In this document: piece by piece, positions 1-64,000 of the stretch
Layout: the number at the start of each line of letters is the position of its first letter
Numbering within the stretch: the stretch's first letter is position 1
DNA from: Rhynchobatus australiae
Taxonomy: Eukaryota
DNA length: 64,000 nt
Assembly: GCA_034780895.1 (NCBI GenBank)
Contig: JAUZTB010000068.1
Location: forward strand, 21,215,964-21,279,963
Direction of reading: 5' to 3'
Notes under the pieces: generated by a model
What the model was told of the DNA's origin: nothing
Database searches by the model: none
The model's input: only the letters and a program-made list of their open reading frames with translations
Program-made: the position numbers and the translations under genes

Positions 1-230
1 CATATCTGAGAAGCTTTCCACATGGCTGAGTAGATGCCAGTGCTGTAACTGTACTGGACAGCTTGGCTAGAGGTGCAGCTAGTACTGGAACAAAATCTTC
101 ATCACTGCAATGGGGCTATCGCCTTGTCCCATGGCTTTTGCTGCATCCAGTGCTCTCAGCTGTTTCTCGGAGTGAAATGAGTTAGTCAAATATTGGATTC
201 TGAGAGGCTGGGGGTCCCAGGAGAAAGCAT
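1..230 (-). mobile_element. Degenerate non-LTR retrotransposon fragment
   Basis: Resembles decayed LINE ORF2 sequence; no intact frame; family uncertain. Confidence 0.35.
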
Positions 231-728
231 TTACTTTCAATGAAGATGACAGAATTTGGACTTCTTATCATACAAGTCTGCAAAATGCTGGGTCAATGTA
301 AATTTCTGAGACTGAGATCAAAAGATTTTTGTTAATTTGGGACATCAACAGTAATGAAACAAATGTACTTAGTTGGATCTAAGGTACAGATCAAGCATGA
401 TCTGAATGAATGGTGGAATTGGCAGAAAATTTCTTCCTATAAAGTTAACGTGGAGTGAAAATTATGGACAATGTCATGCATCATGGCTCTGACCGACCTA
501 CTAAGTAACAGATAAACAGGTTGAATTGCAAAAAGTGTACATGTTACTCTAGACTTCTCTCAGTGGCTGTGAAATGATTTTCATTAGTGATAATAACCTA
601 CATCATTAGCTATCAGTGTTGCACAAAACAGTGCATCATAAATTGTTTAACTGAAGCAATAGCAATAACTGGATTCCTTTATATTTGGCCAAATTTAAGT
701 TAAAATGAATTCCAAAAATTATCTTCAC

Positions 729-923
729 CTGCTTAAGTGCCTGCTCAAGCCGCGTCTGTTTAGACACTGAGAGTTTGCACACTGTGTCCCATCGTATACT
801 CAATTCCTGCAGTTGAACTTTCACCCAGGTTGTATCATCATGGCTGTTCTCAATCAGTTCACGAGCCGACCGTTTCAGGACTTGTACACTACTTGTGCGC
901 TTACCAAGTTCTTTCTGGAAAAC
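729..923 (-). CDS. MACF1: MACF1 spectrin-repeat exon (VFQKELGKR...LEQALKQ), 195 nt
   Basis: Boundaries tag|GTT and CAG|gtgaag; 65 codons closely matching the recalled MACF1 rod; last exon seen in the window. Confidence 0.93.
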
Positions 924-1138
924 CTACAAAAAAAAAACCCGGAATGTTTGTGTGTAAAATCAATTAATAAGTAAAACTTCCAAAAAACTATTTCTTGTAA
1001 AATTTTCAGCACAAATGAAAAAATGTACTTTTTTCAGAAATGAATAGCCATATAGGGACTTTCAGTTAGTAGTTAATGCAAGTTCATGTTAGCTTGTGCA
1101 ACAATGAATGCAATGCCTTCGTAACAATAAACCTCTAC

Positions 1139-1298
1139 CTTGTGGGCATCCATCAAGTTCATCACCAGATCAAGATCTCCGTGGACGGGTTGATCTTCAG
1201 CTAACTGTGGCTCGACCTTGTACAGCCAATCAACTAATGCCTGGAGTGCATCAGTAAACTGCCCTGAAAACAGAAGGGCCTCTTCCAACTTGTGCTGC
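1139..1298 (-). CDS. MACF1: MACF1 exon ([14 protein letters not shown]...MDAHK), 160 nt
   Basis: tag|G and AAG|gtagag; its phase-2 start matches the end of the 170-nt exon upstream. Confidence 0.93.
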
Positions 1299-1733
1299 CT
1301 ATAAAGGATTAGGAAATAAACAATCCTTGATATTTGGGGAAGTTACATCTAAATATTAAGCATACAATTATGAAACAATATCTCACAGCCAAACAAGGTA
1401 GACATTGTTAATATATAACCAGTTTGAAAGCATCATTATTTTCACTTGCATTTTGATGTGATATCATGTATCATCTCTGCAATAAGATTCCAGAAGCATG
1501 AATAAATATTGATAAAGCACACCAATTCTATTTGCAATTATTCTATTTAACAAAATGTGTTAAAACTAGCTTAATTATGATAGACATGTAACAATTTTTA
1601 AACAGAACAATTGCCGGTCATAAGTCATTAATTGCTACTAAATGGTAAGCTAAATGGTTTATCACTTCCTTAAGTTGGAAACCTCACTTGATTTTAATAA
1701 ACAATTGTTAAAACTTTAATTTTTCCTCTTCAC

Positions 1734-1903
1734 CTCTCGACTGATTTGCCACAGACGGTGTCCCATTTGTCTCGCACTTCTCCAAGGAGATTATCCAATT
1801 TCTGACGATCATCTGCATGTGAAGCCTTATCTTTCATCGAGCGGCCCATTCGGATTGTGGTGTCATACACTGGCTGTTTCCCACCCAGCGTTTTTTGGAA
1901 ATC
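1734..1903 (-). CDS. MACF1: MACF1 exon ([16 protein letters not shown]...CGKSVE), 170 nt
   Basis: tag|GAT and GAG|gtgaag; absent from the ORF track, translated by hand. Confidence 0.92.
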
Positions 1904-3569
1904 CTAGTTTAATTTGAAAGAAAACCACAGCGATGTTAGATATAAAAGAGCACAGACTGTACGTCTCTGAATAGAACATTAGATCTCATACTGGCAATCA
2001 CTAGTTTGGTCATTTAAAGCATTCACATTTTTGAGTTCATGCCTGAACATTTAATTGCCACTGGGACTTCTTAGCCCACAGAATTTGGCAACAAATTTTG
2101 TAACNNNNNNNNNNNNNNNNNNNNNNNNNNNNNNNNNNNNNNNNNNNNNNNNNNNNNNNNNNNNNNNNNNNNNNNNNNNNNNNNNNNNNNNNNNNNNNNN
2201 NNNNNNNNNNNNNNATCAACAGTTTTACAAGCAGAATTGATTTTCCAATTAGAAATGTTATATAGATTTAATTATAGTTGCAGCTGCCATTTGAAGAATT
2301 TAATTCTTTCCCTGAATTAACTTCTGAAGAAACCACCCCAGGTTGGCAAAAGTCTTTCTATTGATGAGAAATTGGATTTGATACCAAATCCAATACCATT
2401 TTATTGGGTGGGCACACATTTGTGGGATTAATTGTGCTGATGCCTTTTTGTTGAGGGCATTAGAATGCACAGATTGAATGTCTTCTGGAAGTACATGTTG
2501 TCGGCAGATCACGATGTTGATCAGCAGGTGACAGTGACAGACTCTAGTGCTGTCATTTTGAAGTCAGCTCTGCACCCAATGTTCTCTCAGTCTCACACCG
2601 TTCAGCAGGCATTCAGCGGCAAAGACTCACCCACTAGTGATATTTAAAAGGAAACATCTATGACTTATAGGTTGACTGTTGGTTGATTTCTTTTAACTTG
2701 TGTTATAATTCATAGAGTTTGGTGCTTTATACAGGGTCTTCATGTTGCTAATGTCTGGAGGGAGTAGTGTGAGAAGCCTTTAAACGAGCTCATTTAAAGG
2801 CTTCTGCAAAAACAAAATGTTCACAGAAATTGGTGCAGAAGTTTACATACCCGTTGGATAAAAGCAAGACTAGAAATGAGCAGAAAAGTACACAGTGTTC
2901 AAGCAGTTTGGATAAAAACAGAGGAGCAGTTGGGTGGGCTTTCACAGATTCACTACCTGTCCAGGAAAGATGCTCAGTAGGGAACAATGGGCAGGATGTG
3001 TGCACTCAACAGTGAGATTCTTATTGAAATCCGTCACCTGTTAATGTCACAATTGTAAACACAGAGCAAGGAAAGTTCTGCATGGTTGTACGGTCTGGAT
3101 AACGAAGGTAATGACCTTTTATACATCTAGCAATTTGCCATTCACTGTTATGCAAGATTGGTCACATTTCTTTCTCTCTCACCAGAGACCCGCAGTGACA
3201 GCAATCCCAACAATNNNNNNNNNNNNNNNNNNNNNNNNNNNNNNNNNNNNNNNNNNNNNNNNNNNNNNNNNNNNNNNNNNNNNNNNNNNNNNNNNNNNNN
3301 NNNNNNNNNNNNNNNNNNNNAAAATGAAAAATAGAATTTAGTTTATACCAAACGGGCAGAGTTTTGCTACATGCAGACTTGTTCACTGAAACATACAAGA
3401 AGTTGGCCTCATTCAACATTTGCAAGACAGAAGTCCTCTACCAAACTGGCCCCCTGCTATACAAAACTACCACCAATAATAAAGGTTCATGGTGAGGCTC
3501 TGGAAGTCAGGGAACATTTTCATCTCTCAGGTGTTAGCTCTCAATGAAGGCAGATATCAATGGTGAGAT

Positions 3570-4300
3570 TCACCCCCACTTTCAATGTGCCAGCACTGCC
3601 TTTGGTCAATAGGAAAAGATGTGTAAAGACCTCATACTGAGCACAAAATTCAAGGCCTACCAGACAGCAGTGATCCCTGTCCTCTGAGGTGCTCTGGCAC
3701 CTGGATTACCTTCAGCAGGCTCCTCAAGACACTGGAAAGATACCATCAATGCCGCCTCTGCAAAATCCTCCAAATTCACCGGAATGATGAGCAAACTAAT
3801 GCTCGTGTCCTCTCTTTGGCCAACCTCTCCAGCACTGAACCTTGAATTACATTCAAATGGCTCCAATGGATAGCTGGGTCAACTGTAATCCTGACATTAG
3901 ACTGACAAAATAGACACTTGATACCAAGTTCCATCTTAGTATGCCATGGAGTCCATGCCATGCCAAGAATTACCATGGAGAAAGAGGAAAAGATTCAAGG
4001 ATGTGTTCAAAGCCTCCTTGAGATAATGCAATATCCCAGCAACTGTTTGGATTCTGGGCCTATGACTGTTCAAAGCAGAGGAGTATTTGAGATGGTGCTG
4101 AGAGCCTGGAGCCTCGTGTAAATGACATAAGGATAAACCACCTCACGAACTATCCACCCATCCACCTCCGTAGACACCCACAGCACAATTTGTGGAAGAG
4201 CCCATGGTTCTCCATAATGGCTTCAACAGTCACCCCAGAACCCACAAAACCAAAGTAGAAGCAAGTCATCCTCTATTCCGAGGCTTTGCCCGAGATGATG
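3570..4300 (+). mobile_element. RTE-clade LINE 3' fragment, decayed
   Basis: Frameshifted post-RT motifs: TK-x-K-x-Y-x-AV-x-P, and LE-x-YHQ-x-CKILQIH. Confidence 0.6.
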
Positions 4301-4836
4301 TTGTTAGGTATTTATACATAAAAGATGCTCTTCCCTCCTGCTCCCTTTACAAATTTTGCTTGTGTTATTCAAGTTGTTACTAGGTTTCTGCATTGGTTGC
4401 TTTCAAGTCCACTTATTGGTTGTTGTGGTACCAAAACACACAAAACCAAGAGATTCTTTAGTATGAGACAATCACAAATGAAACCGAGTTCATAATGTCA
4501 AAAGGACCTCAACATTCTTCAGTAAATACTCAAAAAAATTAAATTAGCAAGGGTTCCTGCACCTCCTTGTTTGTCAGCGACTCATCCAAAGTGGGAATGT
4601 TTGGACATCAAACTGCAGGGTAGGATTCTGTTGCATTGGTTGCCAGATTGCGGAAACCTTCGCCTCAGATTAGATAAGAAAAATAGTCATTTTAACGACA
4701 TTCATGAGTGAAGCTGTCTATGGGAAAGGGTACCAATAAAAAAGCATCCTTCTCACCAGAGCTAGATACTGATGGAGATTGTACTTTGATTCTTAAACAA
4801 ATTCAATCTGATTTTATGGAACAACAGTTTTCTTAC

Positions 4837-4956
4837 CTTGTGCTTTGTAAGCTGCAGTTTGATTTTATCTGGGTCATTGGAGATTTCAAGGTCAGTATCC
4901 AGATTGTTTTCTGCTTCCTCCAGCCAGTCGATTAACTTTTTCCAGGCTTCATAGAA
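4837..4956 (-). CDS. MACF1: MACF1 exon ([16 protein letters not shown]...LTKHK), 120 nt
   Basis: cag|TTC and AAG|gtaaga; helix-A tryptophan motif of a spectrin repeat. Confidence 0.92.
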
Positions 4957-5721
4957 CTGGGGTTAAAACAAAATATTCTGAACTAAACTCACTTGGATCA
5001 AAATCAGATGTACAATTCAGGTGAGAATCTGCAATAGGACCCACTTAGTTCATCGTCACAAAATACTTGCACCATTAAAATGTGTTGACAGTCCAATCTC
5101 ATGGAGTTAGTGAATATTTCAAAAACCAAAGGCAGGATAAAACTGGTGAAAAATTCCTTAACTTTTGCATTTATTTGTTTTTTCAGTTCAGATTGAGTAA
5201 AGAAATATAAATATACTCAAACGAATTATCTTCAGTACTTCAGTGTTTGAAAATCACTAATATTCCAAATTATTAAGTGTTTAACAAAATAAACTGCAAA
5301 CAAGTTGTTTTAAGCAAGGACTCCACATTGGAAATCATAATTTTATGATTGTGGAATGCAGATTCTAGCATTCTAGAAAACAATATTTTCCTGTCTTCAC
5401 CACTGTAACAGAGAGAGGGAGGAAAAATTGTCAGGAATATTTCTGAGAGCACATGGAGTGCTACTGATTGGATTACTGAAGTTCTCTCTCTGTTTAGGAA
5501 AGACAATATGGGAAGTTAATAAGGATTAACATAGAGGTTGCCTTGCTGGTCTACTTCTGTCTCTTCACCCTGCTCACCACACTTGCTGTCCTGGTCACAG
5601 GCTTGCAAACAGTTTCCAGGAATTCCCAGGTCAGCTCTAACTCCTTAACAGTAGCAAAAAAGTGCAGAGAGTGGAAAGGCTGGGTTTGTTTTCCTTGGAG
5701 TGAAGGAAGGCAAGGGGTGAA

Positions 5722-5990
5722 CTGATAGAGGTATATAAAATTGTAAGGTAGGGTAGATAGCATCTTTTTCCCATGATAGGGGTATCAAAAGCAAGAGGTC
5801 ATAGGTTTAAGGTGAGAGGAGTTTTAAAGGGGATCAGAGGGGAAAGTTTTTTTTCAAGAACATAGAGAGTGGTTGATATCTGGAACATGCTGCCAAGGGA
5901 GGTGGTGGAAACAGATACAATCACTATGGTTAAGATGCATTTAGACAGACAATTGAATAGGCAGAGCATAAAAGGATGTGGAGCTTCTGT
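5722..5990 (+). mobile_element. CR1 LINE 3' fragment
   Basis: RGHRFKVRG and R-V-V-x-x-WN-x-LP tail motifs; near copy of ~54460-54730. Confidence 0.8.
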
Positions 5991-6289
5991 TAACATGATA
6001 ATTTTTCATGATTTTCAGACAGAAATACACAGTGGCTAGATGAGAGAAATGCTTTCAAATATATCCAACTGTCAACCTATTATACAAAAAGCTAGGATTG
6101 TAGAAGAAGCATTTGTTAACAAAAATAAATGCAGGTCAAGCCTTCTTTCCTAAGCTCTGCAATGAAATAATGCCTGGTACTGCTTGGTTAGTGTTTCAGC
6201 CTTGTTGCATGCAGGTCTGGAAGCAATTTACAGTAAGACTTGAGAGACACTGCATTCTGAGGTACGAAATTACATTATCCAAGAGAGGA

Positions 6290-6860
6290 GATGGATGAGA
6301 GGAACGTGCCATAATTGAAATGAACAGGGATAAAGAAGAGTGCCACTTCAAATAAAGTAGTGTGCTGATGTAAACTGGGAGAGTTGCCTGGATGAGTGCA
6401 GTGCCAAAAGTCTCAAGAATATTGAAATTATCCAAGACAAAGCAGCCTGCATGCTTGGCACTCCATCAACATTCATTCCCTCTACCACTGACGCACAGTG
6501 TCTGCAATGTGCACCGTATACAATGTACAGTGCAGTTACTTGCCCAGGCTACTCTGACAGCAATTTCCAAACCCACGACCTCTACCACCGTAAGAGATGA
6601 GGGCACCAGTTACATGTGAACACCACCATCTGAAAGGTCTCCTCCAAGTTGCACACCATTCTGTTTTGGAAACGCATCTCTGATCCTTTATTGTCACTGG
6701 GTCCAAGTCCTGAAATTCACTCAGAGTACCTACACCAAAAGACTGCTGCGGTTTGAGGTGGCAGTTCACCACCACTTTCTCAAGCACAATCTGGGATGGG
6801 CAGTAAATGCTGGCCTTGCCACTGATGCCAAAATCCTCAAAATGAATAAAACCAAAACAA
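6290..6860 (+). mobile_element. LINE 3' end (CR1/L2 superfamily, second family)
   Basis: Similar to ~53600-53890 and ~55210-55425; ends in gatgggcagtaaatgctggccttgcc...gaataaaa. Confidence 0.65.
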
Positions 6861-8725
6861 AAGGAATGTGGAAGGCTGGGATACTGGATGGGGNNNNNNN
6901 NNNNNNNNNNNNNNNNNNNNNNNNNNNNNNNNNNNNNNNNNNNNNGCGGATATATTTTGAATCTACAGGTAGGTACGTTCAATGTATGAATTACATTATA
7001 CATGTAACACAAAAGTGATAATTAACCAAAATAAACGCACCTCAGTACAAAGAAGCACTCTACCCCCATCAGATGCCGTTCACAGCATCTATACTGAATC
7101 CACTGCATTGTAACACATGAACAAAAGTTCAATGCTTCCAGGAAACTCTGATTCTCTTGCACACTTTCAGACTAATTTCTAGTCACAACATCATTATCAC
7201 GTGTTTTCCTCAATTATAATTCTACATCTTCAAATACAATTCCATTTAATTGTGGTTTCTACTTTGAATGAGAGCTATTTTTGAAGTACATGATATTGGG
7301 GGCCACAACAACACTTTTTTTGAAAATGATCGTTTTTGCTTCTTCCTAGTTTGGAAGAATTGCTGAGAAACCAGTTAAGTTATAGTGGAACAAAAGACTG
7401 TTGATCACAACTGAAAATATTGTCCACAACCTAAAGGAATTAACTATAGATTTTAGCCAAGTGCTGGAAGAAAAACATTTCTATTTCAACCACAAAATTT
7501 GTGAAATGGGCTAAAAGAACATGGATAAAATATTTAAGTGAATTACACTGCTTTTAAGAAACCTTTAAAAGCACTCTTTATAGAATTACTAAACTAACAA
7601 AGTTTCAAATGTTTTGTTATGTTAACCTTGTAGACACACAGATGAGATCATTCGTTTCTGCCTACGGATTAATCCAANNNNNNNNNNNNNNNNNNNNNNN
7701 NNNNNNNNNNNNNNTTTTTGATGTAGTGTTTTTGAATAGTGCAGTAAAGTGACAAGTCACATTCTGGATCTGAAGATGTTCATGATAACATAATAATTAT
7801 TATGTTGGGCTGAATTTGAATAAGCACAATGTAAAGATAATGGGAGAAATACCGAGACTTAAAATCAAAGTTAAATAGATGCAAATATGATAAAAAATGA
7901 AAAATTATCTGTGGATCTTTTAAAAACATTTTGGTGGGCATTACAATAATTTAAATGGTTCTATTACATGGGTAGCTTCAATGAAACCAGAGAGCTTCAT
8001 TGTCCCAGAGCTGTGAGCACATTAGGATTTTGGAGAATACTGAGCTAGCCTGAGTCGATGTGGGGGTTCAAGGCAGAAACATTTCAGATCTTCACCCCTT
8101 GCCTTTTCACACTAAATCGTGAAATATCAGGCATCTGGTAGCACTGGTTATCATGATTTCCCCTGGATGATTGCAGCAACTTTTTCTAATCAACTCTTCT
8201 ACCTCAGCTGTCCTAATTGCTAACATCACTCCCCAGATATGGGCCACCAGTTAGAGACCTGCAAACTGATTGAAAACATTCATGCTGTACATGACCCACC
8301 TCTACAGAGAGCATGTCAAATCCACCTGCTGTCCATTTCTCATCTTAGAACCCTCTATGGAGCAACCGACTACACCAGTGGAAGTGAAGAACGATTTCTC
8401 AAGACCAGCCTAACATCTTATCAGTTTTGCAAATTTTAAATAGTACAAAGACTAGTGCAGCCAAAATTTACCCTCACACTATCCCATTTTGCCGCTATGG
8501 CCCAATGTTACATATTGTGGTGCATCATCCTCCACAGTGTCTGACCACACTGAATTTAGTAAACAAGGCAGCCTTGTGTCTGCTTGTATGCATTGATTAC
8601 ATATAAATGTTAACTCTTCCGTCTTTGTCTTTAAATAGTTAACCAACGAATCTCCCCAGGTGTACTTTTGGTAAATGTCAAAGTAAAAATCCAGTCTCTT
8701 TGATATTGACTTTGATTTTTTATAC

Positions 8726-9379
8726 CTGTTTTGCACGCTTCCTGGCCTCATCAAGTGCCCTTCCTCTCTCAACAGAGCGTTGTACNNNNNNNNNNNNNNN
8801 NNNNNNNNNNNNNNNNNNNNNNNNNNNNNNNNNNNNNNNNNNNNNNNNNNNNNNNNNNNNNNNNNNNNNNNNNNNNNNNNNNNNNNNNNNNNNNNNNNNN
8901 NNNNNNNNNNNNNNNNNNNNNNNNNNNNNNNNNNNNNNNNNNNNNNNNNNNNNNNNNNNNNNNNNNNNNNNNNNNNNNNNNNNNNNNNNNNNNNNNNNNN
9001 NNNNNNNNNNNNNNNNNNNNNNNNNNNNNNNNNNNNNNNNNNNNNNNNNNNNNNNNNNNNNNNNNNNNNNNNNNNNNNNNNNNNNNNNNNNNNNNNNNNN
9101 NNNNNNNNNNNNNNNNNNNNNNNNNNNNNNNNNNNNNNNNNNNNNNNNNNNNNNNNNNNNNNNNNNNNNNNNNNNNNNNNNNNNNNNNNNNNNNNNNNNN
9201 NNNNNNNNNNNNNNNNNNNNNNNNNNNNNNNNNNNNNNNNNNNNNNNNNNNNNNNNNNNNNNNNNNNNNNNNNNNNNNNNNNNNNNNNNNNNNNNNNNNN
9301 NNNNNNNNNNNNNNNNNNNNNNNNNNNNNNCCAGGTCAATGATTTGATCCCGATGAGAATTTACTTCGTTGGCAAAAAT
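8726..9379 (-). CDS. MACF1: MACF1 exon interrupted by an assembly gap (IFANEVNSHRDQIIDL...VQRSVERGRALDEARKRAKQ)
   Basis: Acceptor cag|ATT at 9379 and donor CAG|gtataa at 8726; the middle (8786-9330) is N. Confidence 0.85.
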
Positions 9380-10451
9380 CTGGAAAATAGTAGCAGGTAT
9401 TAGCTAAACAAGAACTGATAAATCAAAACAAATCTCTACAGCTTTGCCCTTTTGTTCTTTCCATTCTCAGGGCCTCATTACAGCTTAGATAGGAGGCACT
9501 CTGCATGTGATTCATCAGTCCTGCTGTATAACATTTGCATGTTTCTCACAGTGGAAAAGACACCATTGCGTTTTATTCTCATTGTTTTCAGAATATATAG
9601 CTGAGATTGAAAATTAAAGAATCAAGTTTTTCTTGGCCAGGACTTCACTTAATGGACATTATTTTTAAGAAAGAATTATATTTTTAAATGTAAGTGAAGT
9701 TCTTCACAAGAATTCGAATGTGTGTGTGTGTTTATATACTTGCCTATATTACAATCATCATCTTTTTTACACAAACCATTAACTACTAAGACATCTTGGA
9801 AGGCCATGAGAAATTACATATTTTCTGATTGTCAGTCTACCTTCAGTGTTCTGAATTGCGGACCAGCTGGGGAGGATGGTCATTCCGATGCTGTACCTAG
9901 TATCAAGGAGTCACCCAATTTCTAGTGGAGGCTGTTGCCCCTGTCAGTACCCTTAGCTTTGAATAAACGATGTATGCATTCCCAACACAGACGAGTAAGA
10001 CAGCACTGATCCCCAGCATTGAAAAATTACCCCACACCCACTTCCAGCAGTGAGGAATTATTCTATGACAATGCCTGGTTTTGATCAGGCACCCCAGACC
10101 CATTATCTAGGAATTGCTTCACCCCTATTCCCTGTATCAATGCAGCCACCTACTTCCAGGCTGCCAGCTCATTCTCATCCCCATTTTCAAGGTAGTCAAG
10201 TCATCATCATCCTCACACCAAGGTGTCACCCCTTTACAACTCACAATATTCTCATCTGCATTATCAAGACAGTAACAGTCCCCAGAATTAGTGCAGCCGC
10301 CACATTCCGATCCAAGGAATTGAGATGAACAAGTCTTGCTATCCCTTAATTCCTTAAGTGAGGTAATTCCTTTAACCATCCTCAATACTCCACAGGTCTG
10401 TTTGTCAGCACAAGCTACCTTCACACAAAATCTGGTGCACAACTTTAATAC

Positions 10452-10607
10452 CTTGTGTTCATCTATCTGGAAAAGGACCGTATCGAGTATTAGACTAGGA
10501 GGAGCTGCGATGTTCAAGCTCTGCTCTGCCTGCGTCAGCCAGTTAATGAAATCTTGTAAAGAATTCTGAAATTCTGTTGCGAGATTGAGAGCCTCTTCCA
10601 GCTTGGT
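10452..10607 (-). CDS. MACF1: MACF1 exon ([18 protein letters not shown]...IDEHK), 156 nt
   Basis: cag|ACC and AAG|gtatta; ATEFQNSLQ matches MACF1 as recalled. Confidence 0.93.
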
Positions 10608-10758
10608 CTGAACAGGAAAAACAGGACAAGTTCAGTAAAAGCCATGAGGATTACAGAGAAACAATAAATACATCAAGAGTGAACAGAGTTTCTTTCTTTA
10701 TTGTAAAGACCCCAGGTTGGAACTATATTGACATTGCTCATGTTGCTGGTTCTCTTAC

Positions 10759-10929
10759 CTTTCTTTCCTCCAGCTTTGTGCTCATCAATTGCCATTTCTG
10801 TTCTAATAATGCCACACACTGTTCAACATTGGATCCTGTAGCATCATCACGGCTACTCAGCAACAGCCGACCTTTATCATGCAAATTCTTGTACATCTCC
10901 TCATTGGCATGGAATTCCCCATATAGGTC
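10759..10929 (-). CDS. MACF1: MACF1 exon (DLYGEFHANEE...KLEERK), 171 nt
   Basis: tag|GAC and AAG|gtaaga; 57 open codons. Confidence 0.9.
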
Positions 10930-11164
10930 CTAAAATAAAGATTTTCTTTGTTTATTAAAAAATAAAAACTTCATGAATTTTTGGCAGCTAAAATGTTACT
11001 ACTTTTAGCGTAATCAACAAATAGTTCCCCTACTCAAGGCTTTACCTCGTTTATTTTAATATTTATTGCAGAAAGGACCATGTGCATATGTGTACTTTGC
11101 GTAGTTTATTTAGAGCAGAGTGCATTGGTAAACATATGCAAGTGACCAATTTCAGGTTGGAGAC

Positions 11165-11690
11165 CGTTTGCCAGAATATTAACTCTGCTTCTCTTGCCAT
11201 GGAAGCTGCCTGACTTGCTGAGTGTCTCTTTCATTTTCTGTTTTGACTTCAGTTTTCCAGCATCTGCAGTTTTTTGGCTGCATTTGCTGTAATTAAATGG
11301 TATCAGGAAAGAAAACTAAAACACTGCAGATGCTAGAAATCTGAAATAAAAACTTGAAACGTTCATTCCACTTCCCTCTCCATAGATGCGGCCTGACTCG
11401 CTGGGCGTCTCCAGCATTTTCTGTGTCTATTTTAGTATCATGAATTGGTGTTTTTCTGTACAAAGTTTTAACGTATAGAAAAGATGTATAAGAAAACAGA
11501 AAACGCTGGGAAGACTCGTCGAGTCAGGCAGCACTTATAGAATTGACTTTGCCAGAATCCTGATAGAGGGTTGCAGACCTGAAACATTGACTGTTTTTCC
11601 CTTCCGCAGATGCTGCATGACCAGCTGAGATTTTCCAGCATTTTGTTTTTGTTTCAGATTTCCAACATATGCATTTTTTTGGTATTCACT
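11165..11690. mobile_element. Cluster of short Penelope-type terminal-repeat remnants in both orientations
   Basis: Several copies of gatgctgcctgacyngctgag...tccagcatttt and its reverse complement; same family at ~19505, ~28113 and ~43520. Confidence 0.6.
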
Positions 11691-12695
11691 TTTTATAATT
11701 TGCACTTCAAGCTCACTGAAAACGTAAATATTCAAATGCCTAAGAGAAAGTGCAGATTACTCCTTAATGCCGCTGAATAAAATGCCATTATCCACTATTT
11801 TATTTAAGTACAACAGGGGATACATTTCATACAAAGGCATGAACAGATTAATATTCCACAACACAGCTTAATTTGGTATAAGTTTACAATCTTTTGACTG
11901 TGTTATATGGAAAAGTCCTTGTGTTCTTTGGATCTTGAATGGGAACTCAAAACAACTTGTTAAATATTAATAAGCACAATATGCTACGAGGTAACAGCAT
12001 GATTACAACATGATTTCTTGGAAAATTAACAAAATAAAAGGGGTAGAAGAAATCAATTGGCACTATTTACAAGTGCTTCATTGAGACCTCTGCAAGTATT
12101 GGTTAGAATTCTGCTTAAGAAATAGCACCGTAAATGACAGATGTAAACCAGAATTACATTATTTGACCCCTGCAAAGGTCCGGTCTTTCAGGAGTAAAGA
12201 AAGATAACAGTTTGCACATACAAAAAGTGCTAGAAATTTGGAACACTTCCACAAATGACACTAAGTCAATTGTTAATTTTTAATCCAAGATTGATACAAT
12301 TTTTTTAACCAAAGGAATAATGGGAAAAGATTGTGTTCTGCCATATATGAGTCTTAATTTCACACACTGACAGAACAGACTCAAAAGGCTAAATAGCCTA
12401 ATTCTGCTCCTATGCTCCATCGTTTTTACTGCCTTCATTTAGTCATTTTCCTGACTGTAAATGGGAATTACAAAGAATGCACCAAAGTTTATTCAAGTGG
12501 CATTTCAGTTTGAATTTAGAAAGGAAATGCAGCACATACAAAATGCCTTGACTTACAAAATTAACGCATTGAAACTCTTTCAGATTACGTTTGGATGCCT
12601 TAAATAAGTCTAATTAAATTCTGTCACATTAAAACTTAAAGGAATGCCACTTGGTTAAACGTTTTGATTGTCAAGCCGTAAGGTAAAGTCATTAC

Positions 12696-12824
12696 CAAAT
12701 GTGCATTGAGTTGTTCTCGCGCCGTCTCAGGTAAACCTCCAGTGGATTTTGAAATTGCCAATTGATTCTCAATCCGACTCAGCCACTGCAAAAAGTCCTC
12801 AATCTCTCCATGAAATCCTTCAGC
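12696..12824 (-). CDS. MACF1: MACF1 exon (AEGFHGEIEDFLQWL...TGGLPETAREQLNAHL), 129 nt
   Basis: tag|GCT and TTG|gtaatg; contains the GGLPETA motif. Confidence 0.92.
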
Positions 12825-13111
12825 CTATGAGATAAGAGGCACCATTCAGAAAAATATAATGACTAACAAAGGTTGTCAATATTTATTTTATCAGCATGAA
12901 ATTTATCTCACATTGACAAGGCATTATCTATGGATTAAATTCAGTTTAAGCATTAAAATATGTTCTTTATTACCCAATTATAAAACAACATCATAAGCAA
13001 TGCCAAGTCAGAACTTGTCATGTTTAAGACCCTATCTCCATCCACCAGTACATTTTTCCAGCATTCTCTCCCTCACTGGCTCCATCCCCACATCTTTCCC
13101 TCATTGCTTAC

Positions 13112-13309
13112 CTGCTGCAGGGCAGCCTCCAGTTGCTGCTCTCTCCCTTCAGTTTTCCTAAGCAGAGACTGCCAACTCTGATTTAGTGTGTCTAGTCGAT
13201 GCTTTAGGTTATTGGCATCCTCCCCTGCACTTGATTCCAGAAGTTCATTCCCAGCTTTATTAACAGTGTCAACTGTTGATTTATGTGCAAGGACATCATT
13301 TTTCAGGAC
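13112..13309 (-). CDS. MACF1: MACF1 exon ([10 protein letters not shown]...LEAALQQ), 198 nt
   Basis: tag|GTC and CAG|gtaagc; 66 open codons. Confidence 0.92.
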
Positions 13310-14058
13310 CTATGGAGATATTAAAGTTCCAGTTATTAAAATATTCCTGCCCAATTTAGCTACTCTTAACAGATATATTTAAAGTAAGACTTGCTTTATC
13401 AAATAAATAACAGATCTTCAGTACCTCTAATGAGAAAAGGTAGAGAGACCATCTAATAGCTAGTCTCCTTTCATCGCCCAGCATTCCACTTTGGGTAGAA
13501 CACTGCCATCTCTATCAAATCACAATCTAAGTTGAACCATCATCTTTCATTGTTAACTTATCATCCTCCAACACATTGCTTAAAAAAAGCCACACAGTTC
13601 AGCATTAAAAGAAGCTATAGTCATCATTATTGGCTCTGTTGACTTGCACAGAACCTTACTCAATCACCTTCTTAATCTGAATTTTGGGATACCCTCCCAA
13701 TTCCTCAACTCCTTTATGAGCAAATGGATCTTCAGCCCCCCGGGCTCTTCCCCTCTCTTTTCGTTCATCTCTTAAAATCTCTAATAAGGAAGAATTTGGC
13801 CTTCAGTAATTTTGACACTGTGCAAGATCACCTGTTCTGTCCTGCTACTCACCGAGTGACAGAGGAGTGGACATGACGGCTACGCTGAGCTTTTACTGTT
13901 CCATGAAGGATATAAAACACAGATAAAAACTAACATGCTTTCTTAATTTAATGATATCAGCTAATAAATTTGTATTGGTTAAATACTGTGATAATATCAT
14001 GAACATTTTGCAAGCAGTTAATTCACTTGGTGTAATGAATATATAATTTTGCAATTAC

Positions 14059-14214
14059 GTGATGTTTAGCCAGTTCAATTTCGATGGCCTTTGGGTCTCC
14101 AGTGATTGGTCTTTGTCCATCCAGAAGCTCCTCTGTATGATTCAACCAGGTCATAAGTTCAGCCAATGCATGTTGAAACTGACCCAGTGCCAGCAGCGCA
14201 CCCTCCACCTTGTG
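14059..14214 (-). CDS. MACF1: MACF1 exon ([17 protein letters not shown]...ELAKHH), 156 nt
   Basis: cag|CAC and CAC|gtaatt. Confidence 0.93.
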
Positions 14215-15108
14215 CTGTGGAGAAAAAGCAAATTCATAATCATTCAGAATACACAAATGGGCAGAACAAATATTATATCATTTTCGCAGAAATATCTTCC
14301 AAAATACTGTGTTCAGATTGAGCCTATGAAGTATTTATCAAAGTAGAAAAAAATATATTGAGTGTAGATTACTCAAATGTATTTTGAAGGTCATTGTGCT
14401 TGTTGGCCAAACCAATATATTTTACAGTAACAGGGCATGGGCCAATGTTTATGGGCCAATCACAGTGACGAAGAAGTGACAGCCTGGCATTCACATTTGA
14501 CTGTGTTCACTTTCTATTAATTGCAGTGNNNNNNNNNNNNNGTTGTCAAAGAGCAGCTCATATACTTGTCTTTTGCATTTGTAGGCATATCAGACCAGAA
14601 TTTGAAATCAGCAATGAAGCAATAGATTCACTGATCTCAAAGTTCTTTACAAAGATCTATCCACCTTTGTGCTGAGAACTTCCTCATTTCCAAGTATCAG
14701 TTCAAAGGCATTCCTGGCTTTCAGCAGCTATGTTCTTGCTAAGATGATCCACATGCCAATCAAGTTAAAATTCTCACAAACTGCATGCTGGAAAGCAAGG
14801 AGCTCAATTTTTAAATTAACTTTTTAAAAAAGAAATTTTATTTTGAAACCTTGTAATCTGAGGCACTTAAGGGAACTACAATGCACATCTAAACAAAAAA
14901 TAATATTTTTTTAGGGTCAGAGAATTTGCTAAACAATAATTATTGATTAGTGTGCAATTAAAACCCATTCAGATCTCGTGCAACAAAGTGCAATGTAAAG
15001 TACCACAGTTTTGTAGGAGTTTGCGGCTCGTATGTTGGCAATGCATGTTGATGTTTAACATACGAGAAACAGCGGCTGGGGATTTGGTTATACTACGCCT
15101 TCTTGTAC

Positions 15109-15282
15109 CTGTCTGTTAATAATCTTCTCTCCCAGATCTTCCCAGAGATGTTGGAGCTCATTGAGTGGCTGTTGAATTATGTCTTGATCAGTCTCATCTG
15201 AGGCTCTCTTTAGTAGGAGCTCCCCCTGGTGGTTAAGTTTTTCCATCTCTATTTGCTGCTGGTACACCTCCATTTTAAATTC
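15109..15282 (-). CDS. MACF1: MACF1 exon (EFKMEVYQQQIEMEKL...IINRQ), 174 nt
   Basis: cag|GAA and CAG|gtacaa. Confidence 0.93.
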
Positions 15283-15644
15283 CTGTGGCATGCAGACATA
15301 GTGGGAACGTTACATGTCATCCACAAGGGTAAATCAATTTTATGCAGTGAAGAATGTAACAATTTTTAAATCATGATCAGATGACAGATTGTTTTTCCTT
15401 CCTACTTTTTTTCCACCAATATTTCCCCTTATTTTTTCTTAAGCTGTTCACATGATAGAAGTTGGTCACCCCTGTGGTAACCAGAACAAAGCCTTAAAGG
15501 CAAAATACCATATTATGCATGCTAGCTCGGACAGATTTATCACATGCTGCTGAAGTGAAGGAACTGGTCTTGGGAGCTTGATTCTGTATTTGCTGGAATT
15601 TTTGGCATTTTCTGAGAACCATCGAGCAATATAGTTCGGAAACA

Positions 15645-16600
15645 GGCCCTTTGGCCCAACTCGTCCTTGCCGACCAAGGTGCTGACCAAGCCAGTCCCAT
15701 TTGCCCATGTTTGGCCCATATCCCTCTGAACCTTTCCTATCCATTTACCCGTCCAAATGTGGTTTAAATGTTGTTGGTGAACCTGCCTCAACCACCTTCT
15801 CTGGCAGCTCATTCCTTAATCCCAACACCCTCTTGCATGAAGAAGTTGCCCCTTAGGTCCCTTTTAAATCTTTCACCTCTCACCCTAAACTTACGCCCTC
15901 TAGTTTTTAGTTTCCCCTTCAAAGAGAAAAAGACTGTGTATACACCCTATGCCCCTTGTGATTTTATACCCTTTGATAAGATTACCCTTCAATCTCCTAT
16001 GTTTCAATGAATAAAATCCTACCCTGCCCAACCTCTCCCGATAACTCAGTCCCTTGAGTCCGCAGCAACCCTGTAAATCTTCTCTGCACTCTTTCCAGGT
16101 TAAATGGTGTCTTTCCCGTAACAGGGTAACCAAAACTGTACACAATTCTTCAAGTGCGGATTCACCAACGTCTTGTACAACTGCAACATAATGTCATGAC
16201 TCCTACACCCATACCCTGACTGATGAAGGCTAGCATACCAAACGCCTTCTTCACCACCCTGTCTACCAGTTCTTCTGCTTTCAGCGAACAATGCACTTGT
16301 ACTCCTAGGTCCCACAACACTCCCTAGGGCATGATGATTCACTGTGCAATTCCGACCCTGGTCTGAATTCCCAAAATGCAACAGGTTACACTTACCAAAG
16401 CCACTTGTCAATCCTTGGCCCTCTTATTCAGCTGATCAAGATCCCCCTGTAACTTTTGATCATTTTCTTCACTATGATACCAATCATTTTAGTAACACCC
16501 ACAAACTTACTATCCGTGCCTTGTACATTCACATCCAAATCATTAATATAAATAATGAACAACAAAGGTCCCAGCACCGAACACAATGGGTGCAGGACCA
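15645..16600 (-). mobile_element. CR1 LINE, 5'-truncated and decayed
   Basis: RT motif SVLGPLLFIIYINDLD, LQLYKTLV-x-PHL-x-x-CVQFW, and a CR1 3' UTR ending in ggccaaagggcctgtttcc on the - strand. Confidence 0.9.
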
Positions 16601-16886
16601 ATAATAATGACACTGCTACTTCCTAAGTTGGCCAAAATCAGCACAAACCTGGCACTTTGTGGGTTCAGCTGTTCATTGCTAAATCAATTGAATCATTTAA
16701 CAAGTGATATTTGGTAGACATAATAAATACATTAATGGAATTTTCATTCTAAATGGAAACTGTTATGAAATGGTTGAAAAAAATTTACAGAAAAAGCAGA
16801 AGCAGAGAATTCCTAGCATTTTATCTTTTCATGCAGCTTTTCTAAAGATTTGGGTTCAATATTCTCCTCTTGCAAGATTTACCCAC

Positions 16887-16988
16887 CTTCATTTCATTTA
16901 TTTGTTGCTTGACAGTGCTGATATCTGTGCCAACTGGAGACATCTCACCCAGTTTTATTACCGTGTTATCCAGCCAGTCAAACATTGC
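16887..16988 (-). CDS. MACF1: MACF1 exon (AMFDWLDNTVIKL...INEMK), 102 nt
   Basis: tag|GCA and AAG|gtgggt; translated by hand. Confidence 0.92.
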
Positions 16989-17069
16989 CTAAAAAAGTCA
17001 CAATAAGCAGATTAGGAACCATAATGCCATATTTGCAAATAAATAGATTTTATGCAAAGCATTCCTTAC

Positions 17070-17171
17070 TTGCAATGCATCTTGGTATTGGACAGCTGCT
17101 TGCATGGCCTCTTCCAGTTTGTCCATTCGCTCCTTCCAAGTTTTGTTCAGGTTATCCCATGTATGATTGAG
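17070..17171 (-). CDS. MACF1: MACF1 exon ([15 protein letters not shown]...QYQDALQ), 102 nt
   Basis: tag|CTC and CAA|gtaagg; followed by an 81-nt intron. Confidence 0.92.
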
Positions 17172-18134
17172 CTAGATACAAAGTGAAATAATCTATAAGA
17201 ATGGTAACACTTATGGTGCTTTTAATGCAGCATAATATTCTAATGTGCATGAAACTGATCTGTGTAAAAAGATATTCAACCAGATGACCAAAATCTTGGT
17301 CAAAGAGCAAGCTTTTAAGGACCTTATTAATAGATGGGACAGAGTTGGGACAATGACATTTTGGAAGGAAAATTTAAAATTCAAAAAGGCCAGAACCAGA
17401 AGAGTGAAGAGATCTGTCAGTTGTCAGCCTACAAAGATAAGGATGTGCAACATTCTCTAAAAGCGACCTGCAGTATAAATATTTCCCATACTCAATCAAA
17501 CTCACTTATGCCTCGTTTACATTTTCCCCATAAAGCATTCAAAACCTGGTAGCAATGCATTGATTTTATCATGCTTTGTACAAATTGCATCCTGGTGGTC
17601 TAACAGCTAATAAATTGAGAACTCTCAGTTGAGATTTAATGATTAGTTGCACTTAAATATAACCCTATTTCATTAGGATTGCTATTGTGTACATTACAAC
17701 ATTCAGTCCACATCTCAAACTTCACTTAAAATGGATTTTTGATAAAACAAGAAGCAGCATATTGATTTTTCAAATGTGTTGCATTTTTGCCAAAAAAATA
17801 CTTTAAACGGAGTTTTCACATACTATAGAAGATCGAAAACACAATGTCAATTTAATTAAGTATTCTAGAATTAATGAAAGAANNNNNNNNNNNNNNNNNN
17901 NNNNNNNNNNNNNNNNNNNNNNNNNNNNNNNNNNNNNNNNNNNNNNNNNNNNNNNNNNNNNNNNNNNNNNNNNNNNNNNNNNATTCTAGAATTAATGAAA
18001 GAAGATATCAGCAGAATGGAACTGAGCACAAACATACAACATGTAGCGTAACATATTATGGTGTCTTCACTAGTACTTCTGTAAGAGGACTTGACTCGTG
18101 CTCCAACTATATAGAGCTCTGGTGAGAACATATC

Positions 18135-18610
18135 TGGAATACTGGATGAAGGTCTGGTGTTCCTACCCAAAGAAAGATATACCTACTATAAAGATAGTGC
18201 AATGAAGATTCACCAGATTGATTCTTGGGATGGCAAGAGATTAGGCCTATTCTCTTATGTTTAAGAGAACAAGAGATCTCATTGAAGCATGTAAAATCCT
18301 GACAGGACTTTGCATTGTTCCCTGGTTGGGGCGTTTAGAGCCAGAGGTCACCAGTACCAAAATAAAGATCCAAGTTGAAATTTCTTAACCCAGAGGGTGG
18401 GAATCTTTGGAATTCACTTCCTAAGAGGGCTGTGGAGGATCAGTCACTACTTATGCTCATGACAAATCAACACATTTTTTGATATTAAGGGACAAAAGAG
18501 ATAATGTGGTTACTTCGACATGGATTAAAAATAATCAACTGTGACCTTATCAAATGGTGGAGCAGGCAGAAAGGGCAGAATAGCCTACTCCTGATTCTTC
18601 TTATGTTACA
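18135..18610 (+). mobile_element. CR1 LINE 3' fragment
   Basis: Decayed Q-x-RFTRLI-x-GM and QRV-x-x-WNSLP motifs. Confidence 0.7.
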
Positions 18611-18832
18611 TTAGGATTTACTGCTTACAATGGAAAATTAATTTAACTATTCAATTGTTGAAATAATGAACATAAAACAATACAGCACAATACAGGCCCT
18701 TCGGCCCACCATGTTGTGCCGCTTAATGAGCTGATATACTTTCGTCCTTTCTTAACCTGGTCTTTTAAACATGATTCAGCACATTCAATATCATACATTA
18801 TTAATTATTTATTAGTTCTATTAATATTTCAC

Positions 18833-18955
18833 CTCATCTATACTTTTTTTCACTTCAGGTTTTTCTAATTCTCCACAGGCAAAGATGAGGTCTGCTCCCA
18901 AGATTCGCACAAATTCCAGTTCCTCATGAAGTCCATCCGTCTCCTCTTTAATTGT
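18833..18955 (-). CDS. MACF1: MACF1 exon ([15 protein letters not shown]...KSIDE), 123 nt
   Basis: cag|ACA and GAG|gtgaaa. Confidence 0.92.
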
Positions 18956-19160
18956 CTGATATCAACAGATATTCACAAAATCATTAACAATTAACTGTGT
19001 TAAGCACATTACTATTTAATGTCTCAGAAAATCAACTGTTTTATGGGATATAAACAAGACAAATACAGTAAATAAATAGTTGGAACATGCTTAGTATTAG
19101 TCATAGCTCATATATCAAAATTGTACTGTAATGTTTTCTGTGGGAGAACCATATCCATAC

Positions 19161-19387
19161 CTCTGCAGCCTCCTGCTGTTGTTTAATAATTGAAGGATCA
19201 ATACCGGGACTCTCCAGGTCGCGCACTATTTCCTGCGTGTCCTTAATAGTAGTCATCAGGGCAGCCATATCATACCAGAACTTTTCAGCGAGGTCAAGTA
19301 CATCGAGAAGCTTAATATCCCTCTCTTCACCACGCGCTTTGATATCTTCCCAGTAAAATACCATCTGGTCCAACTTGTCCTGAATAG
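19161..19387 (-). CDS. MACF1: MACF1 exon ([14 protein letters not shown]...QQEAAE), 227 nt
   Basis: tag|CT (phase 1) and GAG|gtatgg; FWYDMAAL matches MACF1 as recalled. Confidence 0.93.
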
Positions 19388-19504
19388 CTAATGTGTTATA
19401 AATGGGAAAAAAAATAGTTAACATTTTTAAAATGGCATTTCTGCTCCCAGGGGTAACTGCATTAAACACAACCAAACTTTAAAAAAAACTGTTATCTAAC
19501 AACT

Positions 19505-19655
19505 GAGATAAAAATAGAAAATGCTGGAAACAGTCAGCAGATAAGGCAGCATCTGTAAACATTAGGTCTGTTTCTCTTTCCACAGGTGCTGCCTGATCTG
19601 CTGACTGTTTACAGCATTTTCTACTTTTATTTCAGATTTCTTGCATTGGCAGTTT
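19505..19655. mobile_element. Palindromic Penelope-type/MITE-like remnant
   Basis: Long inverted arms: tagaaaatgctggaaacagtcagcagat and atctgctgactgtttacagcattttcta. Confidence 0.65.
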
Positions 19656-20764
19656 TAAAAATTTTATATAGAACAACTGGGAATTGTTTGCTAATGCTGA
19701 TTTTGCAGTACCCCACCCAATTTAGGTCACTCATCAGCTGAATGAGAACAAAACACAAATGTTTTAAGTAAAGCTCTGTTAAATCTGCCACACAAGGAAA
19801 TTTGGTGCTCCTGCACTGGCAGATTTTCTCAACTATTGGATGTTATTTCCATTGATACTCCAACACTCTTTTAATTTAAAAAGAGATTGTTATNNNNNNN
19901 NNNNNNNNNNNNNNNNNNNNNNNNNNNNNNNNNNNNNNNNNNNNNNNNNNNNNNNNNNNNNNNNNNNNNNNNNNNNNNNNNNNNNNNNNNNNNCCAACAC
20001 TCTTGTAATTTAAAAAGAGATTGTTATGCAGCAGTGCAAAAGTTTCCCAGCGAACCCGATGAGCTTAAAGGAGGTGTGGGAATTGGGGCTCTGGTGCGTA
20101 CAAAAGGGGCGTGGGAACCGGGGCCCTGTGTGTACAAAGGGGGTGCAGGAACCCTGGGTGGGACTTGTTTGGTTCCATTCCAGTTGTATGCAGTGAATCA
20201 CTTGCAAAGACTTGCCTTTCCACATTTGCAATATCCCTGGGGTCACCCATATTCTTAGTCCCATCCTGATTCTCTTTCACATGCCCCTTCCCAATATCAT
20301 TTGAACAGAATGTCACTTTCAACATGTGTGCCAATGACAGCCAAATTACTTCACCACCATCTCCAGCAAGTGGTTAGCCTCTTTAACTGATATCTAGAAT
20401 TGAATATATTGACATTTCCTTCAACTAAAAATTATGAAGACCCAAGTTATTGCTTCTGATCCTGATTCCAAATTCTGTTCACACTCACTGGAGTCGGCTC
20501 CACTGGAACCAGACTGTCTGAAAACTTGGGTCTCATGGAAAAAACGTTAAGGTACTTTTTACTTTGGCTTTAACATATACAGAACAGATTGAGCAATTTG
20601 GACCCAATATTCCTGAGAACATTATAAGCTGTTAATTCAAAATCTAGAAGTTGGGTCATTTATCTTCATCAGGTCAGTGATGCATGGAGTAAGAGCAGCC
20701 TTATCAATAGTGAATAGACATCTAATTTACAAACACATCTGGAAATGAACACAAAATTCAATAC

Positions 20765-20996
20765 CTTTGGCTGCAGGATCCTCTTCTGCTCCAGATGACC
20801 GACTGATCAGTTCCTCACCACGGCGTTTAAGAGCTTCAAAAGATGGCTGGAGTTTTTCAAGCTCCATTGCAATATTTTTATTCTCGTTGATGTGCTCTCG
20901 GATCTTTTCAACCTCAGCTGGTATCGAAGGAGGCATCCGCATCCGGTCAGCAATGTGTTCCAGGGACTCTAGCATTGGATCAATCTTATCATGAAA
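20765..20996 (-). CDS. MACF1: MACF1 exon ([13 protein letters not shown]...DPAAK), 232 nt
   Basis: tag|TTT and AAG|gtattg; ends in phase 1, matching the next exon. Confidence 0.93.
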
Positions 20997-22875
20997 CTAA
21001 ACAAACCAAAAACACAAGTTGTTGGTTTTGCCTTAGGATTTTCTCAGAATTCCCATTTATTTTGAAAGGTCTAATTTCTAATTAAGCATTAAACAATCTC
21101 ATTTTACAGTGCATCTTCAGAAAAATACACAAGCAGATTATGCAGGTAAATTCTGGCCGTTCTGCAAGATTTTCCCCACATAAGTTGCAGTAAGTTTAGG
21201 GTTTGCGAATATACACACATGAATGCAGAAATGCTGAAATTACTGGCACTTATTCATCAGGGAATCTAAAGCTATTCTCTGTGGCTTGACCCCTGACCCA
21301 CTGCAAGAACAGCCTTTGCTTTTATTTGAAAAGAGATGAATAGCTGCAAGGAACTAAGTTTTACTTCATTTATAATCTTTGAATCGTTTTAGTTCAATTA
21401 ATTGTTTTTAAACTGCTTAAGTGAAGTTAACTCTTTAGATTCCTTTAACATTTTCATTTATTTTCAAACTACTAAGAAAATGAAAAGCTTTGGAATGTTT
21501 GTGAATGCTTACATTCAGAAACATACAAGGTCATGGTTTAGCCAGTTGTCAATGTTTTTTATTCCACAGATTTTTCATAGGAAGAGCTTGTACTGCAGGC
21601 CTTCCCATGAGATAGATTTATGCTTGGGAGATTCCACTGGACTTTGCTGTTGATGTTGGAGTCACCTGTCGCCAGCAACTTGCCCTCAGAAGATCTGCAA
21701 TGCCTTATCATTAGTCAGTGCTAAGTGGCTGGCATATTGTTATCTGCAAAGCCTGGGCCTACAGAGAATTCATATAAAGTCTGTTTTGNNNNNNNNNNNN
21801 NNNNNNNNNNNNNNNNNNNNNNNNTCCACCTTTTCTGGACAAAACTAATTCAACAAGACTTTGTGCTTGATTGACCAGTCAAAAACTAAATAAATCCATT
21901 GGGTTAAAAAAGACAAGTGCTAGATTTTTTTTGCTTTACACCTAAACATTCCACAAAATTAAAACTAGGGAATTGAATCTCATATGTTGCTTGTCATTTT
22001 AAGAGACCTTTTCTGTATATTGATATTGTACGAGCAGTAGGACAAGCAATCGATACACCTTAGTTGACCGAAGTTAGACCATTGTCAAATCACAGGTGAT
22101 AAGGGAGCCATGAAAGGACCTTTAAATATGTATACTATTTTGAACACAAACTTAGCTCAGGAAAAAAAAATGTGTGTTTATAATAACTCAGCCTTGAAAT
22201 GTTTTCTTTCACCCTGAGATCCAGATTCAAATTAAATCCATATGTTTGGGAAAAGCTTTACTTTCTCGTGTCACCAAGAAGGTCCTAATCTAAATCAATC
22301 CGAGTAGATCTTAATGAAGTTAGAATCAGATAAGAGCCCAGAACCCAACAACAATTAAGCAATCACATCTCAAAAGTCAACAAGCATGAGAAGTGAAAAT
22401 GAAATCTTTATTCTATTCCACAGACAGCTTTTTTTGAAGTTGGACTCAAACCCATGCTAAGTGTTGTTAAGACAGGCATTTCCACCTAATCTGGGCACTC
22501 CAATGGAATTATACATCCAAAAATAGTCTAGATAATGACAAAAAAAATCACTGAGTATTAAAAATGATGCAAATTCATTTTAACGAGAATGCCCCTTCTT
22601 GAGTTCAGTACTACAGAAGAAATAGCTCAAATTCTGAAGTCCAAAGCAGCCCATTATTTTGTAACATTTAACAAAGTTGAATCCAAAATTATTTATTAAA
22701 TAATAAGTATCCTATTTAGGATAAATTAAACTATAACATGTACTGGCTTTGTTCTTTATCTCCAGCAAAGCTATTTGGCAACCAGCTTTAGTGAATGACA
22801 TACCCAAATAGAAAATAGAACAAGAAAGCAACCCTTATGTGCAGCAGTAGCAAGTGTGCAAGGAGTTCTGCTTAC

Positions 22876-22884
22876 CTCAGCAAA
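22876..22884 (-). CDS. MACF1: MACF1 9-nt microexon encoding FAE
   Basis: cattag|TTTGCTGAG|gtaagc; phase 0/0; located where I recall human MACF1 having an alternative 3-aa insert (SQSTQ-ITE-FHDK). Confidence 0.75.
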
Positions 22885-23683
22885 CTAATGAGTGGATGTG
22901 ATGAACACAACAATTAAACACAACGTAGCAGGACGTGTCGGCAAATAAATATTTAATTCCACGAGGTGGGCGGAATGGAAAACAAATGACATGTTAGTAT
23001 GAGAAAACTGTGAAGGGATAACATACGGGAGTGTCTTAAACAGGACAAACATGGAATGAATACAATTTACAAACATGACTAATGTTATGTTGTAGTGTTT
23101 CTGTACATCTAGAAAGTAGGATGCCTTTTATTCTACTGGATTGGCTGGCTTCCTCAATTTTGCTTTCACAGCATTAATAACTAGATAGAACAACAAGTCA
23201 AACTATGCGTAACTTTATTAAATACTCCATTGCTGGAAGGATTAAGCAAATATCAATAGCTATTATAAAATTATATAAAGATGTCTTCAACTGAAGGAAA
23301 GCAAATGGATACCCAATCCATAGGAAGTATATGAAAGTATGATGGGGCTTGCAAAGGAAATTGACTTTATTACATATTCGGTTGATAATTCCAAATACCT
23401 CAAGCCTGCTGCCTGGTGAGTTTGTCATTCACTGCTCATCTGCTCCTGTTACTTAATTACTGTCTATGATGGTTGTAAAATCAATGACAAAGGAGCATAA
23501 GCTCAAGAATGCACCACTCATTTTTCAAGAGCACTGATGTTGAACAATGATATACCTATAATTATGGGCAGCAGAAATTATAGTAGGTTGAGGCAGCAAT
23601 GGGAAGCTAACACACAAGATTCCTTTTGGACAAACAACCATTAAAAACTCAATTATATGCAGCACTCTTTAAATGGAAAGTAC

Positions 23684-23887
23684 CTGAGCAGACTGTGAAA
23701 TTGCTTCATCCAATGCCAAAGCTCTCTCTCGTGCATCGTGTTTTATTTTAGCATAGAGTGCTTCAGCCGTGGTATGTTTCTCATGAACCATTCTGCCCTC
23801 ATCTGGATTCAATACCATCAACTGAGGCCCAATCTTCATTAGCTTATCAATGTGAGGCTTGTGCTCAGAGATTGACTCACGGAGTTG
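23684..23887 (-). CDS. MACF1: MACF1 exon (QLRESISEHKPHIDKL...ISQSAQ), 204 nt
   Basis: cag|CAA and CAG|gtactt. Confidence 0.92.
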
Positions 23888-24564
23888 CTGTTGTAAAATA
23901 ATGTATAGGTCTTAAATTCTGAAAGCATCTTGATTCCGGAAGCAATACATTCTGATCTAAGATTATCACATAATAAAAAAGGACTAAAGAGCAAGTTTGG
24001 GTGTCTGGCACTCTCAATATGTGCTATAATCAAAGGGAATTTGAGTCAGAACATGACTACAATATTGCTATGCTCCACCATGGATCAGCTTCAAGTATAG
24101 ATGTCTGTTAAGATCACAAAATCCTTTTTTTTATAATTTTATATGAACATGATACAGCATGTTACTCATATTTTGTACAACATAAACTTGATTAATGAGC
24201 CAGAAATTACAACTTCATAACCAGAAATGTTATACCTCTTCCAAAATATTATTTCAGTCTTCTTCTTTATTGGTTAAAAAGAACAGCACGTACAATGGAT
24301 AAGCACAAACAACAAACTTAGACCCCATCACCTTTTGCCATTTTCTCAATCCCACAAAAGATGCAAGATATCTTTTAGTCACATGTACATTGAAACACAC
24401 AGTGAAATACATCTTTTGCNNNNNNNNNNNNNNNNNNNNNNNNNNNNNNNNNNNNNNNNNNNNNNNNNNNNNNNNNNNNNNNNNNNNNNNNNNNNNNNNN
24501 NNNNNNNNNNNNNNNNNNNTCACATGTACATTGAAACACACAGTGAAATACATCTTTTGCATAG

Positions 24565-24788
24565 AGTGTTCTGGGGGCAGCCCACAAGTGTCGCCACGCT
24601 TCTGGCGCCAACATAGCATGACCACAACTTCTTAACCCGTACGTCTTTGGAATGTGGGAGGAAACTGGAGCACCCGGAGGAAATCCACACAGACACTGGG
24701 AGAACGTACAAACTCTAAGGCGTCCGGAATTGAACCTGGGTCACTGGTGCTGTAAAGTGTTAGGCTAACCGCTACACTACTGTGCTGC
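24565..24788 (-). mobile_element. tRNA-derived V-domain SINE
   Basis: On the - strand: A-box-like tagtgtagcgg, B-box ggttcaattcc, and V-core gtttgtacgttctccc...tttcctccgggtgctccagtttcctcccacattccaaagac. Confidence 0.8.
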
Positions 24789-24891
24789 ATGGTCTACTGG
24801 TGGCAGAAGAGAACCTGGGTAGCTGATCCATACCAGAATATGCATACACAACAGGTCTTTAAGTGAACGGTCTAACCGATGTTGCTCTTAC

Positions 24892-25110
24892 CCTCATTTC
24901 TTCCTGTTGTTGTTTCAAGATCTCATGGTCAACTGCTGGTGGTGGGAGCTGCATAATCAGAGTTCTGGTCTCATCAAGCCATGGACATAGCTCTTCATAG
25001 GTTTCCCAAAACTGGTTAATCAAGACTTGAGCCCTCTCCAATTGGGAGTACCTTTCAGTGTTCATATGACTGACCATCTCATATTGCTGCTGCAATAAGT
25101 CCATCTTCTC
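24892..25110 (-). CDS. MACF1: MACF1 exon (EKMDLLQQQYE...QQEEMR), 219 nt
   Basis: tag|GAG and AGG|gtaaga. Confidence 0.93.
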
Positions 25111-25437
25111 CTATGAGTAAGAGTGCATGGACATATGCATTTGAATCTTGGCATTGTCATTAAATTCATGATAAAAGTATCAGACTAAAAAATAATTTGG
25201 TTTGTGTTATAACTTAACAGCAAAATATCACTTCAGAACCATGACAAATCTTTCCTCAATGTTAATATTTCTGTTTATTGAGGTTTTTGTATTATGGTCT
25301 GCAAATAATAATTTTACAGATGGAAAATACACAAATTCACAACTTCCAAGACCACCCATTGAGCTTATATATTTGTTTAGTTTGCAATACCCACTCTAGA
25401 GTCATGGTAGAATACTTCAGAAATACAAAAACAATAC

Positions 25438-25545
25438 CTGCAGTGCGGTCTTTTGTTCATCTCCACAGGTACTAAGAATTTCATCTTGTGTGTTTATCAG
25501 CTCATCTATAGAATCCTTGTGCCGTATGATGTCAATTGAAAAGGC
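25438..25545 (-). CDS. MACF1: MACF1 exon (AFSIDIIRHKDS...KTALQ), 108 nt
   Basis: cag|GCC and CAG|gtattg. Confidence 0.92.
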
Positions 25546-26618
25546 CTGAAGGCAACAAAGAAAATTTCTTTAAATGAGAAATTGGTAACCCTGATACAAG
25601 ATCCCCAGTGCCAGAAACTGCTAATTTTAGTTTTGTTTTCTTAACATGATGGCGAAACAAAGTAATGGAAGCCTGGATCCTAGTTAGATTCATTAAAACA
25701 AGTCAAGAGTTTAGGACAGCCGATTGTTATCTGTCATGCAAATGGAATGTTTGCAAATTGTAGAGTCAGTTGCTTATTTGGTCCATCAGGGGATATAGAC
25801 TGGCTCCCCTCCTGTGATTATATTTTGGGAACGCTGCAACTATCTGCATATTTAAAATAAACCAGGCTTCAGTCCTTTATGCAAGGGCTATTGAGAAGGG
25901 GATACAAGCATCCCATCTGGATTTGACTGTGTAAAACAATTTGAGCATAAACTTTTGATGAACTCAGTTTGTCAGCAGCCAAAGGGTAAAAGCAGTCAAC
26001 AACCAGCCCAGAGAGCAATATTAATGCACAATGGAACATTATGGAGGAATAAAGAGAAAAATGGTAAATCATCTTAAATCTGATAACAGATATATCCTCA
26101 AATACTGAGCACAATGATTATGGAAATTTAAATTTCACCCGCCATAATCCAGATTCAGTAATCTACAATTTAAAACAGACACAGATGTTCACTAATGGAA
26201 AGTAGCCTCACTGTCCATTACAGAATTCAGATTAAACTGAAATAGAAGACAGTCTCTGAGAATGTGTTCCTTTTAACCCCATCTCATTCCTTAAAGCATG
26301 CAAAGGAATAACCACCATTATCTTCAAGCTGTGAATGAAATGAAAGGAATTAAACTGTATTAGCAGTAATATTTGCTTTTTTACTTTTTTGTTAGTATTA
26401 ATGTTTCCAAAGCGTTTATTTCGTTTTGCTCAGGGCTTTGTGAGATTACTTATAATTCTGGCTTTTGACTGAAAGCCAATAATATAATGATAGCTTCTTG
26501 TCAGAGGGTTTTATTTTATTGGTCATGCAGTGAATAAAATGTTCTATATGTAGTAAAGCACAATATTTGTTTGAAAGATTGTCAGATACAAGGATTCCAT
26601 CACACCGTATATTCCTAC

Positions 26619-26738
26619 CTTCTGCACCTGTAGCTGAGCTGTTGTCTGATCTTGTTCCAGCCTTATTGGACCCAAGGCTGTTAACTTTCGCACAGTTTCT
26701 GCCACCCAGGTAAGCTCGGAGTCAGTGGCTTGCTCATA
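26619..26738 (-). CDS. MACF1: MACF1 exon (YEQATDSELTWV...AQLQVQK), 120 nt
   Basis: tag|TAT and AAG|gtagga. Confidence 0.92.
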
Positions 26739-27649
26739 CTAGCAGAAAGGAGAAGCAGCAGGATACATTAAAGAAACAAAGCAGACAAACAGCTGTACAT
26801 ACAAGGAGACGGATGGAAATGACGCAGAACTGCAATCAGAACAGGTAGGGCAAGAAAAGAAAAATCACACCGAGCAAAATCACTCTGAACCTTAATTATA
26901 ATCATCATCGCTTGTTATAGTTTCATAGTTATTTTTAAATAGTATGTAAGTGCACAGCAGCAGTGATAAATTAAAGTTAATATGTATGGATATATTTTAT
27001 AAATAATGTATAATTATTTGTTATTATTTCTCAATTAATATGCTAATGTGTTCATTAAAAACACAAATTCATTTAATTTAAAAATTAAATGTGAACCATT
27101 CACATTAGTGCAAATTGACAGTGCTTTAAAAGGCTGACCAGAACACACATATTTGCACTCAAAACTTTTTAATAAAAGAGACTTAAAAGTTGTTTTGGTG
27201 TATTAACCCTTGACATCATCGGGGGCGGGGGGCTCTGAGTTTGATTTGTGGTGCGGACAAGTGGGAAAGAATAGAGGAAGTAATATTTAGCAACACTCAG
27301 TTTTGTCCCTGAACCTAATTGTCTCCTATGTAACGATTTTAATGTACTGTTTATATTCAGCATGCCACATAAACAGCAATTATTTATTTTTAGACTTTTG
27401 TTCTCAGCCTCATCGATGCCATGAAGCAAAGCATTCCATGACCGAACAGTTAATTGCGCATGGATGTTTTTTGACTCCATCTCCTCATTTTCAGCAAGGA
27501 TTTTATACTGCTACCCAGAGGAAACAGATTTGCCTCAAAATTGTATACAATTTGAAAAATTCTTGTCAAGTCTTTTCTTTGCCTTCTCCACTCAAGAGGA
27601 GATGGCTCACTTGTTCTTGTTAGAATTATAATTTATCATCCCAGATATC

Positions 27650-27955
27650 CCTGGCACCAATGCTCAATACAAGAGGGCATGGCTTTAAGGTAATGGGTGG
27701 GAAGTTCAAGGGAGATATCAGAAGAAGGTTTTTTACCCAGAGAGTGGTTGGGCCATGGAATGTGCTGCCTGGGGCGGTGGTGGAGTCAGGTTCATTGGTC
27801 ATATTCAAGAGATTGCTAGATAAGCAAATGGAGGAATTTAAAATAGAGGGATGTATGGGAGGAAAGGGTTAGATAGTCTTAGGCGAGGTTTAAAGGTCGG
27901 CACAACATTGTGGGCCGAAGGGCCTGTATAGTGCTGCACTGTTCTATATTCTACG
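27650..27955 (+). mobile_element. CR1 LINE 3' end, relatively intact
   Basis: TRGHGFKVMGGKFKGDIRRRFFTQRVVGPWNVLP, then the tail gggccgaagggcctgt...ttctatattcta. Confidence 0.9.
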
Positions 27956-28112
27956 ATTAACTTCCTCTTGCCTGTAATGTTTCTTTATCAGTGCTAGAGT
28001 CACAATGGAGTGNNNNNNNNNNNNNNNNNNNNNNNNNNNNNNNNNNNNNNNNNNNNNNNNNNNNNNNNNNNNNNNNNNNNNNNNNNNNNNNNNNNNNNNN
28101 NNNNNNNNNNNN

Positions 28113-28215
28113 TGACTGTCCATTTCCCTCCACAGATGCTGCCTGACCCACTGAGTTCCTCAACACCTTTGTGTGCTGCTCTAGATTTCCAGCAGTCTCT
28201 TGTTTCTCTGTCAAT
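28113..28215 (+). mobile_element. Penelope-type terminal-repeat remnant
   Basis: cacagatgctgcctgacccactgagttcctc...ctagatttccagca. Confidence 0.6.
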
Positions 28216-29424
28216 TATCTATTAGAAGATATTAATAAATTGTGTCTCTATCGCTCACAAAGACCATTAAATGAAGCTGTACTATATCTATTTAATGAAA
28301 TAAATTAACTATTTATTTCTGCTTTGAATTATAGGAGATTACTTTGCTCAGCTGAAAAGGATTATTCTTATCCAGACATCTCTGAAACCTCAAGACTATT
28401 TCCAATTCAATATTTGTTGAACAATTTATTTTTTAAAAGGAAGATAACTGGCAATATTATGAGGAACAGACTTTACAAAACCGCTGAAGTTAAATTCCAA
28501 GAATACCAACTTCAGTTCTCATCTAATGGAAGTTAAATCTTGCTTAAAGTATTCATGACCTATTGAGCTTCTCCATAATTTATACTTAACAGCCTGCTCT
28601 GATCTACGTGTTCTGATTTGGACATATAATAATGCAAGTCAAACTGAGAAAGGAAAAGATGAGGAGAGAAATTAGTTGTCCACACTGGCCTGGGTTCATT
28701 AAGGTTGAATAGGAGAGGATTAAAGCACTTTACAAAGCATATTTGTCAAAGCAATCTTGAAGAGTGGCAGATAAAAGAAATGTAGGGTAGCAGCTAGTTA
28801 ACTTTTTTATCTTGCAAGGTACTAAAAATTGTAGGGAAATTATGTCATATATTTTGAGTTATTGGAATGTATTGAATAGCTGCAAAATCATCTCTATCCT
28901 GCCGTAAGGTAAATGGCACTGGTTCCATTAAAGAAAAAATTTGAAAGTAGTATTAATTATTTTAAAATATTGCTGCTGTAAGATGTTATGTACCAAATTC
29001 ATGATTAAAGTACTGAAAACATTTGGCAATAACTTAGAATATTTCATTTAAATTCTGTATATATCTTCAAGACTTTAAGGAGAGAGACTAGAAGGTTGAA
29101 AAAATGTCTGGATTAATAGTGGACAAAATCATGGAAACAAAGGATACAAATATCATAGCCACATTTAACCCTTTGAGTGCAGAATTTGTTCAACAGAATC
29201 TTGAAAGCCAGATCTTCCATTTCTATTTAACAGACTTAATCTGAAAATACTGCTCTTGTGCAAAATTGCACTTGAAAGCAGGAACAAACTAAATAATCTG
29301 TACTTTCTCATGCAATTTATTTTCTGTGGATAATTAGCCCTTAAAGGGTTAAACAAACAACAATAAACAAATAATTGTGATGAAGCACACAATACTGCAA
29401 TAAGCTGTAGCCAAACATTTATAT

Positions 29425-30560
29425 GAACATAAGAAACTGAAGCAGGAGCAGGTCATTCAACTTCTTGCAACCTGCTCCACAATTCAATAAGATCATGGCT
29501 GACTTTGTACCTCAGTACCATCTTCCTGCATAGGTTGCATATTCTACAATTCCTTTAATATCTAAGCATATGTTTTGAATATGCTCAGTGACTCAGCCTT
29601 GACTACAGGATTTCAAAGATTTACTTCTCGCTGGATGAAGAAACTTCTTCAGTACTGATGGGCAACCCCAGCTGAGACTGATAGCCAGAGGAAACTCCAT
29701 CACTGCATTAGCTACGTCAAGCCCCATAAGAATTTTGGACATTTCAATGAGATTAGCTGTCATTCTTCTAAACCCAAGAAAATATAAGCTCAGTCTGTTA
29801 ACTTTCTTCTCATAAGACAACTCCCGTGTCCCAGGAATCAAACTAGTTAACCTTTGTTGCACTTCCCCTTATCGCAAGTTAGTCCTTCCTTATGCAGGGA
29901 GAGAGATTTGTACATAATTTCCCATCAAGGCCCTACATAATTGCAGTAAAATGTCTTTACTCTTGCGCTCAATTCCTCTTTCAATAAAGGCCAAAATACG
30001 ATTTGCCTTCCGAACTAATTGCTGTACTTGCACATTCACCATCAGTGATCTGTGTATAATACCGTGGTCCTGCTGGGCACCGACTTTCAAACTCTGATCA
30101 TTTAAAAAATATTCTGTCCTTCTATTCTTTTCAACCAAAGTGATTGACTTCACATTTTTCCACACAGTATTCTATCTGTCAAGTCCCTATCCATTCACTG
30201 AGTCTGATTATATAGTATGCCCTGGTGCATCTGGATCCTCCTTGAAAATCTCCAGAAAATTTGTCAATCTATGTTGGTTTTGGCCAATCCTATGTACATT
30301 CTCTAAATGCCTGCTACCACTTCTTGAATAAAGGATTTGAGCATTTTCTTTACTACTGATGTCAGGCTAATTGGTCTGTAGATTGCCATTTCCCCCTCTC
30401 CTATCTAGTGGGGTTACATTTGTTACCTTCCAGTTGGTGAGCACCTTCCTAGAATCTATGAAATTATAGAAGATAATTTCTACTGTTTCCACTATCTCCA
30501 TACCTTCCTCTTCAAAAATTTCAAAATGAAGGTCATCAGATTGTGGGGAATTTAACAGGT
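29425..30560 (-). mobile_element. CR1 LINE, internally deleted and decayed
   Basis: WKVTNVTPL, KANRILAFIERGIERKSKDILLQL and QQRLTSLIPG motifs. Confidence 0.85.
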
Positions 30561-30821
30561 TATTTGGGGTCAAGGCTACCAGTTACTGATATATGAACCA
30601 AGAGATGGGATCATGTAAACCATCTCATTTATACAAATAAAACACCCACAAACATGGTAAACTGAATATATATAAATATTTGGTAGCTTATAAATACTAG
30701 GCCACAGAAAACTAGTATTTGATCAACTGCTTTCAAACATTCTTAAGTGTGCAAATGTGTACAGGAGTTTAAAGCAGAGTGAAACCATATATGGTAAAAA
30801 TCCACCACCATCTTTTGATTT

Positions 30822-30935
30822 TTAAGTGACTATTACCTCTCAATTAAAACTGACAACACTACAAGGATATTTTTGTGTTATGACTTAAGTCCTTGATTGA
30901 CTATAAGTTTTAATTGAGAGGCAATAGTCGCTTAA
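30822..30935. repeat. Inverted repeat with 30-nt arms (28/30 complementary) and a 54-nt spacer, TTAA at both ends
   Basis: ttaagtgactattacctctcaattaaaact (30822-30851) pairs with agttttaattgagaggcaatagtcgcttaa (30906-30935). Confidence 0.85.
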
Positions 30936-31056
30936 TATTGACTATTATGATATTGACTCATGATTGAATGAGTTTATATCATAAAATCACCAACTGGTAC
31001 CATTTTCCTGATGGAGAAAGTGTAGTCTAGATTTTTTGTCTGTGATGCTGATAGCC

Positions 31057-31126
31057 ATTTGTAAAGATGTGACCTAGTTTTAACTGAGCAATTTAGTCAG
31101 TTAAGCTCGATCACATCTTTACAAAT
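31057..31126. repeat. 70-nt hairpin-forming inverted repeat
   Basis: 16-bp perfect stem atttgtaaagatgtga/tcacatctttacaaat, then an 8-bp stem ttaactga/tcagttaa and a 9-nt loop. Confidence 0.85.
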
Positions 31127-32458
31127 AATGTTACTGATTTCAATTGTATGCCCATTCAGGAAAAAACAATACACTGAATAATTTTCAAAACTATTTCACA
31201 GCTTTAAACAAGAATTAGATAACCATGCAAGCACAGGAAACATTAAATCAGGTAGATTTAATTTCTACTATAGACCTTCTATTTGTTAGAAGATATTGGT
31301 TAGATTCTGTTGTTCCTCCAGTTTATGGAAACACCATCATTTGGGGCATCTTATGTAATATACATTACATTCTGCAAATCAGCATAGGGTTAATGTGCTA
31401 TCCAGCAAGGAAACCAAAACACAAATATGAAACAGATTTTGAATGTTTGCAACATGTAGCATGCAAATATCTAAGTTTACCCAGGCCATTGCTGTAATGG
31501 TCAGTGAATTCACACTATAATACTACTAGAATGCTGATTCACATGCACAGAAAAATTAAACTTCAAAATTATCACATGCATAAACAAATTATTTTGTTGT
31601 TATTTTTCTTGGAGTTTGGCAAAGGTGTCTCTGGTTGCAATGGGAATTGATATTCGCACCAACTAACAGAGGACCATTCTCCAAGGATGCAAGGAAAACT
31701 GATATCATATCAAAGAAAGCAGGTTATAAGGTTGCTGGAAATGGGTTTTAAGAACTCAGAGTATGCCAGGTCAGGAAAAGATCGACATAATCAAGTCTTG
31801 AAGACTTGAAGAAAGATTTCATCAATGGATGGATTGAGGTAGGAGCAGAGGTGGAGCTTAGTTGGGAGCTGGCAATATTTATTGTGAAAGATATGAGAAG
31901 TTAGTTTAGGGTCAAACATATTCTGCTTGTGCATTTATCGAGCTGTTATATAGCACATGGGGCAACATTTCCCTCTGATTATCGACAATCATGCCAGAAT
32001 ACAGTAGTTTACAGTATCTATATTAATCAAGTTATTATTGACAATGATGGACTAGAAGATAACGTGAGGGGTTTTCTTCTCTTCCCCAGATATCTTCATA
32101 TTATAATCCATGTCTGACTGAAGAACAAGCAATCTATTCCCAAGCCATCACCAAAGTCACTAAGTGCAGACCCATACAATTCTCAGAGGAGCAATCAATG
32201 AATAATAAATAGTAAGGAGGTAAGTCAACTTCCAGTCCAGATTTCTGCAACTCATGGGCCATACAGAATATAATTTGCACAATCCCACTCTGCAGATATT
32301 ATTGCTACAATAAACATCTTACAGCTCCTCTTCATGTTTGCTTTGCAGTATTCAATATCTGTACTAGTCAATTTCACTTGCATCAGTTTTAGAACATCTG
32401 GATACACAACTCACATGGTTAAACCAATGAACAAACATGCATATTAAATTCAACCTAC

Positions 32459-32665
32459 CTGTTGTGACCTCTGAATGGCAGCATCTATTGCTTCAACCTT
32501 CTGTGTCACAGTGTCACTGACCGTTCTGTATCGTTCATTGGCTTCTGCCACTTGTCGATCCAGACCCTCTCGTGCTCTCCATGGCACCAACTCCAGTAAT
32601 GCATTGCTCACTTCATTAATTGTGTCCAGGACCAGCCTGTATTCCATTACTTCTTTCTTCAGCTC
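32459..32665 (-). CDS. MACF1: MACF1 exon ([14 protein letters not shown]...IQRSQQ), 207 nt
   Basis: cag|GAG and CAG|gtaggt; contains [13 protein letters not shown]. Confidence 0.93.
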
Positions 32666-33529
32666 CTGAACATTAAGTTTGTTAATCAGTTCAACAGAAC
32701 ATCATCTGCATTATTTAACTAAACACATCAGATACTTCAGCATAGTGGCAGGGCAATTCTATCAAAATACAGTTTGGCAGAATCAGCATTGTTTATAAAA
32801 AGGAGCAAGTAACAATCTCAGTTTTTGTGATTAACTACTAGATTAGACAAGGGAGAGCAAGAGGATATAGCACATCTAAATTTCAAAAGCCATTACATAA
32901 GGTGGAACATAAAAGGTTGTTACAGAAAAAAGGGTTGGATTCTCATATTATCATGGAGGAGGACTGGTATAAGGAATAAAAGGGTAAAAATGACCCCCAC
33001 CAATAGCGATTTGGCCTTACTGAATTCACAAATCACTACTCAAAAACTAGAGATGCGGAATAAAATCCACTCTCACTGAATTTATGTGAAAAAGTCGTAA
33101 ATAAACAACATTTTTTTTCAAACAATGATGCAAGGCCATTTGGGAAAGTGAGCCAGGAAAAGAATATCAAGACAGGATAAATGAAAAATATCACGGGCAA
33201 ATGGATTATGGGAAGGTTTTGAAGGATAAACCGAGGGAGTCAGTGAGATAAAGAAGACCAGGTTGGAAGTAAATTGACGCATCTGTAAGTCTTGAGGCCA
33301 AAAATATCTGACCTCTGCTCCAATAAACAGAGGTGTAGTTTAAAAGAAAGGGAGGAATGGCTGGAATTAGAGATTAGTTGAATTAAAATTAGCAAGCAAA
33401 GGCTCACCNNNNNNNNNNNNNNNNNNNNNNNNNNNNNNNNNNNNNNNNNNNNNNNNNNNNNNNNNNNNNNNNNNNNNNNNNNNNNNNNNNNNNNNNNNNN
33501 NNNNNNNNATGACACATCAACCTTCACTG

Positions 33530-34035
33530 CAAGGGATCTGGAGATCTAGATTAACACCTTCTACATTTGGATGGGCTTTGGATTGAGTACAGTATACAAC
33601 TTGGATATTCTCCCCTTGGAAGCAGCATATTGAGTTTTGGAATTTGGGAGTTGTCTCATGAGGAGCTACTGGAGAACACTTCCACAGGGATTCAGAAAAG
33701 AGGTGCTGTTGTTGAAACAATAAATTTGAAAAGGATTGATGATGAGATGCTGCTTCTGCTGGGCAAATTAGGGTCCTGGATATTTACAACCGAGATGAAG
33801 TGAAATTTCTTTGCTCAAGAGTGGTGCAAATCTTGATGGTTATCAGATGGCTAATGATGCTCTGTAATTGACAGTATTCAAGCCTGAGATCAGCAGATTC
33901 TGAACAGTAAGCGAGTCAAGAGTCACGAGGTAGGTAAGAGGTACTTGAGATACAGAACGCACATTTTTTAATTGAATTGCAGAGCAGGTTTGAGAGGCCC
34001 TTTGACGTACCCCTGCTGTTTCTCATATTCTTTGA
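33530..34035 (+). mobile_element. Highly decayed CR1 3' fragment
   Basis: Residual similarity to the other CR1 tails in the window. Confidence 0.45.
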
Positions 34036-34124
34036 TTACTGGAAAAACACAGTTATATTATCCCATTTTCCTTCCTCTCACAATGTACTTGTGTTGAGTC
34101 TGGATGTCTGACTGTTCTGCTTAC

Positions 34125-34366
34125 CTTCTGTCTCTCATGGAGCTGTGGAATCTGCTCTCCAATTGGTGATTGTGGCGTGCTTGCAGCAAGCTCAGCTTCC
34201 ACTGAATCAAGCCAGCCACAAAGCTCTTCATTGAAGGATTGGAATTTTGTGGCAAGTTGCAGAACCTGCTCTAATGTTTTCAGCGCCCTGGAACTAGAGG
34301 TAGTAATTTCTGCATAACGACTCTTAATACCATCCAATTTCTCCTGAATTAGGATCACCTCTTCAC
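34125..34366 (-). CDS. MACF1: MACF1 exon (GEEVILIQEKLDGIK...HERQK), 242 nt
   Basis: tag|GT (phase 1) and AAG|gtaagc. Confidence 0.93.
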
Positions 34367-36464
34367 CTAAGAAAAGAACATTGTTAAAAAAATACTGTGC
34401 GGTTAACCTCAAAGTAATAGGACCCTGTAAATATTCAATGAAATTAACAAATTATTTAATCAGGTATTAAAAGTTGTCAATACACCTGCATAATACATGC
34501 ATATAACAGGCATATTTCANNNNNNNNNNNNNNNNNNNNNNNNCACAGTAAGGTAGAAAATCACCAACTTGAAACATTGTAAAAACTCAGCAATAAATAG
34601 CTGATCTGAGATTTTTGCCTTACTTGCAGGACTATTATTTTGACCGTTTGCCTAGAAATTAATTTCACGATGTAGCTTCAAATGCACTATGAACTGGGGG
34701 GGAAATGGGGTTAACCCTGCCTTTGAAATTCATTCCACTAACTTCGGTGGAATGAATTTCAGAGCCAGGGTACAACCTACTTTTGCCATGGCACCACACA
34801 TTTAGCACAACCAACAGGGATAAATTACTAAGTATGTATCTCAAAATTAACCAACCACAAAATGGCACGTGTTCTCATTTTGCACATTTGCACTTACAGC
34901 TTTGTATATGCTTTTTCACAAACAGCCATGTTGCTTTGCTGAGCAAAGTCAGGAGAATGCAACTAAATTGCAAGTACCCCAGTGGCGAAGGTCTTATTTA
35001 AATAAAAAATCAGGCAGACTGGAAATTGGTAACAGCATGCAATGTACTATCTTGAACTAATATATTTTCTTATCTTGTTCTTAACCTTTGTGATTGTGCA
35101 TCAAGATTGTGTATGGATAAAAACGAGATTTTTTGGTTCTAAAAATTTGATTTGCTTACCAACTAATCACAATTCAAGCTAAGAAAATTCCACATCATGT
35201 AAGCATTTTTAAGGTTGACAATCAGCAAAACAGTATTCAGTGTACCCATGGAAACTTATGTCAAGAGGATATTAGGGACTGAGGTGATAAAATGCCAAAA
35301 TTAAATATTCCTTACATAATATTTTTGAAATAAGTTCAGAATTATAAATACTAAACCAACGTAAGTTGGCTTTCACTGCATTAAATTGACAGGAAGCCAC
35401 TCATTCAAAAGGAACAAAATGCAAGTTGCTTTGTGGAACTAACTTCAGAAAGCCGTAGATAACTAACGTGGAGACAAGTGACCTGACTGCTGCTGAAGTG
35501 AGAATGCATCTGAAAAAGAGAATTGAACACCTGCTGTTCTTTTTTTGCAAAACCTCTTAAGGAGAGTGGTAACAGTCTTGTATCATATTTGGAAACATTT
35601 CTCAAATTAACACATGCTATTTTCAAGGATCTCATGAAAAAAAGATTGACTGTAAAATCAAATATGTTTCAGACATGTTCTTATTACTGTTGGCATAAGA
35701 TAATAAGGATCTCACTCAATTAAGTACTGCAGGATGGCACAGTGCCTCCCTGCCCCAAAGTTACAACATCCCATTCATACCCACAATCTCTACCAAGTTT
35801 CCAACTAAGCTTCTGCTGTTAAAGGCTGCACTGCAAAGACTAGGGAAGAAGTTTAAAAAAATCAAGTGTTCAATTCTGCCACCTCTTAGCAGCCAGTTCA
35901 AGAGAGAGATGAGAACCAGGCTGCTTGTTTGCAACCTTTGATAGAGATCTTTGATCAATAACATAGAAGTTGCATAAAATCAACATTTATATCCTGCAGG
36001 CAATTATAATTCAGAAATTCTGTTTCGAATTTGATAGAAAAGGTCCAAATGATAAAAAGCTTGAAAAAAGTTAAGATTGGAATGTAATTTCCTTTTTTAA
36101 AAAACCTCTTATTGCCTTGTCGAGCATTAATTGACATGCTTTTAAGGAGTGCATATTTAGCATTCACTACTAAGGACATGAAAGGGATCTGTTCCAACTG
36201 CAACTCTTGATGCCAGGACTGGGCAGATGGTGTCTTTATGTATAGATCACAATGGTTGTTGGACTTCAAGTGACAACACAATGGCAACACAGAATAAATG
36301 AATTAAAAGACTTGAATAAAGTTTACATCCTTGAACAAAGAAAAATCCTTCGCCATTTATTGTACAAGTTCAGTGTTCAGTAACTACAGGCACCATCAAA
36401 ATATATGTAGAAAATAGACACCAAATACTCAAAATAATCGTTGTAAATTTTTCTGAACTGTTAC

Positions 36465-36549
36465 CTGTGGTTTGTTTAAGAAGGGCCTGCCCATTTCTAA
36501 TTGCTTGATCTACATTCTTCTTCCGGGATATAATGTCATCATTCAGAGC
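36465..36549 (-). CDS. MACF1: MACF1 exon (ALNDDIISRKKNVDQAIRNGQALLKQTT), 85 nt
   Basis: tag|GCT and CAG|gtaaca; 85+242 nt = 109 codons. Confidence 0.92.
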
Positions 36550-38321
36550 CTACAAAAAGATCATTGCAGCTGCTTAATAAAAGGATGGTGAGGTTTCTAT
36601 GGAAACATCATTCCTACTTCTCATGGTTCTAACACCAGGGAACTAAAATTGAATTGCAGCCAAAAGAAAGGAAAATTGAAGAGCAGCTGCTTTTACCAGT
36701 GCTGAAAGTACAGTGAGATGAGCAGCCATTCTTAAAACCTCCTCTTATAACACATACTTATACGCCTTCGTCAGCTCTAGTTACATCACTAAATTATTTT
36801 AAGCTAAAATTANNNNNNNNNNNNNNNNNNNNNNNNNNNNNNNNNNNNNNNNNNNNNNNNNNNNNNNNNNNNNNNNNNNNNNNNNNNNNNNNNNNNNNNN
36901 NNNNNNNNNNNNNNNNNNNNNNNNNNNNNNNNNNNNNNNNNNNNNNNNNNNNNNNNNNNNNNNNNNNNNNNNNNNNNNNNNNNNNNNNNNNNNNNNNNNN
37001 NNNNNNNNNNNNNNNNNNNNNNNNNNNNNNNNNNNNNNNNNNNNNNNNNNNNNNNNNNNNNNNNNNNNNNNNNNNNNNNNNNNNNNNNNNNNNNNNNNNN
37101 NNNNNNNNNNNNNNNNNNNNNNNNNNNNNNNNNNNNNNNNNNNNNNNNNNNNNNNNNNNNNNNNNNNNNNNNNNNNNNNNNNNNNNNNNNNNNNNNNNNN
37201 NNNNNNNNNNNNNNNNNNNNNNNNNNNNNNNNNNNNNNNNNNNNNNNNNNNNNNNNNNNNNNNNNNNNNNNNNNNNNNNNTACCTAACTATATTTGAATT
37301 TTTTGCTACCACATTAGTCTGACAACACTTCAGTGTATTTTATCTCATTTTAAAGTATTTAAGAATAGCACAGTGTGTCAAGACATATTGAGACATCTGG
37401 TACTGCAGATGAGGAAGAAAACTGAAGGAAAACATTCTGATTTGTAAAACAAAGAGACAATGGCCTAGAAATTCAGTCGTTCACAAAGGCAAGTAGGAGA
37501 ACAGGAAGGGACCCAGGTGTTACGGGGTAGATGGCCCGGGATGGGGTGGGGGAATCTACATTTAAGAGGGGCAGGGGGAAAGAGAGTTATAGACTGGAAG
37601 ATGCAGGTAAAGTTATAGAATGGAAATGACAGGCAGGAGATGAGACTTGTATGATAGTGAGTGATGGGTTGGGGCCATGATCAGTGGTTGACAGGTGGTG
37701 GAGTCAATGAGTCAGGGTCTTGTAATTTGTGGTCAGAAGGGCTTATGGGGTGAGTTGGTGGGTAGTGGGGATGGGCTTGGTTCTAGTGACTGGGACTGGA
37801 AATTGGAAGGTTCCAAGCACCAGTCTCAGACCACACTCAGGCAGGAATTCTTTAAATTACCCTGCTGCAGAACAACTTGGTTGGACTGAGACTGCTAACA
37901 TTGCTTAGCAATGCTCTCACGTATATGTCCGATTTGCAAAATGCTCAAACCCTGCAACTGTTATTTACAATTGAATGTACCCTCCTAAAATTTCTGTTGT
38001 GGTATGAATTTACTGAGGAATCATTATAACTATTGTTCTATACAGTTGAATTTTTGGGCCATTATTTTTAAGAATGTTTAAAGAAAGTTGGTTCTCAGCA
38101 AGTTAGTTTGGAAAAGGTTACTTTAATTGCACCTTTTATACTCCTTGGAGACAGCCTTGGAACATGTGCTAAAATTCAACCAAAAACTATAACTGAAACA
38201 ATATGAAGAAACTCAAATCAAACTAAGTGAAAATCAATGGAACATAAAATTAGAGAAGCATAGATTAGATTAAATAAATTAATACAACAGATGGAAAAAA
38301 AACACATAATAAATGAAATAC

Positions 38322-38648
38322 CAGCTGCTCTTTGTGCTGTTTAAGCAGGATGTCAGATTTGTAATCTTTGATGGTCACCAGACTTAGTTTGTCCTGAACG
38401 TCAGCCAGCCAATTCAACACCTCCACCTCCTCCTCTCCAAAGATCTTGGCATTGGCAAGGGCTTGCTGGAGCAGGACTGCCTTTCGGCTGCACTTGTCCC
38501 TAATCTCCCTATACCGAGTCTGGATAGACTCCAACTTGTCCGCTACCATTTCCTGGTCTGGTTTTGCACTTAATGTCATGAGAAACTGGCCGACATCGAC
38601 TGCCTGTTGCACGCTCTCCCTTTGGTTTGTGACGTCATCCTCTAATGC
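38322..38648 (-). CDS. MACF1: MACF1 327-nt exon, one spectrin-repeat unit (ALEDDVTNQ...HKEQL)
   Basis: cag|GCA and CTG|gtattt; phase 0/0, 109 codons. Confidence 0.92.
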
Positions 38649-40702
38649 CTGAACCAAGGATAAAATTACAGCATGAAGAAACTGAATTATGAATTGAAAA
38701 ATTTCAACAAAAAAAAGAAAATGGAACTGATATATGAAAGACATGCATCAACATAAACTCAGTAACTTGCACTTAATTTGAATCTTCAACATTGCAAATT
38801 CTTCCAAGGTGTTGCAAAAAGGGAGGAGAGAATAAACATTTAGATTGAGCTAGAAAATCTCTAAATTAGAACAAATACAATTCTTACAGGCCTAGTAGAA
38901 AAAAGTAGGCTATAAACTGGCAAATTTGACAAAGCTTAAAATGCTCTGCAACAAAAATTATGACAGCCAGGCCAGACAAAAAAAAAATCTTGATACAACT
39001 TCAAAGAAAATTCTAAAACACTTTTAAAGCTAAACTCAAAGAGAATAATAAATGAGCTCTCTTGGTGCAAGAAAGCAAACATCTGCAAAGCTAATTCTTC
39101 ACAATTTAGTAATGCAGAGAACATCCTTGCGCTGATATTGCTTTTCTTGTGCAACATTTCTACATTAATATTGTACAACTTAAAAAAAACACACAGGTAG
39201 AGAATTATGTTTGGGCAACATAGTGAACACAGATAATTTAGAACTGGACACTGGAGACTTTCAAATCATTAATTTGGGCATTATTTTCACACATGCTCTG
39301 AACATAAAACAACAGTGTTAGCAAATGCTCCAGACACTACTAACCATATATACATACTTTGCTGTACAGTATCTCACAAAATTGATTATTCCTTAGGCCA
39401 CAGGGACAACTTTGGGCTGTGAATTTCTCAACATTCCCAAGGATGTTGCTTGCTTAATTACCAACATGTGGTGTGAAGTCATAAATTACTGATTATTAGC
39501 AGTTTTTCCTATTTTTCAAAATAAAGCTCATCTCAGCTGTTCGCTTTGAATGCAATCAATTAGAATGGCAGAGATTGAATAATTATGAATCTAATTACAT
39601 TCTCAGACTGCAATACCAATAAACTAGTTCATCCAGTGAATGGATGAGTTATACAAATCAGCGAGGGTCAAGGTTATGTAGAACTTAGCTAACATCAGCT
39701 AAAGTATAGTTCTGAAGAGGGAAAACAAGCAGGATTCTATCATCTAATGGTGAATTTTATTTGAACATGGATGTTAGACAAAGATATGATTGGTTTGATT
39801 CTGATTCCACCTCTTCCATGCCCTCTGCTGAAATTACTGCCAACACTGAAGGCCACCTGCATGGAACATTAAAAGATCCCAGTGGACACCTGATAAATGA
39901 GGTGAGGAAACTAGAAATTAAAAGAGTCTTGATTGGAGCCCAATTGCTCATGATGAATTGATAGAGGTAGGGTATAGGAGCTTCACTACAAGTTATAAGG
40001 ATAATTTTAAAGGAGGTCCACTTATGGAAGTTTCTTAATTGAATGTAAACTCAATAAAGTAAGACACAAAATCCTAATATTAATTTCTTTCAATAGTGGG
40101 GAGATGTACATCATATGCATTTAAGAAGATAGCACCAAAGAGATTGTAAGATATGAGAGTAGGTTGCTTATGCAACTTGCATAAGTGTTTGGGCAAGAAT
40201 TTGCATAATTGTTTCATTCACGTGCATTGCAGACAAGACTTTTGCTAAAGACAAAGTCAATGTCTGTAAGTTTAAACCAACATATTTGCAACATTAGTAG
40301 TATTGCTTCCTTTAGCATAATGGCATTATGCAAGTGGCTTACTCCTGGCTTATCTTTTCTTCCACACTATCCATGAAAAATTAAAAAAGGCCTGAACTTT
40401 ATGCCCAAATATTTTTGCTACTTCCTGTATTGGGTACATTTTGTTTTATGAAGGGTGGATTTTCATCCCAGCACTGCAATTACCTGAAATCAATCTGGAA
40501 TCTTGTACATTTCAGAAATTTATTCCAAATCATTGGGCATTTTGTACCATAGGTTAGGGGATCCTGTGCATTTCATTCCCTGTTCTAACAGGTTACTATA
40601 TTTTTCATATATCAAAAACAAAGAAACTGCACTGTGAGGATAGTTTTCAATTAAAAATAGTCCATACACAAGTTTGAATCGATATGGAATACTATTTCTT
40701 AC

Positions 40703-40862
40703 CTTGTGGCGTGTAATTTGCTGTTGTATTTTAGCTGTTTGAGTTCCTACAGGTTCAGAGTTGGCCAATTTCTTCTCTTTACTGGTCAACCAGTCATTCA
40801 GTGGTTCTGCGGTCTCATGGAACTGCTTTGCAATGACTAAAATATTGTCCAACTGCCTCTGC
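40703..40862 (-). CDS. MACF1: MACF1 exon ([16 protein letters not shown]...ITRHK), 160 nt
   Basis: cag|G (phase 2) and AAG|gtaaga. Confidence 0.93.
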
Positions 40863-42880
40863 CTGTAGTAAAATACATCAAGCAAGGCACTGTGATGGTT
40901 CTAATCAGCTTTAAGTATTTTTGCTGTGCAAATATTCATGCAAACAGAATCACAAATCAATATAAACCAAATGTGCCATTTAATATCTCAATGTGGAAAG
41001 ATCGGCAACAACTTCCAGCTAAGCTAACTGACCAAGCTGTGACTGCTTAAACCAGTTAACGTGCAAAAACATCTGACCCCATTTAAGAGAAAATCAATGT
41101 GAAGATGTGACTAGGTCAAATAAATAGGGTTGTCAATTAGTCAGAGATTTTAATGCATCAAATTGCATAATGGCATTAGAGTTTGCAAAATAAAATTGCA
41201 ATATCCTTTGCAAGCTCTGCAGGGCATATTCCTTGAGGGGGAGAAACGCCAGCTCCTGGATTTGCAGAACGTATAATTCAGATCCTAATGTTACTATACA
41301 ACCATGGATTCAGAAGATTTCACTAAGCTACAGGGCAAGGGACATGTATTTTTAAATCTATCCTGTGTGATTACTATGATTAAGATGAATGCCATAGGAA
41401 CTATGTGCACCTCTGTGTAGAATTTTCCATTTGCAAATGCCTAAATGGGGGTGTTCCTTTTTAAATAAGGACACACATATCTATAATCAGAATCACTGGA
41501 TTCATACCAGGTCTTATCCATATACATAGTATTTAAAACAAAATATTCAAATAAAATGAGTTGTTCTCCTAGTGTATGATCCTCAACAGAAACACGAGTA
41601 CGTGAATGGAACTATGAACCTAAAATGGAGTAACTATTATTTTGGGTCTGCATTAAGCTGTTGTAAAGGATGTTGACAGTGATCTGCTATGCAGCTGCAC
41701 ACACACATGATTCATGAAGTTATTATAGCACAAATGCAGTCAACTGTTTACCAACCCAAAAATTATTACAAAATCTACTCCACACCAGCTGCAACAAAAC
41801 CTCATCATTAGTTCACACACAGTGCTCATACAAAGGTTTTGAAAGCATATATTGAGATCTTTCTGAGTTCAAATGAAACAAGAACAAGCTTTTCTATTAG
41901 TACATTTTCTGTTTTCAAATGTATGGAATTAAGATTATCAACAATACAGATGTAGATCAAGTTTTTAAGTGTTCTCCTCTGACATTGTTTGTATAATGAC
42001 ACACATCTATAATTTTAGATACACTGAAAGTTCCGTAAATGCTGTTTTATTGTTTGTCCTCCCATAATACTGATATGAATCTCAACAATTAGTGCATCAT
42101 TACACTATTATTTGAGCAACTGGGTTTTTGGGCTGGATTTTGCCGGGAAATGCTGACATTTCAAAGTTGAACTTCTCGCATTTCCCTGCATAAATGTCAC
42201 TAAGTGAAAAACGCCAGAAACAGGAAAATCTCAGACTTGCAGGGCATTCTTCACCTGTCATTTTGTGAGTATAGTCTGCTGTTGGACACCTCACAGAATC
42301 TAGCAGCAGATCCTGGTGGTATGGCAATTCTCCAGCACTTATAGTGGAAACCCACTTTTGAAACCTCGTCAGGTTACATCAAGTGCACAGTGACTCATTC
42401 ATTTGAATAGAGAGGTAGTCTGAGGGAGAAAGAAATTAATTGATTAAAAAAAATGTAAATTGCTTAAGTATGGTTTGTTTTTTTTAAATAGTGCTGGTAG
42501 CTTTTGAAGTGTTTCAGTTTGTGATCATTTTAATAAAAATATTTTAAATTCTTCAAAGTGAGTTTCCAATGATTCCAAAAAGCACTGACATTACATTGTG
42601 CAAGTCCCTTATGCCATGCAGGTGACTACCACTGAGGTTTGGGAGTGCAAGCTGACAACTGTGGACCTACATTAGAAAAGCTTGCATTAACCACATACTG
42701 TAGGTGGGTGACAAGTACAGGTGGAGATCTGGCCCATTAAAATACATCCTAAGATGTAATTTACAACCTCATATACCATGCCTGGCTAAGAATGACTAGT
42801 TCTGAAAAAGTGAAGAATGTTTCTATATCATTCTAAGAGCACCTTGTCTCTACCTACATGAAAGTAAAAAAGCCATATAC

Positions 42881-43047
42881 CTTGCAGCAGCCTTGTTGAG
42901 CAAACCGTCCCATCTCTCTCGTAGATTTTGCAGTTGTTTCTGGATCTTATCCTTTTCTGCTGTTTCTGCAGACTCTGCAATCCTCTCCCCCTCAGCCTTA
43001 ATAATCTCCACTGTGGATTTGCGATCATCTAGTAGTCTNNNNNNNNN
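42881..43047 (-). CDS. MACF1: MACF1 exon (...[11 protein letters not shown]...NKAAA); acceptor and first ~3 codons lie in an N gap
   Basis: Donor AAG|gtatat; readable 42881-43038; 5' end estimated from the expected length of 167 nt. Confidence 0.88.
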
Positions 43048-43519
43048 NAGTGGCAAAGATTTTCAAGAACTTGAGATTTAAATTTGTTTTTGCTTTCCCC
43101 ATAGAACAATATTGTGAAGCATTGGCCCTGAATACCTAAAGGTACCAGCATTTCTTAATATAGCAAGACACTTTTGGGATTTTGGTACTGCTAAACTTGT
43201 GGATTTTTGGATTATTGAATGTTACTGTTTTTATTAACCTAAACACACTTTTATTTCAGTATATTTTACATGATACAATTTTCTAGTGAACCTGGTTAGT
43301 TTAAAGAAAGTAGCAAATATAGAAACCCTCCAGACCCTGTCCCTGGCCACAAATTTATCCACGTTCCTGGCCCCAACACCATAAAACACCTGACCCATAG
43401 TCATGATGTTTGCCCTGGCCGTATGCAAATTCCTGTCTGGCCACACACCTTGCTTGTACTCTGGATCCCCAACTCATATTCTGGACTTATTCTGAGTGCA
43501 CCAGATGCTGAACCATCAG

Positions 43520-43679
43520 AGACACAAGAGACTACAGATGCTGGAATTTGGAGCAACAAACAATCTGCCGGAGGAACTCAGCGGGTCAAGCAGCATCTGT
43601 GGAAGGAAAGGAAATGTCAACATTTCAGTTCAAAACCCTGTATCAGGATCCTGATGCAGGATTTTGCCCCAAAATGTTG
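43520..43679. mobile_element. Penelope-type remnant with a central palindrome
   Basis: cagatgctggaat...ggaggaactcagcgggtcaagcagcatctgtgga, followed by an inverted repeat centred on atcaggatcctgat. Confidence 0.65.
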
Positions 43680-46206
43680 NNNNNNNNNNNNNNNNNNNNN
43701 NNNNNNNNNNNNNNNNNNNNNNNNNNNNNNNNNNNNNNNNNNNNNNNNNNNNNNNNNNNNNNNNNNNNNNNNNNNNNNNNNNNNNNNNNNNNNNNNNNNN
43801 NNNNNNNNNNNNNNNNNNNNNNNNNNNNNNNNNNNNNNNNNNNNNNNNNNNNNNNNNNNNNNNNNNNNNNNNNNNNNNNNNNNNNNNNNNNNNNNNNNNN
43901 NNNNNNNNNNNNNNNNNNNNNNNNNNNNNNNNNNNNNNNNNNNNNNNNNNNNNNNNNNCCCCTTCTCCCAACCTGCAGACTTACCATGTGTTTTTCCAAA
44001 AAGGGCATTGGGAAGACTACAAATATAAAGATTAAACATAGCAGTGCACACAGAAAAGCAGCTGGAAACTGTGCCAAAACTGTCAGCCAAAAATGCTCCA
44101 TGATAAAGACCCCATTGATTTGATTAGTTTTTCATCTGAGTTTAATGCAACAATAACATTCAAGAATGCTACTGCAGACAGATTGTGAGGTGTCACCAGG
44201 TTGCCAACCTTTTCAAACTTCCAGGACTTCTGCTTTTCTAACTATGAGTAGGGAAATTTAACTTCACAAAGCTGGAACTGTTCCAGTACCATCAGAATAG
44301 TCCATATCACAAACCTGATAGAACTGCATTCCCTTATCTCCAAAGATATATCCATAAACACAACTCTGTCTTCCTCAATGCAGAGAAATCATTCTTTTAA
44401 TACAGTAAAATCTGAAAAGTTTATTGGGAGCCTGGAACTAATCTCTCCCACTTGAAATCTTTGTTTGTTTATTTTGTTATTGAATCTTCTCATCTACAAA
44501 TTAAACCACACTATAAAAGGGACAGGAATATGGAACTCCGAGCTTAAAACAATATACAACACAAATGAAACTCTAGAATTCCAAAACTGCTTTAGAATGA
44601 TTCATATAAACTTATTATCTAAATCACGCTAAGCCATTTTCAACAATGTTAAACACCTCTCATAGCCTTATGGTTTAAGTGTTTTATTAAAATGTGGGCC
44701 ACGAAATTCATTGAAAATCAATTTAATCTGGCGTAAATTGCCTTTACATTATCATTGGGATGTCTTTAATTGGGTGGTCCCTGGAAAACATGGGCTTAAA
44801 ATGCAGCATTGCCTTAAGTGGACTGCAAGTAAAATACTCAGCTAGGTCCTGAGGCACCCACAAAATCCTAATCCTGCACTGATTAACCCCATCAGCCTTT
44901 CACCAGATCTTCAACCTACCTATGAGACCCCCTCCTTCCCATCTGAATCCCACTGACTATTACACACACCCTGATCACCAAGCAGAATGCCCACACTTTC
45001 CCCTTGGCTGCACCTGAATTTTGACACAGTGGGACAACAAACATTATGATCATTCTTCCACTACAACTATGCTAGTATAATGTGCCCTTTAGGGTGCACT
45101 AGAGTTTCTAAACAGTGGTTATATGCCCAGGACTGCATGGGTTTGAAAAGTCATTTGATTAAATGGTGGATTGCGCAGCATCATTTTTGGGCACTAAGCA
45201 ATTCAATTTCAATGAAAAATCACTTGTAAAGGAAAATGGTGCACTTAATGAGTTCCATGGGCCATAAGATTTTTCTGCACCATCCTTATCACAAACCCAA
45301 ATATCCCCTTTCATGACATTCATTCCCTTAACTGAACGCCCCAACCACTGATGCAACACTACCCTCTTCAGCCCCCCTACCTTATGGTTCAGGTCTTAAC
45401 CCAATTCCTCTATCTAGCCTTGGCAATTGACCTTTGCTCTCATTTTGCCTACTATTTATCAGAAGCCAACTTTCATCTCGAAGCTCCCTACCAACCTCTC
45501 AAAATGACTTTCTGGCCCAACTTTTTTGCCAATCATGACCCATATTTGATGATGCAAATTAACTTCACTTCTTCATCTACTAAACGGCACCCCAAACTGA
45601 TTTAATCCTTGATAACAGTCTGCCCATCCAGTGATCTACTAGACCCACATTTAGTTTATTTCCTTAAAGTGATGAGTAGTGGTCTTGCACACCACTGAAT
45701 TCTGCAGTGACATGGCCTTGAAGAAAACATTTGCTGGCCTGCTGCTTTCGAGCTGAGGGAAGTGAAAGACTGAACATCTGTTTCCTTATGTTCAAGTTAC
45801 ACAAGCAACACGACAAATATTTTAATGGAATTGAGTTATCACATTGTGCATCTGTGGGAGGAGAAAAAAACCTGTTTTTCNNNNNNNNNNAGGACCCTTT
45901 AAGAAAAGATGGAAAACTGGCATTGAAATGAGTATCATTCTTCCAAAGAACTGCAGAGAAGTAGTGATTTTAGCTATTCCAATTTGGCATTGATCCAATG
46001 GAGAGCCATTTGTTCATCTCTGCAAATGGAACAAATGTCTCTTTGTAGCCCATATGCTGGAAATGAAAAATGCAATAAGGTACTTTACAAGTTTGCCTCA
46101 TGTTTTACGTTTTACCCTTCTAGTGTATGGCTATTGAAATATAAACAGCCAAGTGCAAGTACTGAAAACATTCCACATATAACACCACGCATAGAACAGA
46201 AAATAC

Positions 46207-46377
46207 CTTCTGCTCCTGAATTTGTGCCTTCACCACTTTATATTCTGCTGAAGGAGGTTTCTGATTGGCAATTAGCTCTTCTGTATCAGTAAGCCAACTC
46301 AACAAAGGTTCCAAAGCATCCTGGAACTTTCCACGATGTAACAGTGCTTCTTGTAACTGTGATATACGTTCTGCCAC
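46207..46377 (-). CDS. MACF1: MACF1 exon ([14 protein letters not shown]...QIQEQK), 171 nt
   Basis: cag|GTG and AAG|gtattt; SAEYKVVK matches MACF1 as recalled. Confidence 0.93.
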
Positions 46378-48409
46378 CTGAAAAAAAATTACAAACAGTA
46401 TTAACAATTTTAATTTAGGATTCCGCTCCTCGAGTAGAAGGCAAATAACAAGGCAAATATTAAGAGTGAGGAGGGGAAGAAGAGAACAATAGAGAGGACT
46501 GGGAAGTGGGGGTGGAGCAGGTAATAGTTGGGGGTAGGGAAGAGATGAAGTGGCAGAGGCAAAGGGAAGGAAGAACTAAAAGTGGACAATCGTCTGCCAT
46601 GGTGAACATGACTCACCACCTGCTGTCCCACAGGGGACTAACAGGGATTAGATGATTATCAATAGGTTTAAAACAGTAACTGAAACAAGACAAATGTTCA
46701 GACATTGCTTTTATGAATTAAGACCTGTTGAATTATTCTTTTGAATTTCATCTGAAGCACAGTCCATTTTTCTTGTCTAAATTGCAAATATTTCTTTCAA
46801 CCCTGGAACCTAAACATCTAAGTATCTTTATTAATTCATGATTTTCATTAAATCTTTTTTTCATTGCTGAATGTGTAATGGTTATTAGGTACACTCGCAT
46901 GCTCATCCAATTGCTTTTTACTTGTATCAACTCACAATGAGTGATGTTTGGCTATTCAATTGCATTGGAACACAGGGGGAACCGAGATCTTCCATCATTT
47001 GTTATGCGTACTTGNNNNNNNNNNNNNNNNNNNNNNNNNNNNNNNNNNNNNNNNNNNNNNNNNNNNNNNNNNNNNNNNNNNNNNNNNNNNNNNNNNNNNN
47101 NNNNNNNNNNNNNNATAGTTGGATTCTTGCTGGCATCATAAATTTCTAGAAGCGAGGGGCATCAGAGGGAAGGGGAAGAGTGTGGGAATATGACTCAGAG
47201 ATAGATGATCAACCTCTGCTGAAGGCAGAGCAGGCTTGGTGAGCTGAATGGCTGACTGCTGCTCCTCTTTTCTATGTTTTAATGCATAATTACCCAAAAT
47301 GCTTGGAATACAAACAGGAAACACCCACATCTCTGTAAATCCTTTACAATAGCCATTAGTCAGTGAAAGGTAGATTGTAATAAAGTGCAACATAAATGAC
47401 ACTTAGTGGTCTAAGTCAGCGCCAGAGATCACAATCATTCTTTAACATCTGAAAATCTTACCAAATTAGTTGTATCATGTTTAATATTAATGTGAAAATT
47501 AGTGTTCTGACAACACTGTAAAATCCTGGTATTAGGCATCACAACTAACTATTAATAGGGTTAATTCCTTATGTCATAAGTCACAGTATTTTGTTCTCTT
47601 TAAAGTATAGAGAGTATTCAGCAATTGAAACAAAAGGTCATTCTAATGTTTCCCTTTGGAAGCATCTGCAGTGTNNNNNNNNNNTCATCTAAATTTTCCC
47701 AGCTTTAAGAAGCAGTTTTCCATTTTGTTTAAAATTTGGAAGGAGCACTTATTGGTCTTTTTCTCCAGGAAGTGACACACGGGAAGATGGCTGCCTTCAA
47801 CCCTCACCAGAACCTCCCACACCAGTCAGCTTTGAGTACCAGTCTCTCGGTTGGTGACTCTGTGAACTTGGAAGCAGTACAGAGAAACCTTCAAAGAGCT
47901 TGCCAGGTGAGCCAGGAAATGAGAATCCACCATCACTTTATGTTTGCACTGCATCGTAAAAAGGAACTGAAAGCTTTGTAATGAAAAGTTTTGAGTCAGT
48001 GGGGTCCCTGCTTCCCTTTGGAACTATTCATCCCCTTAAAATTTTAAAAATATTCAGTTTTTCAAACTGTCACGAAATATGGTGGTCTTGATTTTCTTGA
48101 GAGGGATCTGTCACCTGTGCCCACCACTTCTGTATGTTTACCTGCTCTAAATCTGCAAAGTCAAAATTGCAACAGACCCAGAGACAAGTGGCGATTAATG
48201 GATTAACTTGCTCAGTCATCGTGGAAACGTGACGCACAAATTTTAAGGAATGAACCTTTGAACTAATCATTGCTTCTACAGTCTCAATATACAGAGGTTA
48301 TTAAAGATATTTTTAAATACTTTTCCTTTAGAATAAATGACTTATATTACCCTCACCCACCCACCCCACAAAAAAAGTTGCTTTTCACAAATGAAAAGGA
48401 AAAACTGAC

Positions 48410-48571
48410 CTTTTTGTTGAGTGTGTTCCACCTGGTATTAATTTCATCCAGATCATGTTCAAGTCCTTGTGTATTAGCATTCTTTGCAGCACTCTGAATA
48501 AGACCCTGGCCTACTCCATTGGCCTGCTGAAGTTTGTATTGTATAGGATCCACCTGAACCTTTTGGAATGT
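48410..48571 (-). CDS. MACF1: MACF1 exon ([11 protein letters not shown]...WNTLNKK), 162 nt
   Basis: tttcag|ACA and AAG|gtcagt; phase-0 acceptor; first rod exon in the window. Confidence 0.93.
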
Positions 48572-49769
48572 CTGAAATGAAAGAATGAAAAACAATACTG
48601 CTCACAAAAGGTCACAATGAAATATTATCCAATTAAATTTCCTCAAGGGATAGAGGATTTATGGTGTGAACTATACTAAAGACAATACAAAATTAAAATA
48701 ACTTAGATACAAAAAGATCTCTTGGAAAACTGGACAGATTGAAATCAAGCTCAAAGGTACAAAATGGAAGAACAGCTTGAATCTTAGTTTGAAAGGTCTA
48801 TGCAATTTTTTTTTTACAAATGTTATTCAAGACAAAGAGCAAGCCAAAGATGGTAATAAAGTTGACGTGAAAGTAAAGCTACCTCCAGAGTTCTGAAAAC
48901 ATAGGAACTCAGATCACATTTCAACCTAGATATATAAAAAAACTTGTTACTCAACATTATCAGATAGAGATATTTAAAAGAACACTAAGGAATGTGAATA
49001 ACACATGTATGATGACCAAATAAACGTAAAAATCTATAGAAACTCCAGCCCTTCTCTCAAGTTATAAATAATGTTATTCTATACATATCACAGACCTGGA
49101 AGAAAGANNNNNNNNNNGTGTGGTTTGTTGATATTTCCTATCATCATCTGTTTAGTGGGCTTCCTGTGTTGGCATTTCTCTGATTCTATTAGCAGCTTTT
49201 GGAAAAATTTTGAAGATTCTGTATTTTAGTTATTCACGACTATCACTTAAAATAATTTTTATTTGTTTAAGATTTTATTTAAACTAATTTCAGCCCTTCC
49301 AGAAGAGTTCTTGCTTGTCATCTGCAGAAGAGAAAATACCTTTCACTTGGTCTGTACCTACAAGATATAAAGCAAGATCATGTTTTGTTTCAATTATCTG
49401 AGTGGAATTTATCTTCGAGGAGCATAAAGCTGGGTATAAAATATTTCCTTGACCACAGAATTCACTTGCACATTTCTGGGAAATGGAAACAGATATCCAA
49501 CTCTTACAAAAAGGTTTTTATGCATATAATAGCTTTTCAGATAGCCATGCATAAAACCAGTTAGATATAAAGTCACAAGGTTAATTCTTTTAGGTTTGGC
49601 GTAATCATTGCATACTATAGTCATACTATGGAAAATCATACAAAAATGACGACGCCAAATGTTCAAAAATAGTTTGTAGGGGCCAAATGCATAATTTCAG
49701 ATGATCACAATCTTCAGATAACAATTTAGAAACATTAAGTATAAATTCAACATGCATGAGCCAAGTGAT

Positions 49770-51590
49770 TTAAACAGGCATTGATAAGGAAAGGGGAAGT
49801 AGAATACCAGTGTAAGCTAGTGAGAAACAAACTAACTGTAAGAGCCCCTATAGATGTGTAAAAGGAAAAGATTAGCACCAGTTAAAGAGGGTCATTTTTT
49901 GACAGAGGGGAGAACTATATTAGTGAACAAGGAAATGGCAAAGAAATTAAAAAAGCATTTTGATTCTGTCATTGTGGAAGACACAGAAACAAACTTAGAA
50001 GTTGTGGAAGTATCCAGGTCTAGAGTGAATGAGGAGCTGAAAGAAATCAGCATTAGGAAAAGAAAAACAAAACAAGGTGGTGGAAAAATTAACAGGACTG
50101 AAAGGACATAAATCCCTATGACTTGATGACATGCATCCTACGGCTCTGAAGGCAGCTGCTTTGGTGATGGTAGAATCATTGATCATCACTTTTCAAAATT
50201 CTACATTAGATTCTGGAAGAGTTCCTACAGATTGGAAGGGAGCAACTATTTAAGAGAGAAGACAGGGACCTATTGATCCAGTTGGGCTGACACCAGCAGT
50301 GGGAAATATGCTGGAATTTGTTATTAGGGAACTAGAAAACAAAGAGGATTTGAGAGGGTCAACATGGATTTCTGAAAGAGAAAAATATTTGACAAATCTA
50401 TTGGAATTTTTGAGGTTGCAACTAGCAGAATAGACAATGCTGAACCAGTTGATGTGGTATATTTGGACTCTCAGAAACCCTTTGGTACGAGATCATTAAA
50501 TAAAATTAGAGCACATGATATTGTGGATTATATTTGTGTGGATTGAGCATTGGTTACCTGACAAGAAACAGAGGAATAAATGGGTCATTTTCAAGTTGTG
50601 ACAAATGGGGTACCAAGGGGATTGGTATTAAGGAAGCAGCTTTCACAATCTTTAACAATGATTTGGAGAAGGGGATCAAATACAATATACCAATGTTCCC
50701 TGATAAGTACTAATTAAGTACCAGAATGGGCTGCAAGGAGAATGCAGAGAGGCGTCAGGGGAATACAGTCAGGGTACATGAATGTGCAATGGCTGGTGGA
50801 ACATAACATGGAAAATGCGAATCAATCATTTTGGAAGAAGAGAAAATAAAAGACAGTTTTGTTTTTAAATGGTGAGAGATCACAAGTTATTGGTGTCAAG
50901 AGAAGTCTGGGAATCCTTGTACCTGAGTCACTGAAAGTTAATATGCAGGTTCAGCAAGCAATTAGGGATGCATATGGTATGTTGCTCTTTAATAAAAGTG
51001 ACTTTTAGTACAAGATGAACTGTTTTTCTCTAATTATAGAGTCCCAGGTGACTGAAAATATTGGGTACAGGTTTGGTCTCTCTACCCAAGGAAGGATATT
51101 CTGCGACAGAAGCAGTGTAACAAAGATTCATTGAGTTGAGTTCTGAAATGGCTGGTTTATCGTATGAGAAGAGATTAAGCAGACTAGGCTTGTACTCTCA
51201 AGCCTGGAAGTCTAAGAGAGGTAATCTCATTGCAATATCAAAATGGGCTTGACAAGGCCAATACAAAATTGAAGTTTCCCTTGGCTGAGTGTCTAGAACT
51301 AGAGGTCACAGTCTCAAAATACGGGGTCAGCCATTCAGTNNNNNNNNNNNNNNNNNNNNNNNNNNNNNNTCTAGAAGGTAGCAAATCTTGGGAATTCACC
51401 ACTCTGGCAGGCTGTAAAGTGAGTTTGCTGAGAAAAGAGTAAAAGATTACTAAATATTAAGGGAACCAAGGGAAATGGGGTTAGTGCAGGAAAGAGGCAC
51501 TGAAGCAAAAGATCGGCCATCATCTCACTGAATAGCAGAACAGTCACAAGTGATCAAATAACTTATTCTAGCTTTTACTTCTTGTGTCAA
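49770..51590 (+). mobile_element. CR1 LINE ORF2 relic (~1.8 kb)
   Basis: Colinear decayed motifs in the expected order: VP-x-DWK-x-A, QHGF, TNLLEFF, VDVVYLD-x-QK-x-F, GVP-x-G, QRFI-x-L, WE-F tail. Confidence 0.85.
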
Positions 51591-52659
51591 TGGGATTGGA
51601 AATACCCCCCAATGGTTGAGAAGTGCATGTTATCTGGCACCAGCAAAGCAACTGAAAACACTGACCAATAATGTTTTATCTTAATTAAAACTAAATATTT
51701 TTAAAAAATATATCTGGAAAGACCAATTTGTTAGCAATTTCAGCAAAAATTGGAAAAATCTACTTTCAGTTCTAGCTGTCTGCCACACAAAGCCAATGCC
51801 CATGGATTCTATACTCCCATGTCTTAACATTCAAGTGATTTCCCAAACCAAGGAAAAGGGCATAGTATGTGCAAGTTATTAACAAAAGATTACACTTTCA
51901 GTTTGTGTTAGGCCATGACACAAAACAGACAACTTCAAATGAACATTTGAAAAAAACATTTTGACAACATGCTACACAAGTTATTGATTCCATCAGCCAA
52001 CCTTGTGCAAATACTCAAGATGTTTTCAAGACTTCTGCTTTTAGAGATCCAAGAATGAATTGATCCAAGAATCCAAGCATGACCATATAAATGATCAACA
52101 CCAGAAAATGATCTAATAGCTTTCACAGTTGTAAACACAGTATATTCAAAATAGAGAAGGAATGTGAAAGCACAAGACCTTGGCATATACTTATCATGTA
52201 GTATGAATATTTCTAATGCACATAAAAGACCCGAAAATAGGAAAAAAAAGCAAATCTCAGCCAAAGAATCAGACAATACAAAAACAGGGCCTTTGGCACA
52301 TTGTGCGCATGCTACCCATTTTCCAGCACCTGACCCATGAACTGCTCTACCATTTGCTCATCGAATTACTTTTTAAATGTCAGAATAGGTACCTCAACAA
52401 GCCATCTGAGATAGTGCATTCCGGATTTCAACCACCCCTTACGTTAAACCTTTACCCTATCTACGCTTTCTCATAATTTCATAGACCTCATCCAGGTTTT
52501 CCCCCAACCCCCCATCTAAAAATACAAACACAGTCCACCAGTCGCTCCTCGTAGCTGAAACACTCCATCCTAGACGGCATCCTGGTGAATGTCTTTCGCA
52601 TCCTCTCTGTTATGAGTGACAACTGAGGTACAATAACTGATGACATATCCTGAGTTGCA

Positions 52660-53890
52660 TAGTGGTGTCACCCATTGACCAAATAATCAACTTAACTATC
52701 CACACTAAATCCTGTGGCTGGCAGAGTAGGTCTCCAGCTGAGACCCACACCATCAGAGAAGCCAATCTTCAATTTACTCCATGGAATGTCTGCTTGACAT
52801 CGTGGAAAATTGCCCAGGAATGTCCAGTTCACAAAAAGCAGACCAAATCCATTCTGGTTCATTACTGCAATCTGTCTACTCTCAATCAATGTGAAGGAAA
52901 ATATGATTGTCAATACTATCCAGCAGTACTCACTCACCAATAAGCTGCTTGCCAATGGCCAGTCTGGGTTTCTTTCGTTATCACTTGGCTCCAGTTCTCA
53001 TCACAGCCTTGGTCCAAGCATGGACCAAAGAGGTAGATTCCAGAGATTAGACCAGAGTGACTGCCCTTGATGTCAAGGCAGCATTTGACTGAGTGTGGCA
53101 GCAAAGAGTGCTGGTAAGACTGGTTAACGAGGAAAACAGTCCATTGACTGGAGTCATCCTCAAGTAAATGAAGATGACTGTGGTAGCTGGAGGTCAATCA
53201 TTTAAGGTCAATCATCACTGCAGGAGATCCTCGGGGGTGGGGGGGGTGTAACACAATATTCAATTTCATTCACAACTCTTCAGCAAATGAAATGGTTCAC
53301 GCCTGCATGCAGTAAGACTTAGACAACATTCTGGCATGGGCTAACAAGTAGCAAATAGCATATGGGTCACCTGTCAGGCAAAGAGTACCTCCAACAAGGA
53401 AGAATCTAACCACCTACCTTTGATGAACAAACACCAATTTGCCCCCACCATCAACACCTTGGGGCAAGTGATCACTGTTAACCAAAATCTCAACTGAACA
53501 GCCAGATAAGCAAGTACCATGGCTATGCATGCAGGTCAGAAACTGAGTGTCGTATGGCAAATGTCTCACCTCTTGACTCCCTGTCTACACAGCAGATGTG
53601 AAGAGCGTGATGGGATACTTGCCCGGTTGAGTGCAATTCCTAATAAGTGTAGCACCACCCAGGCAAAGTAGCCAGCTTGACTGGCAGCCCATCCACTAAG
53701 ATAAGCATTCATTCTCTGGTGCACAGTGACCATAGAGTGCACCACCTACAAAATGCTTTGCAGTTACTCACTTGGGCTCCTTTGACAGCACCTCCCAAAC
53801 CTCCCAACCTCTACCACTGAGGATGACAAGGACAGCTTGTGCCTGGGAACAGCACCACCAACAGTTTCCCCTCCAAGTCACAAACTATTA
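52660..53890 (+). mobile_element. LINE relic (CR1/L2 superfamily, second family)
   Basis: WKIAQ-x-CPVHKKQ, LL-x-x-x-Q-x-GF and ALDVKAAFD-x-VW motifs; 3' part matches ~6390-6660. Confidence 0.75.
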
Positions 53891-54826
53891 TGGAATGCAC
53901 AAGGATTGACCTATTGGATGAGTTCTGGGAAGCAAGGGAGGAGATAGTTGCGACCCTGAGGGAGATTTTTGCATCTCTTTGTTAGCCAGAGGTGAAGTCC
54001 CAAAAGGCTGGAGGATAGCTAATGTGGTTCCGTTATTGAAGAGGTGCGAGGTGATGCATTTTGGGAAGTAAAATAGGGAGTGGCATACATATGGTAAATT
54101 GTAAGGCACTAAGGAATGCTGATGAACAAAGGGACCTTAGGGTTCAAGTCCACGGTTCTTGTAAAATATCAACACAGATGGAGAGGCTGGTGAAGAAGGC
54201 ATTTGGCATGCTTGCTTTTATACGTCAGGGCATAGAATATAAAAGTTGGGATGTTGTTGTGTAAGTTTACCAAACACTGGTCAGAGCTCACTTGGAGTAT
54301 TGCGTGCAGTTCTGGTTGCCACACTACAAGAAGAATGTGGTTGTGCTGGAGAGAAGGCAGAGGAGATTCAGCAGGATGTTGCTCTTTAGTTATATGAAGA
54401 GATTGGATAAACTGGGTTCATTTTCCCTGGAGTGAAAGAGGCTGGGGGGTGGCCTGACAGTAGAATATAAAATTATAAGAGACATAGGTAGGGTAGATGA
54501 TCAGAATCCTTTTCCAAAAGTAGGGGTATCAAAAGCAAGACGGCTTAGGTTTAAGGTGGGAGGAAGGGAATTAAAAGGGGATTTGAGGGGAATGTTTTTT
54601 TTTAAAAAAAGAGAATGGTTGATATTTTGAACTCACTGCCAGAGGAACAGATGGAGTCAGATACAATCACCACATTTTAGAGACATTTAGACAAGCAATT
54701 AAATAAGCAGTGTACAGAAGAATACAGGCCTAAGGTGGACAAATGGAATTAGTGTATTTAGGCCAAAAGATTGGCAAAGATGTGATGAGCTGAAGGGCTT
54801 GCTTCTGTGTTGTACAACTTTATGAC
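53891..54826 (+). mobile_element. CR1 LINE with a large internal deletion, nested in the preceding LINE
   Basis: WRIANVVPLLK joined directly to CEVMHFG; then KAFGMLAFI, LEYCVQFW-x-PHY and the 3' UTR gagctgaagggcttgcttctgtgttgt. Confidence 0.85.
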
Positions 54827-55209
54827 CAATTTGGAAATATATCACTGGTCTGTTTAGGTGTAAGCATTAGGTACTAAGTATGGGTTAGCTAAACCCAAAT
54901 CCAAATCCAAATCCCAGAAGATGAATAAGAATAAAATGATTGGTATTCTGCAGTGAATGGGTTCATCTCCCAACCAATTAACACCTCTTCATCACCCACA
55001 AAGTGCAAAAATATTTAAGAAACTCACTCTATCCAGGACAGAGCAATCTGCTTAATTATCTCCTCATTCACAATCTTTGCCATCCACCCACCACCAGCAT
55101 CCAGTCGCAGTCATGTTTATCATCAATATTGCAGCAACTTGCCAAAATTTCTTTGACTATACTCATGACCTGTTCTAACGAGGTGGGCAATGGCTGCAGG
55201 TGCAAGAGA

Positions 55210-55425
55210 AAACACAATCTCCAAGTTTCACACCATCTTCGCGTTCCATTATTGTTGCTGAGAAAATGTGCTGCACTCTCTAATGGCCCTCTCTAAGTAT
55301 CTTCATCAATAGAATGCAACAGTTAGAGAAGGTGGTACACCACTGGATGCTCAAACAATGAGTGAAGAGTAACGTTGGCCTTACCAGCTACAACTCTATC
55401 TGGTGAATGAATACAAAACAAAAGG
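55210..55425 (+). mobile_element. Decayed LINE 3' end (second family)
   Basis: Resembles ~6640-6860, including gttggccttaccagc...gaatgaatacaaaac. Confidence 0.5.
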
Positions 55426-55744
55426 TTTGTTAAATCAGATTACCAGAAATATTTTTAACAATCAAACATACGCCTGCCTGCATCTGCACATTAAGATTCA
55501 AGTCATACATACAAATCATCAAAATGTTGGGTCTGAACCCTGACTTGTAATCTGATGTATGCACTTGTAGACTTCAGAGCTACTGAATAAGCAATCTTTA
55601 TACAATATAAATCTAAATAATCCTTATTTCAGTATTGAAATATTAACCTATTATTGTCTGAAATAATCATGACAGCCAATTGTGCATTTGTTTTCTCCCA
55701 TTATACCTTTCACTGTTAGGTTACTGAAATTTTGAGCATGATGC

Positions 55745-56150
55745 TCATACAGCACAGAAACAGGCCCTTCGGCCCACATGTCCATGCTGACCATCTACAA
55801 CAATCCCATTTACCAGCACTTAGTCCATAACCTTCTTTGCCTCGGTGATTCAAGTGCTTGTCCAAATACGTTTTAAATGTTGTGAGAAAACCAGACTCCG
55901 CCACGTTTTCAGGCAGTACATTCGAGATTGCAACCACCCTCTGGGATCAGATCCCCTCTAATCCTCCCCTTAAACCTATGCCCTCTAGTTTCAGGCATCT
56001 TAGCTATGGCTAAAGTATCTCATTATCCATCCGAACTATGCCTCTTGTAACTTAGGAAATCTCCGTCAAGTTGTCCCTCAGCTTCTTCTGCTCCAAGGAA
56101 AACAAACCCAGCCAATCCAGTTTCTCCTCATAACTGAACTTGCCATCCAT
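55745..56150 (-). mobile_element. CR1 LINE 3' fragment
   Basis: acagcacagaaacaggcccttcggccc tail on the + strand; RVVAISNVLP motif on the - strand. Confidence 0.85.
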
Positions 56151-56389
56151 GTAGACAAATACATTTTCTGTTCTAAATAATCAGATGAGTAACAGGCAAC
56201 AACATAGTTGCTGCAATATTTGAGTCTTGAGGACAGCTTATGTTCCCTCCATATTATTGTAAATATATTTCACAAACACTACATTTAATACACCTTGAAA
56301 CAAGTGGCATTACAGTTTTCTTAAAACTTTCACAAATACTGCAGATGCGTTTGAAAATCCATCAAAAAGTAGAAGTTCTACATTTCTAA

Positions 56390-56395
56390 TTTATT
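56390..56395 (-). terminator. Candidate AATAAA polyadenylation signal for the unspliced KIAA0754-like transcript
   Basis: tttatt on the + strand, ~140 nt past the stop codon, with T-rich sequence downstream. The hexamer is common in AT-rich DNA. Confidence 0.35.
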
Positions 56396-56532
56396 CACAG
56401 GACACCGTAAATAAAGCTCAGTAGTTGTAAAGGTTTCTGTGTAATGCCCAAATACCTGNNNNNNNNNNCACACCCTAGAGCATCCGTACCGTGGCCGTAC
56501 ATGCCCAAATACCTGTTTTCCCAGGAAACATG

Positions 56533-59500
56533 TTAAGCATCAGACACGAAGATAAATACCTCATCATCTGTATCCAACTCTTCACTTAAAGTAGAAGACT
56601 CGAGTTTATCTGTTTTCACATTGAAGCAGTCTCCACTGGTCTCTAAAATGTTACCAAGTGGACCTGGGTCCAAGGACAATCCCCATGGACTGGATTCATT
56701 GCATTCTTCCTGCATCTCTGATTCAAATAAATACTCCAGCATTCCTGCTTCAATAAGGTCATCGTCAAGGTATGAACTGGAAACATTTTCCTGCAAATCA
56801 GCCTGCAGGCCAGATTTCCAACTTTGAGCTCTGTTTGCTTGTACTTCCACAGTTGTTTTAACAATATCCTCATCTTCGTCAGATTGGAAAAGGAACTTGA
56901 TTGCTTCAAGTAGCTGCTCAGTATCCACATCAATCAACAATACCTCATTACAACATGTAATGTTTTCAACAACCATATCGGATGCAGAATTTATTTTTGA
57001 GGTATCACTATCACATGGCTCTTCTGTAGTATCTATGTCCACTGGATGCAAAGCAACAGGGTCTATAACATCTGAGCATATTATTGCATCAGACTCTATC
57101 AAACCTTTCTGTTTATCCAACTGAAAATCAGTGAGATTGTCTTTCTGAAGCACATGAACCTCTATTGCTTCAGATTCCAATTCAAAGTTTGATAACTCTG
57201 ATTGAACATGCATTTCACTTTCTTCAAATTCAAGGCATTTACTGCTCTTAATTTCTGAAATAAAATCTTGCTCTCCTTTACCAGAATCACCAGGAAGTTT
57301 CTCCACAGCAAAGTCTTCTTCAATTACATTCGAAAATATTTCTTCCTGAGAACAGTTTGTGAGATCTACATTAGGTTTTAAAGGATAGAGAGAATAACTT
57401 GTAGCAGGTGGCTCAACAACCATTTCACATTCTTCTAACTGGACCCAAGCTGCCTGAATATCCTTGATCTCCACCACATTGTGCAATGTTGCCATCTGCT
57501 GAGCACAATGTGAGAGATCTAGACAAGATGCTTCAATGGAGTCTGTTGAACAATTTTCAATAACAAAATGTTCATTTGATTGGACAAAGTTTGTCTGCAT
57601 ATCTTGATTTTCCTCAACAGTAGGCAACATGACCACTTCCTGAGCATAACAAGCAAGACTTAAATCTGATGTTGTACATGGATCTGCTGTTAGACACAGA
57701 GCAATTGCTTCATATTCTTCTATGTGAATAGAGTTTAGTTGGTCATGTTTTATAACAGTATTAAGCAGTCCACATCCATCAATTAAGGCTTCTGATTCAA
57801 TACCTGTAGTTCCTGTCGCAAATACAGTTTCTTCATCATTGTTAATGTTTTCAATGTGCACCTCATCTTCATCGATCATACTTTCTTCAGAGGCATCATG
57901 ACCGATTTTTAAATTACAGTCCTCTTTAGATACACTTGTAACCTCTTGCTGATTTACACTGGCACCAAGATTAGCTTCACATTCTTGCAGAAGGGTACAC
58001 TCAGATATCTCTTTCCGATCAGTGTTATTTTTCCAATCTGTACAAGTTGTTGATCTTTGTTCAGTTGTAGTCATTCTCCTGTGTTGCTGTTTACTTTCTA
58101 ACTCTTCAAAGATTTTCTCTTCCTCCGAACTCCTATTAACTGGAGTGCTTTGAAAAGCTACAAGCTCTTTATCCCCTTCTATTAACATGTCAGTTTCCAT
58201 TATTTTATCTCTACCCATTACTCTTTTCTCTTCTTGTTCAAACCGCAAAGAATTTGAACCTCCTTCTGTGCTTGCCAGCATTACAGCATCTAGCTGCTGA
58301 AACACCGATTCTTCATAGAGAACTTTGCTGTCTTCAATCATCTTTCGCTCTTCTTCTTCAAACTCTAGGAGGGAGTCAGCATCTCCTCCACTGCTTTCCA
58401 AGGTTACAGCTTCCAACTGAAGTGCAGACTCTTCAAAATGGAATTTTACATCTTCAGCCTGGCTTTGCTCTTCTTCAAATCGTGTAAGAGAGTCTGTATT
58501 TCTCTCTGTATTTTCCAAGATGACAGCATCTAGATGCTGAAGTGCTGATCTTTCATCCAGAAATTCTGCGTCTTCGATCAGTCTTTGATCTTCTTCTTCA
58601 AACTGCATCCTCACATTGAATCCCTCTGTGTTTTCCAAAATGGCAGCATTGAGTTGCTGAAATGCCAACTCATCATAAAATTCTCTGTCTTCAATCAGGC
58701 TTCGCTCTATTTCTTCAAACTGTATCAGAGAATCTGTGTCCCCCTCTGTCTCCCTCAAGGCTGCAGCATCTAGATGAAGTGATTCTTTAGAAATACATCC
58801 TTGATCTTCAACAGGGTTTCTATTATGTTTAAATTGTATTAGAGATTCAGTATCTGCCTGCATAGTTTCTATTAGAGCATGCTGTGGAAATGGTTTCTTT
58901 CCAGGTTCCACATCAATCAGTTTTTGTCCTTCTTTGAATCTTGGCATAAGCGTATCATCTACATTTTTAATGAATACACCATCTAGCTGTTGAAGTGCTA
59001 CATCTTCCATGAGGTCTTTTTCCTCAGTCATTCTTCGCTCTTCTTGCTCGAACTGTAATAAGGAATCAGTGTCTTCCTCTCTGCCTTCCAGGATTATAGC
59101 ATCTAATTGCTGAAGCGCTAATTCTTCACTTAGAAATTCTGAAGCAAAAAGCATTTCTTCAGTTTCACACTGTTGCACCGTTTCAAGATTTACATGGCAT
59201 TTACATTCTGCTTCATAATTCTGTTCATTAAATTCAGCTGTAAGCTCTTGAATATCTAGTTNNNNNNNNNNNNNNNNNNNNNNNNNNNNNNNNNNNNNNN
59301 NNNNNNNNNNNNNNNNNNNNNNNNNNNNNNNNNNNNNNNNNNNNNNNNNNNNNNNNNNNNNTAGTTTGGTTGCACCAGAATCCAACACCCCTCGGCATTC
59401 TATAGATGTAACTTTCCTTTCTTGTGCCAGATCATTTGTCCTCTTATGCAGAAACGAGGCATCTTCCAACATCCCTTTGGCCTTGAATGCTCTCGGCCAT

Positions 59501-60276
59501 GTTGCAGATATACTCGTGTGATGCTCCGGTAAAAATCTTGTCACCTCCAGTACATTTTTGTACTCCATTAATGGAACACTTTCACTTTCTGAACTTTGAG
59601 ATAAAACTGCAGCAGCTTTCAATTTATTTTCTGCTCCTTGCTGAAAGGCCAGGGTTCCTGCAGATTTGTTTTCATTTTTTAATGCTGATTTAACTATGAC
59701 TAGTTCTTTTTCAGGAGATAGATTAGGACTTTCAACAGGCAAGTGGCTAGAATGCCTCTTCTCTTTAACTGAATTAGAACTACCTGTAGGCTCACTTGCT
59801 GAGTTCTCTGTTCTTTCTGTGAAGTCTGGGAAGTTTGGAGGCAGGAAAGCTTTCCAGGACCTCCTGTTTGTGTTTTCTTTCCTCTCTACGTGGGGTCTCC
59901 TCTTTGGTGGACCAGAGGACCGAATAACATCACTGCTCAGTTTTAATGCATCAAATATGAGTCTTTCGTCTAATTTTTTACTTTCAGAACTAGTCCGTGT
60001 TTCAAATACATTTGATGTAGTGGGAGTTCCATTACTTGATAAAGTGCTAGTATCTACAGCTCTCTGGCTTTGCGAATGTGTGTGATCAACAAAACTTCTT
60101 GATGGCTGGTTAGCCTTTGTCCCAAGGTCTATCTGTTCATTAATTCTCATAGTGTCATATATGGATCTTTGTGGAATGTAACAATCTTCAATGTACATAT
60201 CATCCTCTTCACTTTTTCTTAAACAGGTGGGATTATTACGTCTCAAACAGTCTGGCCTGCTGAGTGGCTTCCCCAT
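56533..60276 (-). CDS. KIAA0754: KIAA0754-like intronless ORF, also a candidate giant alternative first coding exon of MACF1 (up to 1247 aa, acidic)
   Basis: The N-terminus (MGKPLSRPDCLRR, YIEDCYIPQRSIYDTMRINEQID, KKLDERLIFDALKLSSDV, NRRSWK, SATWPRA) matches human KIAA0754 as I recall it, which is nested in MACF1. Kozak context attATGG. One 100-N gap at 59262-59361. Internal donor GAG|gtattt at 56560/56559. Confidence 0.88.
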   Translation of the reverse strand: MGKPLSRPDCLRRNNPTCLRKSEEDDMYIEDCYIPQRSIYDTMRINEQIDLGTKANQPSRSFVDHTHSQSQRAVDTSTLSSNGTPTTSNVFETRTSSESKKLDERLIFDALKLSSDVIRSSGPPKRRPHVERKENTNRRSWKAFLPPNFPDFTERTENSASEPTGSSNSVKEKRHSSHLPVESPNLSPEKELVIVKSALKNENKSAGTLAFQQGAENKLKAAAVLSQSSESESVPLMEYKNVLEVTRFLPEHHTSISATWPRAFKAKGMLEDASFLHKRTNDLAQERKVTSIECRGVLDSGATKLXXXXXXXXXXXXXXXXXXXXXXXXXXXXXXXXXXLDIQELTAEFNEQNYEAECKCHVNLETVQQCETEEMLFASEFLSEELALQQLDAIILEGREEDTDSLLQFEQEERRMTEEKDLMEDVALQQLDGVFIKNVDDTLMPRFKEGQKLIDVEPGKKPFPQHALIETMQADTESLIQFKHNRNPVEDQGCISKESLHLDAAALRETEGDTDSLIQFEEIERSLIEDREFYDELAFQQLNAAILENTEGFNVRMQFEEEDQRLIEDAEFLDERSALQHLDAVILENTERNTDSLTRFEEEQSQAEDVKFHFEESALQLEAVTLESSGGDADSLLEFEEEERKMIEDSKVLYEESVFQQLDAVMLASTEGGSNSLRFEQEEKRVMGRDKIMETDMLIEGDKELVAFQSTPVNRSSEEEKIFEELESKQQHRRMTTTEQRSTTCTDWKNNTDRKEISECTLLQECEANLGASVNQQEVTSVSKEDCNLKIGHDASEESMIDEDEVHIENINNDEETVFATGTTGIESEALIDGCGLLNTVIKHDQLNSIHIEEYEAIALCLTADPCTTSDLSLACYAQEVVMLPTVEENQDMQTNFVQSNEHFVIENCSTDSIEASCLDLSHCAQQMATLHNVVEIKDIQAAWVQLEECEMVVEPPATSYSLYPLKPNVDLTNCSQEEIFSNVIEEDFAVEKLPGDSGKGEQDFISEIKSSKCLEFEESEMHVQSELSNFELESEAIEVHVLQKDNLTDFQLDKQKGLIESDAIICSDVIDPVALHPVDIDTTEEPCDSDTSKINSASDMVVENITCCNEVLLIDVDTEQLLEAIKFLFQSDEDEDIVKTTVEVQANRAQSWKSGLQADLQENVSSSYLDDDLIEAGMLEYLFESEMQEECNESSPWGLSLDPGPLGNILETSGDCFNVKTDKLESSTLSEELDTDDEVFIFVSDA
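58215..59135 (-). repeat. Coding tandem repeat, about 8 units of ~120 nt (~40 aa)
   Basis: Recurring (A)LQQLDA-x-LE-x-DTDSL-x-FEEEE unit; anchor positions 58286, 58409, 58526, 58646, 58766, ~58979, 59099. Confidence 0.85.
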
Positions 60277-61604
60277 AATTATATCGGAAATTCAAAAATC
60301 CACAGAGAAAAGATAGATCAATTTTTTTTTTAAACAGTTAATGAACTGTATTCCAAATCCAAAATAGAAGTGTGTACGTATATTTTAATTCAAAAGACAC
60401 TCTGTAACATTTAGATATTCCAGCAACATATTACTCACTTGTCATATCAATGAAGCTCAGGCATTTTATAAAATCATTCCACGAAAAACAGCCAGATCAC
60501 ATTTGTGCATTCAAGTCAGATTCTTTCAAGTTTTCTGTTCAAATGCATCATGGCTGATAAGAATAAGGTATTTCAATTGCTGTATTCCAACTCTGTGCAA
60601 ATTCCTTTCATTTTAACCACAAACTACAATGCCCAAATACCCGGCTGCTGCAAGAGAGGCAGTCCTTGAAATTCCACATGTTTTCTTTTGAAAAGTGATT
60701 CTTGGCGGATATTCCGGCAGATTCAAAGACAGGAAGTTCTTCAATCAGTGGAGCTTCAGCTGCTTCCTTTCTTAGCAACATCATGGCATTTTTTAAAACT
60801 GTGCAACTTCAGAACAATGACTAAAAGTTTCCAGATGAGCTTTTCTTTAAAGAGAATATTGTTCATTTATTACTTATAAATCAATCCTTTTCAGGTTGAA
60901 GATATTTGGCATGATCCTGCAATTCCAGTCATTGCACAAGTTTACACTGTTTAACTCCAACTTAAAATGCACTGGTGCCTAACAGCACAGATCCTCATCC
61001 AACAAGGTTCACTTATTTATTTATTCCTGTTTTAATCCAGGTAATTTTTTTCTTAAATCTCCAGATGTTGGGAAAAAATTCCTTTCTCTTCAGTTTATGA
61101 ACAGTAACAACCAGCTGCGAGAGGTATGACTGACTTAATTTTCTTGAAAAACGTTGTGTCCAGCTGTCACATTGTGCAAGGCAAACTTTTACTGTTGAAC
61201 AAAAGAGTGTTGAGAGCTTCCACGTTCTAACCAGCTTTTCCAAAAATCCCAGGGCAGCTCCTTCCTTAGCATGTGCTGTCTAAAGAAAGTTAGCACGACT
61301 GGTTGGCTCATGGGCAATCTAAAGCTGCTGTGATTAATCCCATAGCCTACGTCAGCTTCTGTGGCTAATTAGATGCAGTTACGCTTTCTCAGCCACAAAG
61401 AATCCTGTAGCAGCCCTGTCAACTTTCCAGAACTTAGGTAGAGGTTAAAAAGAGTTTTAAACACTTACTTCTTTTATTTGATTGTAAAACTGCCACAGGA
61501 TCTTAAGCAGTACTCTAGGCAAATGGTTTCCACTGCAGTTTTTTCTCTCAACCGACTTCAGTGTCTCCCTGCTGTACAGACAAAGAAACGCCCTTTTTTG
61601 GTCG

Positions 61605-61626
61605 CTCTCTCTCTCTCTCTCTCTCT
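61605..61626. repeat. (CT)11 microsatellite
   Basis: Seen directly. Confidence 0.95.
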
Positions 61627-64000
61627 GTCACACACAACGCTGAATAGCATCTGTTGTGATCCTATTTTCACCGCCAATCGTGCAACATTATGAATGCCAC
61701 TGAAGATTCGACCTTGTGCACTCTCCCCTTCCCCTATTACGTTTCAGCCCCATGTGGTCAAACTGCAGCTTCTCAGAAAGTTGACTCTTTAATGGCTGTT
61801 TGTCTCCTGCTTTTGCTTTAGTTTGCATATGAGATAAAACTGTGGGAAGTGTGCTACAGGAGAAAAAGCCTTCAAATCTCCTGATTAAAACTCTATGTTG
61901 AAGTACTTTGCAAGTTACCCAGCAAAAAGTATGCCACAGAAATGTCAACTCTATCCTATCAGTTTTCATTTCAAATCAAAATATAAGATTTAAAAGAATT
62001 AAAAATTTGAAAATTCCACACCATGTATTTAATTTAGCATTGAAAAATGATATAATCTTGCTTTTAATTTAAAAGCAAACTAATGAAGATATTTGATCTT
62101 AAAGCTTTTACACTTCTTTAAACTTCTCACAAATCACAGATTGCTTTATTTACAAAATCCTACTGTGAATGGTTACATAATCTTATGATAAATATTTATG
62201 TTGGTTTATCAACGATTTTATAGAATATTAAGTGATTTAACAAGGTGACTCTTGAATTCAACAAAACAATCCTTTTAATTAACCAAAATAAATCCTATGT
62301 GCAATGCAAAGGAGTTTTCAATAAGATAGCTTCAGCCAATGTAATGTAAGAATTCTAAGGGAAAACATGTGCATCCTTTTCAGTACAATCTTGCCATGGA
62401 AACACTAATCAACTCAAATTCCTTTTCTGTTTTGTCACATCCTGGGTGCCTCTCCAATTCCTGCTTCGGCTTCCTTGTTTTGCTTCTCTCATCCTTTTAC
62501 AATGATACAACCACAGTGCTGAGGATAAACAGCAATCAGTCCACCAGTTTAAGAAAACATTCCCTCGTATATTCTTTTACAACATAATGAAAAAGTTTTT
62601 GCAGAACCTATGGAAATTCAAATATGATAATTGTCTGTACCCAGTGGAGTTCATGAAATAATATTATTCAAAGTCATAAGATATTCTTTATCTTTTCAAA
62701 CACTTCTTTGGTTTGGAGCACTTTCTCAAAACCATGCTTTTGGAAGGGGGGCATAAATGCTCAGTATTTACAGTCAGCCTAGGGCCTGCACTTCAACAGC
62801 AATTTAATACAATTGTTTGCAGTCACTAAGATTTTCCCACAAAATCAAATGTTTACATTTATGAGTACAGTACTACATTGACAGTAAATTTTCTAAATGA
62901 AAACATTTACATTTAATTGCTTAAACACGTTCATAACTATTTTTAATNNNNNNNNNNGAAAACATTTGCTCTTTTGCTGTGCACAGTCATTCCTCCAGAA
63001 ATCCTTAGATTACAAATTATTCACTGATTTAAATCAAGGGGATTAAAATTAATCCTCTTATGGCTAAACCAGTCTGTATGCTTCATTGCAGTGCTGTTTT
63101 ACAAATGTTGTGATAGAATCAAGGTACAGGTGAATAAATTATTTATGTATTATGATCAGCAAATTAACTAACAGGGTAACAAAACGGAGTTATGCTAAAA
63201 TTGCATAAATTCCTGTTCTGGTTGCATTTAAGAGTACTGAGGAGCTCCAGTCTCTATACTGTGTCAAAGAATCAAAAGGGAAATATGGAAAAAAAATGTG
63301 TACCAAGGTCTCTTTCCAGACGATTATCCAAGCAACATAGATAAACAATAAACTGGCATCACAATGATTGATGATAATACTAATTATATGATCCACAGTT
63401 CTTTTATTACTTAATGGGTTTGAACAAATGTGCATAGGAAACTGTGTCAATTTCAGTCAATAAATCAAAAGAACTAATCTTATTTCCTCCATTCCTTGCT
63501 GCTCCTCTATCTGCATCTTTGTGCTGTTTTGAATTTGCTTTCATCTTTGTTTTCCTTTCATTTTCTTCTGCTAGTTAAATTGCTATTAAGTAACTCCATC
63601 CAAGAAAATAAAAATAATTTAAAAATTAAGCTTGCCTTTTATGGAACCTACTTTATTGTACCCCAATAAAAGTAGGTCATTTTTAAATTTGCAAAAATCT
63701 TTTATCTCTGAACAATTCCAGCCACTCTCAAAGAAAATTGAAATGCAGAATGATTAATAAAAAGAACTGGAGGCCAAGTGGATTACCACACTGTCCCTTC
63801 ACATTCTGATATTTAATTTGTATTAATAAAATTTTAAAGAAAAAGAAAAACCAACATCTGTTTTTATTATTACCACATGTGGATAAAGGTTGCAAAACAA
63901 AATGCTATTTGGCAACCTCACGTGAAAAGGCCACAGAGTGGCTAACGTGGGAAAAGGTGAAGGATTCCCAGTGATGCAGGAAGTGTGTTCATCAGAAACA

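Follow-up and report, generated by a model that had tools for sequence, protein, structure and literature searches.

A probable KIAA0754-type first exon nested in the MACF1 gene of Rhynchobatus australiae, with a predicted lipid anchor at its start

The window analysed here is a stretch of 64,000 nucleotides from the genome of Rhynchobatus australiae (contig JAUZTB010000068.1, positions 21,215,964 to 21,279,963). Its minus strand carries rod exons of MACF1 from position 48571 downward, and the exons downstream match residues 1132-3371 of wombat MACF1. The EF-hand and GAS2 exons, recognised by Pfam matches, are located 9-19 kb past the window start, in agreement with the original prediction, which had placed the EF-hand and GAR end of MACF1 outside the window. 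At the level of the gene, the spectraplakin features found are the spectrin-repeat rod, the EF-hands and the GAR domain, and most of the rod exons are nearer to wombat MACF1 than to bat dystonin (DST).

The same strand holds a KIAA0754-like open reading frame of 1247 codons, from the ATG at 60276 to the stop at 56533, in which 34 residues read as X over the masked letters 59262-59361, with the same frame on either side. Its C-terminus reads ...EELDTDDE/VFIFVSDA before the stop (a slash marks the junction or cut, here and below). The donor, GAG/gtattt at 56560/56559, lies 3717 nt or 1239 codons from the ATG and is in phase 0, as is the acceptor tttcag/ACA at 48571, which opens a 162-nt rod exon (TFQKVQVDP..., phase 0 at both ends), so that the splice 56560>48571 would be in frame. 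The pattern [ACG]AG/GT[AG] occurs four times in phase 0 within the open reading frame, and therefore the donor alone is unremarkable; what is remarkable is its conservation. The canonical upstream rod exon ends with ...QQLADFK/gtaaga (C68 ~21294970), 18.7 kb upstream of the ATG, which places the open reading frame inside an intron of 30.4 kb; as this end is also in phase 0, the canonical and the nested exon can share one acceptor. An in-frame stop is present 5 codons ahead of the nested ATG and no AG was found in the 70 nt upstream of it, which argues for a first exon rather than a cassette. The open reading frame, both phase-0 splice sites, the stop 8 codons on and the AATAAA that had originally been described were all confirmed when the sequence was re-read.

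Table 1. Features of the nested exon and its surroundings, in window positions
Feature	Position	Strand	Remark
Nested alternative first coding exon, orthologue of KIAA0754 / MACF1 isoforms 6/7	56560..60276	-	1239 codons to phase-0 donor
Invariant N-terminus MGKPLSRPDC, Gly2/Ser6 N-myristoylation-like motif and Cys10, predicted lipid anchor	60247..60276	-	sequence comparison
Residues 1-160, common to MACF1 and DST copies, mostly predicted disordered	59797..60276	-	low-confidence model
About 8 degenerate acidic repeats of ~40 residues, residues ~375-690	58207..59154	-	also in two closest homologues
Donor GT, then an 8-codon read-through tail (VFIFVSDA) closed by a stop	56533..56559	-	
AATAAA, candidate intronic poly(A) signal, weak	56390..56395	-	138 nt 3' of stop
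TATAAAA, candidate core promoter element	60464..60470	-	194 nt 5' of ATG
Intron that would be removed in the fused form, 7,988 nt	48572..56559	-	
Shared rod exon TFQKVQVDP...LNKK, phase 0 at both ends	48410..48571	-	acceptor for canonical upstream exon and, by orthology, nested exon
Next rod exon	46207..46377	-	spliced to 48410-48571 exon in contigs of two RNA-like runs, related organism

The nested exon is the orthologue of human and mouse KIAA0754, for which the UniRef name is 'Isoform 7 of MACF1, isoforms 6/7'; isoform 6 is presumably the fused form, and no record labelled 'isoform 6' was present among the database records seen. The homologous head starting with MGKPLSRPDC matches mouse isoform 7 with E about 3e-52, and among named homologues catshark MACF1 comes nearest (91% over residues 1-150). 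In a tree of 25 heads (165 aa) the window copy groups with catshark MACF1 (support 98/94) and the second copy in this genome, on contig C2, groups with DST (100/99); together with the similarity of the rod exons, this tree supports a location in MACF1 rather than in DST. The arrangement is the same in the human and mouse forms (NP_055853.1, NP_001161390.1; UniProt O94854), where the exon is likewise found in the intron before the rod exon xFQKEQVDP, ends in a phase-0 donor, has a read-through tail starting with Val and uses the same rod acceptor exon. The N-terminus agrees at 67-68% over residues 1-150, but the head cannot be aligned past about residue 290, the read-through tail has 8 residues here versus 23-25 in human and mouse, and acidic repeats of ~40 residues in this lineage contrast with the 13-residue repeats of the mammalian exon.

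The nested structure, both of its products and the parallel in DST are thus already known from annotation, as the original prediction had allowed, and UniRef and RefSeq-derived names exist for them, which lowers the novelty of the finding. In the text available of PMC11940482, O94854 is entered as MACF1, and that of PMC4450850 treats KIAA0754 as overlapping MACF1. A figure legend of a 2017 review (10.1101/122010) mentions an exon that matches the description, and as the mouse NM_001167918.1 is listed in that review, this is probably the nested exon. The accessible portion of a 2021 MACF1 review (PMC8012552) gives a plakin domain to all known isoforms and does not mention KIAA0754 there, so that the fused form is not among the experimentally studied isoforms in that portion. 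No functional study of the KIAA0754-type or fused isoforms was found in the literature searched, where subscription journals are mostly absent. That the start of this exon is invariant across vertebrates, yet its isoforms are without a functional study in that literature, is why the finding matters.

One paralogue of the nested exon is present in this genome, in DST (C2:12380234-12381538), where a nested open reading frame of 434 codons carries AAG/gtaaat after codon 422, in phase 0, followed by 12 read-through codons and an ATTAAA at +107, with phase-0 rod exons on either side. The short DST isoform, also starting with MGKPLSRPDC, has the paralogous exon in the same intron with a phase-0 donor and is joined to VFQKE.IEP; it differs in having a head of only ~410-450 aa and, unlike the MACF1 fusion, in being present as full spliced open reading frames on assembled contigs. 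Assembled contigs of 9-10 kb carry these DST-type fusions (2636-2692 aa), and one of the sequences occurs on 81 contigs. Because ~10 kb already separate the head from the first rod exon in this genome, such contigs must presumably derive from spliced RNA. The upstream regions of the MACF1 and DST exons show no meaningful non-coding similarity (best E 0.11). In both paralogues the canonical rod exon that precedes the nested exon is large, over 1.4 kb (C68 ~21294970-21296500; C2 12409397-12410500), and the intron between the two rod exons measures ~120 nt in DST (C2:12370415-12369960) versus 2,032 nt in MACF1.

Both products are on record in orthologues, human included, as the original prediction of an exon either spliced to the distal rod or read through would have it. 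In human, the fused record KAI2516368.1 reads ...GLNSDE/MFQKEQVDP and the read-through record NP_055853.1 ('Isoform 7' in UniRef) reads ...GLNSDE/VIVHF..., diverging at the same point. Among 119 candidates of 2184-5000 aa, 65 matched the first 150 residues of the head; all 65 have spectrin repeats, 61 have a GAS2 domain, and in 63 the exon at 48571 directly follows a head of 307-1182 aa, the other two giving no BLAST match. Head-plus-rod fusions without actin-binding and plakin domains are thus present in the databases for both MACF1 and dystonin, from hagfish to human, with the same rod exon. In the wombat fusion Pfam finds spectrin, EF-hand and GAS2 families but no CH or plakin family; the predicted product of the fused isoform, lacking a plakin and a CH actin-binding domain, would work like the C-terminal half of a spectraplakin only. 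All MACF1 fused records seen are gene models or annotation transfers and not assembled contigs, several of these have an implausible junction, for example ...FHPQ/ or ...SLAQ/, and a search with a mouse region gave no fused MACF1 on assembled contigs (24 matches, all models or annotations). The human cDNA FLJ13223 is C-terminal and does not span the junction.

The donor was surveyed in 186 proteins, namely the one from the window, the 65 long matches and the best 120 of 229 head matches, of which 66 are fused and 120 are not. In 80 of the 120 non-fused proteins the junction-end motif lies in the last 80 residues, the pattern having been written after the sequences were viewed and leaving 40 of the 120 without the motif, and in 75 of these 80 the next residue is Val, the GTN of a phase-0 donor. 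The read-through tails are 4-62 aa long (median 21) and unconserved beyond the first few residues. A phase-0 donor at the end of the orthologous exon, to which the original prediction had drawn attention, is therefore retained by other vertebrates and by DST, that of this genome among them, and to judge from the orthologues the splice 56560>48571 is probably used in this species too. Searching 1.84 billion representatives with a profile returned 60 matches; ten weaker ones were looked up and included seven teleosts and one hagfish. The hagfish model has the same start as the head and is joined to the same rod exon, so that the nested exon is likely older than both the split between jawed and jawless vertebrates and the duplication that gave MACF1 and DST.

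Contigs of four runs were compared with the window. Those of a related organism, from two runs guessed to be RNA, bridge 48408>46375 with CT..AC ends. They run past 48571, where, to judge from three differing letters, they fit the end of the canonical upstream exon better than that of the nested exon. The RNA-like contigs of this organism give no cover at 56521-57021, and a few contigs of 2-8x lie on the exon body and upstream of it. The joint 56560>48571 is absent among the contigs listed for these two runs, although contigs of this kind cannot show absence and speak neither for nor against the junction. As to the end of the read-through product, an AATAAA lies at 56395-56390, its first letter 138 nt past the stop; since this strand has 62 of them among 61,540 unmasked bases, however, chance would put one within 200 nt in ~18% of cases (32% when ATTAAA is included), and the signal is therefore weak alone. 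The intron between the nested and the rod exon is dense in interspersed repeats (window 50000-56200); its repeat-rich parts drew very deep off-target cover, which in DNA-like runs reaches a contig depth of 60,000x at 55519-56019.

The head was originally described as long and acidic. This holds for residues ~340-1239 (D+E 23-27%), the only acidic part, but not for the first 300 residues, which are neutral (D+E 13.7%, K+R 15%), and the conserved part of the head extends from residue 1 to 160, or at most to 290. Conservation is concentrated in residues 1-160, with invariant blocks at residues 1-12, ~27-49, 102-112 and 139-142, and the acidic part is, by sequence comparison, lineage-specific. Pfam assigned no family to the head, and for residues 1-160 of the mouse protein the best score in the ESM Atlas (0.79) was under chance level and gave no lead. 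An AlphaFold model of residues 1-200 (mean pLDDT 51, pTM 0.17) is of low confidence; disorder prevails in it, and its short helices (39-50, 104-114 and 141-144) fall in part on conserved blocks. The ~8 acidic repeats in the middle of the head were detected by a diagonal scan (score 170 versus 46 for local shuffles), whereas a self-BLAST of the head printed none; they are present in the two closest homologues and were not seen in coelacanth, Xenopus, crane and a teleost, and mouse and human have the 13-residue repeats instead. Repeats that vary in this way between lineages fit a spacer in which length and charge matter more than sequence. Tandem Repeats Finder reports a period of 117 nt at 58504-58726.

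At the very start of the head, L5, S6, P8, D9, C10 and L11 are identical in 177 of 177 matches starting with MGKP (positions 1-4 being fixed by that selection), and MGKPLS[RK]PxC is found in all 44 profile matches that reach position 1, a 45th not covering the N-terminus. Seven database models start at Met43 instead of at MGKP. A divergent head copy in teleosts, MGKPLSRPGCF... (P0349-P0354, P0347, P0339), keeps Gly2, Ser6 and Cys10 and has gained extra cysteines; it is probably a second teleost macf1 copy and is often annotated as an unrelated hypothetical protein. The head thus has Gly2 after the initiator Met, Ser6 and a basic residue 7, and Gly2 with Ser6 is the pattern of N-myristoylation, though Pro4, Pro8 and Asp9 may lower the efficiency of N-myristoyltransferase (NMT). 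By its resemblance to proven sites such as MGKVLSK in ARF6, the start MGKPLS[RK]PxC is predicted to be myristoylated. Among the first 12 of 31 places with MGK in a supplement of PMC4200515, the labelling of ARF6 (MGKVLSK), HPCAL1 (MGKQNSK) and GLIPR2 (MGKSASK) falls to ~2-3% under NMT inhibition, and GAPDH, EEF1A1 and HMGB1, with MGK but without Ser6, lack such a response. KIAA0754, O94854 and the peptide GKPLSRPD have no occurrence in six supplements of that study.

I consider it probable that the nested exon serves as an alternative first exon of MACF1, with two outcomes, an in-frame splice to the distal rod or read-through; both products are predicted to be N-myristoylated. The fused form would then most likely function as a lipid-anchored tether between membrane and microtubules. 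An internal promoter would start the transcript at the nested exon. Splicing 56560>48571 would then give a predicted protein of ~3,500 residues with EF-hands and a GAR domain but without actin-binding and plakin domains, and reading through to the stop 8 codons on, with intronic polyadenylation, would give the stand-alone protein. Gly2 is predicted to carry myristate and Cys10/Cys18 possibly palmitate. In the fused form this lipid anchor would take the place of the actin-binding head, the disordered acidic spacer of variable length would set the distance between membrane and microtubule, and a rod of ~17 repeats would lead to the EF-hands and GAR domain on the microtubules. Head-to-tail closure is described for Drosophila Shot in the available part of 10.1101/122010, and the fused form would escape closure of this type as it is without an actin-binding domain. 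The nested structure not being new, the predicted lipid anchor is the part worth an experiment; if it is real, distal-rod and GAR alleles or disease variants of MACF1 and DST would affect a membrane-anchored isoform that is left intact by 5' alleles.

MACF1 is itself among the proteins that are myristoylated after apoptotic cleavage, at G5087 (PMC4200515). The counterpart of this caspase site is kept here (EDTPD/GADSSQLL, C68 ~21295539, 15.6 kb beyond the high end of the window), 190 residues ahead of the junction with the nested exon, and the DST of this genome has ASD/G at the matching place. The caspase-made fragment likewise puts a myristoyl-glycine ahead of the distal rod, the EF-hands and the GAR domain, but it arises by proteolysis in apoptosis and not from an alternative start, and it is without the disordered head. 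Alternative N-termini that retarget a spectraplakin are also known from the lead of BPAG1a3 (DST isoform 3), in which a myristoylation motif serves as the lead sequence, and from MACF1-4 and MACF1c, which are without an actin-binding domain (available parts of PMC8012552 and PMC3352950); these forms retain the entire rod and the plakin domain, unlike the nested-exon form, which starts in the distal rod. I tentatively propose, at somewhat less than an even chance, an overlooked third class of spectraplakins, encoded in MACF1 and dystonin throughout the vertebrates, beginning with hagfish: tethers between membrane and microtubules that would receive myristate co-translationally and probably also palmitate, have neither actin-binding nor plakin domains, escape head-to-tail auto-inhibition and would be the genetically encoded twin of the caspase-cut fragment, with a switch between splicing and polyadenylation that frees the anchored head alone as a competitor.

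Several other readings have to be weighed against the lipid-anchored first exon. The only functional product could be the fused short spectraplakin, the stand-alone KIAA0754-type protein being a by-product of unspliced or prematurely polyadenylated RNA. In its favour, the tails vary in length and sequence whereas 75 of 80 proteins retain the donor position, AATAAA is expected by chance in ~18% of cases and DST offers only its ATTAAA; yet the stand-alone protein has RefSeq NP records in human and mouse and a name of its own, isoform 7, and the stand-alone form retains all conserved motifs of residues 1-160, so that I hold this reading possible but somewhat doubtful. The conserved N-terminus could also be a cluster of short linear motifs for binding proteins instead of a lipid anchor, and the isoform a cytosolic scaffold on microtubules. 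Invariance well past the NMT window, the short helices that the model places on conserved blocks and the lack of the protein in the myristoylation supplements all point in this direction. From hagfish to human, however, the motif keeps its place at the extreme N-terminus together with Gly2 and Ser6, and it is close to the start of ARF6; this points the other way, and so does the precedent of DST isoform 3 in the accessible text of PMC3352950. I regard a motif cluster in place of an anchor as rather unlikely, although a motif cluster and a lipid anchor are compatible with one another.

Two further possibilities concern the exon itself. Many records name a separate 'uncharacterized protein KIAA0754 homolog' and the MACF1 fusions seen are models, as would be expected from an independent single-exon gene nested in MACF1 with fusions that are artefacts of gene prediction; the spliced DST-type open reading frames on contigs of 9-10 kb, the phase-0 donor that vertebrates retain at the end of this exon in both paralogues, and the naming as MACF1 isoforms 6/7 make this quite improbable. 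That the exon could be a giant internal cassette of full-length MACF1 is hardly credible. One pigeon DST model (6623 aa) does have the MGKP head internally, at residue 3942, but the in-frame stop and the lack of an AG ahead of the ATG speak against it, and 173 of the 177 matches with the motif start at the motif.
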